This document shows positions 1 through 64,000 of a stretch of 64,000 bases of DNA, piece after piece; position 1 is the first letter of the stretch; each line of letters starts with the position of its first letter. The notes beneath the pieces are model-generated. The model did not search any database. It worked only from the letters and a program-made list of their open reading frames with translations, and was not told where the DNA came from. Origin of the DNA: Candidatus Zixiibacteriota bacterium. Its GTDB lineage: Bacteria; Zixibacteria; MSB-5A5; GN15; FEB-12. The translations under genes were made by a program, and so were the position numbers. The DNA lies in contig JBATNE010000244.1 in the NCBI GenBank assembly GCA_049290195.1, positions 145 to 64,144 of the forward strand. The letters are read 5' to 3'.

Positions 1-142
1 CCACAAAGCCGAATCCACGCGGGTTGCCGGTGAACTTGTCCTTGATGATGGCGACAGACGAAACCTGTCCGAATTCTTCAAAGACCTGACGCAGTGCGTT
101 TTCGTTAGCGTCGCGCGACAGGTTTCCGACGAAGATGTTCAT
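1..142 (-). CDS. RRM-type RNA-binding protein (C-terminus cut by window edge)
   Basis: Reverse translation from the ATG at 142 gives MNIFVGNLSRDANENALRQVFEEFGQVSSVAIIKDKFTGNPRGFGFV. It carries RNP-2 (IFVGNL) and RNP-1 (RGFGFV) motifs. AGGAG Shine-Dalgarno (complement of 148-152) lies 5 nt upstream. Confidence 0.8.
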   Translation of the reverse strand, partial: MNIFVGNLSRDANENALRQVFEEFGQVSSVAIIKDKFTGNPRGFGFV

Positions 143-459
143 AGAGACTCCTAGAAATGGGTGTTGCGGCAAGACGCACCAAAGCGTCCCACCTTTTAAT
201 TACGATCAGCTACTCTTTTCTTGAATGAACTCGACGATGATTCCGGAACTAAACGTTGAAATTGACTAGCTCGTTTGGACCTTGGTTGAGATTCAGTTCA
301 ACAGGGTGCCTTTCACTTCGAATACGAATATACACAAGGGTTATCGGTAACTCAACCTCTTTTTTTCACTATTTTGAGTCACCTGTCCACCCCCCGGCCT
401 GCCTACTGAATGATCCACAGCAGGTTAGACGCCCCTTTTTGGGACCCCCCAAGGACCCC

Positions 460-813
460 TTAACGGGGCTGATAGGGCATCCCATAAGTAGCCCGCTTGT
501 TCAGCTCCGACTGGACTATGAACCATACGGCCGGGATAAAGACGATGTACAGGACAAACAGCAGCCATCGATTCATCTGTCCCATGGTCATCCGTTCATA
601 CAGGCCGCAGTAGAAGTACCAGGAAAAAATTGCCCCAAACGGAACAAATAGCAGGATAGTCCAAAGTCCGGGGTTGGCGGACTCGTCTTTGTCCAGGTAA
701 GCCAGCTCGCAGGCGGTCTGGTAGAACCAGTAGATGGAGTAAAACCCCAAGGTGATGATCATCAACCCCACCTGTTTTCCCATACTACGGTACTTAACGC
801 CAGTCTCGTACAT
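460..813 (-). CDS. Small integral membrane protein, DUF4234-like
   Basis: 117-aa ORF with about 3 hydrophobic helices and Trp/Tyr-rich loops (FYSIYWFYQT, FSWYFYCG) typical of DUF4234 proteins. The overlapping + strand ORF 256-651 is Ser/Arg/Pro-rich antisense noise. Confidence 0.55.
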   Translation of the reverse strand: MYETGVKYRSMGKQVGLMIITLGFYSIYWFYQTACELAYLDKDESANPGLWTILLFVPFGAIFSWYFYCGLYERMTMGQMNRWLLFVLYIVFIPAVWFIVQSELNKRATYGMPYQPR

Positions 814-897
814 TTCGGTCTCCTTCAGTTATCCGGCAATTGGTGCCGTGACAGCTTATCTATACGATATTTGCCGTCTTAAGATACAAAAATCGGA

Positions 898-2631
898 CTA
901 CCCCCGTTGGCCGGCCGATTTGGCGATTCGGTACAAGAGGGGACCGAATTTGGGGTGTTCGAGCGATTTCACCACAAACTGCCGCTCCTGATTTCCCCCT
1001 TTAGCCCTAATCATCTCGGCAAGCGAACGGCGCTCCACGGAGCTCCATCGTGCAATCTCCGGCGATGTCGCCAACAGCGGAGCCATTTGCGCAAACGCCT
1101 GCTTCTGGAACGGACTCCATCCGGTCATGTTACCAACCCCGAGCCAGCGCTTGACGCGGACGAGACACTCCCGACCAGCCAGCGTTCTGTCACCCCCGAA
1201 TTCCCTGGCCACAAGATCGGTGACGGCGTTGCCAAGGTCTACCAGTGAAAGCTCATGGTAACTCGTTGCTTTTCGATCCGAAATCTTTTGAAAGACATCG
1301 CTCTTGGAGAGCCGGCGAAGCTTGACGACCGTTGATCGATACCCCGGATGACTCGCAATATAGGCAGCTTCCTTCTCCGCCGTGGCTCTGATCTCTCGCT
1401 TTACCGGGCGGAATCCCAGCTTGTAGTAGAACCAGAACGCTCCGGACATGATCGGCTCGTCATCCCCATCCCCAACCTGCCGACTCCGCACCAGGAGGAC
1501 GTCGGAACCAAAATGATGATGGAACAGCTTGAAGAACTGTTCGATGATAAACGATGATTCACCGGTCCTAAAGGCAGGGAAGACATTGATGGCGATTTCT
1601 ACGCGATTGAGCAGACAGGCACCGACACCGTAGCCAACGATCGTGTCGTTTCTGACCAGCATGGCGCCGAAATTGGCTTCGAGCGGAAGGCGGAATTCCG
1701 GTCTCGCGCCAAAGACAAAAATCCGCACACCTCGTCCCGGTTCGGCGCAGTATACTTCGGACGGATTCGCGCCGGTGATGGGATAGAGTTCTCGATATCT
1801 GACAGCAAGCGCTTCATTGATAATGCGGACATACCGGGCCCCTTCCTGTGGCGAAAGCAACTTCAGCTTCGGCGCCGGGGCGAGGATTTCTTTCCGAAGG
1901 TCAGGCGTGCGAGGCAGAATCGGTTCTTTCTGGAAGAACGGTTTCGTGTGAACCGCCTGTGCGAGCGTGCGCGAAGCCTGCGATCGTTCGACTTCCCATC
2001 GTGCGACTATGCCGGCGTTATCGTACAGGTACCGCTGAACTGCTATTGGCAGCCCCGATCTATCCAATAGCTTCAGCAAGGTGCCGAGATCTGAGCGTAT
2101 CTTTTTTCCCCTCGCTCGTTTGATCCACTCCTCGGTGGTCAATTCAAGAGCATTGTCCAGCGTGTCGTTCTCGTGGAATGACACCACGAGAGGGAGAAAG
2201 CCGCTGATGGCGCCGGATTCATCTTCGTCGGTCTCAACCCAATCCAATTCGAGTCTTCCCGGATACCAGTCCAACAGCATCTTGGTGAGATCAAAACTGA
2301 ACAAATGGCTGACTTCCGTATCCACCAATCCGGAGTTGAGCAAGGTTTCCTGCTGTTCTTCGCTGGTTTTCGAGCGCACGAACCTGACGCGGGCGTGAAA
2401 GGCTTTCAATTCCCGACGAGCCGCGCTGAGGATGGCCGGATTATCGGGGTAGGCGCTCAAGAACAGCAGCAAATCGTGGTAGGAAATGAGTGTCGCTACA
2501 CTGGTAATGCGTGCGGTGCGCAGAGCGCGGAGTGCTCGATACCGATTTTCGGCTGATGCCGGACTGAATTCTGTCTTGATGCCGTGAAGCGATTCGATCA
2601 GGCTCTTGATTCGACGTGGTTCCATTGGCAT
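898..2631 (-). CDS. Hypothetical 577-aa protein with a possible GNAT-like core
   Basis: Long uninterrupted ORF with balanced composition. The central segment (VGYGVGACLL...SGAFWFYYKLGFRP) resembles the acetyl-CoA-binding beta4-alpha3/alpha4 region of GNAT folds. No family recognised. Confidence 0.6.
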   Translation of the reverse strand: MPMEPRRIKSLIESLHGIKTEFSPASAENRYRALRALRTARITSVATLISYHDLLLFLSAYPDNPAILSAARRELKAFHARVRFVRSKTSEEQQETLLNSGLVDTEVSHLFSFDLTKMLLDWYPGRLELDWVETDEDESGAISGFLPLVVSFHENDTLDNALELTTEEWIKRARGKKIRSDLGTLLKLLDRSGLPIAVQRYLYDNAGIVARWEVERSQASRTLAQAVHTKPFFQKEPILPRTPDLRKEILAPAPKLKLLSPQEGARYVRIINEALAVRYRELYPITGANPSEVYCAEPGRGVRIFVFGARPEFRLPLEANFGAMLVRNDTIVGYGVGACLLNRVEIAINVFPAFRTGESSFIIEQFFKLFHHHFGSDVLLVRSRQVGDGDDEPIMSGAFWFYYKLGFRPVKREIRATAEKEAAYIASHPGYRSTVVKLRRLSKSDVFQKISDRKATSYHELSLVDLGNAVTDLVAREFGGDRTLAGRECLVRVKRWLGVGNMTGWSPFQKQAFAQMAPLLATSPEIARWSSVERRSLAEMIRAKGGNQERQFVVKSLEHPKFGPLLYRIAKSAGQRG

Positions 2632-2825
2632 AGAATTGAAATTCCCTTTCCCCAGTACCCGGACGGGTCATGGATATCCCCATGGTACGACAAAGGGGAA
2701 CAGACGGGCAATATTTATGTATCCGGCATCGGGCATGGACCGCTGATTACACCCAAAAAACCAGCCGAGTTATGTGAACTTTTTCGCAAACATACTGTTT
2801 TCACAACGAGGAAGGCACTACGGCA

Positions 2826-4169
2826 ATGGACCCACTGTTTCTCGCGCGAACTCAGTTCGCCTTCACTATCGGATTTCATTACCTCTTTCCCGTCCTGAGC
2901 GTTGGACTGGGGCTTATTCTCGTCTTCATGGAGGGGGCATATCTTCGGACCGACGACAGTCGCTATCATGACATGGCGCGCTTCTGGGTGCGCATTTTCG
3001 GACTCATCTTTGCCCTCGGTGTGGCGACCGGCATCGTCATGGAGTTTCAGTTCGGCACCAACTGGTCGACCTACTCCCGGTTTGTCGGGGACGTTTTCGG
3101 GAGTGCCCTGGCGGCCGAAGGGATTTTTGCCTTCTTCCTGGAATCTGGATTCCTCGCGATCCTCCTGTTTGGATGGAATAGAGTCTCCAAGCGGATGCAC
3201 TTCTTTGCTACCCTTATGGTGGCGCTCGGTGCCCATTTCAGCGCGATCTGGATCGTTATCGCAAACTCCTGGCAACAGACTCCGGCGGGACATCATATAG
3301 TCGGTGAAGGACTGGCCCGCCGCGCCGAGATCCTCGACTTCTGGCAGCTGGTATTCAATCCGTCGTCACTCGAGCGAATCTGGCATGTGTATATGGGATG
3401 CTGGCAAGCCGGCGCCTTTCTGGTCTTGAGCGTTTCCGCCTGGTATCTCTTGAAAAAGCGGCACAGGACATTCGCGCTTGATTCCATTCGAATTGCGCTT
3501 GCCGTCGCAGTCGTAGCTTCTTTGTTGCAACTGGTCAGTGGACACTCCAGTGCTCAGAAACTCGCCACCACGCAACCGATCAAGCTGGCTGCAATGGAGG
3601 GACATTTCGACTCCAGTGCAGTTGCCCCGGTCTATCTGTTCGGCTGGGTGGATGAAGCATCAGAGACGACCACCGGCCCCCACATCCCGGGATTTCTGAG
3701 CTACTTAGTGTACGACGATTTCAACAGACCGGTGACCGGGCTCAAGAGCGTTCCGGTGACCGAGCGTCCTCCGGTAAATGCGGTCTTTCAGACATATCAT
3801 GCGATGGTAGCTATCGGCTTCTTCCTGATTGCCGTGTCGCTCTTGGGAGCTTTCCTCTGGTGGCGAAAGAAAATCGCCGAGGTCCGGTGGTTTCTCTGGA
3901 TTCTCGTCTTCTCAGTGCTCGCACCGCAGGCAGCCAATCAGTTCGGATGGGGGACCGCCGAAATAGGGCGTCAACCGTACCTGGTTACCGGCTTACTTCG
4001 AACATCGGACGGACTTTCGAAGTCAGTGACTGCCGGAGAGATCATCACTTCGCTCGTCCTCTTCGGTCTGATCTATCTCCTTCTCGGTGTCCTGTTCGTC
4101 TATTTGCTCAATGAGAAGATCAAGCATGGGCCGACCGAAGAACCTATAGTAGTCGGGAGGCGGGCATGA
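2826..4169 (+). CDS. cydA: Cytochrome bd ubiquinol oxidase subunit I
   Basis: N-terminus [29 protein letters not shown] is the canonical CydA start. Multi-pass membrane protein with a Q-loop region. ATGA overlap with the next gene. Confidence 0.95.
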
Positions 4170-5188
4170 GTTTCGATCTCAACACCATCTGGTTCATTCT
4201 GGTCGGCACCCTCTTTTCAGGCTATGCTATGCTCGACGGCTTTGATCTCGGAGTCGGTGCCTTGCACCTGTTCACCCGCACCGACGTAGATCGGCGAACC
4301 ATGCTGAATGCCATCGGTCCGGTGTGGGATGGGAATGAAGTCTGGCTGGTCACCGGCGGCGGAGCCCTATTCGCGGCCTTTCCCGATGTTTATGCAACGG
4401 CGTTCTCCGGGTTCTATATCCCGTTTATGCTGCTCCTATTTGCGCTGATTTTCCGAGCGGTGGCTATTGAATTCCGCAGTAAACAGGAATCGAAATCATG
4501 GCGGCAGGCATGGGACATTAGCTTCAGCGCCGCAAGCATACTGGCTGCGCTCTTGATCGGCATCGCGCTCGGCAATATCGCCTGGGGGATACCGCTTGGT
4601 CCGGATCGGGAATTCGCCGGGACACTGCTTGGGCTGGTCAGGCCGTTCCCATTGCTGGTCGGTTTGACTACAGTCGCGCTGTTCGTGATGCACGGGGCCA
4701 TCTATGTGGTGCTCAAGACCGAAGGTGAACTGCACCTTAAGGCGCGCACGTGGGTGCGCAACGGAATCATCTTCTTCATCATCTGCTATGCCGTTACGAC
4801 CCTGTTCACCCTGCTCTATGTCCCGCACATGACTGTTGCCATCAAGTCACATCCCGGTTTGTTTCTTATCCCGCTTGTTACCATCCTTGCCATTGCGAAT
4901 ATCCCTCGGGCGATTCATCTCGGGAATGACTTCCAGGCGTTTATCTCGAGTTGTGCGGCGATAGTGGCACTGCTGGCGCTCTTTGGAATTGGGATGTTCC
5001 CGAACTTAATCTACTCCTATCCCAATCCGGAGCTCAGTCTGACCATACACAATGCTGCTTCTTCGCCGCGAACCCTGAAGATCATGCTCATCATGGCCGG
5101 ATTGGGAATTCCGATGGTTGTGGCCTACACGGTCAGTATCTATTGGGTCTTTAGGGGCAAAGTGAAGATCGAGTCACACAGCTACTAG
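4166..5188 (+). CDS. cydB: Cytochrome bd ubiquinol oxidase subunit II
   Basis: [31 protein letters not shown] is the canonical CydB N-terminus. Translationally coupled to cydA. Confidence 0.95.
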   Translation: MSFDLNTIWFILVGTLFSGYAMLDGFDLGVGALHLFTRTDVDRRTMLNAIGPVWDGNEVWLVTGGGALFAAFPDVYATAFSGFYIPFMLLLFALIFRAVAIEFRSKQESKSWRQAWDISFSAASILAALLIGIALGNIAWGIPLGPDREFAGTLLGLVRPFPLLVGLTTVALFVMHGAIYVVLKTEGELHLKARTWVRNGIIFFIICYAVTTLFTLLYVPHMTVAIKSHPGLFLIPLVTILAIANIPRAIHLGNDFQAFISSCAAIVALLALFGIGMFPNLIYSYPNPELSLTIHNAASSPRTLKIMLIMAGLGIPMVVAYTVSIYWVFRGKVKIESHSY

Positions 5189-5254
5189 TATCGGTGACGA
5201 CCGGACACTGTTCCGAGAGAGTTGGGTAACAGAAAAAAGCGGGGGAATTGCGGG

Positions 5255-7885
5255 CTAAAGAATAACAGCCAGCTTGCCTATTTGCACTTTGCCGTCGATA
5301 TCTTCGACCGTCCAATAATACAGCCCGGACACAATTGCCTGCGTGTTGCGGCTGATCATGTCCCAGACTTCGTAATGGCACTTGGAATCCGCGGGACTCA
5401 CATCGTGGTCAATCTGCTTGATCAAGTCGCCGTCGAGCGTCAGAATTCTGATCGTGCACTTGGCCGGAACGTTGACGAAATGGACGGCGTGTGCCCGGCT
5501 ATCCGGCAAGTCCAGTTTACCGTGGGCTTCGTACCCCTGGGTGCGGTAATTGGCATCCCCTCGATACGGATTCGGATAGATATAGACCGGAGGGAGTGGT
5601 CCGGAGGCCTGATTGGCATCAGCCTGCGGATAAGTGGCTATGGGGTTCAGGGACTTGGCCGTTTCCAGCGGCTGCAGGCCTTGCTGCGGTGAGCCGTAGT
5701 CAAAGGACGTCACGTTTACATAATAGAGCAGGGTCGGGAGGAGCTGGTCAATCGTGCATTCGTATTCCCAGTACTTGAGGAAACCGTCATCGGTCAGATC
5801 TTCCGGTGCCGGGTTATGTGGATCGACCGGGCGAGGTGCATTGGGAAAGCGCTTATAGATCGGCGTGTTGATTCCCAGCTTGAAAGCGTTGGCATCATGA
5901 GCGGCAAAGTAGAAGATGGAATCCGGATAGATCGCGCTTCGCCACGGATTGTCTATCCCAAAGAAGACCGGGTCGAGGAGCGTGTCATTGCACGGGTCAT
6001 CCTGCTTGCTGAAGCGGCACCGAATCGCCGATAGGGATACCGGTGTCCCCTGGAGTTCCCATCCGGGGCGAGGTTTGTGATTCTTATTGAAGAAGTAGAT
6101 ATCATAGTCTTCCCGGTCATATGATCCGATCAGGGCAAGACTTCCTTCCCGCTCATCGAGTCCCAGATAGACGTGATAGCCTTCAAAATCCAGTTCATTG
6201 GTGAGAAAGTCTCTGGTTGTTTCCGTGCGGTATCCGTTGAACCGGACGATCAAGCCATCACGCTTGGGGTAGACCCAGACTTTCGGCGCGGGAGGCGGCG
6301 ACGACGCCTTCCAGTCAGGCACGCCGTCCCCTTCGTAATAAATGGTGTCGGCCGATGAGGGCTTCCATTCTCCGTCGACTTTTTCAGAGTCGATTACGCA
6401 CACCTGAAATTTGCCGGCATAACCGTCGCTGTCGGTGTCGAGGCCGGGCGTGTCAAAAACCCGCGCAGCCCAGGCGGCATTCTTGGACAGTTCGGAGAAA
6501 TTCAGGTCATTGTAGAACTGGTACGGCAGGTACCGCCACATAATCTGGTAGAAGAAATTGTTCACGTCGGTATGGAAATTCTCTGCACCGACGATAGCGA
6601 ACGGAACGTTGATTTCATCGCCCGGGTCCAGATTGTAGGGCCCAGTGGACATGAGGAAACTTCCGTCTCCCCCTCGGATAAATGTCCGCACTTCGTCCTC
6701 GTTGGGCACGGCGACAACCGGATCGACCTGCGACAGCGTTCCGAGCCAGGCCTGATCGATGTCAATATCACCGTTGTGCAGCAAGAAATACTTGTTCTTG
6801 TCCCCGTACGGTGTGCCGGTCCCCATGTCCCGGTAATTACTGCGAAGCTGCGGACCGTAATCATACGGGCCGTTGATCGCCCACCAGTTGAACGACATGG
6901 CACGTTCCGCGGAAGGCGGCCGCAGGAAGCGAACGCCCAGAACATTGGGGAGCTGAAAAGTTCCGTCGTAGATAGAACCGTCGCCATCGTTGTCCGCTGT
7001 CCAGGCTACACGGACCGTATCATTGAATTCGCACGGAGTGGTGAGATACTTCGCCGGAGCAGCCAGAAGGAACCCGGTCATGTCGTCCCGACCACCTCCC
7101 GGAAACTTGAAGGCGCCGCCATCGCCGACCGGCGGCGGGGGAGGGAATGTCAGAAACCTGTTCACGTCGATATCCATGTAGACACCGACATAGGCGCTCT
7201 TGATGGAATTTCTCCCAACGTTTCTGATTCTCAGGTTGAAAAGAATGAAGTCCTGCGTATAACCGAAAGACCAGACGTACGATGACTGTTGCACCTCAAG
7301 GCCGAGCGGGCGGTGCGGACGATTAGTCTCCGCGTCGATCGATGGATATGCATTCGGGGCGACCACCGTATCAGTATACGTGGCGATAAAGTCCTGTTCG
7401 CTGACGGCCCCGTCGTAGAGCGGCGAAAGGGGATCGATCGATGACCGGCGGACGATTTGTCCCAGCGGAGCGACCCCCGGATTGAACTCTCGATAAAAGT
7501 TGTTCATGTCGGTACTGGCAGATACAAGTGTATCATTCCCAACGACGCCGCCGATCCAAATCCCGCCTTTGTACAGGTAGACCGTGGCCGAACCCCTGGG
7601 GAACTGGCACGAGGGGGCAATGCCTCCGTTAAACGCATCGATAACCGGGTCATCTTTGCCCGTGCCGAAACGTCCGAAATTGGAGACTGAGAGTGCCATC
7701 TTGCCAATATTGTGCACGGCAGTTTGATACATGGGAGAGGCGGCGAGCGCTGACGATTGTCTCGTCCTCGTGCTGTCCTGGGCCCACAGGCCCGGCGCCA
7801 AAAACCCGAGGGCAATCGCGATTTGCAGTGGATTCCGGATTGACCCAACTATAGTCGCGCCGAGGTGTCGAAGAGTCGTTTTCAC
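5255..7885 (-). CDS. Large secreted protein with T9SS-type C-terminal sorting domain
   Basis: The C-terminal ~90 aa begin at YIYPNPYRG and end ...GLYYWTVEDIDGKVQIGKLAVIL, a Por_Secre_tail-like pattern. A signal-peptide-like segment (KTTLRHLGATIVGSIRNPLQIAIALGFLAPGLWAQD) follows a GTG at 7885. The ORF is open up to 8113, but that 76-aa extension is not protein-like. Confidence 0.7.
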   Translation of the reverse strand: MKTTLRHLGATIVGSIRNPLQIAIALGFLAPGLWAQDSTRTRQSSALAASPMYQTAVHNIGKMALSVSNFGRFGTGKDDPVIDAFNGGIAPSCQFPRGSATVYLYKGGIWIGGVVGNDTLVSASTDMNNFYREFNPGVAPLGQIVRRSSIDPLSPLYDGAVSEQDFIATYTDTVVAPNAYPSIDAETNRPHRPLGLEVQQSSYVWSFGYTQDFILFNLRIRNVGRNSIKSAYVGVYMDIDVNRFLTFPPPPPVGDGGAFKFPGGGRDDMTGFLLAAPAKYLTTPCEFNDTVRVAWTADNDGDGSIYDGTFQLPNVLGVRFLRPPSAERAMSFNWWAINGPYDYGPQLRSNYRDMGTGTPYGDKNKYFLLHNGDIDIDQAWLGTLSQVDPVVAVPNEDEVRTFIRGGDGSFLMSTGPYNLDPGDEINVPFAIVGAENFHTDVNNFFYQIMWRYLPYQFYNDLNFSELSKNAAWAARVFDTPGLDTDSDGYAGKFQVCVIDSEKVDGEWKPSSADTIYYEGDGVPDWKASSPPPAPKVWVYPKRDGLIVRFNGYRTETTRDFLTNELDFEGYHVYLGLDEREGSLALIGSYDREDYDIYFFNKNHKPRPGWELQGTPVSLSAIRCRFSKQDDPCNDTLLDPVFFGIDNPWRSAIYPDSIFYFAAHDANAFKLGINTPIYKRFPNAPRPVDPHNPAPEDLTDDGFLKYWEYECTIDQLLPTLLYYVNVTSFDYGSPQQGLQPLETAKSLNPIATYPQADANQASGPLPPVYIYPNPYRGDANYRTQGYEAHGKLDLPDSRAHAVHFVNVPAKCTIRILTLDGDLIKQIDHDVSPADSKCHYEVWDMISRNTQAIVSGLYYWTVEDIDGKVQIGKLAVIL

Positions 7886-8274
7886 AGTGGCTGTAAGTAT
7901 AGGCCCCTGTGCCCGGTACCACAAGAGGGAATTCCCCTTATCGTCGCTGGGAACTCCCTGTCGCAAATTCTGCTCTTGAAACACGTTACCCGCTCCGCCC
8001 GCCCGGTGAGGTCCGAGTGTGCATTTTTTGCACTCCGGGACAGACCGGGCCGGTGGAATAATACTGGACTCGGTCAGTCCATTTAGCGACCTTGCCGGGT
8101 GGAAATACGACATTTTGTCGGATGATGATTCAGAGAAATTACTCTTACCCCGATAATAATTAAGGTGGAACAGCAGTGGACATTACGAAACGCTCTTTTG
8201 GTGTATCCCGGGCTTTGCGTAAAGTGCGTGGACATGGGGGTGGACTGCCGGACGGTCCAAGCGGGAATGGGACA

Positions 8275-8811
8275 ATGGTAAAACGAATATCAACGATGCT
8301 CTTCGTACTTTTCCTTCTGGTCGCGGCCAATGGTCGCGCCGATGGAGATGACGATAATTACAAGGCGGACTTCATCATCAAATTGTTCAGCTATGTCGAT
8401 TGGCCCGCCGGCAAGGCAGCCGGCGCCGATGGTGCCGTTACGGTCGGTGTTGTGGGTCCCGCGAGTTGTATGGCTCAGCTGAAAGCCGCCGCCGACAAAC
8501 GTACCGGTGAAGGCAAGAAGACGATCGTCAAGGAGCTTGCTATCGACGGTGACTTTTCGGGCTGCCAGGTGGTGTTCTTTCAGACTCAGGAGAAACCGGA
8601 GTTGGCAAAGATCCTCAAGAAGATTGGTGGTCAGCCGATCCTCAGTGTCGGTGACTGTCCGGGCTTTGCCAAGTTCGGCGTCATGGTGAATTTCTATACC
8701 GAGGCTGACGGCGGCAAGACCAAAGTGAAATTCGAGATCAATACGGTTACAGTGGGGGATGCGCAGTTAAAGATCAGTTCGAGCTTGTTGAAATTGGCTC
8801 GCCTGATTTAG
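8275..8811 (+). CDS. YfiR-like periplasmic protein (DUF4154)
   Basis: Signal peptide MVKRISTMLFVLFLLVAANGRADG. YKADFIIKLFSYVDWP and the C-terminal FEINTVTVGDAQLKISSSLLKLARLI match the DUF4154/YfiR pattern. Confidence 0.7.
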   Translation: MVKRISTMLFVLFLLVAANGRADGDDDNYKADFIIKLFSYVDWPAGKAAGADGAVTVGVVGPASCMAQLKAAADKRTGEGKKTIVKELAIDGDFSGCQVVFFQTQEKPELAKILKKIGGQPILSVGDCPGFAKFGVMVNFYTEADGGKTKVKFEINTVTVGDAQLKISSSLLKLARLI

Positions 8812-8867
8812 TCGGCATCGCAGGCGCGGCCCGCTGAAGGTCGAGCCGCAGGAGAGAGGAACGGGAC

Positions 8868-10523
8868 ATGCTTCGCTTTAGAGACTTTCCAATCAAAATA
8901 AAGCTGGCCCTTACCATCATGGCTACGACTTTCGGCGCGCTTGCCGTAGCCTGTGGAATCTTTGTCGTCAAGGACCGTGCCGCCACACGGTCGGGTATGG
9001 TCAATCACTTGACCATCGTGACTGAGACTCTGGCGTCCAACTGCGCCAGCGCCGTAAGTTTTGATGACGACAAAGCCGCGACCGAGGCATTGGCTTCATT
9101 GAAATCTGACCCACACATTGAATCGGCCGTCATTGTCAAAACCGACGGCAAAGCGTTTGCCAGTTATTCCGCGAACGGCACGCCGATCGTCGCGGAAGCG
9201 GCCTCGGTCAATGGATTTACCTTCACCGACCATAACCTCGTGGTCTCCAGGCAAATGATGGCGGAAGGAAAAATCGTTGCGACGCTCGTCGTGAAATCAA
9301 ATCTGACTGAACTGACCGACCGCCTTATGTGGTTTCTCTCCACAGCGGGATTGGCGCTCATTGTAGCCCTCGCGCTTTCATGGGCGATCGCCGTGTTTTC
9401 TCAGCGGTTTATCTCCACGCCACTGATCGACCTCGCCAAAGCTGCCGATGCCATCGCCGTCGGCAACATTGACCAGCGCACCGACTACAAGTCGGCCGAT
9501 GAAATCGGCGGACTGTATGAGTCCTTCCGTCGCTTGACCTCATACATTCGCGAACTTACGTCCGCCGCCGAGCGGGTCGCCGAGAATGATCTGACCGTTG
9601 AAATCGCGCCAAAATCGCAGCAGGATGTTCTGTCCCTCGCCTTCCGAACCATGGTCGTCAATCTCCGGAGCATTCTCTTCCAGCTCAGAGAGCAGGCCCA
9701 GACCATGGTGTCCGCCGGCACTCAGATTTCGACGTCGGCTGAGCAGATGTCACGCGGTGCCAAGGAACAGGCCACGCGCATTTCCGATGTATCGTCGGCG
9801 ATGGAAGAGATCAGTTCGACCGTAATCGAATCTGCGAGCAACGCCAGCTCCGCCAGCGACGTTTCTCGAGATGCTTCCACTACCGCCACCACCGGTGGGC
9901 AGTTGGTGTCGCAGACGATCAAAGAGATGGAGAAGATCGAAGCCGAAGTGCGGCAGTCTGCCGAGATGATCGGCAAGCTGGCGAAATCGTCAGAGCAAAT
10001 TGGCGATATCGTGAGCGTCATTAGTGAAATTGCCGACCAGACCAACCTCCTTGCCCTCAACGCCGCAATCGAAGCGGCTCGTGCTGGTGAATCCGGCCGT
10101 GGATTTGCAGTTGTGGCGGACGAAGTGCGGAAATTGGCCGATCGTACCGCAAAAGCCACCGGCGAAATCGCCCAAATGGTGAAGGGTATTCAGGCCGAAA
10201 CCGACCAGGCAGTCAAATCTATGAACTCAGGAATTCAGCAGGTTCACAAAGGTCGCGAATTGGCCGACAAGGCGGGTGACAGCCTCAGCGAAATTCTCTC
10301 CACCACCCAGCGGGTTGCCAACATCATCCACCAGATTGCCATGGCCACCGAACAGCAGTCCAACGCGACTGAAGAAGTCTCAAAGAGTGTCGAACACATC
10401 TCCTTTGTAACCAAAGAGACGGCGGTGGGAGCCGAGCAGTCTGCCAAAACCGCAGACCAGCTCAACCATCAGGCCGAGGCGCTGGAGAAACTGGTCAATC
10501 GCTTCAAGCTTCAGGCGTCATAG
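8868..10523 (+). CDS. Methyl-accepting chemotaxis protein with CHASE8-like periplasmic sensor and HAMP
   Basis: Highly conserved MCP signalling hairpin ([40 protein letters not shown]). The N-terminal TM-sensor-TM region ([40 protein letters not shown]) resembles CHASE8. Confidence 0.9.
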
Positions 10524-10570
10524 TCAAAAGCTGGGACAGAGCGACGGATGTCGTGATGTAACCAAGTCAG

Positions 10571-10605
10571 CCCGGAGAAGAGAAGTCTCTTCTTCGGGTT
10601 TTTCT
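10571..10605 (+). terminator. Rho-independent terminator after the MCP gene
   Basis: CCCGGAGAAGAG-AAGT-CTCTTCTTCGGG stem-loop (one G-U pair) followed by TTTTTCTTTC. Confidence 0.65.
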
Positions 10606-10607
10606 TT

Positions 10608-11426
10608 CTAGAAGAACCGCCAAAGCGTTCGTATCCCCACCATGATGAGAGCAATCGCCAGCCCACGCGTTATCCAGTTGCCGTGAATCTTTTTGGACAG
10701 GTGCGCACCTATCTGGGCGCCACCAATTACTCCAATTGCCAACGGAATAATCCGTCCGACGCCGGGTCCGATGTCTCCTGCAAAGAGGTGGGTCATTGAT
10801 CCGGAGAACGACATCATGACAAGGATGAAGTGAGAGGTTGCTGTCGCTATGTGAACCGGGAAGTTGAGCATGTGGACGAGCGCCGGGACATGAATAATCC
10901 CGCCGCCGATCCCCAGAATACTGGAGAGATAGCCTACTGCAAAGCTGAGCACAATGCCGCGCCATGGATAGTAGCCGAAGCGATGATGCTCACCGAGAGC
11001 GTCGGTGAAAGAGATCTGCCATGGCTCATTGCCTGTTGTCCGGTTGGACGAGTTCTTGTTGGCGGACCTCACCATGAGAAAGATCGAAGCCGCAACAAGC
11101 ATGAGACCTATAATGAGATCAAAGGTTCGTCTCGGGATATACGACGTAGAGAGAGCACCGAGTATTGTCCCCGGCAATCCTGCAGCCGCGAAAGCGAATC
11201 CGGACTTGAATTCAATCCGCTTCATCCGCGCGTAGGCGATCGACCCGGAGAGGGAGTTGAAAAAGACCACGGCGAGGGAGATGCTGGTCAGGATGTCAGG
11301 ACTTTCGTTGGGGTAGGCCCAAAGGAGGATGGGCATGAGCAGGAACCCTCCACCTACGCCGATCAGCGTCCCCGACGCTCCCACCACGACTCCCAGAAGT
11401 ACCAGCAAGATTGGTATCAGCATCAA
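10608..11426 (-). CDS. TauE/SafE family sulfite exporter-like membrane protein (DUF81)
   Basis: 272 aa with about 8 TM helices. Internal duplication carries Gly-rich motifs (GVGGGFLLMPIL / GIGGGIIHVPAL) typical of TauE/SafE. Confidence 0.85.
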   Translation of the reverse strand: MMLIPILLVLLGVVVGASGTLIGVGGGFLLMPILLWAYPNESPDILTSISLAVVFFNSLSGSIAYARMKRIEFKSGFAFAAAGLPGTILGALSTSYIPRRTFDLIIGLMLVAASIFLMVRSANKNSSNRTTGNEPWQISFTDALGEHHRFGYYPWRGIVLSFAVGYLSSILGIGGGIIHVPALVHMLNFPVHIATATSHFILVMMSFSGSMTHLFAGDIGPGVGRIIPLAIGVIGGAQIGAHLSKKIHGNWITRGLAIALIMVGIRTLWRFF

Positions 11427-11672
11427 TCACGTATCCTCGTGATACAAAGATCTTCGCATTAGTCCCGGTCCATTGAACCGGCCGAACATAGACAAGATTC
11501 GGGTCGCCGGAAAGCGAAAAGGTACGATTTTCGACCCGTTCGCTCGATCCTCTTGACTCTCGGGGAGCGGACCATTACTTTCGTCCATCTTTCCGACGTC
11601 ATAGTCTGACCCGGACCCGGGCCAAGCCTCGGGACCACAAATACACGCTACCATGGGAGACGAATCCGCCGC

Positions 11673-12833
11673 ATGGACTTAGGCAGAGACCGACACGGCC
11701 TTCTCGTACTTGAAGATGGCCGGACTTTTCGCGGATACCGCTTCGGCGCAAATTCGAAAGCGCTGGGGGAAGTCGTTTTCAATACCTCCATGACCGGCTA
11801 CCAGGAAATTCTCTCAGATCCATCATACGCCGGCCAGATCATTGTCATGACCTATCCGCAGATCGGCAACTACGGTCTCACGCGCGAAGACTTCGAATCC
11901 CGCCAGCTCTTCCTTTCAGCCTTCATTGTGAAGGAAGTCAGTCGTCGTGCCAGCAACTGGCGCCATGATTATACGCTCGATCAGTATCTCCGCGAAAAGG
12001 GAATCCCCGGTATCGCCGGGTTTGATACCCGTGCGCTTGTACGCCACATCAGAACTCATGGCGCTATGCGCGGAATTATTGCCGATGCATCCATTCCAAT
12101 TCCGGCACTGCTCGAGGAAGTCCGCGCGTTTCCGCGTATGGATGGCCGGGATCTGGCCATGACCGTTACCGATGGACGGTCCTATCAATGGAGTCAACCG
12201 AAAGTCAGGCTGACTACCGGACAGGCTGCCTTTGTGCCGGCCGGCGAATCATCGGATCATTTGCATGTGGTTGCGATCGACTATGGCATCAAGTGGAATA
12301 TTCTCAGATGCCTCATTGATTCCGGTTGCCGTGTGACGGTGGTCCCGGCCAACTGTCCGTCGGAGGGGATTCTCGCGCTGAAGCCCGATGGTGTGCTGCT
12401 CTCCAACGGCCCGGGTGACCCGGATCCACTCAACTACGCCGTGGAAAATATTCGAGGGTTGATCGGTAAGGTGCCGATTTTCGGCATCTGTCTCGGCCAT
12501 CAGCTTCTCGCCATCGCCGCCGGGGGGAAGACATTTAAGTTGAAGTTCGGACATCGTGGCGGAAATCACCCGGTGATGCAGGTTGAATCCAAGGCCGTGG
12601 AGATAACGTCGCACAACCATGGATTTGCGGTCGATCTTGACTCAATGACCGGCACTGATATGGAAGTCACCCACATCAATTTGAACGACCAAACGGTCGA
12701 GGGTTTCCGCCTTAAGAATTCCCCGGCCTTCAGCGTGCAGTACCACCCGGAGGCCGCCCCAGGCCCGCACGACGCCCACCATCTGTTCGAGCAGTTTACG
12801 CAGACCATGAAGGAGTGGCGGTCTCGCCGATAG
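11673..12833 (+). CDS. carA: Carbamoyl-phosphate synthase small (glutaminase) subunit
   Basis: LLVLEDGRTFRGYRFGA N-terminus. Class I amidotransferase catalytic motif GICLGHQLL and the HNHGF / YHPEA motifs. Confidence 0.95.
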   Translation: MDLGRDRHGLLVLEDGRTFRGYRFGANSKALGEVVFNTSMTGYQEILSDPSYAGQIIVMTYPQIGNYGLTREDFESRQLFLSAFIVKEVSRRASNWRHDYTLDQYLREKGIPGIAGFDTRALVRHIRTHGAMRGIIADASIPIPALLEEVRAFPRMDGRDLAMTVTDGRSYQWSQPKVRLTTGQAAFVPAGESSDHLHVVAIDYGIKWNILRCLIDSGCRVTVVPANCPSEGILALKPDGVLLSNGPGDPDPLNYAVENIRGLIGKVPIFGICLGHQLLAIAAGGKTFKLKFGHRGGNHPVMQVESKAVEITSHNHGFAVDLDSMTGTDMEVTHINLNDQTVEGFRLKNSPAFSVQYHPEAAPGPHDAHHLFEQFTQTMKEWRSRR

Positions 12834-12836
12834 CAC

Positions 12837-16055
<3,219 letters not shown>

Positions 16056-16330
16056 CCGGTCTTTTCAACAGACCTATCTTCCTAACAGTATTCTTGGCTG
16101 ATACTCATTTCAGCTTAACCACTTCCTAACACAGAAAATCGATTCTACTCGCGCCGGTAGGGGGAGAATGCTCCATCTGCATCGGCACCGCGAAACCAGG
16201 ACCTTGCGGTCTGGTCAAAAAGTAACCCTGCACTCATGCGGGCTTAACAGGAAAACGAAATGTTTGAGCGGCGGTCGGCACTAAGCCGGCTTGCTGGAAT
16301 ATGAACTGCGATTTAAGGGAAGAGGAATCT

Positions 16331-19276
16331 ATGAATCGCTCCGAAACAAAACTCGCACGAATACGATCGGTCTGGACTGACATTCTGATAGCAGGGATGC
16401 TCGTTGTCTGTCTGATCGCAATGACTGCCACCTTTGGATACTCCCAGGACTCCACACCCGTTAAGACCGGCAAAGTTACCGGTCGACTCTTTGACGCTGA
16501 AACAGGAGAAGCGCTTCTCGGTGCTTCCGTCATGATCGATGGTACCAAGTTGGGGGCGGTAACCGACCTCCAGGGAAACTTCATCATCCGCAATGTCCCG
16601 GTGGGCAACTATACCGTTGTCGCCTCCATGGTCGGCTACGCCGGCGTGCGGGTGACTTCAGTGGTTGTTTCCGAAGCCGAACCGGCCAAGGTCGAACTTG
16701 CACTCAAACCGCAATTGATTGAAACGCAGGGAGTGACGGTCGAAGCCAAAATGCTGAAGAACACCGAAGCCAGCCTGCTCAGGGAACGTAAGGCCTCGCA
16801 CACCGTGAGTGACGCCATCAGCTCGGAAGCCATCTCCCGCTCGGGTGCCGGCGATGCTGCTTCGGCCATGATGCGCGTGACGGGTGCCTCCGTTGCCAAT
16901 GGCAAATACGCCGTTGTACGCGGACTCAGCGACCGATACACCAACACTCAGTTGAACGGCAGTTCGCTTCCGAGTGCTGACCCGGACAAGCAGGCGTTCA
17001 ATATGGACCTCGTGCCGACCAACCTCTTGGACAACATCGTCGTCACCAAGAGCTATTCTGCCGACAAGCCGGGGAATTTCACCGGCGGCAGTATCAATCT
17101 CGTGACCAAGGACTTTCCGGATACCCGGACCCTGTCGTTTTCGGCCGGTTCATCTTACAACACGGAATTCACTGGTAAGGCGGTCCTCACAAACAGTACC
17201 AGTTCGCGAGACTGGCTCGGCTACGACGACGGCATGCGTGAAATCCCCAAGTATCTTGAAGACAATCTGTATCGGCTCATGGCCGATTCCACAACGAAGA
17301 ATCGCCGTAAACCGGTTGCGGCCAACCACTACGACTCGTCGGGGTCCCGCTACGCACTCTTTATGGATAGCGCTTGCAAGGCGTTTACGCCCCAGTTCAA
17401 TCCGCGCAAACATACCGCTCCCTTGAATCAGAATTACTCGGTCTCGTACGGCGATAATCTGTCGTTCTTCGGACGGTCGCTCGGCTTTGTCGGCAATCTG
17501 ACGTACGATCGCAGCCAGTCCGCCTTCTACAACGGTAACAATAATCTGTATACCGCCCTGAATAGTACTCAGCTCCTGGAAGTTGATCGTCTGACGGAGA
17601 ACCGCGGCTCGGATGAAGTCCTATGGGGAGGGATGGCCAGCGCCAATTACAGCCTGGCCACAAATCACAGGATCGGCGTCCGTTATGTCTACAACCGCAA
17701 CGGCAACCAGGAAACATCAACTCTCAACGGCGTCTGGAACGACTACGGACAGGGGCAGATGTTCGCCTCAAACAATGTCGAATATACCCAGCGGACCATG
17801 CGCAGCATCCAAATCAATGGCTCGCATGATTTGAAGTTGGGCCTGCCGGTTCGCGTCGAATGGGCGTACAGCGACGCGAAGAGCAAGCAGAATCAGAATC
17901 TTCGCCAGTTCCTGTACAGCTTCAATATCGATTCGAGTGTTGTGCCGACAGATACCAGTGGCTGGGGCATCACCAGTAGTTCCGAGCCGACGGTCTATTG
18001 GCGCGACATAATCGAATCCAACAAGGAGTTCAACCTTGATCTCAAGGTGAGCCTGTCCAGGAGTGCCTCGTTCAAGTTGGGCGGCAACTATCTCGACAAG
18101 GTGCGCACGTTCCGGCAGACCGAGATCAAATGGGCCCAGAGTGCTTCGACTTCCAAGTTGACAGAGTATCGCGGCAATATGGATCTCTGGATTCAGCACG
18201 CCGGCCTGACTGACAGTACATCGTCTCAGTTTTACAATTTTGACACCTATCTGTACTTCTTCCCGACTGCCGAGGACGAGTACGACGGTAGCCAGAAGAT
18301 TCCGGCCTGGTACGGCTTGCTCGAAGTACACCCTGTCCAGAAGCTGGAATTGCTGGCAGGCGTGCGTCACGAGCGTACCGATATGAAAGCGATCAATCTG
18401 AGTGCCGATCCGTTTGGCGGCAAGATTAACACCGGCGATTGGCTTCCGTCAGTCAACCTGACCTACAATCTGGCGGAAAAAATGAATCTCCGCGGTGCCT
18501 ACAGTCGCACCCTGGCGCGCCCCAATATTCGCGAAATAGCACCGTTCCGCTCAACCGAATTTGCCGGTTCCAAGTACTTCTATGGCAATCCGGATCTGAA
18601 AGTAACCCATATCACCAACTGGGATTTGCGCTGGGAATGGTTCATGCGGACCAACGAATTGTTTGCCGTCAGCGCCTTCTACAAGACCTTTGTTGATCCC
18701 ATCGAGGTAGCCTATTCCGGCAGCAACTACGACCGCAAGCCAACTAACGCGCCCACAGCGAGAAATATCGGGCTGGAATTTGAAGCTCGAAAGAATCTCG
18801 ATCAGATATCGAGGAAATTGGCTGATTTCAGCATCGGCGCCAACCTGACCCTGGTCCGGTCACGCCTCAAAATCCCGGAAGGCGAACTCTCGCAAATGCG
18901 AATTCTGGATCCGGGTGTATCGGATGAACGCCCGATGTCCAACCAGTCTCCCTATATCGTCAATCTTAGCCTGGGCTATGACAACAGCAAGACGGGAACT
19001 GCGGTGACGCTTCTGTACAACGTATTTGGGCGCCGCTTCTATTACAACGCCGATGGCGGCACGCCTGACATCTATGAAATGCCGCGCAAGCAGTTTGATC
19101 TGATCCTCTCCCAGAACATTTTCCGCGGCGCCACCTTCAAGGCGTCCTGCAAGAACATCTTGAACGAAGGGTTTGAGACGGACTACTACTATGTGGGCTC
19201 CGGCGCCAAGACCCCGTTCCAAACGCATGATGGCGGGCGCAGCTTCTCCATCGGCATGACCTATAAGGTGCTCTAA
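16331..19276 (+). CDS. TonB-dependent receptor with N-terminal carboxypeptidase-regulatory-like domain
   Basis: CarboxypepD_reg pattern (GKVTGRLFDAETGEALLGASVMIDGTKLGAVTDLQGNFIIRNVPVGNYTVVASMVGY) and plug motifs (VRGLSDRYTNTQLNG). The C-terminal beta-barrel ends ...SFSIGMTYKVL. Start chosen at M11 of the ORF (MNRSETKL), which has an upstream purine-rich SD. Confidence 0.85.
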   Translation: MNRSETKLARIRSVWTDILIAGMLVVCLIAMTATFGYSQDSTPVKTGKVTGRLFDAETGEALLGASVMIDGTKLGAVTDLQGNFIIRNVPVGNYTVVASMVGYAGVRVTSVVVSEAEPAKVELALKPQLIETQGVTVEAKMLKNTEASLLRERKASHTVSDAISSEAISRSGAGDAASAMMRVTGASVANGKYAVVRGLSDRYTNTQLNGSSLPSADPDKQAFNMDLVPTNLLDNIVVTKSYSADKPGNFTGGSINLVTKDFPDTRTLSFSAGSSYNTEFTGKAVLTNSTSSRDWLGYDDGMREIPKYLEDNLYRLMADSTTKNRRKPVAANHYDSSGSRYALFMDSACKAFTPQFNPRKHTAPLNQNYSVSYGDNLSFFGRSLGFVGNLTYDRSQSAFYNGNNNLYTALNSTQLLEVDRLTENRGSDEVLWGGMASANYSLATNHRIGVRYVYNRNGNQETSTLNGVWNDYGQGQMFASNNVEYTQRTMRSIQINGSHDLKLGLPVRVEWAYSDAKSKQNQNLRQFLYSFNIDSSVVPTDTSGWGITSSSEPTVYWRDIIESNKEFNLDLKVSLSRSASFKLGGNYLDKVRTFRQTEIKWAQSASTSKLTEYRGNMDLWIQHAGLTDSTSSQFYNFDTYLYFFPTAEDEYDGSQKIPAWYGLLEVHPVQKLELLAGVRHERTDMKAINLSADPFGGKINTGDWLPSVNLTYNLAEKMNLRGAYSRTLARPNIREIAPFRSTEFAGSKYFYGNPDLKVTHITNWDLRWEWFMRTNELFAVSAFYKTFVDPIEVAYSGSNYDRKPTNAPTARNIGLEFEARKNLDQISRKLADFSIGANLTLVRSRLKIPEGELSQMRILDPGVSDERPMSNQSPYIVNLSLGYDNSKTGTAVTLLYNVFGRRFYYNADGGTPDIYEMPRKQFDLILSQNIFRGATFKASCKNILNEGFETDYYYVGSGAKTPFQTHDGGRSFSIGMTYKVL

Positions 19277-19579
19277 GATAACACCATGATGAACACATCT
19301 TTTCTCCCGACCATTGACCCCCAAGTCCGGGGATTGCAATACAAGATTTTCGCGCCGAAAGGCGCGGAAAGTAGGGCGCGTGTAACGGCTGTCACCTCCG
19401 CGAGAGCCAACTTTGTCGGCAGCGTGGCAGCAGACCCTTTCACTTCTGTATCACTAGTAACTGAATCATGACGTCACAGAGAAGGAGGCGAGTCATTAGG
19501 ATCATCCGCGGTAATACTACGATTGTCATTCGTTCGAAATATGTGTTGCTCTGCATTAAGGATTAGGAGAAAAGTGTTC

Positions 19580-22500
19580 ATGTTGAAAAGACTTCTATTT
19601 GTGCTGATGGCCGTTGCCTTGCCGTCGTTGTGCTTTTCCCAGTACAACGAAACGAGCTGGCCGGTCGTCGAAGTCGGTTCGCCGGCTCCGAGCCATCAGA
19701 TGATCGTGAATACCGGCCAGACCGTCACCTGGCAGGCCGGCCACGTATATCATCTTCAGGGTTTCTGTTTTGTAGATTCAGGCGCCACGCTGGTCATACA
19801 GCCAGGCACCATCATTAAAGGTGAGCCGGGACAGGCCGCCAATGCTTCCGTGTTGGTTGTCGCTCCGGGCGGCAAGATTATTGCCCAGGGTTCTAAAGCC
19901 CTCCCGATCATTTTCACCACCAACAACGACATGGTAGCCGATACGTCCGATATGCCGGACATCGCCTCCAGCCGTGGTAACTGGGGTGGTATTGTCGTTC
20001 AGGGTCGAGCTTTCACGGCCGCTGCCGGCGACACCTCCGCTGTCGAAGGTATCCCGACTTTCACTTCCCCCTCTCCGTTTACTGCTCGCAAGACTCAGTA
20101 TGGCGGCGGCGCCACTCCGGATTGTCATGATAACTCCGGCGTGTTCTCATACATCTCGATCCGCTATGCCGGATCGATATTCGGTTCAAACGTCGAAGTC
20201 AACGGTATCAGCTTGGCTGGCGTCGGCGACGGTACCAAAGTCGACCACCTTGATTTCTACTACTCGCTCGATGACGACATCGAGACCTGGGGTGGTAGCG
20301 TAAACGTTCTCTATACCTCTATCTGGTATGGTGACGATGACGGTTGGGACACAGACGAAGGCTGGGCTGGTGTTCGCCAGTTCGGCGTCGAAGTGAAAGA
20401 TCCGCGCTGGGGTGACCGCCTCACCGAAACCGATGGTCGTCAACAGGCCGTCTGGTCCGATACGTCCAGCCTCGCAGCGCTCGTTCCGTCCACCGCAGGC
20501 TGGAACTGCAACTATCCTTCCGCTCCGCTGGTCGCCAACCTTACAGCTATTGGACAGGGTAGCGCCTTCACCGGTACCGCCGGTGACCGCCAGTTGTTCC
20601 GCGAAGGTTACCGCGGTTACTGGTACAATAACGTCTTCATGGAACAGCCGAAAACCGTTCTTGAAATCGACTGCCCCGGTACTGGTGATGTGAACATCGA
20701 CGCACTCGCGAGCGCGACTCGCAACCTGCCGTCAGGTGCCGCCTCTATTGGTGCCGGCCACCCGATGCTCGATTTTGTAAATAACTTCTGGTACAAGAAC
20801 TTTGATCTCCCCGGTGGCGTGAACAAAGGCTACCTCGGATTTATCTCCACCGGTAACGCTGCCAACCCGCTGGCGACTGCCCGCGTGCGTGCCGACCTCT
20901 TCCCGGGAACTGATACTACCGCTACCGGTAAGAACCACGTGGGCCTTGATCCGAAACTGGTCAGCTACGAAACCGTCAATCCGCCGGTTCGTCACCAGAT
21001 CATGGATCTTCGCCCGAACACCGGCTCGCCGCTTATCGGCTCAGCCGTCACCCCGCCTGCTTACGCTCAGCCGAATGGTGCCTACACCCCGACCACCTAC
21101 GCCGGTGCCTTTGCTCCGGCTCAGCCGATGTGGATTCAGGAACCGTGGGTAACCGCCTATCAGTACAAGATCATCCCGAACTTGTCCGGCGACACCTGCG
21201 GCTGTGCCGCGACTCGTGATGGAAAACCGGTCGTTGTGGTGGGTTCACCCGCTCCAAGCCACACTCTTATCCAGCACGATATCGTCCTTTCGGCTGATAC
21301 GATTTACAACTTGAAGGGCTTTGTCGCCATCGACTCCGGCTACACCCTCTTCATCGAACCCGGAACCACCATCAAGGGTGATCATGGTCAGGCTGCTAAC
21401 GCGACCGCTTTGATCATCACCCCGGGTGCCCGCATCATCGCTCCGGGAACGGCCTGCAAGCCGATCATCTTCACCGACATCGACGACAACGTCGATGACC
21501 CGAGTGACATCCCGGACATCGCTTCCAGCCGTGGCCGCTGGGGCGGAATTCTCATCGAGGGTCGTGCCTTCACTGCCGCCGCCGGTGATACCGCCGCGAT
21601 CGAAGGCGTTCCGACCTTTACCGATGGTCCGTGGACTGCTCGCAAGACCCAGTACGGTGGTGGCGCCACTCCGAACTGCCACGACAACTCTGGTATCCTG
21701 CAGTACATTTCTATCCGCTATGCCGGTTCCATCATCGGCGCCAATGTCGAAGTCAACGCCCTCAGCCTCGGCGCGGTTGGCGATGGCACCATCATCGATC
21801 ACATCGAAACCTACTATGGTCTCGATGACGATATCGAAACTTGGGGCGGCAGTGTAAACCTGTCCTACCTCTGTTCTTTCTACGGCGATGACGACTGCTG
21901 GGATACCGACGAAGGTTGGGCTGGTGTTCGCCAGTTCGGTCTTGAAGTCAAGGATCCTCGCTGGGGCGATCGCTTGAACGAAAACGACGGCCGTAACGCC
22001 AACGTCTGGACCGATACGACCGCTCTTGCCGCTATCGCTCCGTCTACCGGCGGCTGGAACTGCAACTATCCGTCCGCTCCGCTCAATGCCAACCTGACCA
22101 TGATCGGTCAGAGCAATACGTTTACTGGAACGGCTGGCGACCGTGCCATCTATCGCGAAGACCTTCGTGCCTACTGGTACAATAACGTTTTCATGCAGCA
22201 GCCGAAGAACGCTGTTGAAGTTGACTGTCCGGGCGGCGATGCCAATATCGACAACCTCCCGAGCGCGACCCGAAACCTCGTTGGTGGCGCGGCTGCCATT
22301 GGTGCCGGCCATCCGCTCCTTGACTTCGTGTCCAACTTCTACTGGAAGTCTTGGAACGCTGGCGGTGGCGCTGGTCCTACCATCAAGCACTTTATCGCTA
22401 CTGGTGACACTACTGTTGCTCCGCTGGCTACTGCACGCGTACGCAACGCCTTCTTCCCGGGCGGCGACACAACTCTCGCTACCGGCAAGAACTTCCTCGT

Positions 22501-22993
22501 CAATCCGCAGCTCACTAGCTACGAGAAGGTGAATCCTCCGACCCGTTTGGGTCACTTGAACCCAGTTCCGAAGGCGGGCGGAAACCTCGCTACCAAGATT
22601 GGTGCGACGATTCCTGCCTATGCCAAGCCGAACAGTTCCTACGTCCCCGTGACGTACATCGGTGCCTTCGATCCGACTGTACCGCTGACCTCATCATGGA
22701 TTTGGGGATGGACCGCCGTCTCAACCTGCTATGGCATACTTGGTACGACGACCGTGCCGGATCCCGATCCGGGTACCTGCTGCGTCGGTACCACCGGTAA
22801 CGTCAACATGGCTGGTGGCGTCGATCTTGCCGACCTGTCCGCACTCGTCAGCTACCTGACCGGTGGCGGCTATGTTCTGACATGCACCGCGGAAGCGAAT
22901 GTAAACGCTTCAGGCGCTGTCGACCTGGCTGACTTGTCTGCCCTGGTCAGTTACTTGACTGGCGGCGGATACGTCCTGCCGACCTGTCCGTGA
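19580..22993 (+). CDS. Secreted 1137-aa protein: two tandem ~500-aa paralogous modules plus a C-terminal dockerin-like double repeat
   Basis: AGGAGA SD lies 9 nt before the ATG at 19580, followed by signal peptide MLKRLLFVLMAVALPSLCFSQ. Both modules share GSPAPSH...GQAANA...DIASSRG.WGG...TARKTQYGGGATP.CHDNSG...YISIRYAGS...DDDIETWGGSVN...DTDEGWAGVRQFG.EVKDPRWGDRL. This resembles the uncharacterised receptor-adjacent protein family with a 'DD.FE.FGG' motif that I recall from other FCB/spirochaete genomes. Confidence 0.8.
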   Translation: MLKRLLFVLMAVALPSLCFSQYNETSWPVVEVGSPAPSHQMIVNTGQTVTWQAGHVYHLQGFCFVDSGATLVIQPGTIIKGEPGQAANASVLVVAPGGKIIAQGSKALPIIFTTNNDMVADTSDMPDIASSRGNWGGIVVQGRAFTAAAGDTSAVEGIPTFTSPSPFTARKTQYGGGATPDCHDNSGVFSYISIRYAGSIFGSNVEVNGISLAGVGDGTKVDHLDFYYSLDDDIETWGGSVNVLYTSIWYGDDDGWDTDEGWAGVRQFGVEVKDPRWGDRLTETDGRQQAVWSDTSSLAALVPSTAGWNCNYPSAPLVANLTAIGQGSAFTGTAGDRQLFREGYRGYWYNNVFMEQPKTVLEIDCPGTGDVNIDALASATRNLPSGAASIGAGHPMLDFVNNFWYKNFDLPGGVNKGYLGFISTGNAANPLATARVRADLFPGTDTTATGKNHVGLDPKLVSYETVNPPVRHQIMDLRPNTGSPLIGSAVTPPAYAQPNGAYTPTTYAGAFAPAQPMWIQEPWVTAYQYKIIPNLSGDTCGCAATRDGKPVVVVGSPAPSHTLIQHDIVLSADTIYNLKGFVAIDSGYTLFIEPGTTIKGDHGQAANATALIITPGARIIAPGTACKPIIFTDIDDNVDDPSDIPDIASSRGRWGGILIEGRAFTAAAGDTAAIEGVPTFTDGPWTARKTQYGGGATPNCHDNSGILQYISIRYAGSIIGANVEVNALSLGAVGDGTIIDHIETYYGLDDDIETWGGSVNLSYLCSFYGDDDCWDTDEGWAGVRQFGLEVKDPRWGDRLNENDGRNANVWTDTTALAAIAPSTGGWNCNYPSAPLNANLTMIGQSNTFTGTAGDRAIYREDLRAYWYNNVFMQQPKNAVEVDCPGGDANIDNLPSATRNLVGGAAAIGAGHPLLDFVSNFYWKSWNAGGGAGPTIKHFIATGDTTVAPLATARVRNAFFPGGDTTLATGKNFLVNPQLTSYEKVNPPTRLGHLNPVPKAGGNLATKIGATIPAYAKPNSSYVPVTYIGAFDPTVPLTSSWIWGWTAVSTCYGILGTTTVPDPDPGTCCVGTTGNVNMAGGVDLADLSALVSYLTGGGYVLTCTAEANVNASGAVDLADLSALVSYLTGGGYVLPTCP
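19664..21229 (+). repeat. Intragenic tandem duplication, module 1
   Basis: aa VVEVGSPAPSHQMIV... through ...CGCAATRDGKP. Collinear with module 2 along essentially its whole length; high identity by eye, not computed. Confidence 0.8.
21230..22750 (+). repeat. Intragenic tandem duplication, module 2
   Basis: aa VVVVGSPAPSHTLIQ... through ...SSWIWGWTAVSTCYG. Same motif order as module 1. Confidence 0.8.
22778..22990 (+). repeat. Cys-flanked dockerin-like double repeat (C-terminal ~70 aa)
   Basis: CCVGTTGNVNMAGGVDLADLSALVSYLTGGGYVLTC TAEANVNASGAVDLADLSALVSYLTGGGYVLPTC. Two near-identical 22-24-aa segments with an N/D-rich loop followed by a DLxxLVxYL helix, as in type I dockerin repeats, but with degenerate Ca-binding positions. 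Confidence 0.6.
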
Positions 22994-23084
22994 TTCTGAT
23001 TCTAAGCTGGGTGCCGCTCGACTCGAGCGGCGCCCGACAAAATATGTAGTCGCTCTCCATCCTCTTCCCTTGGTGGCTACGAAT

Positions 23085-23112
23085 GAAGGGGCGGTCGAAA
23101 GACCGCCCCTTC
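23085..23112 (+). terminator. Stem-loop terminator candidate downstream of the large secreted protein
   Basis: Perfect 12-bp stem GAAGGGGCGGTC / GACCGCCCCTTC with a GAAA tetraloop. The downstream tract TCAATTCT is only weakly U-rich. Confidence 0.5.
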
Positions 23113-23278
23113 TCAATTCTCGCCCTCTCCATCCCACGAGACCGATCGACGGCAGATATGATCATTCCTAATCGTTACCTAATAGATCGCTAACAGTTAA
23201 GATGTACAAAGGGTGACAAGATGAGGACATAGTCCTCTGTACGACTAACCCCTAGTCCAGGAATGTTGAAGAAAACAC

Positions 23279-24022
23279 ATGGCGAATATTACCCGAATTG
23301 GCCTCGGCACTCTGTCAGTGGTTCTGTTGCTTAGTCTAGCGTCAACCGCCGAGCCCACTCCGTCCCAGCAAGCGATTAAGGAAGGTTACAAAGAGGTGAA
23401 GGCATTTTCCGACGCCTTCAAGCCCCTGATCTCAAAATCCCTTCCCGCCAAAGACTATGGCACTCTTCTCACCAGTGGCAAGGATGTGGTCAAGGCCGCC
23501 TTTGCCTTCAGTCATTTCAGCTATTCGAGCCATCTGCATGTCAAGGACTCGATATTCCGTGCCAACCGCGATTCCTTGTCGCTGACCGCTCAGGCCTATG
23601 GCGCCGCCGCCGAGCGATTTGATACGACGGCTGTATGCAAGTTACTCCCCACGATGGATCAGTTCTTCGAAAGTGCGGTGGCGGCAACGCTTCCGGTCCG
23701 ATGGCTCGATTTCGAGAAACTTCATGCCTCGGCGGAAACGCTCTATGCCCGCATTGTCAGCGCCGATGCTCCAAAGTCGAAGTTTGATACGGCCAAAGTG
23801 ATTGCCAATATCACCGCCGAAATGGCAGCCTTCGCTACCTCGACAATTCCAACCGAATGTACTATTGCCCCGGATCTCGTCGACTCGGAACGAACTTACT
23901 ATACAAAGGTTGTCGAAAAAATGAATGCCGCCTGGTTGAGCAAAGATATGGTCGCACTCAAGAAGACCACCACCGATCTCAAAGTTCGGCTCTTGAATTT
24001 TCGGCTTATATACTTGACCTGA
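23279..24022 (+). CDS. Hypothetical secreted, predicted all-alpha protein
   Basis: 247 aa with signal peptide MANITRIGLGTLSVVLLLSLASTA. Ala/Lys/Glu-rich helical composition. No family recognised. Confidence 0.6.
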   Translation: MANITRIGLGTLSVVLLLSLASTAEPTPSQQAIKEGYKEVKAFSDAFKPLISKSLPAKDYGTLLTSGKDVVKAAFAFSHFSYSSHLHVKDSIFRANRDSLSLTAQAYGAAAERFDTTAVCKLLPTMDQFFESAVAATLPVRWLDFEKLHASAETLYARIVSADAPKSKFDTAKVIANITAEMAAFATSTIPTECTIAPDLVDSERTYYTKVVEKMNAAWLSKDMVALKKTTTDLKVRLLNFRLIYLT

Positions 24023-24193
24023 TCCGGGCAGGTGATGGCCGTCACAATTGTCCTTTCTGTTTGTGATTGCGATGACGGAATGTGATTGAATCCCCGGGTC
24101 GCCGCGACTCTTCTTCTGGTCCCCGGCGTTCAGCATCCGACTGCTGTCAAGAAATCTGCTTTGACCCTTATCCGGTTTCTTTATATTCCCCCC

Positions 24194-24877
24194 ATGTGCG
24201 GACGCTATTCCATTGCCGTTGTTCTGGAACTCCTCCGGAGTCGGTTTGAATTGATCGGCATGACCCCCGAGGCGGCCGACTTTGTCCCCCGGTACAATGT
24301 CGCCCCAACCCAGGATGTCCCGATCGTCATTGGCGATAACGGCAACCGTCTGGTCACCATGCGCTGGGGACTCGTCCCGTCGTGGGCCAAGGAAGAATCA
24401 ATCGGCAACAAGATGATCAACGCCCGAGGAGAGACGCTCACCGAGAAACCGTCATTCCGCAATCTTATCGACCGCTCCCGCGTGCTCGTGCCGATCGATG
24501 GCTTCTATGAATGGAAAGTACTCCCGTCAGGCAAGAAAGCCCCGGTGCGGATTCGACTCAAAGATCATGAACCGTTCGGACTCGCTGGTTTGTCGGATCG
24601 ATGGAAAAAGCCGGATGGCTCTGAACTGAGAACATTCACGATCATCACTGTCGAAGCCAACAGCCATCTTCGTCCGGTCCACGACCGGATGCCGGCCATT
24701 CTCTCGCGCGATTCCGAGAAGCCCTGGCTTGATATGGGCCTCAAGGCAAAAGATGTCCTTGGACTGCTCAAATCATATCCGGCGGAGGAGATGGAGTATT
24801 ACGAAGTCTCTTCCGTAGTCAATTCCCCGCGCAACGACAGCCCGGTCTGCATCGAGCCTGTACCGCAGTTGCTCTAG
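24194..24877 (+). CDS. yedK: SOS response-associated peptidase (SRAP/YedK/HMCES family, abasic-site sensor)
   Basis: The start is set at MCGRYSI because SRAP proteins need Cys2 as the N-terminal nucleophile. Other SRAP motifs are present: YNVAPTQ, MRWGLVPSW, NARGETL, IPIDGFYEW, TIITVEAN, HDRMPAIL. The ORF extends upstream to 24086, but that extension would bury Cys2. Confidence 0.9.
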   Translation: MCGRYSIAVVLELLRSRFELIGMTPEAADFVPRYNVAPTQDVPIVIGDNGNRLVTMRWGLVPSWAKEESIGNKMINARGETLTEKPSFRNLIDRSRVLVPIDGFYEWKVLPSGKKAPVRIRLKDHEPFGLAGLSDRWKKPDGSELRTFTIITVEANSHLRPVHDRMPAILSRDSEKPWLDMGLKAKDVLGLLKSYPAEEMEYYEVSSVVNSPRNDSPVCIEPVPQLL

Positions 24878-27800
24878 TGAAAATTGCGCGATTTCATCGC
24901 GATTTTGGTCTCTTCGAAATTCAATGGACTGAACTCCAACCCAACAATATTGATCACCGAACCTTTCCGCTCCAACTGACCCTTGACCAAAAGACAGGTC
25001 GAATACAAAAAGGCGTCTCGATATTTCTTCTTATAGGTTGGCTTCACGACAATATTGATAAACCCGAACTCATCTTCGAGTGTGGCAAAAATAATCCCTT
25101 TCGCCGTTTCCGGTTGCTGCCGGATAATCACCATCCCGGCCACTTTGACCGGCGTTCCGTTGGAGACGCGGCGAATATCGGCCGATGACAGCACATTCTG
25201 TTTGACCAGCATCGGTCGAATCAGCGTCATCGGATGCGGCCCGGTAGTGAGCCCCATCACGCCAAAGTCGGTGCTCAGCTTTTCCTTCTTGGTCATCGCA
25301 GGGAATGGCACCGCACCCGCTTCCTCGGGAAATAACGATGGCGCATCCGGATCTTCGCGGCTCACCGCCAGTACATCCCACAGCGAATCCCGGCGGCTTC
25401 GACCAACTTTGTTGAACGCTCCCACTTTGGCTATCTGCCGCACAGCATCTTCAGTGAGCCCGGTGCGGAACACGAAATCCGCCACCGAAGAGAACCTTCC
25501 TGATGCCAGCGCCGTTTTGATCTTCTCTTTCGCTGTATCACCAAGCGATCCCACAAACCGAAAGCCGACTCGAACCGCGGCACCTTCCATTGTGCAATCC
25601 CATTCGCTCGACGTAATATCAACCGGCAAAAACCGTATGCCGCGTCGCTTCCCTTCGAAAATGATACTCGATGGCGAGTAGAACCCCATCGGCTGGGCAT
25701 TGAGCAAAGCGCAATAGAACTCGGTCGGGTAATACAGCTTCAGCCAGGCGGAGACATAGACCAACAACGCAAACGAGGCCGCGTGTGACTCCGCGAACCC
25801 GAAATCGGCAAACGCCGCCAGCTGCTTGAATATCTTGATCGCGACTTCCTCGGTGTATCCATTCGCCACCATGCCGGTCACAATCCGGTCATAGAGCGCC
25901 GCCATCCGTTCGTGTGAACGCTTGTGTCCCATGGCGCGGCGAAGTTCATCGGCATCCGATGCACTGAACCCGGCCGCCAGCATCACCAATTGCATCCCCT
26001 GTTCCTGAAAGAGCGGAACGCCGAGCGTTCGCTCCAGCACCGGAATCAGCTTGGGGTGGGGATAGGTCACCTCTTCTTCGCCGTTTCGTCGCCGCAAATA
26101 CGGATGCACCATATCCCCCTGGATCGGCCCCGGCCGGATAATGGCAACTTCGACCACGATATCATAAAATGTCCTCGGCTTCATGCGGGGGAGTGTGCTC
26201 ATCTGGGCGCGGGATTCGATCTGGAAAACGCCGACCGTTTCCGCCTTACAGATGTAATCGAACACTTTGGGATCATCATAGGTAAGCTTGGCCATATCGA
26301 GCGAGATCCCTGCATGCTGTTTGATCAAACGAAACGCCAGATCGATACAGGTCAACTCCCCCAGCCCCAGCAGATCGATCTTCACCAGACGGGCATCGGC
26401 GCAATCATCCTTGTCCCATTGCACCACCGTACGATTTGGCATGGTGGCGTTTTCGATCGGGACGATATCAGTCAGGGGAGACTGCGTGATCACCATCCCG
26501 CCGACATGAATCCCCAGGTGACGCGGAAATGTCCGGATACGCGCCACCAGTTCCATCAGGAGCGTGATCCGCTTGCTCGTAATATCGAACCCGGCTTCTT
26601 TAAGCCGGACGCCCAGATCTTCGCCTCCCCGATAATGATCCAGCAATTTGGAGAGACGATTGCAATCTTCGATCGTGAACCCAAGCGTCTTGCCGATATC
26701 CCGCACTGCCGACCGGGCGCGGTAGCAAATAACATTCGCTACCATACCGGCATGATCACGGCCATACTTGTTATAGACATACTGGATCACTTCCTCGCGG
26801 CGGGCATGGGCGATATCGATATCGATATCCGGCGGCTCCTTCCGTCCCTCGGACAGAAACCGCTCAAAGAGCAGTTTGAGCCGGATCGGGTCCACCGATG
26901 TTATCGCCAGCGAATAACAGACCGCCGAGTTGGCCGCCGACCCGCGCCCCTGACAGAGAATCCCCTGTTCGCGGCAGAACCGGACGATATCCCAGACAAT
27001 CAGAAAATAGCCGGAGAGATTCAACCTGATAATCAAATCAAGCTCATGCTCGAGTTGTGCGACAACGGCCTCCGTCAACTCCCCATACCGATCCCGCGCC
27101 CCGATGTAACTCAGCTCCCTGAGGTAGGTATGAACAGTATGATCCTCCGGCACCGGGAAATCCGGAAGCATGGTCATGAGATAGTCGAGTGAGAATTCAC
27201 ATTCATCGCCGACTCTCAGGCTGTTTTCAACTGCCGATGGATAGCGGGCGAACAGTCTCCGCATCTGCCGTTCACTTTTCAGATACCGTTCGCCATTGGG
27301 ATACAGAATCCCTTCGGCTTCATCGAGCCGACTGTGCGTCCTGATACAGGTCAGCACATCCTGAATCTTCCGGTCAGCCTTGGTGGCGTAATGGACATTG
27401 TTGGTCGCGACACAGGGAATCCCGAGGTCCGTGCCGAGGCGAGAGAGCGCCTCGACTGTTTTTTCATGCGTCGGGAGGCGGTGATGAATCAGCTCCAGAT
27501 AAAAATTGTCCCGCCCGAACAGTTCCCGAAGGTGAGCCGCCCGTGTACGGGCAGCCGAATAGTTGTCCGCCAGAAGAAGCGATGCTATTTCTGATTGGTC
27601 GCATCCGGAAAACGCTACCAGCCTTTTGGCATGCGCCTCCAACAGTGCGTAACTGACCTTGCATTCCCCTTTTGCACAAGTCGCCAGCGATGCGCTCAAG
27701 AGGGAAGAGAGGTTGCGGTATCCCCGGGCATCCCGCGCCAACAGTGTTAAGTGAAACCCGTCTTCAAGGGTGATCTCCGCGCCGACAATCGGTTTGACCC

Positions 27801-27972
27801 CATGTTGCCGACACGCCTGCGCAAACCGAATAATTCCGTACAGTCCGCTGTGATCGGTTAGCGCAAGCGCCGGGTAACCGAGTGCGGCGGCCCGCTCCGC
27901 CAGTTCTTCCGGATGACTGGCGCCATCGAGAAACGAAAAATTCGAATGGCAATGCAGTTCGATATACGCCAT
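24874..27972 (-). CDS. dnaE2: Error-prone DNA polymerase III alpha-like subunit (ImuC)
   Basis: MAYIELHCHSNFSFLDGASHPEELAERAAALGYPALALTDHSGLYG PHP-domain N-terminus. 1032 aa, no tau/beta-binding C-terminal extension. Lies downstream of imuA-imuB. Confidence 0.95.
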   Translation of the reverse strand: MAYIELHCHSNFSFLDGASHPEELAERAAALGYPALALTDHSGLYGIIRFAQACRQHGVKPIVGAEITLEDGFHLTLLARDARGYRNLSSLLSASLATCAKGECKVSYALLEAHAKRLVAFSGCDQSEIASLLLADNYSAARTRAAHLRELFGRDNFYLELIHHRLPTHEKTVEALSRLGTDLGIPCVATNNVHYATKADRKIQDVLTCIRTHSRLDEAEGILYPNGERYLKSERQMRRLFARYPSAVENSLRVGDECEFSLDYLMTMLPDFPVPEDHTVHTYLRELSYIGARDRYGELTEAVVAQLEHELDLIIRLNLSGYFLIVWDIVRFCREQGILCQGRGSAANSAVCYSLAITSVDPIRLKLLFERFLSEGRKEPPDIDIDIAHARREEVIQYVYNKYGRDHAGMVANVICYRARSAVRDIGKTLGFTIEDCNRLSKLLDHYRGGEDLGVRLKEAGFDITSKRITLLMELVARIRTFPRHLGIHVGGMVITQSPLTDIVPIENATMPNRTVVQWDKDDCADARLVKIDLLGLGELTCIDLAFRLIKQHAGISLDMAKLTYDDPKVFDYICKAETVGVFQIESRAQMSTLPRMKPRTFYDIVVEVAIIRPGPIQGDMVHPYLRRRNGEEEVTYPHPKLIPVLERTLGVPLFQEQGMQLVMLAAGFSASDADELRRAMGHKRSHERMAALYDRIVTGMVANGYTEEVAIKIFKQLAAFADFGFAESHAASFALLVYVSAWLKLYYPTEFYCALLNAQPMGFYSPSSIIFEGKRRGIRFLPVDITSSEWDCTMEGAAVRVGFRFVGSLGDTAKEKIKTALASGRFSSVADFVFRTGLTEDAVRQIAKVGAFNKVGRSRRDSLWDVLAVSREDPDAPSLFPEEAGAVPFPAMTKKEKLSTDFGVMGLTTGPHPMTLIRPMLVKQNVLSSADIRRVSNGTPVKVAGMVIIRQQPETAKGIIFATLEDEFGFINIVVKPTYKKKYRDAFLYSTCLLVKGQLERKGSVINIVGLEFSPLNFEETKIAMKSRNFH

Positions 27973-27981
27973 ACCGGCTCC

Positions 27982-29475
27982 TCAGTCATAAATCCCCTGG
28001 AGAAACCAGTACTGGGTGAAACTGTCCCGGAACAGAAGAAACCGCTCCTGACGAGCCGTTTCGATTTCGAAATATTCCCGGGCATACGGCTCGCGCCACC
28101 ACTCGCCGGTCAACACCCACGGACCATCCTGCCGGATGATCGATTCATGTCTCCCGGCAATAGTCATGATCGCCAGCTTTTCCTGCTGGAGATGTATATC
28201 AATCCGGGCCGGTGTGGTGAAAACCCGAAGGCCCGTCGTGCCCCGCGTATAGAGCGGCGGTTTGGTCTGTTTGCTTTTCTTTTTAGTCAGAGCGGCACGA
28301 AAGAGAAACGCATGTTCCGGCAAATAAGCGGCGTTGGGATGCAATGTCGTGATCTGCTCCGCCAGTTCACCAAGCGATGCTCCATCGACCCCGTTGAGTA
28401 TATCGCGCTGTTCACCATCGAGCTTCCCGGCTCCTTCGCAAATGACGTGCAGTGACCTGACACCGCTGTCCAGTTGCCACGATGGATACTCCAGCGCAAT
28501 CTTTTTGAGAAACGGAATCGATACTCCTTTCGGCTGGGCCAGCGTAATCCGTTTCTGCACGATCCTTCGGTTGTCCGTCACCATCCGGATGACGACACAT
28601 TTGCTGCCCCGTCCCTGAAGCGTCAGCTGCTCGAAACATCGCACGAGCATCTCTTTCAACTCTTCGAGAAACGGGTCACCATCCCCGAGCGGATAATCGA
28701 ACTCCCGCCGATATTCCGCGGTCGGGGTCGAACCCCTCGGGATGAACACTGCGATATCCTTCCCGGCGGCACGAGTGGCGATCAGTTTTCCTTCGTCCCC
28801 AAACCGCACCAGGATTTCCCGCGATGGTATCGTCTGCAGGGCGCCGATCGTATCCACCCCGAGTACGTGAAATGTGTCGACCGTATCCTCTTTGACGCCG
28901 AGATCGCTGATCCCTTTTCCCTGCAAGAACCCCTGCTCATCTTCGACCGCGACAATCACATAATCCCCGCTCCGCGCATACGCCGATGCCAGCTGCGCCA
29001 GATATTTATTCCCGGCGATTCCTATACTGAACGGCAGTTCTGATTTCCGTGCAGTACCGATGATATGGCCGGCGATACCGTCCTCAGTACTGTGCAATCG
29101 AATCAGCCCGGCGACATTGAGAAAGATCAACCCGGTCTGATCGCGGGGGATTTCGATATCCGGAGTAACCTCGTCAAAATTTTTCGCCAGTTGCTCGGTG
29201 GCGCGACGTTCATTCTCCAGATCAGACGACAACTGCACGAGTCCGCCGCAATACGATTCCGCGTGGGATACTTTCATCCCCGGCCGCACACCGAACGTAG
29301 CGGCGATCTCATTGACCGCCAGCACCAGCATCACCTGACCATACCGCTCGGCGATTACGAACGGTTTGTCATTCAGCGATGGATCATGCCGCCTCGCCAG
29401 ATTCACCGCGAACTGCTGATATCGCACACAGGCGATCCGATCAGGACGCACGAAGCAGTACCTCCTGATGCGCAC
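27982..29475 (-). CDS. imuB: ImuB, Y-family polymerase-like protein of the SOS mutagenesis cassette
   Basis: 497 aa with a UmuC/DinB-like N-terminal half (PFVIAERYGQVMLVLAVNEIAATFGVRPGM) lacking an obvious catalytic acidic triad. Position between imuA and dnaE2. GTG start; an alternative GTG lies at 29451. Confidence 0.85.
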   Translation of the reverse strand: MRIRRYCFVRPDRIACVRYQQFAVNLARRHDPSLNDKPFVIAERYGQVMLVLAVNEIAATFGVRPGMKVSHAESYCGGLVQLSSDLENERRATEQLAKNFDEVTPDIEIPRDQTGLIFLNVAGLIRLHSTEDGIAGHIIGTARKSELPFSIGIAGNKYLAQLASAYARSGDYVIVAVEDEQGFLQGKGISDLGVKEDTVDTFHVLGVDTIGALQTIPSREILVRFGDEGKLIATRAAGKDIAVFIPRGSTPTAEYRREFDYPLGDGDPFLEELKEMLVRCFEQLTLQGRGSKCVVIRMVTDNRRIVQKRITLAQPKGVSIPFLKKIALEYPSWQLDSGVRSLHVICEGAGKLDGEQRDILNGVDGASLGELAEQITTLHPNAAYLPEHAFLFRAALTKKKSKQTKPPLYTRGTTGLRVFTTPARIDIHLQQEKLAIMTIAGRHESIIRQDGPWVLTGEWWREPYAREYFEIETARQERFLLFRDSFTQYWFLQGIYD

Positions 29476-30073
29476 CCTCGGCCGACATCCGGCTTCGCGA
29501 CACCGTCACCTGAACTTTTTCCGATGAACTCCTTCGCACGGAGAGACGAAGCGAGACAATACTTCCCGGCAGACTGAACGATCCTTCCGGCGTGAGGATA
29601 TAGAGCGTGATATTATTTCTTACCGCCTGATGCCGCAACCGCTGCCAGAGAACGTAGTTATAACAGAGGTCGTTGTCTTTCGATGATGCCGTGCTCAGGT
29701 CGAGACAGACAAACCGGAAGACTTTTTTGATCAGAATCGTCTCCAGTATTTTCAGTGCATCGAGCAGCGATCCGGCGGTCAACACTGAGAAGCGGGGAGA
29801 GTAGGGAGGATACTGTTCATTTGATGGTAACAGCCAGAGCAGTTCCTCCGATGATGTATTCGCGAGTGCTTCGAGCAGCAGCGAACATTTCCCCGATGAC
29901 CGCCCTCCTTCGAGCTGAATAATTTTTCCTCCGCCGGTCGGCGCGAGTAGAGCGCGGATATCCGGTTGCGCCGATCGCCCGGTGAGGTTATCCGGACTAG
30001 CCGGGATAGCTTCGGGGAATTTTGCCCGAAGTTTTTGTCTGAGGTCATCGACCAGGATAGTTTTCGCGTTCAT
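29441..30073 (-). CDS. imuA: ImuA-like RecA/SulA-fold protein
   Basis: First gene of the cassette, with a degenerate P-loop-like LEGGRSSGKCSLLLEAL. The start is set at MNAKTIL (30073) because the upstream in-frame GTG (30133) would put the SOS-box-like palindrome inside the coding sequence. Confidence 0.7.
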   Translation of the reverse strand: MNAKTILVDDLRQKLRAKFPEAIPASPDNLTGRSAQPDIRALLAPTGGGKIIQLEGGRSSGKCSLLLEALANTSSEELLWLLPSNEQYPPYSPRFSVLTAGSLLDALKILETILIKKVFRFVCLDLSTASSKDNDLCYNYVLWQRLRHQAVRNNITLYILTPEGSFSLPGSIVSLRLSVRRSSSEKVQVTVSRSRMSAEGAHQEVLLRAS

Positions 30074-30081
30074 AGTGGTAT

Positions 30082-30097
30082 CTGCACGTTTGTGCAG
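30082..30097 (-). promoter_or_regulatory. Candidate LexA (SOS) operator, CTGCAC-N4-GTGCAG palindrome
   Basis: Perfect palindrome CTGCACGTTTGTGCAG lies 9-24 nt upstream of the imuA ATG. It is nested in a second inverted repeat, GGTATCT (30077-30083) / AGATACC (30103-30109). The core matches the TGCNC-N4-GTGCA LexA motif I recall for Fibrobacter succinogenes. Confidence 0.5.
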
Positions 30098-30173
30098 TAC
30101 CAAGATACCCACGGCGCGCGATTCCCCAATCACTTTTGGGAAGTGAAGATGCGAGAAGGAGATGGGGGAGTAG

Positions 30174-31067
30174 TTACCCTGCGTACAGCGTGATCAGGAA
30201 CAACGTGAACCGGAAGGCGAGGACAACGTAGTTGGTCAACACCAGAACCATCACCAGTGTCTTAATCGCCATCAGCCATCGCTTCTCCTTGTAGACACGA
30301 TTGGCGGCGCTGAAGATATAGACCGCCAGGATAATCCCAATGACCAAACTCAGGACTTCGTCTACCGGTTGCCAGGTCGGATGAAACCCCATCTTCACAA
30401 TGCACCAGATCACTGCATTTGCGATCGGCTGGATGATCGTCAACAGCAACAGATCAAATGCCACAATGTGCGTAGCGAACACCATTTGCGGCACAACCAA
30501 CGGCCGGCGCAGACAATAGAGCAGCATGACCGGTATCGAGAAGAGCGGGATCAAGATGATCACCAGTGATTTGGCGTGAAGCCGCACGGCGTGATTGAAA
30601 ATCGGCGTGTACTCCTCAAGCGACATCTTGAGAGTCTCAAGCCGATGATCAAGAATGCTCCTGGCTAGATCGCGATAGACCAGATCCCCGATATGAATCT
30701 GAAGCGGCGTACTGAATGTATTCCATCCGGTGATCGACTGAACCAGGAAGTAGACCAGGTTGATAATCAGGAACAGCTGGATCGGCCCGATATACTTCTT
30801 GTGCGCGCCGTTAATGTACGCCGAAGTCAATTCCCCCGGCTTAAGCAGCAATGCCTTCGCAGTAGACACCAGACGGCCATCGGCATGAAAGAACGACTCG
30901 ACTATGCTCTCAAAGAAGTGTCCGATCGACAGCCCATGCGGGTGCGGCATCCGTTCGCCGCACGATCCGCAGTACTTGGCAGTGGACTTCGCACTGCAGC
31001 TCGGACAGGTCCATTCGGCCGCTGCATGCTCGGGCCGATGCTCTGTCTTATGACTCTTGTCGTTCAC
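30174..31067 (-). CDS. DUF3667-like membrane protein with N-terminal zinc ribbon
   Basis: CPSCSAKSTAKYCGSCGERM (CxxC-N8-CxxC) followed by about 5 TM helices. The architecture is typical of DUF3667. Confidence 0.7.
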   Translation of the reverse strand: MNDKSHKTEHRPEHAAAEWTCPSCSAKSTAKYCGSCGERMPHPHGLSIGHFFESIVESFFHADGRLVSTAKALLLKPGELTSAYINGAHKKYIGPIQLFLIINLVYFLVQSITGWNTFSTPLQIHIGDLVYRDLARSILDHRLETLKMSLEEYTPIFNHAVRLHAKSLVIILIPLFSIPVMLLYCLRRPLVVPQMVFATHIVAFDLLLLTIIQPIANAVIWCIVKMGFHPTWQPVDEVLSLVIGIILAVYIFSAANRVYKEKRWLMAIKTLVMVLVLTNYVVLAFRFTLFLITLYAG

Positions 31068-31098
31068 GTTGCAACCTGCCTCGTATGGCGGTTCAATT

Positions 31099-31647
31099 CT
31101 AGCGCGGGTTGATTTTCGATGTCAGGATATGGTCTTCCCAGACCCCGGCGATCTTCAGATACGATTTGGCGTATCCTTCCCGCTCAAAGCCGAGCTTTTC
31201 CAGTAACTTGGCACTCCGCTCGTTTCGCGGCATGTAGTTCGCCATGATCCGGTGAAGTTTCACGATATCGAACATATACATGATCCCGATCTCGACCGCT
31301 TCGGACATGAGTCCTTTTCCCTGATGTGTGTGCGATATCGCATATCCGAGATGACAGGCCTGGAACACGCCGCGTACGATGTTCGAGAAATTGCATGTTC
31401 CGATCATCGCGCCACTGGCATTGTCGATCACAGCGAAATGAAACGCCAGCGCCGCTCTGTAGTCGGCGGATGATTTGGTAAGCCGGGTTTGTATTGCACT
31501 CAGCTCGTAGGCGCTTTCTTCGCGCGTTGGCTCCCATGGTGCCAGATGATCCCGATTCTGGATCATGAATGACTGCACCAGGAAGGCATCCTCTGACGTG
31601 AGGATTTTCAGCGTAACCCGATTACCGGGCAGTTCAAGGAGACTCAT
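31099..31647 (-). CDS. GNAT family N-acetyltransferase (RimJ/RimL-like)
   Basis: 182 aa. HQGKGLMSEAVEIGIMYMF matches acetyl-CoA motif A (Q/RxxGxG/A). C-terminal GFEREGYAKSYLKIAGVWEDHIL is typical of the RimJ/RimL subfamily. Confidence 0.85.
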   Translation of the reverse strand: MSLLELPGNRVTLKILTSEDAFLVQSFMIQNRDHLAPWEPTREESAYELSAIQTRLTKSSADYRAALAFHFAVIDNASGAMIGTCNFSNIVRGVFQACHLGYAISHTHQGKGLMSEAVEIGIMYMFDIVKLHRIMANYMPRNERSAKLLEKLGFEREGYAKSYLKIAGVWEDHILTSKINPR

Positions 31648-31741
31648 GGTCCATAATATGCGGCCCGGTCAGAGCAGATCAACCAAAAGCGAGGTGGCCG
31701 GGTGCCTCTCGTATCTTCTTGCTACTCCTACTTGTCCAAGT

Positions 31742-31855
31742 AATTGGGTTCGTTTCAGATATTTACTTTTTGCACCACCCTTCCATTCTGTGCGCGGCAG
31801 ACGGCTCGTCCCTTCGGCTTCGTCGAGGGACAGGTCTGCCCGTTCCTTCAATCGG
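31742..31855. repeat. Unclassified ~115-bp intergenic repeat, copy A
   Basis: AATTGGGTTCGTTTCAGATATTTACTTTTTG...GTGCGCGGCAGACGGCTCGTCCCTTCGGCTTCGTCGAGGGACAGGTCTGCCCGTTCCTTCAATCGG. Contains hairpin CCTTCGGC-TTC-GTCGAGG (31811-31828). Confidence 0.75.
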
Positions 31856-31925
31856 GTTCGATTGGGTTCGTTTTTCAAAGCTTCAAATTCTCTTGCCGTT
31901 CATTTCCAATAGGTTGCGAGAATCC

Positions 31926-32041
31926 AATTGGGTTCGTTTCAGATATTTACTTTTTTGTACGACCTTCTCTTCCCGTGCGCGGCACGCGGCTCGCCCCTTC
32001 GACTTTGTCGAGGGACAGGTCTACCCGTTCATTCCCATTGG
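31926..32041. repeat. Unclassified ~115-bp intergenic repeat, copy B
   Basis: Roughly 85% identical to copy A by eye and 184 bp downstream of it. The hairpin is preserved as CCTTCGAC-TTT-GTCGAGG (31996-32013; the G-to-A change keeps pairing). A partial third copy (GATTGGGTTCGTTTTTC...CCGTTCATTTCCAATAGG) lies at 31860-31913. Confidence 0.75.
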
Positions 32042-32138
32042 CAGGAGCATCCCGCTTGAAGGCGGGATACCTCGCCTCAAAGGCTCGGTCGGGGCTCCTG
32101 CCCTACCAAGACGGTTCCCTCCATATACACCGCTGAAG

Positions 32139-33602
32139 TCAGCTTCTGGCGCGATTTGGTACTGAATTTGTAGCGCGCGACGCCCTGGCCCGGCTCCCAG
32201 CCGCGATGACCAGCGCCAGCACCATCAGACCGGCGGCGACAGCGAATGTCATCCGCATGCCACTCGCGACCAATTCCGGATGCGCCGAGGCCATGTCGGT
32301 GGTCTTCGAGGCCAACGCGAACAGCGCCCCCATCACCGACGCTCCGGTGATCAGGCCGAGATTGCGCGAAAGATTCAGCATCCCGGAAATCAGCCCCCGC
32401 TGATCCGGAAGCACACCGGCCATCACGACTGTGTTGTTCGATGTCTGAAAGAAGGCGTATCCCGAAGTCGTCACCACGATCGGCAGGATATAGCCGACAA
32501 TTCCAAACGAATCTGGAATGAGTGACAGAAGCAAACAGCCTGCGGCCATCGCGGCAAGGCCAGCGATACTGACCAGTCGTGCGCCAAATCGGTCCGCGAT
32601 GCGACCAGCTGGTACGCCGGTGAATGCGACCACAATCGGACCGACCGACAACAGAAGCCCGACCCGCGCGGCATCAAGACCGAGCGCGAGGGAGAGGTAG
32701 AACGGTCCAACCACGAGCGTGGACATCATGACGGTCGATACCAAGAGGCTCATCGCGAGGCTCGCACTCAACGACAGATCGCGGAACATGACCAGTCGCA
32801 CGAGCGGCGCCTGTACGCGCGCCTCGACAAAGAGAAAGAATGCACAGCCGACTAGAGCCGCGATCAAAAGCGCCAGCGTGAGCGGACCAAAACTACCGCG
32901 CCCAATTGTCATAGCGAGCGCATACGAAGCCAGAGTCAACGCAAGCAGCACAGTTCCGAGTGTGTCGAATTTGACTCGTTCGAATCTCGCTATGGCACGA
33001 TCGATCGGCAAGTAGCGGTGAGCCAGAAGAAGCGTCAGGATCCCGACTGGAACATTGACCAGAAAGATCGCCCGCCAGCTGAGCGCGGAGATCAGGAATC
33101 CGCCGAGCGATGGTCCCAGCGCTGTCCCGACAGCGGACATGGTGCCCAATAGCCCCATCGCACTGCCGATCCTGGCTTTGGGCACAGTCTCGCCGACAAA
33201 GGCAATGCTCAAGGCCATCATGGTGGCGGCTCCGAGTCCCTGCGCGGCACGAGCGACCACTAAGAGCCAGAGGGTCGGGGCCAAGCCGCACAGGACCGAG
33301 GCGATCGTGAAGAGGTAGATGCCGCCAAGCAGCAATCGCTTTCGTCCGATCATGTCGCCGAGCCGTCCGGCACTGACAATCAGAGTGGTGATGGCGAGCA
33401 GGTAGGCGAGGACGATCCACTGGACTTCCTGAAAAGTCGCGCCGAACACCTGGGCAAAAGTCGGCAACCCGGCGTTGGCGATACTGGTGTCGAGCGAAGA
33501 CATCAGCATCGGCAGGGAGAGGCTGGCGAGCGCCCATCGGATCGAACCGCTCGGTTCGGTGGTCGCGGCGGCACTGGCGATAGGGTGTACTTCGGTTTTC
33601 AT
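32139..33602 (-). CDS. MFS transporter, DHA2/EmrB-like (14 TM) drug:H+ antiporter family
   Basis: SLDTSIANAGLPTFAQ and GRLGDMIGRKRLLL motifs and about 14 hydrophobic helices. Start chosen at MKTEVHPIA (33602). Divergent from a LysR regulator. Confidence 0.85.
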   Translation of the reverse strand: MKTEVHPIASAAATTEPSGSIRWALASLSLPMLMSSLDTSIANAGLPTFAQVFGATFQEVQWIVLAYLLAITTLIVSAGRLGDMIGRKRLLLGGIYLFTIASVLCGLAPTLWLLVVARAAQGLGAATMMALSIAFVGETVPKARIGSAMGLLGTMSAVGTALGPSLGGFLISALSWRAIFLVNVPVGILTLLLAHRYLPIDRAIARFERVKFDTLGTVLLALTLASYALAMTIGRGSFGPLTLALLIAALVGCAFFLFVEARVQAPLVRLVMFRDLSLSASLAMSLLVSTVMMSTLVVGPFYLSLALGLDAARVGLLLSVGPIVVAFTGVPAGRIADRFGARLVSIAGLAAMAAGCLLLSLIPDSFGIVGYILPIVVTTSGYAFFQTSNNTVVMAGVLPDQRGLISGMLNLSRNLGLITGASVMGALFALASKTTDMASAHPELVASGMRMTFAVAAGLMVLALVIAAGSRARASRATNSVPNRARS

Positions 33603-33696
33603 ACCTTCAGTGTCGGCCAAAAAGGAACATAGCGCAAGACGCACCAATTGCACATTATAGTTGCGCTAAACGCCATATGTGCCGTATGCTGGAGAT

Positions 33697-34602
33697 ATGT
33701 CCACACCCGATTTCAATCTGTTGGTCACGCTCGATGTTCTGTTGGCAGAAGGAAGTGTTGTCCGTGCCGCCAAGCGGCTCAAGCTCAGTTCATCGGCGAT
33801 GAGTCGTGCGCTAGCCCGGTTGCGCGAGACCACCGGCGATCCGCTGTTGGTGCGGGCCGGTCGCGGACTGGTGCCGACTCCGCGTGCAGTGGAACTTCGA
33901 GAGCTGGTCAACCGACTGGTGCAGGATGGTCAGGCGGTGCTCAGGCCGGTCGAAAAGCTCGACCTGAGGAATCTGGTTAGGACATTCACCCTGAGATCAA
34001 GCGAAGGGTTCGTAGAGAACTTCGGGCCGCGCCTTATCGAGCGCGTGGGGAAGGAAGCTCCTTCGGTCAGACTGCGATTCGTGCCGAAGCCGGACAAAGA
34101 GAGCACGCCGCTTCGCGAAGGTGCGGTCGATCTGGAAACCGGCGTGGTCGATAGCAGCACCAGTCCGGAGCTCCGAACTCAGGCGTTGTTCAGAGATCGT
34201 CTGATAGGCGTAGTGCGGGCGAAACATCCGCTGGCAAGAGGGAGAGTCACGCCCTCCCGATATGCCGCCGGTCGCCACATTATTGTATCGCGCCAGGGGC
34301 TCGATTGGGAACCGGTCGATGATGCCCTGAAAGGGCTCAAACTGAAACGAGAGATCGTCACGATAGTGGGCGGCTTCTCGACGGCAGTCGCTCTGGCGCG
34401 CGGCTCCGATCTGATCGCCACTGTTCCTGAACGCCATACCGGTAACCTACGAGCGGGGATGCACAGCTTCCCGCTGCCAGTCACTGTGCCGGAATTCACG
34501 GTGTCACTGCTCTGGCATCCACGGATGGACGGCGATCTGGCGCATCGGTGGCTCCGGGAGTGTGTGAAAGAGATTTGTTCGAAACGTACCGGAAGACTCT
34601 AA
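33697..34602 (+). CDS. LysR family transcriptional regulator
   Basis: N-terminal wHTH DFNLLVTLDVLLAEGSVVRAAKRLKLSSSAMSRALARLRE plus a LysR substrate-binding domain. Start at MSTPDFN. Confidence 0.9.
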   Translation: MSTPDFNLLVTLDVLLAEGSVVRAAKRLKLSSSAMSRALARLRETTGDPLLVRAGRGLVPTPRAVELRELVNRLVQDGQAVLRPVEKLDLRNLVRTFTLRSSEGFVENFGPRLIERVGKEAPSVRLRFVPKPDKESTPLREGAVDLETGVVDSSTSPELRTQALFRDRLIGVVRAKHPLARGRVTPSRYAAGRHIIVSRQGLDWEPVDDALKGLKLKREIVTIVGGFSTAVALARGSDLIATVPERHTGNLRAGMHSFPLPVTVPEFTVSLLWHPRMDGDLAHRWLRECVKEICSKRTGRL

Positions 34603-34678
34603 GCGCGCTCTCGCAGTCCGTTTACCGGCCGGTCATCATCTCCGGGTTCGCGGGACAATTGTAGCTCCGTGCTTTCGC

Positions 34679-35737
34679 TTACTCCGATTTTAGCGAGGCC
34701 ATGTCGATCGAGAAGCGGTACTTCACATCGGACTTGAGCATTCGTTCGTACGCCTCGTTGATTTTCTGAATCGGGATGACCTCGACATCGGCAGTAATAT
34801 TGTGCTTGCCGCAGAAATCGAGCATCTCCTGAGTCTCGGCAATGCCACCGATGAGCGATCCGGCGAAGCGGCGTCGTCCAAATATAAGCCCAAACACCGG
34901 GAGGGCCAACGATTTCTCCGGTGCGCCGACGATCGTGAGCGTGCCGTCGCGACGAAGCAGATTGAAATAGGCGTTCAAGTCGTGGTCGGCCGACACGGTA
35001 TCGAGGATAAAATCGAAGCTACCGGCATGCTTCTGCATTTCATCGCCGACGGTGGAAACGACAACTTCGTTTGCACCCAGCCGCAGGGCGTCTTCGGTCT
35101 TGCTGCGCGAGGTCGTGAAAACAACGACATGGGCGCCGAAGGCGTGGGCGAACTTTACCGCCATGTGTCCGAGCCCGCCGAGCCCGATGATGCCCACCTT
35201 CTTCCCTTTGGTGACACCCCAGTGTCGCAGAGGGGAGTAGGTGGTGATGCCTGCGCATAGAAGCGGGGCGGTGCCGGCGAGGTCAAGATTGGTGGGGACA
35301 TGGAGAACGAATTTCTCGTGGACGACGACGCTGTCGGAGTAGCCGCCGTAGGTCTGTCCGCCGAGGTGCTTATCGACGGAATTATAGGTAAAGATCTTGT
35401 TGGAGCAGTACTGCTCCAGGCCGGCCCGGCACTCTGGACAGGACAGGTCCGAATCGACCAGGCATCCGACTCCCGCCAGTTCGCCCGATTTGAATGTGCT
35501 CACTGCCGGACCGACCTTGGTGACCCGTCCGATGATTTCGTGGCCCGGCACGACGGGATACTGCGTGCCGCCCCATTCGTTGCGAACTGTGTGCAGATCG
35601 GAGTGGCAAATGCCACAGAAGAGGATCTCGATCTGGACATCATGTTCAGTCGGATTGCGGCGAGGGATCGTGGTACGGGCGACACCGGATGTCGCGCTGG
35701 CGGCGGCGTAGGCTCTGGCATTATACATCGTCAACAT
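34679..35737 (-). CDS. Zn-dependent NAD(P) alcohol dehydrogenase (CAD/YahK-like)
   Basis: GICHSDLH catalytic Zn motif, structural Zn cysteines (CPECRAGLEQYC), and Rossmann motif GIIGLGGLGHMAVKFA. Confidence 0.9.
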   Translation of the reverse strand: MLTMYNARAYAAASATSGVARTTIPRRNPTEHDVQIEILFCGICHSDLHTVRNEWGGTQYPVVPGHEIIGRVTKVGPAVSTFKSGELAGVGCLVDSDLSCPECRAGLEQYCSNKIFTYNSVDKHLGGQTYGGYSDSVVVHEKFVLHVPTNLDLAGTAPLLCAGITTYSPLRHWGVTKGKKVGIIGLGGLGHMAVKFAHAFGAHVVVFTTSRSKTEDALRLGANEVVVSTVGDEMQKHAGSFDFILDTVSADHDLNAYFNLLRRDGTLTIVGAPEKSLALPVFGLIFGRRRFAGSLIGGIAETQEMLDFCGKHNITADVEVIPIQKINEAYERMLKSDVKYRFSIDMASLKSE

Positions 35738-36001
35738 CTCCTAAGTAGTCTATGTAGGGGAATGATACGACGGTCTTGTGTCAGGAGATAGATCAATCTT
35801 TGTTTGAGAGTAGATAGTGTTGGCGCATTGCGGTTCAGTCGGGAGTACAGTCGGTTGTTTGGGAATTCTCCGGTGCGAGACATTTCGCAATTGCGCCGGT
35901 TGTTCGGTACTGAAGTTGGTCAGCTAACGGCATGACGGTAGGACTTTCAGGACGCACTTTAAGGCGGTGACCCGACCAGGGCTGTTTGACTCTGCTTCTG
36001 C

Positions 36002-37291
36002 TTGCATTATCTTGGCCCCGTGATTGAATCTAAAGACAGGCCGTTTCTCTGGGGTGCTGCGACATCCTCGTTTCAAATCGAGGGGGGTGCCGATACCGAC
36101 ATTTCTCAGTGGGAGGCACTCGGCCGGTTTCGCTCCGGGGCACTCGATCCCCGGATTGGGATGGCCGCCGACCACTGGAATCGATGGCGGGAGGACTTTG
36201 ATCACCTAAAAGCACTCGGCGTCAACAGCTATCGGTTCTCCATCGAATGGGCCCGCCTTGAGCCGGAACCGGGGAAGTTCGATCAGGCGGTGTTTGACCA
36301 GTATTCCGATATGATCGACCGACTGCTGGAGCTTGGGATCACACCGATGCTGACCATTCTTCACTTTTCCCATCCGGCATGGTTTCACGATTACTCCCCC
36401 TGGCACAATATCTCAGCCATTGACACCTATATGAGATTTGTGGAAGAGGTCAATCGCCGTCTCCTGGACCGGGTGCCGTACGTTGTCACGCTCAATGAAC
36501 CGTTAGTCTGGCTTCTGGCCGCTTATGGCGACGCCAAATTTCCGCCAGGTGAGCGTGATCTGCGGAAACTGATGCGAAGCCTAAAGCACATGCTTCAGGC
36601 GCACCGCCAGGCTTACGATCTGATCAAAGAACATCACCCCGACACCCAGGTAGGCATTGCCCACAACATGATCGCGTTCCGTAGGGCTAGGCAGGGGAGT
36701 ATTCTGGACGGTGAGATGAAACGGCGATTGCACCGCTTCTACAATCTGCTTATCCCAAAAGCGTTTGTCACCAATCGGATCAATTTCAGCTTTCCCTTGC
36801 TTCTTAAGTTCGATGAACCGATTTCGCTCGACAATCGAATCGACTTCTGGGGCGTGAACTACTATTACCGCATGCATGTCCGTTTCCGCCTGAGACCGTT
36901 CCGGCCGTTTGATATGCTCTTTGTGCCCCGCTCAAAGCATGGGCTTTCCGATATGGGTTGGGAGATCTATCCGCGAGGGCTCTACAAGTGTTGTCGATGG
37001 CTCCGGTTCACCGATCGACCTATCATCATAACCGAGAACGGCGTCGCAACCGACGACGACACTACCCGGGTACGCTTCCTTGAGCGGCACCTGAATTTTC
37101 TCGAGCGTCTGAGGGCGGAAGGGATGGATATCCGGGGTTATTACTATTGGTCTCTTCTGGACAATTACGAATGGCTGGTCGGAACTTCGGCCAGATTCGG
37201 CCTATATCATGTCGATTACGCCAATGGGCTCCAACGGACGCTGAAGCCCAGCGGCGAATATTACGCTCAGCGAATCAGGTCAACGACTTAG
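36002..37291 (+). CDS. Glycoside hydrolase family 1 beta-glucosidase
   Basis: FLWGAATSSFQIEGG N-terminal signature, acid/base TLNEP, and nucleophile IITENG. TTG start at 36002; the start is uncertain and a GTG at 36020 is possible. Confidence 0.88.
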   Translation: MHYLGPVIESKDRPFLWGAATSSFQIEGGADTDISQWEALGRFRSGALDPRIGMAADHWNRWREDFDHLKALGVNSYRFSIEWARLEPEPGKFDQAVFDQYSDMIDRLLELGITPMLTILHFSHPAWFHDYSPWHNISAIDTYMRFVEEVNRRLLDRVPYVVTLNEPLVWLLAAYGDAKFPPGERDLRKLMRSLKHMLQAHRQAYDLIKEHHPDTQVGIAHNMIAFRRARQGSILDGEMKRRLHRFYNLLIPKAFVTNRINFSFPLLLKFDEPISLDNRIDFWGVNYYYRMHVRFRLRPFRPFDMLFVPRSKHGLSDMGWEIYPRGLYKCCRWLRFTDRPIIITENGVATDDDTTRVRFLERHLNFLERLRAEGMDIRGYYYWSLLDNYEWLVGTSARFGLYHVDYANGLQRTLKPSGEYYAQRIRSTT

Positions 37292-37393
37292 CCTCCCATT
37301 CCCCTTACCAATTACTCCTATACATCTAACCTCACCATAACATCAATAGTCGACCCTCCGTGTTACAACCATTGAGAAAGGTGGTTTAACGCG

Positions 37394-38635
37394 ATGAACC
37401 TACTGTCCCTATTACTTCTTGCCGGTGCCCTGTTCGGGCTCGCCTATACAGCAATCTCATGGCTCCTATTGGTCAGTGCTTCGCGGAAGAAGTCGGAAAA
37501 CGTCGCCCCTCTGTTCATTCCGCCGATCAGCGTATTCAAGCCGCTTAAAGGGCTCGACGAAAATCTGGCGGGTAACTTGGAGACATTTTTCCGCCAGGAC
37601 TACCCCAACTTTGAATTGATCTTTGGCGTCAATGACCTCGACGATCCGGCGATTTCCGTAGTTAGGAAGCTCCAATCAGCATATCCCCATATTGCCACCA
37701 AATTAGTGATTGATACCCATCGAGTAGGGTACAATCCGAAAGTCAACAACCTCTGCAATATGTCGAAACAAGCCAGTTTCGATTACTGGGTTATCAGCGA
37801 TAGCAACGTGAGAGTCCACAGCAGGTATTTGCTGAATTTCGTTGGGCACATGCGGGACCAGCGTATCGGACTCGTCACGTCGATCATTCGCGGCGTGGGG
37901 GGAAGGCGACTCGGAGCGAAACTAGAGAACCTCCACTTGAATTCATTCGTCGCCGCCAGCACGATTGCGGTGAACCGGTTGTCAACCATCCCGATCTCCA
38001 TTGGCAAATCGATGCTGCTTCGCCGTGAGACGATCGCGCAACTGGGCGGGTTTGAGGCGTTTTCAAATTACCTGCTTGAAGACGGCCTCATCGGACGAGC
38101 TGTTCGCGGACTCGGGCTGAAAACTGCTACCAGCATGGATGCGATTGACAATGTCAACGATACCTGGAGTGTACGGGACTTCTTCAATCGCCACTACCGT
38201 TGGGGCCTAATGAGGCGACAACTCAATATCGGCCACTATACGGGTGAGATTCTCTCGAATCCCATTTTCCTAGCGCTTGCGGCGGTGGCGGCTTCGCCGT
38301 CCGCACTTACCGCTTCCCTTCTGGGGTTGGTCTGTGCTTCCAAAGTAGCTCTTGACCTGATGACGATCCGATCCGTGGGAGGAGAGGTCAAGGTTTCCTC
38401 GGCCTTTCTGCTTCCCCTGAAGGACCTCGTGATCGCCACCGTGTGGTGGAAACCATTCTTCACCAACAGGGTCTCATGGCGGGGAAATCAGTTCCGAATC
38501 GGAGCCATGACCCGAATCAGTCCTGTCGATTCGGTCTCTTTCAAGCCTCAGAGAATTAGTTCTATACGTGAACGGCTCTCTGGGCATCTCCGGCTCACTC
38601 GTCGATCCCTGATTCCGTGGAGTTCGGAAGCTTGA
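37394..38635 (+). CDS. Glycosyltransferase, GT21 / ceramide glucosyltransferase-like (HpnI-like)
   Basis: N-terminal TM helix, then PISVFKPLKGLDENL...FFRQDYPNFELIFGV, SDSNV (D.D-like) and a (Q/R)xxRW-like HYRWGLMRR motif. C-terminal TM helices. GAAAGGTGG SD upstream. Confidence 0.8.
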   Translation: MNLLSLLLLAGALFGLAYTAISWLLLVSASRKKSENVAPLFIPPISVFKPLKGLDENLAGNLETFFRQDYPNFELIFGVNDLDDPAISVVRKLQSAYPHIATKLVIDTHRVGYNPKVNNLCNMSKQASFDYWVISDSNVRVHSRYLLNFVGHMRDQRIGLVTSIIRGVGGRRLGAKLENLHLNSFVAASTIAVNRLSTIPISIGKSMLLRRETIAQLGGFEAFSNYLLEDGLIGRAVRGLGLKTATSMDAIDNVNDTWSVRDFFNRHYRWGLMRRQLNIGHYTGEILSNPIFLALAAVAASPSALTASLLGLVCASKVALDLMTIRSVGGEVKVSSAFLLPLKDLVIATVWWKPFFTNRVSWRGNQFRIGAMTRISPVDSVSFKPQRISSIRERLSGHLRLTRRSLIPWSSEA

Positions 38636-39657
38636 TGCAGCAATCGCTGGCTCTTTCCTCCTTTAGCCAACAAGCGCCGGACTTGGGGCGTCACAGTGGT
38701 CTGTCCATTCAACGTTCCTTCATTCAAGGAAACCCTCGCATCGAAATACTATCTGGCGGCGGATCCCCAACTCCGGTGCCTGAATCGTGGCGCCCAATCC
38801 TGACGGATTCTGAAATTCTCGTTCTGGTGCCTGACATGCACATGTTCCTCTACACGTCATACCTCGACAATTTCAAGTTCGGCGCCGAGCCGATGCTCGA
38901 CTTTCTCATTCACACCGATGCGTGCCGGGAGCACTTATCAAGGGAGGGCATCCGACTAAGTCTCCATCAGCTTGGGGACATGTATGAACTGTGCTTCCCT
39001 CACCCCAAATATGGCAGACCAGTGACCGTTCGCGACATCCGCGCCTCGCATCCGATTTACGATGAAATTATCCGGCTCTTCCACGAACTCGAGTGCAAAT
39101 ACATCGTAGGCAACCACGATGCCGAACATCGTCGCCGCAGGGGTGGAGAATATGCGAGGCGAGACGGTGCCGTCTATCTCGAACATGGCTATTCGGCTGA
39201 TCGATGGTTCCACTTCAGCAACCCGGAACACCGACACTGGCGATTCTCAATGAAGGCGCTCAGAGGGATTCGGCGACTTGAGGCAAAGGCGCACCAGTTC
39301 CGAAGTCGTCTTAGTGCCTGGGATGACCAGCGCCATGCTGCGATTGGAGTGAATTCAGGGGATCAGGAAAGGGCTGGCTTGCCCAATCCGATAGATTATC
39401 CACAGAGGCAGTTGAGACACGTCGAAAATCTGGTGCGTCAATCCGAGCAACCGACTCGCGTCTGTGTCATTGCCCATACCCACAAACCGTATCTGGATCC
39501 ACACTTCGCCGGAGGGGAGTGCATCTTTGTCGATGCCGGTGCATGGACAGAGGGACGTTCTGATTTTGTGGTGATTACAAATGCTGAAATTGCAATTTGT
39601 CGCTACAAAAGAGCGGCCTGGCCAATGGCAGCCCTAAAACTGGGGAACGCCAGTTAA
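38635..39657 (+). CDS. Calcineurin-like metallophosphoesterase family protein
   Basis: Motifs LVPDMH, LGDMYE, VGNHD and IAHTHKP appear in the canonical metallophosphoesterase order. The ATG overlaps the GT stop (TTGATG). Confidence 0.65.
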   Translation: MQQSLALSSFSQQAPDLGRHSGLSIQRSFIQGNPRIEILSGGGSPTPVPESWRPILTDSEILVLVPDMHMFLYTSYLDNFKFGAEPMLDFLIHTDACREHLSREGIRLSLHQLGDMYELCFPHPKYGRPVTVRDIRASHPIYDEIIRLFHELECKYIVGNHDAEHRRRRGGEYARRDGAVYLEHGYSADRWFHFSNPEHRHWRFSMKALRGIRRLEAKAHQFRSRLSAWDDQRHAAIGVNSGDQERAGLPNPIDYPQRQLRHVENLVRQSEQPTRVCVIAHTHKPYLDPHFAGGECIFVDAGAWTEGRSDFVVITNAEIAICRYKRAAWPMAALKLGNAS

Positions 39658-39706
39658 GGATAACCGGCGATTCTACGCAGAGCACCGAAGGATATCGGGC
39701 CGGCTC

Positions 39707-39961
39707 CTACTGATTGTCTGAGGGGGAGTCCTTTGTTGAACTCAGTCGGGACCAGACACTAAGGAGGATGTCCTGGTTTGGCCTGTCACTATTCACCTGT
39801 CTGAGTCGGCTTCCCACCCCAGTGACCCAATTTGTCCAGGCAATGTCGTCGGTCTTCTGGGTGAGCTTTTCATTCCCTTCGAGAATGGTTTTGCGTGTAG
39901 CCACGCCCAGGTGAAGATCCAACATATCTGCCAGTTGGTGAAGGGGCTCGAAATCCCGCAT
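39707..39961 (-). CDS. Hypothetical 84-aa protein (last gene of the polyP operon?)
   Basis: Protein-like composition and a GGAAGGA SD about 9 nt upstream of the ATG. The overlapping + strand ORF is Ser/Arg/Leu-rich and looks like antisense noise. No family recognised. Confidence 0.4.
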   Translation of the reverse strand: MRDFEPLHQLADMLDLHLGVATRKTILEGNEKLTQKTDDIAWTNWVTGVGSRLRQVNSDRPNQDILLSVWSRLSSTKDSPSDNQ

Positions 39962-39995
39962 AACTAATCGTCCTTCCTATCGTCCTAATCCCGAC

Positions 39996-40925
39996 TCACG
40001 TTCGGGTCGACTTCTCTTTGTTTGTCTGATTGGCGGTGGTCTCGGGTTCAGTAAATGGAACGATGCCCGGTCGGGCCGACACAATCGGTTTCCACCGCTT
40101 TAGATTCGCCGACAGGCCTTTCGAAGCCGCCCTGTAACTTCTCAAGTGCTCCGTTTCGCGTACAGCGAGCTCGTTCAGGAATTTCCGATATGCTGTCTGG
40201 TCAAACAAATTTCGGGGCGTCTCCCTTTTCAAAAAGGTCGATAGACGCTCGGCCGTTACCCGATAATCATGCCACTTCCCGAGATGTGTGTAGACGTCTT
40301 TTAATGCCGCCGAAAGCTGAGATGACTCTTTGATCACCTTCGTGGAAAGCTGCCAGACATCGAGCGTATATTTTGATGCCTTTGACACCTTGCGAATGTC
40401 ATGCAGCTCCAGGTCGGTTGCCGTCCGACGACCCAGAAGCGGTGCTAAGTCCGTTACCAGCGTTTGCAACCGCCTGTCGATCCGATCAATCTTGTCGCCT
40501 GAGGTCAGAAGTTTGAGAGCCCGATCTACGCCCCGGCGGGTTTCGGCAAACGAAGCTGACCGGAACTCCTTGATCGACGTACGCAAGGCCGGTCGCAAGG
40601 CGAACTCCATTTGCTTGAGCTCATTTGCATATTCACTAATCTGGTATCGATTCAATCCGTCCAGGATGATCTCCTGCTGGATGTCTATATCCCTGAGCTG
40701 ACCGGCTACGCCGTATAGTGGCTTTAGCACGCGGGTGTGTGCGCCGGCGTCAAATGCTGGTTGGATGAACTCTACAAGCCGAAGGAAAGCACGCATCTTC
40801 TTGGTGGCAACCCGAAGGTCATGAATCCCTTCCACGGCGAAGAAATCATACGCTCGCCGTGCCCCGTCTCGGAAATCTTCAGTGACGGCGTCGTAATAGG
40901 TCAACATTGGTTCGGCGGCGGACAT
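39996..40925 (-). CDS. CHAD domain-containing protein
   Basis: All-helical, basic protein with the conserved-histidine motifs EGIHDLRVATKKMRAFLRL and LELHDIRKVSKASKYTL. Start at MSAAEPM (40925), 10 nt after the ppx stop. Confidence 0.85.
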   Translation of the reverse strand: MSAAEPMLTYYDAVTEDFRDGARRAYDFFAVEGIHDLRVATKKMRAFLRLVEFIQPAFDAGAHTRVLKPLYGVAGQLRDIDIQQEIILDGLNRYQISEYANELKQMEFALRPALRTSIKEFRSASFAETRRGVDRALKLLTSGDKIDRIDRRLQTLVTDLAPLLGRRTATDLELHDIRKVSKASKYTLDVWQLSTKVIKESSQLSAALKDVYTHLGKWHDYRVTAERLSTFLKRETPRNLFDQTAYRKFLNELAVRETEHLRSYRAASKGLSANLKRWKPIVSARPGIVPFTEPETTANQTNKEKSTRT

Positions 40926-40935
40926 CAGGATTCCC

Positions 40936-41832
40936 TTACTTCTTCTTGTGGGTCGTTGAGAGTTTCGTGTACAGCTCATAGATGAGACCGTCCGACAGAC
41001 CGAGAATCGGCACATACATTTTCTTGATACCGGCGACTTTCATAACCGAAAGATAAATGTCGGCCGCCTCCAGAATGACGTCGGCGCGATCAGGCCTCAT
41101 TCCCAGCAGTTTGACCCGTTCTTCAACCGTATAGGCGCCGACAAACTCCGCGATCGCCTTAATCTGCTTTGCCGTGAGCGGCTTTCCCTCCCGTTTGCGG
41201 GATAGTTTAAAGATGCTGTTGATACTCCCACCGGTGCCCACGGCAGCTTTGGGATGAAATGGCACCACCTTTTCGGCGAGCCATCGTTTCATGATATCCC
41301 ACTCCTGCTTGGGGCGTCCCTTTTGCAGCATACGGACGGCTCCGATTTTGAACGAGTTCGACTCGATGATCTTGCTCCGGGAGAGTAGCGTAAGTTCGGT
41401 ACTGCCGCCGCCAACATCGACATACAGCAGGGGAGAGGGAAACCGCATCGAATGGCCGACATGGCTCGAATAGATGATCGCCGCTTCTCGTTTGCCGTCG
41501 ATGATTTCTATCTCGACACCCGTGCGCTGAGCGATCGACTTGACAATCTGAGCACCGTTACGTGCCTCGCGCATGGCGGACGTGGCACAAGCAATGTAGG
41601 ATACCGCGTCGGACGCCTCGATCAGGTCCTTGAATGCTCGAATCACCGTCTCCAGCTTTGCAGCCTTTTCTTTGGAAATTCGTTGAGTGGAGAAGACGTC
41701 CTCACCGAGTCGCAAGGGGAACCGGATGAGCGAGTCCTTGACGAAGGTGACTTCCGTGCGGTCTTCAAGCACGCGAGCCAACATCAGTCGGACAGCGTTC
41801 GAACCTATGTCAATGGCAGCCAGTTTAATCAT
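40936..41832 (-). CDS. ppx: Ppx/GppA family exopolyphosphatase (N-terminal ASKHA domains only)
   Basis: MIKLAAIDIGSNAVRLMLARV phosphate-1 motif and LLYVDVGGGSTELTLL phosphate-2 motif. 298 aa. Confidence 0.9.
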   Translation of the reverse strand: MIKLAAIDIGSNAVRLMLARVLEDRTEVTFVKDSLIRFPLRLGEDVFSTQRISKEKAAKLETVIRAFKDLIEASDAVSYIACATSAMREARNGAQIVKSIAQRTGVEIEIIDGKREAAIIYSSHVGHSMRFPSPLLYVDVGGGSTELTLLSRSKIIESNSFKIGAVRMLQKGRPKQEWDIMKRWLAEKVVPFHPKAAVGTGGSINSIFKLSRKREGKPLTAKQIKAIAEFVGAYTVEERVKLLGMRPDRADVILEAADIYLSVMKVAGIKKMYVPILGLSDGLIYELYTKLSTTHKKK

Positions 41833-41855
41833 GTGGTATCCGGATCGTAGTGGGT

Positions 41856-43928
41856 TTACCCTTTCTGCCGAAGGTAATCATAGATGTCGAACTGGGCACG
41901 GTATTTACGTTTGTGCTCAGTGCTTACGACCGGCACGTTTGGCTGAACTTCCTGGTGCACCGAACTCCTGGTGTTGTCGCGCCATTGAAGCTCGAGGATT
42001 TCCTTCAGTTCGGACGCCAGCCGGGGATCGAGTATCGGGCAGGCCACTTCAACCCTTCGATCGAGATTGCGCGGCATCCAGTCAGCCGATGCAATATAGC
42101 ACTTCTCGTCTCCGCCGTTGGCGAATATGAGGACGCGCGCGTGTTCCAGGAATCGATCCACTATTCGTTTCGCGGAGATGTTTTCACTCAACCCAGGTAC
42201 GCCGGGACGAAGCGTGAACATCCCCCGGATCAGCAGCCGGATCTTGACACCGGCCATTCCGGCACGGTACAGATATTCGATCATTTCAGTGTCGGTAAGA
42301 TGATTCAATTTCAGGAAGATAGAGGCGTTCTTCCCCTGGAGAGCGTTTTCGATTTCCGTTTCGATGAACTTGATCATCCGTTTCCGCATGTTGAAGGGAG
42401 ATACAATCAACCTGTTATGGTTCGGAATCTTGTAATTGTGTTCCAGAAACTCGAATACCCGGCCAACCTCGGACGTGATCTTCTTGTTGGCTGTCATGAG
42501 GAAGTGGTCGGTATAGAGTTTGGCGGTATCCTCATTGAAATTGCCGGTTCCGACGATAGCATAGCTGACGTCTGTCCCGGATTCCTTGCGGACAATCTCG
42601 CAGATCTTGGCGTGTACCTTCAGACCCGGAACTCCGAATACAACCCGTGCGCCTGCTTCCTGAAGCTGGTTCGCCCAGTAGATATTAGCTTCTTCGTCGA
42701 AGCGCGCCTGAAGTTCGACCACGGCCACAACAGACTTCCCGTTCTTAACGGCATTCATGAGGGCGTTGACTACGCTTGAATTCCGGGCGGCACGGTACAG
42801 AGTAATCTTTATGCTGCTGACGAGCGGGTCCAGCGATGCTTCCCGCAACAGGTCAATGATGTGGTCAAAAGAGTCATAGGGGAAATGAAGCATCAAGTCC
42901 TGTCGCGAAATCGCCTGAAGGATGCTCTTGTTCTGACCGAGCTCTTTGCGCTGGCGAGGCAGAAGTGGCAGGTACCGGAGAAACGGACGGCCAACATCGG
43001 GAAAACTGGTGAAGTCCTTGATGTTGTGATAGCGGGCGCCGGCGACAACCGGATCATCCCGCTTCATCTTCAGTTTCCGCGTAATGAGCGAAACCAGTTC
43101 CTGGGGCATGTTTGAGTCAATTACCAGTCTGACTGGTCTGCCCTCTTTACGCTGCTTGAGGCTCTTATGAATCTTCCGAATGTAGCTCTCAAAGACATCG
43201 TCGTCGATATCCAATTCCGCATCCCTGGTGAGCTTAATAGTGTACGCCTTGAATCGAGCGAACGGAAAGGCGGAGAAGATGGCACGAAGGTTGTACCGAA
43301 TTACATCGTCGAGCAGAATGATATACCGGTTGCCGTTTCCCTTTGGCAAGAGCACGAAACGGGAGTGGTGGTCGGTCGGTATTTCAATTAAGGCATAACG
43401 TGAACTCTTCTTCTCGCCACGCATATACAGGCAGACGGCGAGGTAGATGGATCGGTCACGAAGTTCCGGAAATTTGGACTGCGGTGACACCATGACGGGA
43501 AACAGGCGGGGGCGTACAACCGTCTGGAAATACTCCTGGACGAAAGCTCCCTGCTTGGCATCGAGATGACTCTCGTCGACGATCGAAATCTGCTCCTTAT
43601 CAAGCGCCTTCATCAGGTCCAGCATGGTGCGGTCAAACTTGTCCTGGTTACGAGCAATTATCTGATGCACCAGCTTGAGGATTTTCGCCGGGTCGTTTCC
43701 GATCAGCTTCATCGCCTTCTTGCGAGGCGCTTTGGCCAACCGATTGAGCGTGGCGACCCGTACGCGGAAGAATTCGTCGAGGTTGGAGGAATAGATCGCG
43801 AGAAATTTGAGCCGTTCGAGGAGAGGCACCGTTTGGTCAGCCGCCTCGTCGAGAACTCTATCATTAAAGTAGAGCCAGCTGATTTCTTTGCTGACGATAA
43901 CAGGGGGCTGATTCGTTTTCTTTGGCAT
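41856..43928 (-). CDS. ppk1: Polyphosphate kinase 1
   Basis: 690 aa. EISWLYFNDRVLDEA N-terminus, the autophosphorylated His region (LKVHAKICEIVR) and two PLD-like HKD-derived domains. Confidence 0.97.
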   Translation of the reverse strand: MPKKTNQPPVIVSKEISWLYFNDRVLDEAADQTVPLLERLKFLAIYSSNLDEFFRVRVATLNRLAKAPRKKAMKLIGNDPAKILKLVHQIIARNQDKFDRTMLDLMKALDKEQISIVDESHLDAKQGAFVQEYFQTVVRPRLFPVMVSPQSKFPELRDRSIYLAVCLYMRGEKKSSRYALIEIPTDHHSRFVLLPKGNGNRYIILLDDVIRYNLRAIFSAFPFARFKAYTIKLTRDAELDIDDDVFESYIRKIHKSLKQRKEGRPVRLVIDSNMPQELVSLITRKLKMKRDDPVVAGARYHNIKDFTSFPDVGRPFLRYLPLLPRQRKELGQNKSILQAISRQDLMLHFPYDSFDHIIDLLREASLDPLVSSIKITLYRAARNSSVVNALMNAVKNGKSVVAVVELQARFDEEANIYWANQLQEAGARVVFGVPGLKVHAKICEIVRKESGTDVSYAIVGTGNFNEDTAKLYTDHFLMTANKKITSEVGRVFEFLEHNYKIPNHNRLIVSPFNMRKRMIKFIETEIENALQGKNASIFLKLNHLTDTEMIEYLYRAGMAGVKIRLLIRGMFTLRPGVPGLSENISAKRIVDRFLEHARVLIFANGGDEKCYIASADWMPRNLDRRVEVACPILDPRLASELKEILELQWRDNTRSSVHQEVQPNVPVVSTEHKRKYRAQFDIYDYLRQKG

Positions 43929-43976
43929 TGCAGCTTTTTGGCTTATCTGGAGTGGAGGTGGTTCTGTCCAGAGGTT

Positions 43977-44558
43977 TTATAGTCTGGCCCCGACTTTCGC
44001 CGTGGCATGTTCCGGATCTACGTAAAATTCAAAATGACCGCACCCTTTTCGAAGTTGCGACCATGATTTGATCTTAGTCGAGATTCCCATTGCCCCGCCT
44101 TTGGCGATTTCCCGGTCAAGTTCCGGGATGAGATGGGTGGCAAGTCCGGCAAAATGAGGGTTGTGCCCAAAGAGCGCTATACGCTGGATGCGGTCGTCGA
44201 TCTTCTTGACTGCGGCAATTAATCCGGCAGGACTTGAATCTTCGTATAAGGCTGGGACAATCTGAATCTTGAGTATGGGATAACCGAGATATTCGGCGAA
44301 GATATGCGCCGTTTCGAGTGCGCGATCAGCTGGACTTGATAATAACAGGTCAAACGACATTCGTTTCGCGGTGAGAGATCGCGCGACGCGGGCCGACTCG
44401 GCGATCCCCTCAGGGACTAGACTGCGTTCAAGGTCGGAAAGGCCGACATTTTTTGGCGCGGCTTTGCCGTGTCGGACCAGACAAATGAGTCTGGATGTAG
44501 TTTCCGGATCGAGGTCACCCTTAGCTTGTCCCATATCTTCTCTATTGTAACGGAGCAC
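43977..44558 (-). CDS. sixA: SixA-like histidine phosphatase superfamily protein
   Basis: LVRHGKA (RHG catalytic motif) and a later ALFGHNPH motif. GTG start at 44558; an alternative ATG (MGQAKG) lies at 44534. Confidence 0.8.
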   Translation of the reverse strand: MLRYNREDMGQAKGDLDPETTSRLICLVRHGKAAPKNVGLSDLERSLVPEGIAESARVARSLTAKRMSFDLLLSSPADRALETAHIFAEYLGYPILKIQIVPALYEDSSPAGLIAAVKKIDDRIQRIALFGHNPHFAGLATHLIPELDREIAKGGAMGISTKIKSWSQLRKGCGHFEFYVDPEHATAKVGARL

Positions 44559-44758
44559 TGCTATGGTACGGCTATCAAAACCGTGGTCAAGTTAGGAGTG
44601 TGTTAGGGCGACGACTGAAGCGACGTTAACCTAATTGAAGGTGGGACTGGAGTTTAGGTCTGCAGGGGTATGTTACTGGAATTTCGAAGAGATCGGGAAC
44701 CTGTTTCGCAAGTTCATAAGGATCTCGATTTTGTAATGTAGATAGACTAATCTAAAAG

Positions 44759-44831
44759 CTCCCCCGGCTGGACTCGAACCAGCGACCCGCTGATTAACAG
44801 TCAGCTGCTCTACCAGCTGAGCTACAGGGGA
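44759..44831 (-). tRNA. tRNA-Asn (anticodon GTT)
   Basis: Hand-folded cloverleaf: acceptor UCCCCUG/CGGGGGA, D-arm GCUC-AGCUGGUA-GAGC, anticodon arm GCUGA-CUGUUAA-UCAGC, T-arm GCUGG-UUCGAGU-CCAGC, discriminator G. CCA is not encoded. Confidence 0.92.
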
Positions 44832-44943
44832 GTGTACAAAACAAATAACTATGTCCTCCCGGCAACGGGAGACCCCTAGTATATATCAAAATCCAAACAT
44901 GTCAATCAGTTTTCACCGACCCGACCTATACTTTATCCCCCCG

Positions 44944-45101
44944 TCCGACATCGACTTGCCATCCGATCCCCAAGACGCAGAGGGGCCAAATCACTAACGA
45001 CCGACATCGGCCTGCCACCCGATCCCCAAAACGGCGAGAGGCCATACCACAACAAGACATCGACCGGTCAAAACTCGACCGATCGCTTACCAAAACGACA
45101 T
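44944..45101. repeat. Degenerate ~56-bp tandem repeat (2 full copies plus 1 diverged)
   Basis: CCGACATCGACTTGCCATCCGATCCCCAAGACGCAGAGGGGCCAAATCAC versus CCGACATCGGCCTGCCACCCGATCCCCAAAACGGCGAGAGGCCATACCAC, followed by a diverged GACATCGACCGGTC...CCAAAACGACATG unit. Confidence 0.55.
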
Positions 45102-45530
45102 GCTCCGATTCAGCACCCCCCGCCCTTGTTCGCCAGCTCTCGGCAGCAAAGGTGATCATGAATGGCAGATGCCAAAGATAGTTAGGGTCGCTTCGACCTC
45201 TCGGTCATTACATACCCGACCCCTGACCCGGAGTCGCAATTCACTGATCCCGATCCCACATCAACAATCACGGATCCCTGTCCCGGTCCAATGCCATCAG
45301 CACAATTATTGGAAGCTGCCCCTATAAGACGGTATCCTGTTTGCCTCAAAGCGAACATCGACCGCATTCCTTCGGCGGAGTCGATATCTCCGCCGTGATT
45401 GCTTCGCGCCTCGGTCCCTTAACTCCTTATGTCTCTTAACAATCGTTAACCGTGAGCACGGAACATTGGCCGGTCGCCTCTCGTAGAAGACATCAACGAG
45501 CACGTATTAATTCCCATTCTTGGAGGCGCT

Positions 45531-46556
45531 ATGACTATCACACGAAAAGTAATCCTGCTGGCGGTCATTATGATGCTGGCAGTTGGCGTTAACAGTTTCG
45601 CCAAAAGCTCCCGCTCCAGCGGAGACGCCTGGATGGGAGTGTATACGCAGACGGTCGACCACGAAATGGCCCGCGCATTCAATCTTAAATCCGAACGCGG
45701 AGTGGTAATCAACGAAGTTGTCGAAGATTCTCCTGCGGACAAAGCCGGCCTGAAGGAAGAAGATGTCATTATCGGAGCCAACGGGTCGAAAATCGAAACG
45801 TCCGATGATCTGACTGATATGGTCGATGATGCCAAGCCGGGCGACAAAATCACTCTCGATGTCATCCGCGACGGCAAAGAGATGCAGCTCGCCATCACGC
45901 TGGGGGACCGGAGCGACAGCAACGAGCGGACTTTCTCCTGGACTTCTCCCACAGCACCACTAGCAGCCATGGCTCCTCGCAATTTTGCCTTCAACTTTAA
46001 CGGCCATGACAACGGCTCATTTATTGGTGTCTCCATGACCGACCTGACCGAGCAGCTCGGTGACTATTTCGGCGTCAAGAACGGCAACGGTGTGTTGGTT
46101 AGCGATGTCGACCGTGACTCACCGGCGGAGAAAGCCGGCATCAAGGCAGGGGATGTGATCGTCGCCATAGACGGCGAAAAAGTCGCGGACTCGCGGGATG
46201 TCCGGGACCTGGTCCAGGATCGCAAAGTCGGTACCACGGCGTCGATAGATGTTCTTCGCGACCACAAGCCGATGACCCTGAAGGTCCAGGTTGAGAAGCG
46301 CAAGAGCGGAAATTTCTTTGGGTACAGCTATGGTAGTGGCAAGAACTCAGTTGTCTCGATTCCCCGTATGCGCGGCCTGAATTTCGGCTCTGATGACGGT
46401 GACGAACTGGACAACACCGAGCTTCGCCAGCAGATGGAAGAATTGCGGGCTAAACTGGCGGATATGAAAGTTGAATTGAAGAATGACAAGGATCTTCAGG
46501 AACAGCTCCGCGAGCTGAAGGAAGAGCTCAAAGAACTCAAAGCCAAATTGCACTAA
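45531..46556 (+). CDS. Secreted tandem-PDZ protein with C-terminal coiled coil (no protease domain)
   Basis: GGAGG SD and a signal peptide. Two PDZ domains (GVVINEVVEDSPADKAGLKEEDVIIGANG; GVLVSDVDRDSPAEKAGIKAGDVIVAIDG). Heptad-rich tail ELRQQMEELRAKLADMKVELKNDKDLQEQLRELKEELKELKAKLH. Confidence 0.8.
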   Translation: MTITRKVILLAVIMMLAVGVNSFAKSSRSSGDAWMGVYTQTVDHEMARAFNLKSERGVVINEVVEDSPADKAGLKEEDVIIGANGSKIETSDDLTDMVDDAKPGDKITLDVIRDGKEMQLAITLGDRSDSNERTFSWTSPTAPLAAMAPRNFAFNFNGHDNGSFIGVSMTDLTEQLGDYFGVKNGNGVLVSDVDRDSPAEKAGIKAGDVIVAIDGEKVADSRDVRDLVQDRKVGTTASIDVLRDHKPMTLKVQVEKRKSGNFFGYSYGSGKNSVVSIPRMRGLNFGSDDGDELDNTELRQQMEELRAKLADMKVELKNDKDLQEQLRELKEELKELKAKLH

Positions 46557-46592
46557 ACGCCGTTTTCCTTACATTACATGTCTCCCTTTCAG

Positions 46593-46620
46593 GAAAGCCC
46601 TGTCGCAAGACGGGGCTTTC
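46593..46620 (+). terminator. Rho-independent terminator after the PDZ gene
   Basis: GAAAGCCCTGTC-GCAA-GACGGGGCTTTC (12-bp stem with one G-U pair, GNRA-like loop) followed by AATTTTCCATTT. Confidence 0.65.
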
Positions 46621-46676
46621 AATTTTCCATTTGAAGCTTGCCCTGCCTCATACTGGATTCCTATCTTGGTACATCT

Positions 46677-47648
46677 ATGGCGCAATTGACTGTCGAAACA
46701 CTGTACCGGGAACGGAACCATGACCTGGAGCTGACCCTGCTCTCCGGCACCGAAGCCGGTCTCAAGAAGGTCATCAATAACGCGGAACTTCATCGCCCCG
46801 GACTGGCGCTGGCCGGTTTTTTCGAGCGGTTTGCCAATAAGCGAGTCCAGATCCTTGGTGAGACGGAGATGACCTTCATTTCCGGGATGGACCCCGCAAC
46901 CCTGACGGCGATCTCCGAGAAGATTTTCGCGTTTGACATTCCGATGGTGATAATCGCCAAAGGGATCACTCCTCCGCTGGAATTCATCAATGTCGCCGAC
47001 CGATTCAACACGGCCATTTTCTCCAGCCGTCTGACCACGGCTGTACTGCTCAATAGACTGTCGGCCTTCCTCGATCACACCTTTGCACCCTCGATCAATG
47101 TCCATGGCACTCTGGTTGACGTGTACGGGGTAGGTCTTCTGTACACCGGCAAGTCAGGCGTCGGGAAATCCGAAGTCGCCCTGGACCTGGTTGAACGGGG
47201 GCACAGGCTGGTTGCCGATGATGTCTGCAAAGTGACTCGCGTCGCGCCCGATGTCATTATTGGATCAGGTTCGGAACTCCTCGGGCACCACATGGAAATC
47301 CGCGGTGTGGGTATTATCGATATCGAGGAGTTATTCGGGATTCGGGCGATTCGCCTTCAGAAGCGTATCGAAGTCGAAGTTCATCTCGCCTTGTGGTCCG
47401 AGACAATTGAATACGAACGACTGGGTATTCAGGATCGCATGACCACGGTACTGGGTGTCGAGATCCCGCAGATTACAGTGCCGATCTCTCCCGGAAAGAA
47501 CATCACGGTGATATCCGAAGTCATCGCGATGAATCACATGCTGAAAGTGTATGGTGAGAATTCGGCGGTGGAGTTTACCAAGAAGCTCTCTCAAAGGCTG
47601 GCCCGCCAATCAACTACACGGGATTACCTCGAGTCGGATTTCGAGTAG
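46677..47648 (+). CDS. hprK: HPr(Ser) kinase/phosphorylase
   Basis: Walker A GKSGVGKSEVAL, the HprK signature LVADD...EIRGVGIIDI, and a length of about 320 aa. Start at MAQLTVE. Confidence 0.9.
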   Translation: MAQLTVETLYRERNHDLELTLLSGTEAGLKKVINNAELHRPGLALAGFFERFANKRVQILGETEMTFISGMDPATLTAISEKIFAFDIPMVIIAKGITPPLEFINVADRFNTAIFSSRLTTAVLLNRLSAFLDHTFAPSINVHGTLVDVYGVGLLYTGKSGVGKSEVALDLVERGHRLVADDVCKVTRVAPDVIIGSGSELLGHHMEIRGVGIIDIEELFGIRAIRLQKRIEVEVHLALWSETIEYERLGIQDRMTTVLGVEIPQITVPISPGKNITVISEVIAMNHMLKVYGENSAVEFTKKLSQRLARQSTTRDYLESDFE

Positions 47649-47785
47649 TCGGCTCTCTTTTCCAAACTCCTTGCCGAAAAACAGCTTACCTCTTATATAT
47701 ATCCTTTCCATCGGGTCCGATTCTGCGGAACCGGTGTCATGCCGTACGGTAGAATGAAAGACTGACTCAGGAGGATACATTTCGA

Positions 47786-49528
47786 ATGAAGTTTAACTAT
47801 CGCATTGCGCTCTTGCTGGCGTGTCTCGGCATTGCCATTCTGGCGGTGTGGGGATGCAGCAAGTCCGACAGCCAGACTGTAGCGCAGGTGGGTGACTATG
47901 ACATTAGCTTGAAAGAGTTCACCAATCTGACCAAGAACATCCGTGGTAATTACGCTACGGCTCAGGATGAATTTAACGCCAAGAACAAGTTTCTGGATTC
48001 TCTGATAAACCAGCGCCTGTTGATCCAGGCGGCTTACGACAAGAACCTGGACAAGGCGGATGAAGTCACCACTGTGGTGGCCCAGAACAAAGACAAATTT
48101 CTGCTGGACATACTGTATGGCCGGGAAATCGAAGCCAAGGCCAAGCCGACCGAGGCCGACCTCAAGGAGTTCTATAATCGCCGCGATACCAAGTATCACG
48201 TCGCTCATATCATGGTCTCCAAGAAGGACACCGCCGACATGCTCATCCAGAAACTCAAAGAGGGAGCCAGCTTTGAGCAACTGGCGTTTGACCATTCCAT
48301 CGATCCCAATGCCAAACGGAGCAAAGGGGACATGGGGTTTGTGACCTGGGGAAGTATGTCCAATCTTCCTGAGATCGAAGAAGCTGCCTTTAAGCTTCAG
48401 CCGGGAGAAGTCTCACCGCCGGTGGAATCCCGTTACGGATTTCATATTCTCAAATTGATCGACAAGCAGCCGAATACCCCGCGAGATTCATTTGAGAAGA
48501 TGCACGCCTCGCTGGAACGGGAATTGACCGAGATTCGACGGACGCGCGCCGCCCTCACCTATATCCAGGCGATGCGCAAGAAATACCCGGTCACGGTCGA
48601 CAAGACCACCTGCGACTACCTGCTCAAGAAGCGGGAGCAGCTGTATCCGCCGGAATTGCTCGCCACCCTGCCGAAAAATGATTTCGACGACGCGCAACTG
48701 GATCGTTCCGAAAAGGAACTGGTACTGGCCACCTGGGAAGGGGGACAGGAACAGGTTGGGGACTACCTCGCTGATTCGCGGAAACTGCCGGCCGCCATTC
48801 GGCCGAATTTCGACAGCTATGATTCCCTGGCGATCATGGTCTTCCAGATCAAGATCACGGATATTCTCACGTACGAAGCTTCCAAAGCCGGTGTCGAGAA
48901 TGATGAAGAATACAAGTCCAAGCTAAAGCTGTTCCGCGAACTCTCCATGGCTGACCTCATGAAAAACGATTCGAGCTTCAAGGCGACCGAGCCGACCGAA
49001 GAAGAAGTTCGGGGATTCTATGACACACACCGCGAGAACTACATGGAACCTGCCCGCGTGCACGTGTATGAAATTCAGTTGAGCGATGAGATCCAGGCCG
49101 GCAAGCTGGCCAAGCAGCTCAAGTCTCTGGATGATTTCAAGAAGAAAGCTACAGAGTTGTCCGAACGGGCTGCCAAGAAGGCCAGCGGCGGAGATCTGGG
49201 GTACCTTCAGCGGGAATGGTTCCCCGAAGCTTTCGATCTCGCCTGGAAGATGTCGGTAGGAACGGTCGGAGGTCCGGTGGTGGCCGGTGGCAAGTATTCG
49301 ATTATCTATCTGGTCGACAAGATCGACCAGCAGGTCACCGACTATCTGGGTGTTAAACGCCAGATAGCCGATCAGATCACCAAAGAGAAGTCGGCGGCCA
49401 AGTACAGCCAGTGGATCTCAGAGCGTCGCGCCGCCACTACTATTAAGGTCAACACGGACGTACTCTGGACGACTGTCGATAAAACCAAATACGCGGCCAC
49501 GGATTCGACCGCGGTAAAGAAGAACTAA
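47786..49528 (+). CDS. Peptidyl-prolyl isomerase, parvulin domain with SurA/PpiD-like chaperone regions
   Basis: Lipoprotein-like signal (LAVWGCSK) and a parvulin motif (YHVAHIMV...GDMGFVTWGSM...GFHILKL). 580 aa. Confidence 0.8.
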   Translation: MKFNYRIALLLACLGIAILAVWGCSKSDSQTVAQVGDYDISLKEFTNLTKNIRGNYATAQDEFNAKNKFLDSLINQRLLIQAAYDKNLDKADEVTTVVAQNKDKFLLDILYGREIEAKAKPTEADLKEFYNRRDTKYHVAHIMVSKKDTADMLIQKLKEGASFEQLAFDHSIDPNAKRSKGDMGFVTWGSMSNLPEIEEAAFKLQPGEVSPPVESRYGFHILKLIDKQPNTPRDSFEKMHASLERELTEIRRTRAALTYIQAMRKKYPVTVDKTTCDYLLKKREQLYPPELLATLPKNDFDDAQLDRSEKELVLATWEGGQEQVGDYLADSRKLPAAIRPNFDSYDSLAIMVFQIKITDILTYEASKAGVENDEEYKSKLKLFRELSMADLMKNDSSFKATEPTEEEVRGFYDTHRENYMEPARVHVYEIQLSDEIQAGKLAKQLKSLDDFKKKATELSERAAKKASGGDLGYLQREWFPEAFDLAWKMSVGTVGGPVVAGGKYSIIYLVDKIDQQVTDYLGVKRQIADQITKEKSAAKYSQWISERRAATTIKVNTDVLWTTVDKTKYAATDSTAVKKN

Positions 49529-50832
49529 TGACCAAGACCATTCTGTGCGCGGCCCTCCTGGTCGCGGGAATCGCAATGACCCCCGGGTCCGCCCGGGCGG
49601 AGCGAGAGAAAATCGACCGCATTGTTGCGATCGTAGGCAAGGAAGTTATCCTCGCGACCGAACTGGCCAGCCAGATGCAGATGGTCGCCCTCCAGACGGG
49701 ACGTCGCCCCACCACCCAAAGTGAGGCCGAAGCGTTCCAGAAGGAGACACTCGACCAGATGATTTCCGACAAGCTGTTCCTCCTGGAAGCGAAAAAGGAT
49801 ACGTCGATTACGATCCGTTCCGAGGAGATCGATCAGTCGGTCGAAGAGCAGGTGGCCCGTGTGGCAGGAAGGTTCAAATCCAATGAGGAGTTTCTGGGCG
49901 CACTCGCCAAGGAAGGGCTGACTCTTCGCGACCTGAAGAAGCGGTATCGTACCGATGTCGAGAGCCAGTATCTGAAGCAGAAATTGATTCAGAAGAAGCT
50001 GTACTCGGTTTCCGTTTCCCGCAAGGAAGTGGAGGACTTTTACGAGCGGTATAAAGACTCGATTCCCAATCAACCGGAGGGAATCAAGTTGGCACATATT
50101 CTGTTGAAGATCTCCGCCTCGCGCAAAGTTGAAGACTCGGTCAAGGCGCTTGGGATGCAGTTGCGCCAGCGTGCGGTTGCCGGTGAAGATTTTGCCGAGC
50201 TGAGCAGGAAGTTCTCCGGCCTGGGAGCCGGGGAAAACGGCGGTGATCTTGGTCTGGTGTCTCGTGACGAAATGGTTCCGGAATTCTCCCGCGCCGCTTT
50301 CGTACTGAATCCGGGCGAGATTTCCGGCGTAATCAGGACTCAGTTTGGCTATCACGTCATCAAGTGTGAGGAACGTCAGGGTGAGAAGCTGAGACTCCGG
50401 CATATCATGCTGGCTGTTTCTCCGACCGCGCAGGACTCGGCCGCCGTTCGTACTGTGGCCGACTCATTGATGACCGTTATCAAGGCGGGTGGAGATTTCT
50501 CCGAACTCGCCAAGACCTTTTCGGACGACAATGAAACCCGCGCACAGGGGGGAGAACTGGGCTGGTTTGCCCTCACACAGCTTCCAGGTGAATTCACGGA
50601 AATCGTCAAGGATTGGAAAAGTCCCGGTGAGTTTCGCGGACCGGTACTTTCGGCCGAAGGTTATCATATCGTCAAGTTGCTCGACTATCAACCCGAGAAG
50701 AAGTACAATCTGACCGACGATTTCGACCGGATCAAGGATCTTGCCCGACAGGACAAGACCGGCAAGATGGTTGACAAGTGGCTGGATCAGATCAAGTCCC
50801 GGACCTTTTTGGAGTATCGTCTTCAAAGCTGA
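49528..50832 (+). CDS. surA: SurA-like periplasmic chaperone/PPIase with two parvulin domains
   Basis: Signal peptide, SurA N-domain (IDRIVAIVGKEVILATEL), and two parvulin domains (GGDLGLVSRDEMVPEF...GYHVIKC; GGELGWFALTQLPGEF...GYHIVKL). TAATG coupling to the upstream PPIase. Confidence 0.85.
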   Translation: MTKTILCAALLVAGIAMTPGSARAEREKIDRIVAIVGKEVILATELASQMQMVALQTGRRPTTQSEAEAFQKETLDQMISDKLFLLEAKKDTSITIRSEEIDQSVEEQVARVAGRFKSNEEFLGALAKEGLTLRDLKKRYRTDVESQYLKQKLIQKKLYSVSVSRKEVEDFYERYKDSIPNQPEGIKLAHILLKISASRKVEDSVKALGMQLRQRAVAGEDFAELSRKFSGLGAGENGGDLGLVSRDEMVPEFSRAAFVLNPGEISGVIRTQFGYHVIKCEERQGEKLRLRHIMLAVSPTAQDSAAVRTVADSLMTVIKAGGDFSELAKTFSDDNETRAQGGELGWFALTQLPGEFTEIVKDWKSPGEFRGPVLSAEGYHIVKLLDYQPEKKYNLTDDFDRIKDLARQDKTGKMVDKWLDQIKSRTFLEYRLQS

Positions 50833-51074
50833 TGCGGGTTGACGATTATCTCTCCACGGTCGGCATTATCAAGCGCCGGACTATCGCCAAGGAAATGGCC
50901 GACAACGGCCTTGTCGAAGTCAATGGCCGCAAGGTCAAACCGTCGTACGAAATCAAGGTCAATGATATTATTATCATCAAGGGAAGTCACCCCTTTCGGG
51001 CCGAAGTGACCGATATCCCCAGAGGCAACGTCAACAAAGAGAAGCGCCTGCTCTATTTCAAAGAACTTGCCTGA
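50832..51074 (+). CDS. S4-domain RNA-binding protein (Hsp15/YabO-like small protein)
   Basis: MRVDDYLSTVGIIKRRTIAKEMADNGLVEVNGRKVKPSYEIKVNDIIII is a canonical S4 alpha-L motif. The ATG overlaps the surA stop (TGATG). Confidence 0.8.
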   Translation: MRVDDYLSTVGIIKRRTIAKEMADNGLVEVNGRKVKPSYEIKVNDIIIIKGSHPFRAEVTDIPRGNVNKEKRLLYFKELA

Positions 51075-51080
51075 AAATCA

Positions 51081-51110
51081 AATGCCGGTGACCCTGGGGC
51101 CACCGGCATT
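51081..51110 (-). terminator. Terminator shared by convergent genes (better on the minus strand)
   Basis: AATGCCGGTG-ACCCTGGGGC-CACCGGCATT 10-bp stem. On the minus strand it is followed by TTGATTTTC. Confidence 0.65.
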
Positions 51111-51133
51111 CTCGTATCTGAAATCAAATACGA

Positions 51134-51616
51134 CTACTTGCCGAACATCCACCCGGCGGTGAATTTGGCATCCGGGGCATCCGCGAAGCCGAGTTTCGCT
51201 TCGACAAAGAACCGCCCCATATTCTTGTTGGTCAGCTGGCGAGATAAGCCACCTTCGATATAAATACCGAATTTGGTCGTGCTCCCAAGACCCCCTTCAA
51301 ATGAATAGAACACCGGTCCCACGCCGCCACCGATGTACGGTGTCCAGGCCAGCCAGTTGTGGCGGAACCGATAGTCCAACTCGAAGGTCGGAGCAACGGT
51401 CGTGACGTGGTCTCCAAAGCCCAATTCCAGATTCGGTAACATCATGAGTCCCGGCGTAATATCGCCGAAATCAACCTGTCCACCGATATGGATCTGGTCC
51501 GGATTAACGGTGAACCCGACGCGCGGTCCGACACCGCAGAACCCTGCTGATCGATCCGCCGCGGAGGCACTACCGACGACCAGTATGAGCAGTGCAATCA
51601 TCACAAGTTGTTTCAT
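51134..51616 (-). CDS. Small outer-membrane beta-barrel protein (OMP_b-brl/OmpW-like)
   Basis: GAGGAG SD, signal peptide MKQLVMIALLILVVGSASA, alternating amphipathic strands, and a C-terminal aromatic residue pattern ...FTAGWMFGK. Confidence 0.7.
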   Translation of the reverse strand: MKQLVMIALLILVVGSASAADRSAGFCGVGPRVGFTVNPDQIHIGGQVDFGDITPGLMMLPNLELGFGDHVTTVAPTFELDYRFRHNWLAWTPYIGGGVGPVFYSFEGGLGSTTKFGIYIEGGLSRQLTNKNMGRFFVEAKLGFADAPDAKFTAGWMFGK

Positions 51617-51664
51617 CGTGTGTCTCCTCTCATCTTTCAAAATTGTATTCAATTGTCTGTGTCG

Positions 51665-52432
51665 TTATTTCGCCGGAACAGTCACCGTCACGCTCGCGGA
51701 CGTGGTAAAGGCGACTGACTGACCCGGTCCGTAGACGAGATTCTGTCGTCCGGTCGCGGCTGCGGCACCGGTTCCGGCTGCGGCACCAACCGCCGCACCT
51801 ATCGCCGCGGCCTTCTTGCTCTTACCGGCGATAGCGCCGATCACGGCACCGGCAGCAGCGCCGCCGCCGATCATACCGACTTCACGCCGGGTGTGCGAGC
51901 GCCCTTCTTCGTAGAATTCACTCGTTGTCATCTGATGCACTGTTCCGCTCGGAGTCGTGATGGAGGAAACCGTGAAGCCGATTTCCGGTGGCGTCTTCAG
52001 CGTTCCCCCCTTGACCAATTTGGTAATGACCAGGTCGACATCCGATCCGGCCGGCAGGGCGACCTTGCCGGAGATGGTCACATTGGAGTCAAGTTTCCCC
52101 TTGAAATGATCCCCGATCTGATTGGAGTTCGTCTGCACCGAGTCGACCAACGAAACGAACAACTGGGTGGAATCAGGAATCGTCAGATGCGTCTCTTTTG
52201 GCGCAGCCGGCTTTGGCTTCGGTTTCGGCTCTTCGCTGGCAACGGCCGGTGTCTCCGTCTTTGCCGGCTCAGTCACGGGAGCCGCGACCGACTCCTGTGC
52301 TACCTGAGGAGTAGCAACTGTGTCGTGCATAGCGGTATCCTGGTTTTGAGCTTCGGTCTTCTCCTTGCCACATCCGGCAAGCCAAACGGTCAACGCCGTC
52401 AGGCAGACCATGAGGAAAAGGCGTTTGAGCAT
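51665..52432 (-). CDS. Lipoprotein with Pro/Ala/Lys-rich linker and C-terminal glycine-zipper segment
   Basis: Lipobox LAGC. Linker EEPKPKPKPAAPKE. Glycine zipper GGGAAAGAVIGAIAGKSKKAAAIGAAVGAAAGTGAAAATG. Confidence 0.65.
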   Translation of the reverse strand: MLKRLFLMVCLTALTVWLAGCGKEKTEAQNQDTAMHDTVATPQVAQESVAAPVTEPAKTETPAVASEEPKPKPKPAAPKETHLTIPDSTQLFVSLVDSVQTNSNQIGDHFKGKLDSNVTISGKVALPAGSDVDLVITKLVKGGTLKTPPEIGFTVSSITTPSGTVHQMTTSEFYEEGRSHTRREVGMIGGGAAAGAVIGAIAGKSKKAAAIGAAVGAAAGTGAAAATGRQNLVYGPGQSVAFTTSASVTVTVPAK

Positions 52433-52814
52433 TGTGTAAGTCCTTTCTCTATCCTTAGCGTACTATGGTCGAAGATATGGTGCTAAGGTCTTTCGGCATT
52501 TTATTGTACACAGTTCATAGACTTGTCGAACCCAAACTCACCAACTAACTTACCCGGCTGAATCCGGTTCGAACTAGTTGGATATTGGAGTTATTGGGTC
52601 CATTGCGGCCGTCAGATGATACGGCGCGCCGCGCAATTACTCAATTATTTTATCATCGAGCGAAAGTCCACGACCCGAGGAGTTCGTATTGAAAGTACAA
52701 GTTTTCAACGACTTGAGGCCAACAGAGACGAACCATCCCGCGCCCCCTGTTGTTACACAGTGCGGGACAGACACACCGGAACCAGCGGTCCCATAAGCAC
52801 GAAAAAGGAGCGAT

Positions 52815-54290
52815 GTGAAAAAGAACCTTCCCTCTACCCTGGGTGAACTGAAGAAGTCCGGCTGGGAAAGCCGCACAGTCAAAGATGAAATACGCCAGAA
52901 TCTCCTGCAGAAACTCCGGGCGGGGGAAAAGCCGTTTCCGGGGATTGTCGGATATGAGAAGACCGTCGTTCCGCAGCTGCAGAACGCCCTGTTATCTGAA
53001 CATAACTTCATTCTTCTCGGTCTGCGCGGACAGGCGAAGAGCAGAATCATTCGCCAGCTGGCGTCACTTCTCGATGAATGGCAGCCGTATCTGGCCGGCA
53101 CTTATCTCAATGAAGACCCTTACAAGCCGATCTCTCCCAAGGGTCAGGCGATTATCGCCGATCTCGGCGACAAAGCGCCGATCGAATGGAAATCCCGCGA
53201 AGAACGATACCACGAGAAACTCGCCACCCCCGATGTCTCTATCGCCGACCTGATCGGTGATATCGACCCGATCAAAGCCGCCCGTGAGAAACTGGATATC
53301 TCCAACGAGGAAGTCATCCACTGGGGAATCATCCCCAGAACCAACCGAGGTATATTCGCGATCAACGAACTCCCGGACCTTCAGCCGCGCATTCAAGTGG
53401 GTCTGCTGAATATCCTCGAAGAAAACGACATCCAGGTGCGCGGATTTCCGCTCCGGGTGCCGCTGGATATCATGATCGTTTTTTCTGCCAATCCCGAAGA
53501 TTACACCAATCGCGGCAATATTATCACGCCGCTCAAGGATCGTATCGACTCGCAAATTGTAACGCACTACCCGCGTACGCTCGAGGATGCCAAGGCGATC
53601 ACCGCTTCCGAGCATTCCGGCAAGGACAAGAATATCACGATTCCGGAACTGGTACGGGATATTGTCGAAGAGGTCTCCTTCCAGGCGCGCGCCAGTGAAT
53701 TTGTCGACCAGAGTTCCGGTGTATCGGCTCGAGTCTCGATCTCAGCCTTCGAGAACCTGCTTTCGAATATTGAGCGTCGCGCCCTCATGACCAACGACTC
53801 CGATCTTTATCCTCGGCTGACCGATTTGTATGCCATGATTCCATCGGTCACCGGAAAGATTGAACTCGTCTACGAGGGTGAGCAGGAAGGTTCAATTCTC
53901 GTCGCGCACGGTTTGATCGGCAAAGCGATAAACGCCGTCTTTCTTCAGCACTTCCCGGCCCCCACCAAGGAGAAACAGCATCCGGACCGCGCTTCTCACA
54001 ATCCGTATGAAGCGGTCATCGATTATTTCTCGACCGGCCAGAAGGTCGAGTTGGCCGATGATCTCCCGTTTGCCGAGTACAAGAAGCGGCTTGAGTCAGT
54101 CGCCGGTCTTCGCCAGATCGTGAAACAGAATTTCGACACTCCGGACGAACGGGAACTGCTCTTCCGCATGGAACTGGCGCTCGATGGTCTCCATCACAAC
54201 AACATCCTCGCGCGCGAAGAAGTCGATTCGCTGGTTCGGTACGCTGACATTTTCTCTGATATGCTGAAGGGGATGAGAGGAAATCAGTGA
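52815..54290 (+). CDS. AAA+ ATPase, Mg-chelatase subunit I (ChlI/BchI)-like
   Basis: AAGGAG SD and a GTG start. Walker A GLRGQAKS, Walker B-like IFAINELPDL, and sensor/arginine-finger region VFSANPEDYTNRGNIITPLKDR. Paired with a vWA gene by start/stop overlap. Confidence 0.8.
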   Translation: MKKNLPSTLGELKKSGWESRTVKDEIRQNLLQKLRAGEKPFPGIVGYEKTVVPQLQNALLSEHNFILLGLRGQAKSRIIRQLASLLDEWQPYLAGTYLNEDPYKPISPKGQAIIADLGDKAPIEWKSREERYHEKLATPDVSIADLIGDIDPIKAAREKLDISNEEVIHWGIIPRTNRGIFAINELPDLQPRIQVGLLNILEENDIQVRGFPLRVPLDIMIVFSANPEDYTNRGNIITPLKDRIDSQIVTHYPRTLEDAKAITASEHSGKDKNITIPELVRDIVEEVSFQARASEFVDQSSGVSARVSISAFENLLSNIERRALMTNDSDLYPRLTDLYAMIPSVTGKIELVYEGEQEGSILVAHGLIGKAINAVFLQHFPAPTKEKQHPDRASHNPYEAVIDYFSTGQKVELADDLPFAEYKKRLESVAGLRQIVKQNFDTPDERELLFRMELALDGLHHNNILAREEVDSLVRYADIFSDMLKGMRGNQ

Positions 54291-55378
54291 AATTCGTCTA
54301 CTCCAAGTGGGATGATGCCGCCTTTGCCCGCCTGAAGGATATCTCCGACCTGATGGCGATCTATCATTATCTGCTGATGCGCCTGAACGGCAATGTCCAG
54401 GAGACGCTGGATATGATGAAGCGGCTTCAGGAACAGGGAGTGCTCGATGAGAAATACGATCTCGAGGAACTTGAGAAGTTGCTTCAAGACTCAAATCTCG
54501 TCCGCCAGGGTCCCGATGGGCTCCGCCTGAGCCCAAAAGGGGAGCGCGGTTTGCGGCGCGATGCCTTCAACCAGATATTCGAGAAGCTCCGCACATCCGG
54601 TAAGGGAGACCACCGCCTTCCGCACGAAGGAGGGACGTCAGATGAACCTTTGCCCGAACGGCGCAGTTTCAATTTCGGCGACAACCCCGGGAATATCGAT
54701 TTCACCGCATCGCTGTTCAATTCCATCGTCCGGACCGGCGACCTCGGGCTTTCCATGCACGAAGATGATCTCGAAGTGTTCGAGTCTGAAAAGGCCGGCT
54801 CCTGCGCGACCGTTCTGATGATCGATATATCGCACTCGATGGTATTATATGGCGAGGATCGGATCACCCCGGCCAAGCAAGTGGCCATGGCCTTTACTGA
54901 ATTGATCCTCACCAAGTACCCCAAAGATGATCTGTCGATTGTCCTCTTTGGCGATGATGCCTGGGAGGTTTCGATCAAAGAGCTTCCCTATATCGGCGCC
55001 GGACCCTATCACACCAACACGCAGGCGGGATTGCGGGTGGCTCGCCAGATTCTGATGACCAAGAAGCACGCCAACAAGCAGATCTTCATGGTCACCGACG
55101 GTAAGCCCTCTATGATCACCCGCGCCAACGGACAGATCTACAAGAATCCGATGGGGCTGGATCCCCGCATAGTCAATCGCACACTCGATGAGGCGGTAAT
55201 CTGTCGCAAGAAGAAGATACCGATCACGACCTTCATGGTGACCGATGACCCCTATTTGCAGAAATTCGTCGAGCGGCTGACCGAATTGAACCGGGGGAGA
55301 GCCTATTTCGCTTCGGTTGACAACCTCGGCTCCTATGTCTTCTGGGACTTTGTCTCCAATCGCAAGAAGAAGAAATAG
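54287..55378 (+). CDS. von Willebrand factor A (vWA) domain protein
   Basis: MIDAS motif VLMIDISHSM (DxSxS) with later T and D positions (FMVTDGKPS). 363 aa. GTGA overlap with the ATPase stop. Confidence 0.8.
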   Translation: MKFVYSKWDDAAFARLKDISDLMAIYHYLLMRLNGNVQETLDMMKRLQEQGVLDEKYDLEELEKLLQDSNLVRQGPDGLRLSPKGERGLRRDAFNQIFEKLRTSGKGDHRLPHEGGTSDEPLPERRSFNFGDNPGNIDFTASLFNSIVRTGDLGLSMHEDDLEVFESEKAGSCATVLMIDISHSMVLYGEDRITPAKQVAMAFTELILTKYPKDDLSIVLFGDDAWEVSIKELPYIGAGPYHTNTQAGLRVARQILMTKKHANKQIFMVTDGKPSMITRANGQIYKNPMGLDPRIVNRTLDEAVICRKKKIPITTFMVTDDPYLQKFVERLTELNRGRAYFASVDNLGSYVFWDFVSNRKKKK

Positions 55379-55608
55379 GAGATCGTCGACTTGTTATATC
55401 AATCTCTACTTTTCTGATAGCTACAGGCACGCTTCACACGCAAATTCCTGACTCGTCCGGTTCGCACAGAAGGGGAACTTCCTTGACAAGATGGAGTCTT
55501 TCCGCGATGTTAGGTACGTAACCGCCCTGCGGTGAACGGGGCAACTAACCAAAGTGGGCCAATGTCGACGACTGGACGCCCGGTGGTATCGGGCGACTCT
55601 GATCAAGA

Positions 55609-56940
55609 ATGAAAGCGTCCCGATACAACATTACAGTCCCTCTTGTCTCCGGACAGACTCTCCTCTTTAACAGCGCTACCGTAGCCCTTGCGGAGATTGA
55701 CCCGGTCGATCTCTCTGATGTCACATATGTGCTGGCCGAACCGGAATCGGAGCGGTCCTCCCACCAGGAAGAAATCTTTCAGATACTGTGCGACGGCAAA
55801 TTTCTCGTCCCGGCAGAAATCGACGAACTGGCCGCCATGACCACGCGCAATCGGCTGCAACGATTTGGCGGCGATACTCTGTTTCTGACAATCGCGCCCA
55901 CGCTTGGCTGCAATTTCGACTGCCCCTACTGCTTTGAGAGCAGGAATTCCGCCGGCTCAATGGATGCGGAGACGGAACGAGCGCTTCTAGAATTCGCCCG
56001 TTCCCGCGTCCATGGCACAAAACAGATCCTGGTCACCTGGTTTGGCGGGGAACCTACTCTCTGTCTTGACCTGATCGAGCGGGTCCAGACCGCACTGCAG
56101 CGCCTTGCCCATGAGAAGTCCGTCTCGCTCCTGCCGGCATCGATGGTCACCAACGGCTATCTCCTCGATCGGGCCGCCGCCCGCCGCTTAAACGATCTCG
56201 ATATCAAGGATATCCAGATTACGCTCGATGGTCCCCGCGAATCGCATGACAGACGAAGAACACTGGTCGGTGGCGGACCGACTTTCGACCGCATCATCGC
56301 CAATATAGAGAGCGCGCTGGATCTCCTGCAGATCACGATCCGGATGAACATCGATCGCAGCAACTCCGACGCTGCTGTCGCGCTGACGCGCGAACTCAAT
56401 GACCGTGGCATTCTCGGCAAAGCGAATCTCTACTTTGCTCCCATTGCCGATGCCGGCGGCAGCTGTACCGATGTCAAAGGGCTATGTCTCGCTCCGGCGG
56501 CATTTTCCCACCTGCAGGTAGAGTTGTACCGACGTCTGCAACAGGAGGGGATAAATCACATGGAATACCCCATGCTGGCCCCAGGAGGACACTGCGGCGC
56601 CGACAGCGATAACTCATTTGTCATCTCTCCGTCGGGAGATCTATTCAAATGCTGGGAAGAGATTTCACTCGATCGCTCGCACTCTATCGGGTCGATCTTC
56701 TTCGAGGATCGCTCGCCGCGTCAACAAGCCAACAGAGACAAGTATCTGGCCTGGGACCCGCTCTCTCTGCCGACCTGTCAGCGCTGCAACGTGCTTCCAT
56801 TGTGTATGGGAGGATGCCCCCGACAGTCGCTCGATAAGGAGAAAATTCGCCGCGGTGCCTGTTGCTCGTGGAAATACAACCTATCCGATATGCTGGCAAT
56901 TCGCCACCACTCTGAACGCCGAAAGGAGGTGACATCGTGA
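55609..56940 (+). CDS. Radical SAM/SPASM peptide-maturase-like enzyme with ~95-aa N-terminal extension
   Basis: CNFDCPYC (Cx3Cx2C) cluster motif. SPASM auxiliary-cluster cysteines (CGADSDNSFVISPSGDLFKC ... CQRCNVLPLCMGGCP). The N-terminal SRYNITVPLVSGQTLLFNSATVALAEID pattern is typical of AslB-like peptide-modifying rSAMs. Confidence 0.9.
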   Translation: MKASRYNITVPLVSGQTLLFNSATVALAEIDPVDLSDVTYVLAEPESERSSHQEEIFQILCDGKFLVPAEIDELAAMTTRNRLQRFGGDTLFLTIAPTLGCNFDCPYCFESRNSAGSMDAETERALLEFARSRVHGTKQILVTWFGGEPTLCLDLIERVQTALQRLAHEKSVSLLPASMVTNGYLLDRAAARRLNDLDIKDIQITLDGPRESHDRRRTLVGGGPTFDRIIANIESALDLLQITIRMNIDRSNSDAAVALTRELNDRGILGKANLYFAPIADAGGSCTDVKGLCLAPAAFSHLQVELYRRLQQEGINHMEYPMLAPGGHCGADSDNSFVISPSGDLFKCWEEISLDRSHSIGSIFFEDRSPRQQANRDKYLAWDPLSLPTCQRCNVLPLCMGGCPRQSLDKEKIRRGACCSWKYNLSDMLAIRHHSERRKEVTS

Positions 56941-57026
56941 AGTTAGTGCAGAAACCCCAGACGCCGAGCGCCATTCCGTGCCCGTGCTACAAGAAGCTGT
57001 TTCTCATCATTCCGAGAGAAAGCTAA
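56937..57026 (+). CDS. Candidate 29-aa precursor peptide (not in ORF track): MKLVQKPQTPSAIPCPCYKKLFLIIPRES
   Basis: GAAAGGAGGTGA (56921-56932) is a 12-nt complement of the canonical 16S 3' tail. The GGAGG core lies 7 nt before GTG 56937. The GTG overlaps the rSAM stop (GTGA). The peptide has a CPC motif and a Pro-rich centre. The ORF sits between two rSAM/SPASM genes and is followed by a strong hairpin. Confidence 0.55.
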   Translation: MKLVQKPQTPSAIPCPCYKKLFLIIPRES

Positions 57027-57045
57027 GAATAGTTGATTCTGCTCA

Positions 57046-57073
57046 GGGGATGGAGACCTCATGGTCCATCCCC
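57046..57073 (+). promoter_or_regulatory. Strong stem-loop immediately after the small ORF (attenuator/processing-site candidate)
   Basis: GGGGATGG-AG-ACC TCAT GGT CCATCCCC (8+3 bp with a 2-nt bulge), followed by TCTTGAAAT. A second hairpin CGGGCGA-N10-TCGCCCG lies at 57083-57106. Confidence 0.45.
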
Positions 57074-57124
57074 TCTTGAAATGCGGGCGATGACGTTGTG
57101 TCGCCCGAGAACCGAAAGGACTGC

Positions 57125-58132
57125 ATGCGATCCGAACAGCCTGAAATGGTAGGCTGGGAAATAACCCGGCAGTGCAATCTCACCTGTCCGCACTGCTATA
57201 CGGCCGCGACCCGTCGACCTATGCCGGACCTGAGCACCCCTGAGTGCAAGGCCATTATCGACGATCTCGCAACCATGGGGACGCGATCGATCGGCTGGAC
57301 CGGCGGCGAACCGCTTCTGCGGGCTGATCTTGAAGAGATCGTAGCCTATGGAAAGGCAAAGGGGAATTTCCGTCAGGGAGTCACTACCAACGGCGTGCTG
57401 CTCGACGAATCACGCGCTCGCTCGCTCAAAGCGGCCGGCATCACCTACATCCAGATCAGTCTCGATGGTTCCAATCCGGAACAAAACATGATCATGCGGC
57501 GAATGACCGAAGATGAGTTCAACAAGATCATCGAGGCTGTCCGGATCTGCAAGCGGCTGGAGCTTACGCTTGATCTGGCCATGCTTCTGGGGCGCGACAC
57601 GATCGACGACGCCTGGGAGTTCATCAAGCTCGCCCGGCGCGAAGGGGTCAGCCATATTCGGTATTGCGGATTTGTCCCGTGGGGGAGAGGGAAGCAGAAG
57701 GATGTTGTGGAACGGCTTTTGTTCCGAGAGGACCGGGACAAGCTGCGGCAATTCGTGCTTGATGCAGCTGATATTAAGGATCCTATTCAGATGTTCGACC
57801 CTGCGTTCGGCCCGCTGCCTCCCAACTATGAATTCCATGACTGCATCGCAGGCAAGCAGATGCTCTATATCTCTTCCACCGGCGAGGTCTATCCCTGCAC
57901 CTCCCTTTTGGACAAGCAATTCTGTGTTGGGAATCTCCACCATCGGTCCATCCGCGAGCTTTGGAATGATCCCAAAATGACCGAAATGTCCGAATTTCCC
58001 TTTGAGAATATCCACGGCACTTGCCGGTCCTGCGAAACCTTCCCAGTTTGCCACGGTGGTTGCCGGGGAATAACTTACGCCCATACCCGCGATCTATTGG
58101 CCTCATTTCCGATGTGCCTCAAACAGGCCTGA
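57125..58132 (+). CDS. Radical SAM/SPASM enzyme, PqqE/MftC/NirJ-like (no N-terminal extension)
   Basis: CNLTCPHC cluster motif right at the N-terminus, GWTGGEPLL SAM motif, and SPASM cysteines (CIAGKQMLYISSTGEVYPC ... CRSCETFPVCHGGCRG). GAAAGGA SD before ATG 57125; the ORF track starts at GTG 57098. Confidence 0.9.
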   Translation: MRSEQPEMVGWEITRQCNLTCPHCYTAATRRPMPDLSTPECKAIIDDLATMGTRSIGWTGGEPLLRADLEEIVAYGKAKGNFRQGVTTNGVLLDESRARSLKAAGITYIQISLDGSNPEQNMIMRRMTEDEFNKIIEAVRICKRLELTLDLAMLLGRDTIDDAWEFIKLARREGVSHIRYCGFVPWGRGKQKDVVERLLFREDRDKLRQFVLDAADIKDPIQMFDPAFGPLPPNYEFHDCIAGKQMLYISSTGEVYPCTSLLDKQFCVGNLHHRSIRELWNDPKMTEMSEFPFENIHGTCRSCETFPVCHGGCRGITYAHTRDLLASFPMCLKQA

Positions 58133-58223
58133 TCCGACCTAACTGCCTACCCCTCAAGCGAATTCAGGATTCTGCCGATATCTATACGATCGGGTCCCAC
58201 TCGCACTAAAGGAGCTATGTTAG

Positions 58224-58685
58224 GTGATTTCTACTGGTGACCATCGCGGATTCACGCTGATCGAACTGGTCATTGTGATTGTGGTTTTGGGCATTTTGGC
58301 GAGCGTCGCTGTCCCCAAATACCGGGACGTCACCAACCAGGCCAAAGAAAGCGCCTGCCGATCATCGCTGTCTTCTCTGCGTCAGGGGATCGTCCTCTGG
58401 CAGGCAAATAATATCATTAAGACCGGGGTCAAAACATTTCCGCCAAGAGACAGCCTTGCTACCGTCGGCATCGTCATGTCTCAGACGATTCCGCCCAATC
58501 CCTTTCAAGATGATTCTAAAGCGCCTGATTCAATTGTGACTGGAGTCACCAAGGGTGTGGTAGTCGGGACTCGTGGCGGCTGGGCCTATAAGGCCAGTAC
58601 CGGCCAGATCTGGCCCAATACCAGCACTTCGGTCACCGTAACCGGCTGCGGCAGTCCCGTGTCGGTGGGCGAGAACACCTGGTAA
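58224..58685 (+). CDS. Prepilin-type N-terminal cleavage/methylation domain protein (type IV pilin / pseudopilin-like)
   Basis: Class III signal ...DHRG|FTLIELVIVIVVLGILASVAVPKY with Glu5. 153 aa. AAAGGAG SD 9 nt before the GTG start. Confidence 0.85.
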   Translation: MISTGDHRGFTLIELVIVIVVLGILASVAVPKYRDVTNQAKESACRSSLSSLRQGIVLWQANNIIKTGVKTFPPRDSLATVGIVMSQTIPPNPFQDDSKAPDSIVTGVTKGVVVGTRGGWAYKASTGQIWPNTSTSVTVTGCGSPVSVGENTW

Positions 58686-59270
58686 TTCGCCGATCCTCAC
58701 AATTCAGCGTAAGTCGCTAAACAATATCTATTTTAGCTACTTTCGAGCGTTTGACGCAGAGGCAAATAGTGGGCCAGCAGAGCCGGAATACAGCCAAATG
58801 ACGCACAGTTGCGAAAATTCAAATGTTGACAAAAATGCAAATGCGTCGATATTGCAAATAGTCGCGGAACATCTTACTCGCTGTGGGGAGCCATGCGCGT
58901 TTTGATATTTGTTTTGTCGCTCTTTGTGTATTGTCTGATTACTGCAGCCATTGGACTTCACCGAGCCTACACCGGGACCGTACACAAATTGATCTGATCC
59001 GGTTTTTGAGGACATTTTCTTATTCGCAAAGATATGCGTGCGTCGAGATTTTCCATTTCGACGCGGCTTAGTCGTGCGTGACTTCCGTATCTCCCTGATA
59101 CAATTGACGATTGGTGCCGCAGGAATAGCTGTTGCATTCCTTTTTACTATTTGTTAAATTATGGTTAATCAGGTCCGAATTGTCTGAAGTTTGAGCGAGC
59201 CGTTCGCCGCCGCTACGCACACTCTTTCTCCAGCCCTTGCCTTGGAAGGAACCGTTTACAAGAACTAGTT

Positions 59271-60377
59271 TTGAGACACTCACCACTTACGATCGGTAAC
59301 TTCACTGTGCCGCTGCCCATTATCCAGGGAGGAATGGGAGTCGGTATATCTCTATCAGGACTAGCTTCAGCTGTAGCTAACGAAGGTGGCATTGGCGTTA
59401 TCGCCTCCACCGGCATCGGCATGAGAGAACCGGATTTCCGCTCTAATTTTGTCGAAGCAAATATTCGCGCTCTCCGCGAAGAGATTCGCAAAGCACGTGA
59501 AAAGACCTCCGGTGTTCTCGGACTCAATGTCATGATGGCCAATACCAATCATGCCGATTTCTTCCGCACAGCAATCGAAGAAGGTATCGATATCATCTTC
59601 TCCGGAGCCGGCCTGCCGCTGAATCTGCCGGAATACCTCAAGGGTACGCTCCACACTAAACTGGTTCCGATCGTTTCTTCGGCCCGTGCCGCCAGTGTCA
59701 TCTGCAAACGATGGCTGCACCACTATGATTACCTTCCCGATGCCGTGGTAGTCGAAGGCCCCAAAGCAGGCGGACACCTTGGCTTCAGCAAAGAGCAAAT
59801 CGACAACCCGCTCTTTGCTCTCGAGAAACTGATACCTGAGGTGATCGAAACAGTTCTGGCCTATGCCTCCAAGTACGGCAAGAAAATACCGGTGATCGCA
59901 GCCGGGGGGATTTACACCGGACAGGATATCCGTAACTTCGTTGAGATGGGGGCCGATGGTGTCCAGATGGGGACGCGGTTTGTCGCCACTCACGAATGCG
60001 ATGCCGACCTTGCATTCAAGGAAGCGTATGTTGGCGCAAACCCCGAAGATATCGTGATTATCAAGAGCCCGGTCGGTATGCCCGGTCGCGCGATCCGGAA
60101 CAAGTATCTCGATGATGTCGAGTCAGGCATCAAGCAGCCGTACAGCTGTCCGTATCACTGCATTTCCACCTGTGACTATACCAACTCCCCATACTGCATT
60201 GCCCAGGCACTCATCAGCGCGCAAAAAGGAAAGCTGAAATTTGGCTTTGCTTTCGCCGGTGCGAATGCCCATCGCATCATGGAGATCATCTCAGTCAAAG
60301 AGCTGTTCGCGCAGTTGGTAGAGGGGTATGCCGTAGGCGCCGTCCCGGCCTTCAGCGCCGCCGATACCAGGACTTGA
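59271..60377 (+). CDS. NAD(P)H-dependent flavin oxidoreductase, nitronate monooxygenase/FabK-like (NPD family)
   Basis: PIIQGGMGVGIS FMN-binding start, GVIAST, VVVEGPKAGGHLG, AAGGIYTGQD and GADGVQMGTRF motifs. TTG start. Confidence 0.85.
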   Translation: MRHSPLTIGNFTVPLPIIQGGMGVGISLSGLASAVANEGGIGVIASTGIGMREPDFRSNFVEANIRALREEIRKAREKTSGVLGLNVMMANTNHADFFRTAIEEGIDIIFSGAGLPLNLPEYLKGTLHTKLVPIVSSARAASVICKRWLHHYDYLPDAVVVEGPKAGGHLGFSKEQIDNPLFALEKLIPEVIETVLAYASKYGKKIPVIAAGGIYTGQDIRNFVEMGADGVQMGTRFVATHECDADLAFKEAYVGANPEDIVIIKSPVGMPGRAIRNKYLDDVESGIKQPYSCPYHCISTCDYTNSPYCIAQALISAQKGKLKFGFAFAGANAHRIMEIISVKELFAQLVEGYAVGAVPAFSAADTRT

Positions 60378-60693
60378 CGAGCGTCCGGTCTTTATCCGCC
60401 GACGCGGCTCACCCATTGCACCAGCCTCTCCAGCAGCGGGCACGACATTCAAGGTCGTGTTAACTTGTTACTTATTAACACTATACGTAGATTTTTGCTT
60501 TACCGGCTCAGAACCTGGGTTCGGCAACCGATAACGGGGTAAAGGCCGCAGAGTGGATTAAATAGGTCCTTTCTTTGGAATCCGGGACGGCATTTGGAAC
60601 CGGGCCGAGGCTCTGGGTGTTTAATCCTTACAGCGCGGAAATTCGGGTCGGGTGGCCGATTCAGGGGGACTGAGTACAAACAAGTTGCGACAA

Positions 60694-60715
60694 TAGAATA
60701 GAAGACTATATTCTA
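60694..60715. promoter_or_regulatory. Inverted repeat TAGAATA-N8-TATTCTA upstream of the HMA gene (operator candidate)
   Basis: Perfect 7-bp arms 50-70 nt upstream of ATG 60765, overlapping a TATATT -10-like hexamer. Confidence 0.3.
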
Positions 60716-60764
60716 ACTCATTAATAGGACAAATTTACGTACACATCCCGGAAGGAGCAGATCG

Positions 60765-61418
60765 ATGAAAAAGTTTCTACTCATGGGCTTGGCTTGTCTC
60801 GCGCTTTTGGCGCTGGTAGCCGCCCCGACATTCGCCTGCGGCGAAAATGGCAAGTCCGCGTCGACCACCACCACCGATGGTAAGCTGGTCAGTGCCGATG
60901 GCAAAGCTTCGTGCGATGGCGCCAAGGCGACCTCCGCCGATGCCAAAGCTTGTGACGCCGCCAAAGGCGCCAAGATGACCTCCGCCGACGGCAAAGCCAG
61001 TTGCGCCGCTCATGGCTCTATGACCTCGGCCGATGGTGCCAAGTGCACGGCTGCCGATGGCAAGAACTGCGAAATGGTCAATATGTCGGTTTCCGGCATG
61101 ACCTGCGGTGGATGCGAATCTACCGTTCGCGCTTCTCTGGAAAAGATCCCCGGCGTGATCAAGGTCGTCAATGTTTCCTACAAGGACAAAGTCGCCCTCG
61201 TCTGCGTCGACCCGACCAAGTGCAAGAAGGACATGCTCACCACGGCTGTGACCAACAACGGTTACGAAGCCCAGATCATTCCGGCTGTCGCTACCTCCGG
61301 TACCGATGCCAAGGCTGATTGTGCCGCCAAGTGCGCCGGTATGGACAAGGCTGCCTGTGCTGCCAAGTGCGCCGCCGCCAAGGATGCCAAGGCCAAGACT
61401 CCGGAAGATTCCAAGTAA
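60765..61418 (+). CDS. Secreted heavy-metal-associated (HMA) domain protein with Cys-rich low-complexity flanks
   Basis: GGAAGGAG SD and signal peptide MKKFLLMGLACLALLALVAAPTFA. About 5 copies of an (S/T)ADGK..C-like repeat. HMA core VSGMTCGGCESTVRASLEKIPGV (MxCxxC). C-terminal CAAKC.G..K.ACAAKCAAAK. Confidence 0.8.
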   Translation: MKKFLLMGLACLALLALVAAPTFACGENGKSASTTTTDGKLVSADGKASCDGAKATSADAKACDAAKGAKMTSADGKASCAAHGSMTSADGAKCTAADGKNCEMVNMSVSGMTCGGCESTVRASLEKIPGVIKVVNVSYKDKVALVCVDPTKCKKDMLTTAVTNNGYEAQIIPAVATSGTDAKADCAAKCAGMDKAACAAKCAAAKDAKAKTPEDSK

Positions 61419-61447
61419 GCCATCTTTCTACTTTTTGTTTGAGTCAG

Positions 61448-61476
61448 AAGGCGGGACGTTCGCGTCCCGCCTTTTG
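61448..61476 (+). terminator. Rho-independent terminator after the HMA gene
   Basis: AAGGCGGGACG-TTCG-CGTCCCGCCTT followed by TTTGT. Confidence 0.8.
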
Positions 61477-61563
61477 TATACCCGGTGAGGTGGAAAAATC
61501 TGTTAGACTCAGAACAACATCTGGACTACATTGGTCGGCATCGTGATACGTCACTATAATGAT

Positions 61564-62556
61564 ATGCGCATGAGGAATTCGAAACCGGGTAGATTGGTTC
61601 AACTGGCGGTCGCCGCACTGGTCGCGCTCGCCATTTCTGCTGGTTCAGTATCAGCCGCCAAATATGCCGGCGACCCGTTCACGCTTGGTGCCGGAGCCCG
61701 TGGACTTGCCCTCGGCGGGGCAGTGGTGGCCGGACCGTTCGATGGTACTTCAGGCTACTGGAACCCGGCAGGCATGGCGCGCCTCGATGGCCGCTATGTC
61801 ACTGCTATGCACGCCGAGACATTCGGCTCTCTGCTCAATCACGATTTCCTTTCCTACATCGATGCCCGTTCCAAACCGAACAGCAAGATCCTGGCGTACG
61901 GATTCTATCTCTATTATCTGGGCGGGGGCGGTATCAAGATCACTCAGCTCAATGAATTCAACCGACCCTATGTCGTACGGGAAGAATCCCACGCCGACGT
62001 TCTCCTGGCCGGCTCAGTCGCCGGGAGGGTCTGGAACAAGATCGACTTCGGTCTGACTGCCAAAGTCATCTATCGTGACATCGGGACGGAATCCGGCATG
62101 GGACTCACGCTCGATGCCGGCGCACTCTATCGGCCCTATCAGTTTCTCGATCTCGGACTGATGATCACCGATGTCACATCCGGGTTCATTCGGTATTCGG
62201 GAAAGACCTTTGGGCAGGGTAGCCACAGCGAATCGATCTATCCCACCGTAAAACCCGGCTTCTCAGTCTTCAAGAGCTACCGCGAATTCACCGGTCGACT
62301 CTGCGCCAGTGGTGATATCAAGTTTGAGAACCTCAAGGCTGCATCGCAATACTGGATGGGTCGTATCTCGATGGATACCCATTATGGCCTTGAGATCGAT
62401 TACCGGAGTCTGGTGTTCGGCAGGGCGGGGTTCGATATCGGTCGATTCACGACCGGCGGGGGAGTCAATTTCCGCAATATCACTTTGGACTTCGCGTACC
62501 TGCACGAATCGGAACTCGATGACACCTATCGAGTGAGTGCGGGGTATCGGTTCTGA
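61564..62556 (+). CDS. PorV/PorQ-like outer-membrane beta-barrel protein
   Basis: Signal peptide, then AGDPFTLGAGARGLALGGAVVAGPFDGTSGYWNPAGMA, which matches the N-terminal signature I associate with the PorV/PorQ (UPF0164-like) family. Ends in the aromatic residue ...VSAGYRF. Confidence 0.55.
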   Translation: MRMRNSKPGRLVQLAVAALVALAISAGSVSAAKYAGDPFTLGAGARGLALGGAVVAGPFDGTSGYWNPAGMARLDGRYVTAMHAETFGSLLNHDFLSYIDARSKPNSKILAYGFYLYYLGGGGIKITQLNEFNRPYVVREESHADVLLAGSVAGRVWNKIDFGLTAKVIYRDIGTESGMGLTLDAGALYRPYQFLDLGLMITDVTSGFIRYSGKTFGQGSHSESIYPTVKPGFSVFKSYREFTGRLCASGDIKFENLKAASQYWMGRISMDTHYGLEIDYRSLVFGRAGFDIGRFTTGGGVNFRNITLDFAYLHESELDDTYRVSAGYRF

Positions 62557-62558
62557 CG

Positions 62559-62813
62559 ATGGACGGTGTCACGCTCCTCGGGTTGGCGGCCGGCACGCTG
62601 ACGACCATTTCATTTTTCCCCCAGCTGGTCAAAACCTGGAAATCACGATCGACGAAGGACATTTCGCTCGGAATGTATATATCGTTTTGCAGCGGGATAT
62701 TCTTGTGGCTGGTCTATGGGCTCTTGATTGACTCGGTTCCGGTCATCGCAGCAAATGCCGTGACACTAGTGATAGCGTGTCTGATTCTGTTTCTTAAGCT
62801 TAAACACGACTAA
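62559..62813 (+). CDS. SemiSWEET (PQ-loop) transporter
   Basis: 84 aa, 3 TM helices, PQ motif FFPQLVKTWKSRSTKDIS. Confidence 0.85.
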   Translation: MDGVTLLGLAAGTLTTISFFPQLVKTWKSRSTKDISLGMYISFCSGIFLWLVYGLLIDSVPVIAANAVTLVIACLILFLKLKHD

Positions 62814-62815
62814 CT

Positions 62816-63472
62816 TTAGCGACCGCCGGTCAGCGCCAGCGCCTGGGCCCTGCCTTCCGGCCAGGTAGTCTCCACGACGAACATTCCTCTGACATCGCCG
62901 GCACTATACCCTGTGGCCAGATCGTGCGGGTATTGCGTGGAAATGGCGGCCACTACCGTGCTATCCATCTTGTTCTTGTCGCCATGGCAGCGGAGGCAGA
63001 AGTCCTGGGTCACGATCGGCTCATAGAAGTGATACATCTTGACCCCGTCCTTTTCAGTCCAGAAGTCCTTGAAGATCGGCCGGTTCTTCTTTGTGGCACT
63101 GAACTCCGCCAGCATCGCCTTTTCCAGGCTATCCGGGGCGTTGTCCTCGTTTCGGTTCCGATCGCTCACCCGCTTGATGATCCAGCCGCCTGTGGACTGA
63201 CTGGCCGTGATCTCCGGAGCCTTCGACCCGCAGACGTTGATGGCGTTGACCGTCCCTTTCTTCATGGCAGCTGAAAGCTGGGTCTTGAGCGTCCGGGCAA
63301 ACGACATGACCATCGTCTTCGAAGCATCCCGGCACAGCTTTGTATCCGGATCGGAGGTCTCGGCAGGCGGTTTGGGACGGTTGGACCCCTTGGTGCGGTT
63401 CGATTTGGAGAGGGCCGAAGTTGTTAGCATGACCCCCACTAGCAGGGCCAGGATACATATGGTAAAGCGCAT
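62816..63472 (-). CDS. DUF3365 (Tll0287-like) c-type haem-binding periplasmic protein
   Basis: Signal peptide, CLRCHG (CxxCH) haem motif, and family-typical RVSDRNRNEDNAPD and YPHDLATGYSAGDVRGMFVV segments. Confidence 0.75.
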   Translation of the reverse strand: MRFTICILALLVGVMLTTSALSKSNRTKGSNRPKPPAETSDPDTKLCRDASKTMVMSFARTLKTQLSAAMKKGTVNAINVCGSKAPEITASQSTGGWIIKRVSDRNRNEDNAPDSLEKAMLAEFSATKKNRPIFKDFWTEKDGVKMYHFYEPIVTQDFCLRCHGDKNKMDSTVVAAISTQYPHDLATGYSAGDVRGMFVVETTWPEGRAQALALTGGR

Positions 63473-63687
63473 CTATTCCTCCTGAGCGTACAGGATTATA
63501 CGGAATCACGCCCCGAACCGCCAACTTTGATCACCCCGGATCGATTAAAATCTGGCCAAGTACGCCAAAGTATGGAACTATCCGACTGGATGAGTTGAAG
63601 TTATCCACATGACAAAAAAGGAAAATCGGGTTGACATTCGATCATCGGCCAGTATATTGGCACGACAAAAATGTCGCTAACCGGGAC

Positions 63688-63960
63688 ATGATGCCCTCTT
63701 TTTCGAATCCGCCGGAAAAACCTGGTGGGAAAAAGGATCGTTCCTACGCGCAGATCGCCCTCTTGGGCACTGTGCCCGCGATACTGGTGGCCGCACCATT
63801 AATAGGATATTTCGCGGGCAACTGGGCGGATAACAAGTTTGGAACCACACCTTATCTAATGATCGCAGGGGTTGTTCTGGGGTTTAGTGCGGCAGGGCGA
63901 GAGATATACCGGCTGGTGAAAAAGTCGGAAGAGCTGGAAGAAGAAAAAGACTCGAAGTAA
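63688..63960 (+). CDS. atpZ: AtpZ/AtpI family small membrane protein (start of an F-type ATPase operon)
   Basis: Two TM helices with YAQIALLGTVPAILVAAPLIGYFAGNWADNKFGTTPYLMIAGVVLGFSAAGREIYRLV. The ORF is open from 63631 (TTG). Confidence 0.7.
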   Translation: MMPSFSNPPEKPGGKKDRSYAQIALLGTVPAILVAAPLIGYFAGNWADNKFGTTPYLMIAGVVLGFSAAGREIYRLVKKSEELEEEKDSK

Positions 63961-63962
63961 CT

Positions 63963-64000
63963 ATGGGTTTGGAATTTATTGGACGCACTGTCCGCACATT
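63963..64000 (+). CDS. 5' end of next ORF (MGLEFIGRTVRT...), possibly ATP synthase subunit I; truncated by window
   Basis: The ATG lies 3 nt after the atpZ stop. Only 12 codons are visible, so the identity is guessed from operon context. Confidence 0.25.
   Translation, partial: MGLEFIGRTVRT

Follow-up and report, generated by a model that had tools for sequence, protein, structure and literature searches.

What substrate do two neighbouring radical SAM enzymes share when the only gene between them is a 29-codon ORF? The question is posed by a 64,000-nucleotide stretch of DNA from a Candidatus Zixiibacteriota bacterium (contig JBATNE010000244.1; this whole stretch is called the window here). 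An earlier note on this DNA had proposed an uncharacterised RiPP-like system with the hidden short ORF as its substrate, and this proposal was borne out by the presence of the enzyme pair and the peptide together in all informative loci. Judged from sequence, the locus is very probably a three-part RiPP cassette, made up of a first radical SAM enzyme (rSAM1), one short precursor peptide and a second radical SAM enzyme (rSAM2). The cassette represents an uncharacterised family of radical-SAM-modified ribosomal peptides, the chemistry of which we infer. The features of the locus were as follows.

55609..56940, + strand: rSAM1, a 443-aa maturase with a predicted RRE-like N-terminal domain, a radical SAM core and a SPASM domain (ORF list)
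56937..57026, + strand: precursor peptide gene, 29 aa, MKLVQKPQTPSAIPCPCYKKLFLIIPRES (ORF list)
57045..57107, + strand: two stem-loops 3' of the peptide gene (folding compared with shuffles)
57125..58132, + strand: rSAM2, a 335-aa radical SAM/SPASM enzyme that lacks an RRE (ORF list)
58224..58685, + strand: prepilin-type gene, a 153-aa ORF (Pfam N_methyl and TIGR02532)

All four ORFs were found in the ORF list at the coordinates reported earlier, and all on the + strand. The ORF of rSAM2 opens at an alternative start, GTG 57098; the public start call is ATG 57125, giving 335 aa.

Features of rSAM1

The CxxxCxxC motif of rSAM1 is formed by C101, C105 and C108. Hence, about 95 residues precede the cluster, as the earlier note had described. 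The SPASM motifs are complete at C329-C348 and C390-C403. The protein passed the cut-offs for Pfam Radical_SAM (67.9 bits) and for the SPASM model TIGR04085.

When the N-terminal 95 residues were compared with the Pfam PqqD/RRE models, no match was obtained even at an E value of 10. In the AF2 model of rSAM1 (pLDDT 86.9), residues 1-86 were folded as beta-beta-beta-alpha-alpha-alpha with a pLDDT above 90. The N-terminus (about residues 1-86) thus models as an RRE-type beta3-alpha3 domain; this assignment rests on the predicted fold, since the Pfam models gave no match. It agrees with the earlier suggestion that a peptide-recognition element sits in the extension.

The best Foldseek match of rSAM1 was CteB, over its full length (E 3.5e-18 over 469 columns, TM 0.67-0.70), and CteB was also the best sequence match among solved structures (E 8e-14, identity 16-19%). 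Among the NCBIfam models, rSAM1 aligned over its full length, N-terminal domain included, with TIGR04463 (294.7 bits, cut-off 525), the Clo7bot maturase TIGR04334 (272.7 bits, cut-off 600) and CefB, NF038107 (205.5 bits, cut-off 600). These scores amount to about half the curated cut-offs, which places rSAM1 outside all three families; its relatives in other loci scored 276-367 bits against TIGR04463. The SCIFF maturase model gave 67 bits (cut-off 425). Against the anSME model (cut-off 349), rSAM1 scored 92 bits and rSAM2 80 bits, and no conserved sulfatase neighbour was found in the neighbourhood comparison. Neither enzyme reached the cut-off of any named NCBIfam family.

In TvgB/TigE, which are radical SAM cyclopropyl synthases, auxiliary cluster I receives a Tyr ligand from a Gly-Tyr-Trp motif (PMC10878394). 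A motif search found GYW in neither rSAM1 nor rSAM2, and in the Foldseek comparison TigE was no more than a general fold neighbour of rSAM1.

Features of rSAM2

rSAM2 carries C17/C21/C24 and the full 7-Cys SPASM motif, and passed the cut-offs of Pfam Radical_SAM and Pfam SPASM, in accordance with its earlier description as a second rSAM/SPASM gene. Both enzymes therefore display the general signature of rSAM/SPASM maturases, that is, CxxxCxxC and a 7-Cys SPASM (Cx9-15Gx4C ... Cx2Cx5Cx3C ... C). Homologues of rSAM2 are 335-345 aa long. The AF2 model (pLDDT 92.7) has no RRE domain. Its best Foldseek match was PqqE (6c8v), followed by the CteB core, SkfB, anSME and SuiB; the substrates of all these enzymes are peptides or proteins.

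The best NCBIfam match of rSAM2 was AhbD, at 172.5 bits for a cut-off of 500, with the best stretch confined to the N-terminal half; the NirJ models gave 131-151 bits, also below cut-off (AhbD/NirJ cut-offs 500-650). MftC (152.1 bits, cut-off 265) and PqqE (123.5 bits, cut-off 381) aligned over the full length. The earlier note had named families with known non-peptide substrates as a finding that would speak against its proposal, and neither enzyme fell into one (AhbD, 172 against 500; anSME, 80-92 against 349). For annotators, 'heme synthase AhbD' as the best database match of rSAM2 is misleading.

The 29-codon ORF is a conserved precursor-peptide gene

The start codon of the peptide gene is a GTG overlapping the stop codon of rSAM1 (GTGA). 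A AAAGGAGGTGA Shine-Dalgarno site lies 5 nt upstream of this start, confirming the strong ribosome-binding site noticed earlier, and the last rSAM1 codons (R-K-E-V, AAAGGAGGTG) double as this site. The encoded peptide has a leader of about MKLVQKPQ, a core with Cys at 15 and 17 only and an F22-L-I-I-P26 motif, and ends in ...IIPRES.

As many as 192 ORFs of at least 25 aa were present in the 14 kb examined, and so a 29-codon ORF has no meaning by itself. Its conservation across related loci was decisive for judging it beyond chance: when a profile of 13 peptides was run against six-frame translations, peptides of the window type were obtained with E values of 1e-14 to 1e-17, at the same position in most related loci. 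Differences between the gene and its homologues fall mainly on the third base of the codon, and each comparison showed 3-7 synonymous codon changes. By this codon pattern, the gene is under selection at the protein level. The peptide of one related locus (L001) is identical to that of the window at 24/29 positions, the rSAM1 proteins of the same pair being 54% identical.

The window peptide matched no NCBIfam or Pfam model, and its exact sequence was absent from the public protein collection. When eight peptide sequences were looked up in this large collection, six were absent and the other two were present but unnamed. Annotation and protein-based genome mining would consequently see only two 'orphan' radical SAM proteins. 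By these comparisons, the 29-codon ORF is a genuine gene for a precursor peptide, conserved and for the most part unannotated.

Co-occurrence of the three genes

Homologues of rSAM1 numbered more than 1500, mostly from Zixibacteria. Where rSAM1 was at least 42% identical, rSAM2 (46-62% identical) lay directly downstream in every distinct locus (42/42); where rSAM1 fell below about 41% identity, this was so in none. All rSAM1/rSAM2 loci contained between one and three short ORFs, apart from L020, which is a 2.1-kb contig, and L047, where the DNA is masked. In the reciprocal check, loci seeded with rSAM2 contained rSAM1 and the peptide in 3/3 cases. The question raised earlier, whether homologous pairs keep a short ORF, is answered by this co-occurrence of pair and peptide in all informative loci.

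It was found that the three genes were inherited as a set in Zixibacteria, GN15 and some Acidobacteriota, in surroundings that are otherwise unrelated, and that among the neighbouring genes only the two rSAMs are conserved. The neighbourhood comparison found no conserved protease, transporter or pilin beside it. For a secreted RiPP, the lack of a linked protease or exporter would be unusual. Two or three paralogous cassettes occur in several genomes, and 2-3 divergent cores in several loci. The peptide gene stands before rSAM1, between both enzymes or after rSAM2, in 1-3 copies; such variation in position and copy number fits a substrate and not a regulatory leader.

Signature of the peptide family

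The peptide set comprised 51 unique sequences of 26-41 aa. All have a strong AAAGGAGGTGA ribosome-binding site, and they share the leader MK(F/L)I(E/Q)xPQ. Each contains at least two Cys (51/51; cores hold 2-4) and an I-(I/L..)-(P/C..) element (51/51). An aromatic-x-(I/V)-hydrophobic arrangement is present in 48/51, and a 49th retains the aromatic-x-Ile spacing. The core motif near the end is thus aromatic-x-Ile-(Ile/Leu)-(Pro/Cys), with the last Cys always 5-8 residues before the invariant Ile; the C-termini vary. These features, at least two Cys plus this motif, replace the 'CPC/Y' that the earlier note had offered as a possible conserved motif.

Peptides from loci that lack rSAM2 were also compared, and only 1/21 matched the core motif. 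The short precursor is therefore genetically linked to its maturase and co-varies with it, and the core motif tracks the presence of rSAM2. The rSAM1 relatives that lack rSAM2 adjoin tandem Cys-rich peptides with the same leader, which supports the view that rSAM1 ancestrally recognised the leader and acted on Cys.

Proposed mechanism

We suggest that the predicted RRE domain at the N-terminus of rSAM1 takes up the short leader (MK-Phi-I-x-x-P-Q) as a strand. rSAM1 would then probably form at least one thioether cross-link from the conserved Cys residues; this role is suggested by its membership of the Cys-rich-peptide maturase superfamily (TIGR04463, Clo7bot, CefB, geopeptide) and by CteB being its closest solved structure. 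rSAM2 would probably add a second modification within the aromatic-x-Ile-(Ile/Leu)-(Pro/Cys) motif, since it has no recognition domain and the motif is tied to its presence. Candidates for this step are a C-C cross-link (cyclophane-type, aromatic to i+2), a second thioether, or epimerisation of Ile/Leu. The substrate of rSAM2 could be the rSAM1-bound peptide or an already cyclised core. Leader removal and export would be carried out by unlinked functions outside the cassette. The division of labour, thioether to rSAM1 and hydrophobic motif to rSAM2, is probable from family resemblance and co-occurrence, and the roles could be reversed or shared.

A more specific outcome is conceivable, although we hold it only tentatively: both SPASM enzymes may act in sequence on one core of ~15 residues to give an undescribed scaffold, e.g., a macrocycle closed by a Cys thioether and fused to a cross-link or an epimerised centre at the invariant aromatic-x-Ile-Ile/Leu-Pro. 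The product could have a conserved physiological role in Zixibacteria, for example as a cofactor, metal ligand or signal, and not as an antibiotic. If so, rSAM2, itself RRE-less, would make use of the recognition domain on rSAM1.

The link between motif and rSAM2 opens two questions to study: by what means a SPASM enzyme that lacks an RRE is brought to its peptide, and which reaction it carries out on an aliphatic/aromatic motif. A family of 51 precursors with a clear motif and two enzymes offers a defined start for heterologous expression, in phyla (Zixibacteria, GN15, Acidobacteriota) with almost no characterised natural products.

Comparison with known systems

The TIGR04463, Clo7bot and CefB families resemble the cassette in having very short Cys-containing precursors, and the MK-Phi-(I/V)-x-x-P leader recurs beside distant rSAM1 relatives in Thermus, Clostridiales and Acidobacteria. 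To our knowledge, these families have been defined bioinformatically and not characterised experimentally. In contrast to them, the cores described here hold only 2-4 Cys together with aromatic-x-I-I/L-P/C, and a second SPASM enzyme is obligatory. With the Clo7bot peptide model (TIGR04333, cut-off 31 bits), the best family peptide scored 9.4 bits (E 0.91) and the window peptide gave no match. The CefB precursor has Cys at every fifth position, whereas the window peptide has them at 15 and 17. The ranthipeptide and sactipeptide thioether synthases CteB (PDB 5wgg/5why) and SkfB share with rSAM1 the (predicted) RRE, rSAM and SPASM layout and have Cys-containing substrates, but identity to CteB is only 16-19% and the precursor here is not a SCIFF peptide.

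Like the PqqE/MftC group, rSAM2 is compact and RRE-less, has a full SPASM and lies beside a very short precursor. PqqE and MftC work with a separate RRE protein (PqqD, MftB). No free-standing RRE gene is present here, so that the only RRE of the cassette (predicted) is the one fused to rSAM1; in the neighbourhood comparison, an MftB-like gene was not conserved near the cassette and the pqqABCD context was absent. Unlike PqqA and MftA, the peptide has neither the PqqA-type Glu...Tyr arrangement nor the C-terminal Val-Tyr of MftA.

Two SPASM-type enzymes beside short precursors are likewise found for HxsB/HxsC, ScmE/ScmF, GeoRSP and TrnC/TrnD (thuricin CD). The cassettes of thuricin CD, ruminococcin C, HxsB/HxsC and ScmE/ScmF all contain rSAM pairs, and two rSAMs in one RiPP cluster are accordingly less unusual than the earlier note had implied. 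The ScmE, ScmF, GeoRSP and HxsB models gave only 57-104 bits (cut-offs 370-400), and the precursor motifs are unrelated.

Triceptides are three-residue cyclophane RiPPs with an aromatic-X-X motif, made by maturases such as YhhB, AmcB, FxsB and ChlB. An aromatic residue stands two positions before the invariant Ile/Val in 49/51 of the cores, which is the form of the triceptide motif, and ChlB was among the sequence and fold matches of rSAM1. However, the triceptide maturase models covered only the rSAM core (44-61 bits, cut-offs 362-445), so the likeness is in the motif only.

Alternative explanations

Within the main clade the core varies little, and it looks more like that of a cofactor precursor than that of an antibiotic. 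Could the cassette make a peptide-derived redox cofactor or another intracellular, non-secreted small molecule, as happens for PQQ (PqqA/PqqE) and mycofactocin (MftA/MftC)? The best-named NCBIfam neighbours of rSAM2 (AhbD, MftC, NirJ, PqqE) are all cofactor enzymes, and PqqE is its best structural match. The precursor is as tiny as PqqA/MftA and its core shows higher conservation than the enzymes do, the system occurs widely in one phylum, and no exporter, immunity gene or protease is linked. On the other hand, the family scores are far under the cut-offs (MftC 152 against 265; PqqE 124 against 381), and the locus, in contrast to PQQ and mycofactocin loci, has no other linked cofactor pathway genes, the neighbourhoods showing no conserved tailoring genes comparable to pqqBCDF or mftBDEF. 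Divergent cores (2-3 per locus) and paralogous cassettes are typical of natural-product diversification. Moreover, the C-terminus varies, and an MftC-type decarboxylation of a C-terminal Tyr therefore cannot be the conserved step. Taken together, we consider a cofactor unlikely.

It is very improbable that the short ORF is a chance ORF or a translated regulatory leader, with rSAM2 as a tetrapyrrole or other non-peptide enzyme (AhbD/NirJ-like) beside an orphan maturase. Heme b synthase AhbD is indeed the best NCBIfam match of rSAM2, and a homologue is called 'AdoMet-dependent heme synthase' in one public source; but that match is far below its cut-off and best in one half of the protein, and no haem or tetrapyrrole genes are conserved near the cassette. 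In addition, the amino-acid sequence of the ORF is conserved through synonymous changes, the ORF shifts place and multiplies within the cassette, and rSAM2 strictly co-occurs with rSAM1 and one particular core motif.

That both rSAMs modify the downstream prepilin-type protein (58224-58685), the other proposal of the earlier note, has next to no likelihood and was rejected: although the gene lies on the same strand 91 nt 3' of rSAM2, with the same order on the contig of a 95%-identical relative, tblastn gave no pilin homologue in any of 81 other loci, a prepilin-motif regex hit one other locus only (L039, where some 4 kb separate it from the maturase and the strand differs), and in L001, which shares the upstream synteny, rSAM2 is followed by another gene in the reverse orientation. 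The ORF itself is pilin-like with a class III signal, as had been recognised (PF07963, 33.6 bits for a cut-off of 21.2; TIGR02532, 35.2 for 16.3), and from the locus comparison it is an unrelated neighbour of the cassette.

Stem-loops after the peptide gene

The hairpin reported after the 29-aa ORF was recovered as a stem-loop with a 10-bp GC-rich stem at about 57045-57074 (GGGGAUGGAG...CCAUCCCC), and a second stem-loop follows at about 57083-57107 (GCGGGCGA...UCGCCCGA). When the 91-nt stretch was folded, an energy of -38.3 kcal/mol was obtained, compared with -25.6 +/- 3.3 for shuffles (z -3.8); 0/200 shuffles were as good. The post-peptide hairpin has no U-tract, and the terminator scan did not report it. 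Of 42 peptide genes inspected at other loci, most had an equivalent GC-rich hairpin 15-35 nt 3' of the gene, with the structure kept and the sequence not. The stem-loops probably stabilise or attenuate the transcript and in this way increase peptide mRNA relative to rSAM2 mRNA.

The small ORF between the two enzymes

The four genes considered here lie on the same strand of the window.

Genes of the cassette region in the window
55609-56940, +, rSAM1, ORF of 443 aa
56937-57026, +, small ORF (precursor-peptide gene), 29 codons, encoding MKLVQKPQTPSAIPCPCYKKLFLIIPRES
57125-58132, +, rSAM2, 335-aa form, the start called in public data
58224-58685, +, prepilin-type gene, ORF of 153 aa

The GTG start of the small ORF overlaps the stop codon of rSAM1 (GTGA), and AAAGGAGGTGA sits 5 nt 5' of it. 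The rSAM2 ORF opens at GTG 57098; the lengths of its homologues (335-345 aa) fit the 335-aa form.

The surrounding 14 kb contain 192 ORFs of at least 25 aa, so the small ORF is unremarkable when considered alone. Homologues of rSAM1 number more than 1500, for the most part in Zixibacteria, and one genome per species was scanned, which gave 79 comparison loci. At L001, where rSAM1 is 54% identical and the upstream synteny is shared, a 30-aa ORF, MKLVQKPQTPKAIPCPCYRKLFEILPRGSN, was found at exactly the equivalent place. L002, from a Zixibacteria genome with a different neighbourhood (rSAM1 48% identical), has two such ORFs between its rSAM genes. A profile built from 13 peptides was run on six-frame translations of the loci, and it matched a peptide in most loci having both rSAM1 and rSAM2 (pair loci), with E values of 1e-14 to 1e-17. 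More divergent peptides were recovered by a leader-based scan and manual inspection. Just two pair loci gave no peptide: L020, on a contig of 2.1 kb, and L047, where the DNA is N-masked.

When the small ORF of the window was compared with six homologues, the nucleotide differences were concentrated at third codon positions (e.g. 6/4/11 and 7/2/10), with 3-7 synonymous codon changes against each. Between the window and L001 the peptides are identical at 24/29 positions, and the enzymes are 54% and 60-67% identical. Judged by these sequence comparisons, the small ORF codes for protein and is under purifying selection. The earlier note had proposed a hidden 29-codon ORF, and the conservation across pair loci and the third-position bias bear this out. 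In L001, the closest long contig, the rSAM2 homologue (7537-8584) is split into two overlapping frames (7537-7977 and 7799-8584), which points to a pseudogene with a frameshift or to an error in the assembly.

The peptide family

The pair loci yielded 51 unique peptides of 26-41 aa (median 30). A locus has one to three peptide genes, which can precede rSAM1, lie between the two enzyme genes or follow rSAM2. All the peptide genes are preceded by a AAAGGAGGTGA-type Shine-Dalgarno, and where the gene abuts rSAM1 this falls within the codons for a conserved C-terminal R-K-E-V (consensus). In the window (56920-56940), AAAGGAGGTG encodes this R-K-E-V and is also the Shine-Dalgarno of the overlapping peptide gene; the same overlap occurs at the equivalent position in L001, L002, L009, L018 and others. 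The reason for the conservation of R-K-E-V may be the ribosome-binding site and not protein function.

The leader is short and conserved, M-(K/R)-(F/L/I)-(I/V)-(E/Q/V)-x-(P/S)-(Q/K), with a minority starting ME(V/I)LEEG. At least two Cys and an I-(I/L/S..)-(P/C..) ending are present in the core of all 51 peptides. Aromatic-x-(I/V)-hydrophobic was seen in 48 of the 51, and a 49th (..LWIIYP) keeps the aromatic-x-Ile spacing. For the 36 peptides matching the first motif scan, the distance from the last upstream Cys to the Ile is 5-8 residues. Core variants include PCPCYKKLFLILPPW, CPWYCTRFFPILPP, GCRLFYIIPVC, CAAKGPFYIIC, a doubled HYIIC...YIIC and versions with a Pro-rich tail. At L010 (6591-6716) and L013 (6576-6701) a long Pro-rich tail follows the motif (e.g. 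GCRFFPILPPEPPPPPEPPPIPCPALN), with the second Cys near the C-terminus.

Four loci from Terriglobia and Acidobacteria, L039-L042, encode an rSAM1-like maturase (38-41% identical) without rSAM2, together with one to eight tandem peptides.

Tandem-peptide loci
L040, 5393-7424, -, tandem-peptide locus with rSAM1-like maturase, without rSAM2
L042, 7377-8689, -, tandem-peptide locus with rSAM1-like maturase, without rSAM2

Their peptides have the same leader (MKFVVRSQ...) and a different, four-Cys core (C...C-A-L-C-S-E-D-P-R-F-C). This peptide system matches no named model, and it is a sister RiPP family. Among peptides from loci without rSAM2, the hydrophobic motif was present in only 1 of 21. The leader thus goes with rSAM1, and the aromatic-x-I-I/L-P/C motif with rSAM2. 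Nothing significant was obtained when the window peptide and four family members were searched against NCBIfam and Pfam up to E 10. Of eight peptide sequences looked up in a large public protein collection, six were absent and the other two were unnamed.

Hairpins after the peptide gene

The 91 nt 3' of the small ORF fold into two strong stem-loops (-38.3 kcal/mol, compared with -25.6 +/- 3.3 for shuffles; z -3.8), in agreement with the hairpin noticed earlier at this place. A GC-rich hairpin of 10-16 bp is found within 15-35 nt of most peptide genes, its sequence varying by locus. A canonical terminator was considered and dropped: the window element has no U-tract and the terminator scan reports nothing there, so it was treated as a hairpin without a U-tract. 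The second stem-loop (57083-57107) overlaps the alternative GTG start of rSAM2 (57098), just 5' of ATG 57125, and could affect initiation of rSAM2 translation.

The two radical SAM/SPASM enzymes

Both enzymes carry the CxxxCxxC radical SAM motif and a complete SPASM cysteine pattern. The cluster motif of rSAM1 starts at residue 101, so that the N-terminal extension of about 95 residues ascribed to it in the earlier note is real. Against NCBIfam, rSAM1 gave full-length but sub-threshold matches to TIGR04463 (295 bits, cut-off 525), Clo7bot (273, 600), CefB (205, 600) and geopeptide (157, 400), all of them models for maturases of short Cys-rich peptides (NCBIfam). Matches to PapB, anSME, SCIFF and cyclophane enzymes were weaker, and relatives of rSAM1 from other loci missed every NCBIfam cut-off. 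By sequence, the best solved relative is CteB (E 8e-14). In the AF2 model of rSAM1 (pLDDT 86.9) the N-terminus folds as beta-beta-beta-alpha-alpha-alpha, with pLDDT above 90 for this unit; an RRE (peptide-recognition domain) has this topology. With this model Foldseek returned CteB first (E 3.5e-18, 469 columns), followed by TigE, anSME, SuiB and ChlB. The RRE is assigned only from the fold, because the Pfam PqqD model gave no match when four rSAM1 homologues were scanned over their first 95 residues.

rSAM2 is a compact protein without additional domains (AF2 pLDDT 92.7). It passes none of the NCBIfam cut-offs for AhbD (172 bits, cut-off 500), MftC (152, 265), NirJ2 (151, 500) or PqqE (124, 381). 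By fold it is nearest to PqqE, the CteB core, SkfB, anSME and SuiB. EpeE/YydG-like enzymes act on Ile and Val. For rSAM2, the fold search placed EpeE no higher than rank 46 and the sequence search did not return it; a role as an epimerase is neither supported nor excluded. The fold match to TigE and the invariant Ile also raised the possibility of a cyclopropyl synthase. Such enzymes are marked by a GYW motif (PMC10878394), which is missing from both rSAM1 and rSAM2, and this candidate was ruled out.

Composition of the cassette

With tblastn, an rSAM2 homologue (46-62% identity) was found directly 3' and on the same strand wherever rSAM1 was at least 42% identical, amounting to 42 distinct pair loci including the window. 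No rSAM2 homologue was present in any locus with rSAM1 below about 41% identity. In a reverse check, three rSAM2 homologues (48-53% identity) were looked up independently; each is preceded by an rSAM1-type gene, and the space between the two genes encodes one or more peptides bearing the motif. The expectation that such pairs are consistently accompanied by a short ORF thus held in all pair loci except L020 and L047, and in 3/3 reverse look-ups. When every ORF of 70 aa or more in the pair loci (flanks up to 5-6 kb) was clustered, nothing was conserved apart from the two rSAMs with their shadow ORFs: no protease, transporter or pilin is shared by the loci. The clusters that came next were a sugar-kinase-like gene and a membrane protein, found in 7-8 loci that all belong to one subclade. 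From these sequence comparisons we take the unit to be rSAM1, the peptide(s) and rSAM2, with the pilin a neighbour.

A cofactor-type product, like PQQ or mycofactocin, would agree with a precursor that is tiny and highly conserved, with the absence of an exporter and with the PqqE/MftC-like character of rSAM2, but multiple divergent cores per locus, variable C-termini, paralogous cassettes and the lack of further pathway genes make it improbable. The proposal that the two rSAMs modify the pilin is effectively refuted, and the pilin was ruled out as a cassette component: it had no tblastn match in any other locus, its arrangement recurs only on the contig of a 95%-identical relative, and a prepilin motif was seen elsewhere just once, far from the maturase and on the opposite strand. 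The reading as a chance or regulatory ORF next to an enzyme of the haem type runs counter to the codon pattern, to the mobility and multiplication of the small ORF among loci, to the strict co-occurrence and to the sub-threshold AhbD score of rSAM2.

Proposed mechanism and relation to known systems

With the genetic unit, the peptide translated from the sequence and the enzyme classes established, we infer the remaining steps as follows. The RRE of rSAM1, called from its predicted fold, probably binds the short leader. rSAM1 probably makes thioether link(s) from the conserved Cys, a proposal made because it belongs to a Cys-centred maturase superfamily and is closest to a thioether synthase. 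The fixed spacing of 5-8 residues between Cys and the invariant Ile suggests a macrocycle closing onto the hydrophobic motif. rSAM2 and this motif appear together, and the motif is therefore the probable target of rSAM2. Compatible reactions would be a triceptide-type C-C cross-link from the aromatic residue to position i+2, a second thioether or an epimerisation. As rSAM2 has no RRE of its own and there is no free RRE gene, it must either act on the peptide while rSAM1 binds it or recognise a core that is already partly modified. Together, the hairpin and the strong ribosome-binding site would raise precursor yield relative to rSAM2. Processing and export would be encoded elsewhere than at the locus.

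The cassette works like other radical SAM/SPASM RiPP pathways (ranthipeptides, sactipeptides, Clo7bot-type Cys-rich peptides), but both enzymes and the peptide fall outside every named family tried. In full-text literature covering few subscription journals, no paper was found on TIGR04463/Clo7bot, on the core motifs or on a Zixibacteria RiPP or ranthipeptide, and CefB, FlmE and OhkG gave only unrelated uses of those words. The logic is familiar; what is new is the family of precursors, its motif and the obligatory pairing of the enzymes, with a prior description possible in the subscription journals outside that coverage. Such candidate families regularly emerge from genome mining; this cassette is well delimited and phylum-wide, and the split of roles between two SPASM enzymes is specific and testable.

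Neighbouring genes and genome labels

Just upstream of the cassette (52815-55378) the window has genes for a MoxR-like AAA+ ATPase (AAA_5) and a VWA-domain protein, overlapping by 4 nt. L001 has both, and the VWA gene is also seen where the 95%-identical contig ends; the two are confined to close relatives, being absent from more distant cassette loci. At 60765-61418 the window encodes a 217-aa protein whose N-terminus is signal-like; Cys-containing segments of the SADGKASC type are repeated along it, and it has one HMA (heavy-metal-associated) domain. It may be a periplasmic metal-binding protein. Several genomes have two or three cassettes. Many cassette MAGs (L006-L017 and others) are labelled 'uncultured Ignavibacteria/Ignavibacteriales', and their rSAM proteins group with those of Zixibacteria; these labels may be unreliable. 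On one metagenomic contig, L082, a gene of the thiol-activated (cholesterol-dependent) cytolysin family (PF01289; 5203-6663) directly follows the cassette, which is unusual for an organism of this kind.

Follow-up and report, generated by a model that had tools for sequence, protein, structure and literature searches.

A probable very short RiPP precursor gene between two radical SAM/SPASM enzyme genes in Zixibacteria

In the CteB/CteA system (thermocellin, SCIFF-type) and in the PapB/PapA system (freyrasin, ranthipeptides), an RRE-bearing SPASM maturase acts together with a short Cys precursor. The mycofactocin (MftA/MftB/MftC) and PQQ (PqqA/PqqD/PqqE) systems combine a Tyr-containing precursor of about 20-30 amino acids with a SPASM enzyme, which is nearest to the clade of the second enzyme described here. 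Triceptides (three-residue cyclophane RiPPs; YhhB, XyeB, FxsB, AmcB-type maturases) contain an aromatic-X-X motif, and an aromatic-x-Ile unit is nearly invariant in the peptides described below. In the thuricin CD (TrnC/TrnD) and ruminococcin C (RumMC1/MC2) systems, two radical SAM genes are located next to short Cys precursors (PMC12093266, PMC8188230). The cassette analysed here resembles these two-enzyme sactipeptide systems in combining two radical SAM enzymes with a short Cys-containing candidate precursor. It is located within a window of 64,000 nucleotides, i.e., the whole stretch of DNA that was analysed, and contains the following features:

55609-56940, + strand: rSAM1, a 443-aa radical SAM/SPASM enzyme with a predicted N-terminal RRE-like domain (Pfam Radical_SAM)
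56921-56932, + strand: Shine-Dalgarno sequence GAAAGGAGGTGA for the small ORF, within the rSAM1 codons R-K-E-V
56937-57026, + strand: candidate small precursor gene, 29 codons plus TAA stop, GTG start
56937-56966, + strand: presumed leader, residues 1-10 of the peptide
Residues 11-29 of the peptide, + strand: presumed core
56979-56981 (Cys15), 56985-56987 (Cys17), 56988-56990 (Tyr18), 57000-57002 (Phe22) and 57006-57008 (Ile24), + strand: key residues
57046-57073, + strand: GC-rich hairpin GGGGATGGAgacctcatgGTCCATCCCC, 20 nt past the peptide stop, followed by the weak T tract TCTT
57125-58132, + strand: rSAM2, a 335-aa radical SAM/SPASM enzyme (Pfam Radical_SAM 21-179, SPASM 249-313)

The stop-to-stop frame of the small ORF opens at 56916 and its first start codon thereafter is GTG at 56937-56939, which overlaps the rSAM1 stop codon TGA at 56938-56940 (GTGA), as an initial annotation of this DNA had stated. 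The same annotation described a short, basic and Pro-rich product with a CPC-Y motif, and the translation MKLVQKPQTPSAIPCPCYKKLFLIIPRES agrees with this description: it contains five Pro, C15, C17 and Y18, and has a net charge of about +4. The peptide ends with ...IIPRES and its sole Glu is residue 28, C-terminal to Tyr18. The prediction that gene callers would overlook the ORF holds true at this locus, because its product is absent from about 15 billion predicted proteins (exact look-up), and the gene table of a 95%-identical relative's contig lists no gene at this position. Orthologues of 30-31 amino acids are present without names in the same protein collection, and in a 56% relative an independent gene caller did annotate a gene of 30 aa that overlaps by 4 nt. 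In a representative protein library, just 15 clusters match the peptide family at E <= 1e-3, which is consistent with the family's ORFs rarely being called. Within 10 kb, 145 ORFs reach 25 aa or more, and the small ORF is one of them. A search of the window with the peptide family HMM retrieved no other member, the only further match having E = 0.95. The 230 nt upstream of rSAM1 (55379-55608) were inspected for an alternative precursor and contain no family member.

An iterated peptide HMM detected 53 distinct homologous ORFs at 46 loci, adjoining the same pair of radical SAM genes; most of them are from Zixibacteria and some from Acidobacteria. A further 11 divergent peptides with the same leader type were found at cassette loci without an HMM match. 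Metagenome-assembled genomes are the source of all comparators; at the DNA level, the closest is locus L001 (rSAM1 53% identity), while relatives at 95%, 74% and 56% were compared by gene tables. The peptide is 83% identical to its L001 orthologue, although rSAM1 is only 53% identical. The 53 homologues are free of stops and frameshifts in the orthologous frame and use ATG (39), GTG (11) or TTG (3) as start codon; those immediately 3' of rSAM1 mostly start with an ATGA overlap. The Cys and Tyr residues that the initial annotation had singled out are conserved to different degrees: the first Cys is present in 52 of 52 aligned peptides, the second occupies the same column in 36 and is shifted in 10 more, and the Tyr is found in 40 of 52. 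An aromatic column (F/Y/W in 51 of 52) and an Ile or Val column (52 of 52) complete the C-terminal pattern, and the motif aromatic-x-Ile-(Ile/Leu)-(Pro/Cys) recurs. In its general form, [FYW]-x-[IV]-[ILV]-[PCSY], it is found in 47 of 59 peptides, whereas control ORFs contain it in 1.4% and shuffled cores in 2.6% of cases. Exactly two Cys are present in 50 of 59 peptides, and most are 27-31 aa long.

In the overall layout, the N-terminus is conserved (M-K/R-F-I-E/Q-x-P), a variable linker follows, and the C-terminus with its Cys, aromatic and Ile residues is again conserved. One and the same leader type is found ahead of differing cores, and homologous leaders with quite different cores also adjoin rSAM1 homologues that lack rSAM2. 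With a presumed leader of only about 10 aa, the peptide is unusually small for one that combines leader and core, which counts against reading it as a precursor. When 30 family members were scanned against Pfam and NCBIfam with E <= 10, none of them had a match. As judged by these comparisons, the peptide belongs to an uncatalogued family in Zixibacteria and Acidobacteria.

The substitution pattern points to purifying selection on the peptide in the small-ORF frame only. Comparison of the window with L001 gave 11.25 synonymous differences per 19.3 sites and 11.75 non-synonymous differences per 64.7 sites, corresponding to pS 0.58, pN 0.18 and pN/pS 0.31. The pooled pN/pS is 0.66 in frame, and shifting the frame raises it to 1.03 and 1.29; the pooled ratio is only moderately below 1 because dS is near saturation for most pairs. 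Entropy is highest at the third codon position (1.45 versus 1.12 and 0.97). That the conserved block is an RNA element only was considered and rejected on the basis of this frame-specific pattern.

The small ORF is preceded by a 12-nt Shine-Dalgarno-like sequence with the GGAGG core at 56925-56929, the 7-nt spacer TGACATC at 56930-56936 and GTG at 56937; the initial annotation had reported this match and its spacing, and both were confirmed by reading the coordinates. It had placed the sequence in the last codons of rSAM1. The sequence is indeed located within the rSAM1 tail, but it covers codons -6 to -3 (R-K-E-V) rather than the last ones, and the TGA within the 12-mer is out of the rSAM1 frame. 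That such a match is unlikely by chance is true for the exact 12-mer, with a calculated expectation of about 0.008 in 128 kb (both strands), but the argument weakens if one mismatch is allowed: the window then contains one match versus an expectation of 0.31, and such matches turn up in 26 of 100 shuffles. Complementarity to the anti-Shine-Dalgarno sequence was assumed from the generally conserved 16S tail (...UCACCUCCUUUC), because the organism's own 16S 3' tail is not in the window, where Rfam finds only a tRNA.

The real support for the Shine-Dalgarno sequence comes from comparative data and not from the chance argument. GGAGG occurs at 7-nt spacing before about 40 of the 53 homologous ORFs, and a AAAGGAGGTGA-type sequence at 7 nt precedes homologous ORFs both inside rSAM1 and in intergenic DNA. 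Within the rSAM1 tail, GGAGG is present at 34 of 67 cassette loci versus 0 of 33 loci without a peptide at the stop (Fisher p = 1.6e-12); counted where a peptide gene starts at the rSAM1 stop, it is 27 of 34. The R-K-E-V tail of rSAM1 is present only where the peptide gene follows, which makes this locus a clean natural case of a ribosome-binding site that constrains the C-terminal codons of the gene preceding it.

The spacer between the small ORF and rSAM2 (57024-57100, 77 nt) folds with an MFE of -24.8 kcal/mol, and its z-score of only -1.62 is marginal in comparison to shuffles. Of 51 homologous ORFs, 82% have a strong local hairpin (z < -2) within 90 nt past the stop; the post-stop hairpins of the homologous loci have a median of -24.8 kcal/mol, and their stem sequences vary by locus. 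A terminator scan does not call the hairpin at 57046-57073, which lacks a proper T tract, and Rfam detects no RNA family in the cassette region. Presumably, the hairpin, placed between the small ORF and rSAM2, acts as an attenuator or as a stem that stabilises the mRNA.

rSAM1 matches the NCBIfam SPASM model TIGR04085 with 55.3 bits (cut-off 27). Its CxxxCxxC motif (C101/C105/C108) and nine further Cys are invariant in 31 homologues, and those in the SPASM region include C329, C348, C390, C393, C399, C403 and C418. The AF2 model of rSAM1 has an overall pLDDT of 86.7 and contains at the N-terminus (pLDDT >90) strands at 7-11, 17-21 and 26-30 and helices at 32-43, 51-62 and 73-86. In this model, residues ~7-86 are predicted to form an RRE-like (PqqD-like) beta3-alpha3 domain, and rSAM1 is presumed to be the leader-binding maturase. 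The best PDB folds are CteB (5wgg) and TigE (8vpo), with a full-length TM of 0.67 to the RRE-bearing CteB. The ATG of rSAM2 at 57125 has AAAGGA upstream, an alternative GTG start is located at 57098, and the orthologue in the 95% relative is called at 335 aa. rSAM2 matches Pfam SPASM with 49 bits and has no room for an RRE. Its nearest NCBIfam models are AhbD, MftC and NirJ2, all under cut-off, and its nearest PDB sequences are anSME and PqqE. Both enzymes are under the cut-off of every named family in NCBIfam, and because the scores are far below these cut-offs, the enzyme chemistry is not transferable by homology.

The adjacency of rSAM1 and rSAM2 is found at 67 loci. In the 46 loci with a peptide gene, short ORFs (53 coding sequences) are co-oriented, adjacent and co-conserved with the radical SAM/SPASM enzymes, no other neighbour is common to more than 9 loci, and no protease, exporter or immunity gene is conserved around the cassette. 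Membership in the cassette was also considered for the MoxR-like AAA and VWA genes upstream and for the prepilin-like gene downstream, but was rejected, as they are syntenic only in the nearest relatives. The peptide gene varies in position, being found upstream of rSAM1, between the enzymes or downstream of rSAM2; several loci carry two to three different copies, and several genomes have two cassettes. Mobile position and multiple copies are typical of RiPP precursors. A literature search retrieved nothing specific on Zixibacteria in combination with SPASM or RiPP and nothing specific on TIGR04463, while matches for Clo7bot, CefB and geopeptide were only irrelevant acronyms.

Sequence comparison shows that the peptide, its start codon, the unusually long Shine-Dalgarno sequence and the post-stop hairpin are conserved beside the same enzyme pair in dozens of genomes of Zixibacteria and Acidobacteria. 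Very probably, 56937-57026 is a real gene for a very short RiPP precursor and, together with the radical SAM/SPASM genes on either side, makes up a cassette of three genes. The initial annotation had proposed a real small gene with an embedded Shine-Dalgarno sequence and hinted at a substrate for radical chemistry, and the comparative data support this interpretation. Most likely, the peptide is the substrate of the two neighbouring enzymes, and the cassette would represent an uncharacterised radical SAM-modified RiPP system, whose chemistry we infer.

The long Shine-Dalgarno sequence would allow de novo initiation, while the GTGA overlap would permit re-initiation by ribosomes that finish rSAM1. 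The hairpin may attenuate read-through or stabilise the transcript, and together these three elements could ensure high translation and an excess of substrate over enzyme. The conserved N-terminus M-K-[FL]-[IV]-[EQ]-x-P would form the short leader by which the peptide binds the RRE-like domain of rSAM1. rSAM1, whose closest resemblance is to the Cys-peptide maturases CteB, PapB, CefB and TIGR04463, may then use the two conserved Cys for thioether cross-links within the C-terminal core. rSAM2, which lacks an RRE and is MftC/PqqE/AhbD-like, would add a second radical modification. Its target is plausibly the aromatic-x-Ile-(Ile/Leu)-(Pro/Cys) motif, where it could form, e.g., an aromatic-to-C-beta cyclophane or another C-C link.

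The ORF could also have arisen by chance, with the Shine-Dalgarno-like 12-mer as a by-product of the rSAM1 R-K-E-V coding and with nothing being translated. Such a 12-mer with one mismatch is not very improbable in 64 kb and ORFs of at least 25 aa are frequent (145 in 10 kb), but the conservation, Shine-Dalgarno and substitution data already contradict this explanation: the ORF is conserved in 46 loci with coding-type substitutions in its own frame only, GGAGG accompanies the peptide gene at the rSAM1 stop (27 of 34 versus 0 of 33), and the same sequence precedes the intergenic copies. We therefore regard a chance ORF as extremely improbable. It is also very unlikely, if somewhat less so, that the peptide is translated without being a substrate, acting instead as an accessory subunit (a metal- or Fe-S-binding CPC peptide or an rSAM assembly factor) or as an ORF for coupling to rSAM2. 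The rSAM1 stop overlap and the hairpin just before rSAM2 could serve regulation, and CxC motifs can bind metals. Yet it is the amino-acid sequence that is conserved, not merely the act of translation, and homologous leaders with quite different cores beside rSAM1 homologues without rSAM2 also count against this explanation. A coupling device is furthermore at odds with genes upstream of rSAM1 or downstream of rSAM2 and with tandem copies that have different cores.

More weight has to be given to a role in cofactor synthesis, in which the peptide would give rise not to a secreted natural product but to a peptide-derived cofactor that stays inside the cell, as with PQQ or mycofactocin. Here, cross-linking and trimming of the Cys/Tyr core would fall to the radical SAM enzymes, with a small redox-active or metal-binding molecule being set free by housekeeping proteases. 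Among the models nearest to rSAM2 are MftC (full length, 152 bits) and PqqE, the latter also being one of its best PDB sequence matches; the Tyr is conserved in 40 of 52 peptides, and the minimal cassette, conserved without exporter, protease or immunity gene, is widespread over the whole phylum. Nevertheless, rSAM2 scores below the MftC (265) and PqqE (381) cut-offs, the peptide has neither the C-terminal Val-Tyr of MftA nor the Glu-x3-Tyr of PqqA, and MftB/D/E/F-like or PqqB/C/D-like neighbours are absent. The diverse cores, the two to three copies per locus and the two-cassette genomes fit diversifying natural products better, and we consider a cofactor precursor unlikely.

If the small ORF is read as a RiPP precursor, two orphan radical SAM genes become parts of a defined system of three components, in which the substrate needed for in vitro tests can be identified. 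Neither Pfam nor NCBIfam contains the peptide family, which is partly invisible to gene callers (29 aa, GTG start, overlap), but is nevertheless conserved over dozens of species of Zixibacteria and Acidobacteria, phyla for which we know of no cultured producers of known peptide natural products. If the enzymes perform different reactions on the ~19-residue core, this could provide new radical SAM chemistry and a compact engineering scaffold. It is possible, though in our view doubtful, that the product represents a new structural class of doubly modified mini-RiPP, or a peptide-derived cofactor, with two different cross-links and shared by Zixibacteria and Acidobacteria. In such a system, the RRE-bearing enzyme would dock a ~10-residue leader and serve two different SPASM enzymes, and, for example, Cys thioether(s) would be combined with a C-C or cyclophane link on the aromatic-x-Ile-Ile/Leu-Pro/Cys motif. 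If true, much of Zixibacteria, an uncultured phylum, would have this product in common, and Acidobacteria would share it. M-K-F-[IV]-x-x-[PS]-Q would then be the hallmark leader of a wider RiPP superfamily whose cores are interchangeable; the ...CALCSEDPRFC peptides of Acidobacteria, which have an ATP-grasp enzyme as partner, would belong to it.

In comparison with the described systems, the cassette differs from mycofactocin and PQQ by the absence of a separate PqqD/MftB protein, of the C-terminal motifs and of other pathway genes. rSAM2 scores 152.1 bits for the mycofactocin model TIGR03962 (cut-off 265) and the peptide ends with ...IIPRES instead of Gly-Val-Tyr, with no MftB/D/E/F neighbours conserved at the cassette loci; for the PQQ model TIGR02109, rSAM2 scores 123.5 (cut-off 381), Glu-x3-Tyr is lacking, and PqqB/C/D neighbours are absent. 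The link to triceptides is a motif resemblance (aromatic motif in 47 of 59 peptides) and not evidence for homology: the YhhB, AmcB and FxsB models match rSAM1 weakly (8e-17 to 1.6e-11) and in the rSAM core only, with 61.2 bits for YhhB (cut-off 445) and 43.8 for FxsB (cut-off 370). TrnC/TrnD and RumMC1/MC2 are paralogous maturases of the same type, in clusters with transport and immunity genes. In contrast, rSAM1 and rSAM2 belong to different SPASM clades, the RRE is found on one of them, and the cassette has no further conserved component.

Among curated families, rSAM1 scores best against TIGR04463, Clo7bot and CefB, which by NCBIfam name are maturases of small Cys-rich peptides and, to our knowledge, have not been experimentally characterised. 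rSAM1 matches all three over its full length and under their cut-offs: TIGR04463 with 294.7 bits (cut-off 525, 1e-87), Clo7bot (TIGR04334) with 272.7 bits (cut-off 600, 4.7e-81) and CefB (NF038107) with 205.5 bits (cut-off 600, 1.3e-60); the peptide has no match at E = 10. CteB is the best match of rSAM1 in sequence and fold, and the PapB model matches with 2.5e-33. Still, rSAM1 is far below the cut-offs of the SCIFF maturase TIGR03974 (66.7 versus 425) and of PapB (115.7 versus 340), and the peptides, mostly 27-31 aa long with two Cys (50 of 59), fall outside the SCIFF and ranthipeptide classes: SCIFF precursors carry six Cys in ~45 aa, and PapA-type precursors repeated CxxxD units. Unlike the CteB and PapB systems, the cassette includes a second radical SAM enzyme without an RRE, and its precursor gene usually follows the maturase gene and overlaps its stop codon.

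The small open reading frame (ORF), presumed to encode a RiPP precursor, lies between two radical SAM/SPASM genes, rSAM1 and rSAM2:

55609-56940, forward strand: rSAM1, 443 aa, radical SAM/SPASM
56921-56932, forward strand: Shine-Dalgarno (SD) 12-mer GAAAGGAGGTGA, by sequence reading
56925-56929, forward strand: GGAGG core of the SD, 7 nt upstream of GTG 56937
56937-57026, forward strand: small ORF, translation MKLVQKPQTPSAIPCPCYKKLFLIIPRES
56938-56940, forward strand: rSAM1 stop TGA, overlapped by GTG 56937
57046-57073, forward strand: hairpin, by RNA folding
57125-58132, forward strand: rSAM2, 335 aa, best-supported start as in the gene call of the relative with 95% rSAM1 identity

The sequence bears out the initial annotation on the 12-mer, its GGAGG spacing and the overlap with the rSAM1 stop. 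The 12-mer does not, as had been stated, supply the last codons of rSAM1; it encodes R-K-E-V and is followed by T-S-stop. GTG 56937 is the earliest possible start, because its stop-to-stop frame opens at 56916. The improbability of a chance match, also invoked at that stage, is a modest argument alone: when one mismatch is allowed, the window should contain 0.31 matches by chance, and at least one turns up in 26 of 100 shuffles. The window does not include the 16S tail of the organism. The 29-aa product itself is absent from a collection of 15 billion proteins; that collection holds unnamed orthologues of 30-31 aa, and in the relative with 56% rSAM1 identity a 30-aa gene with a 4-nt overlap had been annotated independently by a gene caller.

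Conservation was assessed in 159 loci with rSAM1 relatives, taken from species-representative genomes and metagenomes. In many of them, a similar ORF with an ATGA-overlap start directly follows the rSAM1 stop, encoding for example MKLVQKPQTPKAIPCPCYRKLFEILPRGSN (L001), MKLIQKPQEQAQIPCPCYKKLFLILPPW (L007) and MKFIESPSTAIQKPCPCYKKLFLILPPLQD (L014). An HMM built from 13 such ORFs and iterated over all six-frame ORFs of the fetched loci retrieved 53 distinct coding sequences in 46 loci, in every case on the enzyme strand; a pattern search (SD plus a M-[KR]-[FIL]-[IV] start) found divergent extra members in cassette loci which the HMM had missed. Among the 53, starts are ATG (39), GTG (11) or TTG (3), and about 40 carry GGAGG exactly 7 nt before the start, usually inside AAAGGAGGTGA and both for SD sites inside rSAM1 and for those in intergenic DNA. 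The window and L001 peptides are 83% identical, and their rSAM1 proteins 53%; the two peptide genes differ with pS 0.58 and pN 0.18. Over the whole alignment, pooled pN/pS is 0.66 and median dN/dS 0.46 in the proper frame, as opposed to pN/pS of 1.03 and 1.29 in the two shifted frames, and the third codon position is the most variable. The substitution pattern proposed as a check is thus of the coding type, and peptide, SD and start recur in orthologous loci.

Of 51 cases, 82% have a GC-rich hairpin downstream of the peptide stop (z < -2, median -24.8 kcal/mol), with stem sequences unrelated from locus to locus. The window hairpin alone is marginal (z = -1.62 with the whole spacer folded), and a terminator scan did not class it as a canonical terminator. 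These comparisons establish, at the sequence level, a conserved coding gene in tight linkage with both enzymes, and conservation extends to its SD, to its start position and to the hairpin behind it.

The embedded SD has a natural control in 67 loci where rSAM1 adjoins rSAM2. In 34 of these, the final 22 nt of rSAM1 contain GGAGG; for 27 of the 34 the HMM detects a peptide that begins no more than 12 nt from the rSAM1 stop, and the other seven comprise duplicates, divergent peptides or one rSAM2 start at the stop. Where no gene lies at the stop (33 loci), GGAGG is never present there (Fisher p = 1.6e-12). R-K-E-V (window 56920-56931), the C-terminal consensus of rSAM1 homologues, is likewise gone in these 33, which indicates that this tail is imposed by the ribosome-binding site of the downstream gene and not by the enzyme.

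The peptides share an N-terminus, M-[KR]-[FLI]-[IV]-[EQV]-x-[PS], a variable linker of about eight residues and a core with the consensus K-P-C-P-C-Y-[KR]-x-L-F-L-I-L-P-P-(W). The expected conservation of two Cys held strictly for the first (52/52); the second occupies the same column in 36/52 and is moved by a few residues in 10 more (CPWYC type). Exactly two Cys occur in 50 of 59 peptides. An aromatic residue (51/52) stands two positions before an invariant Ile/Val (52/52), and [FYW]-x-[IV]-[ILV]-[PCSY] is found in 47 of 59 peptides; its frequency is 1.4% among control ORFs and 2.6% among shuffled cores.

The peptide gene lies between rSAM1 and rSAM2 in most loci, upstream of rSAM1 in L015, L017, L026 and L092, and after rSAM2 in L005, L021 and L025. 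It is duplicated with differing cores in L004, L005, L006, L011, L015, L020 and L124. Two or three paralogous cassettes with different cores occur in single genomes (L010 and L030 in CAZPEV01; L024 and L049 in CP070796; L023, L029 and L042 in JBGQAU01; L037 and L045 in CAVVHE01), consistent with diversification of a natural-product family. No other gene is common to more than nine of the 46 loci. The MoxR-like AAA/VWA pair and the prepilin-like gene were rejected as cassette parts, being syntenic in the nearest relatives only; they are listed with two further features of the window:

52815-55378, forward strand: MoxR-like AAA+ ATPase (491 aa) and VWA-domain protein (363 aa), 4-nt mutual overlap, just upstream of the cassette; 84-85% identity in L001, also in the closest relatives
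58224-58685, forward strand: protein with prepilin-type N-terminal methylation motif, 153 aa, GspG/PilA-like N-terminus, directly downstream of rSAM2; also on the contig of the 95% relative, absent from other loci
60765-61418, forward strand: predicted lipoprotein, 217 aa, long Ala/Lys/Cys/Asp-rich low-complexity repeats (…SADGKASC…) flanking a heavy-metal-associated-like GMTCGGC motif
44759-44831, reverse strand: tRNA gene, sole Rfam match in the window

Zixibacteria metagenome bins supply the overwhelming majority of rSAM1 homologues, for which the annotation goes no further than 'SPASM domain-containing protein' or 'radical SAM protein'. The curated families nearest to rSAM1 are maturases that act on small Cys-rich peptides, namely TIGR04463 (1e-87), Clo7bot, CefB, geopeptide maturase and PapB, and rSAM1 scores well below the cut-off of each. 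In an AlphaFold2 model (pLDDT 86.7), residues 7-86 form three strands and then three helices, the predicted architecture of a PqqD-like peptide-recognition domain (RRE); the radical SAM barrel and the SPASM region come after it. In structure the protein is closest to CteB (5wgg, full length, TM 0.67), TigE, anSME and SuiB; CteB is also the top PDB sequence match. rSAM2 belongs to the AhbD/MftC/NirJ/PqqE clade, below all cut-offs. With about 17 residues ahead of its cluster motif and a SPASM domain that reaches almost to the C-terminus, it has no room for a peptide-recognition domain.

Leaders of the same type precede wholly different cores beside rSAM1 homologues without rSAM2, and other Zixibacteria cassettes have precursors upstream of rSAM1:

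L039:5393-7424, L041:6377-7689, L037:7599-7951 and L040:7609-7725, reverse strand: tandem small ORFs, Acidobacteriota/Terriglobia, with an rSAM1 homologue (38-40% identity) and no rSAM2; form MKFVVRSQ...C.L..T.CALCSEDPRFC, each with its own SD
L039:4388-5314: RimK-like ATP-grasp gene, overlapping the rSAM stop, PF08443 at 6e-7
L027:3133-3896, L030:3793-3894, L031:2286-2384, L033:3790-3891 and L024:3788-3895: precursors upstream of rSAM1 in rSAM1-rSAM2 cassettes; leader M-[KR]-L-I-x-L-P-G and two repeats G-P-[HLY]-Y-I-I-C; three precursor copies in L027

The acidobacterial peptides (MKFVVRSQ...CALCSEDPRFC) occur in up to eight tandem copies paired with the ATP-grasp gene. This sharing of leaders fits a model in which an rSAM1-type RRE would recognize the N-terminal leader, while rSAM2 would go with aromatic-x-Ile cores. 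The upstream precursors suggest aromatic-Ile-Ile-Cys as the repeating modification unit.

We propose that the long SD and the GTGA overlap would cause high, partly coupled translation of the small gene, and that the hairpin may attenuate or stabilize the transcript, leaving substrate in excess of enzyme. The 10-residue N-terminus of the peptide would dock on the rSAM1 RRE; the analogy with CteB, PapB and other Cys-peptide maturases suggests that rSAM1 might then form thioether links from Cys, and a further modification might come from rSAM2, with the aromatic-x-Ile unit as a possible target. Both chemical assignments are of low confidence, because neither enzyme reaches any curated family threshold.

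A chance ORF is excluded. Conservation at the amino acid level and a gene position that is mobile between loci make it unlikely that the ORF serves as an accessory or coupling element and not as a substrate. It is possible that the peptide is a PQQ- or mycofactocin-like cofactor precursor, as the minimal cassette, the MftC/PqqE-like rSAM2 and the conserved Tyr would allow; however, the peptide lacks the motifs that define such systems, their partner genes are absent and rSAM2 stays below their score cut-offs, and the diversity of cores and the loci with several copies point to natural products under diversification.

No description of the cassette was found in the searchable literature, the coverage of which is incomplete, and large rSAM-RiPP surveys may include its enzymes unnamed. 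As a lead for genome mining in uncultured phyla the cassette is solid and testable; conceptually it is no surprise. Judged by its sequence-level features, it works like a radical-SAM-modified RiPP cassette. It stands outside TIGR04463, Clo7bot, CefB, SCIFF/ranthipeptide, mycofactocin and PQQ, because, when compared with each, it fell short of the threshold or lacked the motif. It is set apart by ultra-short precursors of a family not catalogued so far, by two unlike SPASM enzymes in a fixed pairing, with a predicted RRE in only one, and by the usual overlap of the precursor gene with the maturase stop, its SD lying inside the maturase gene.
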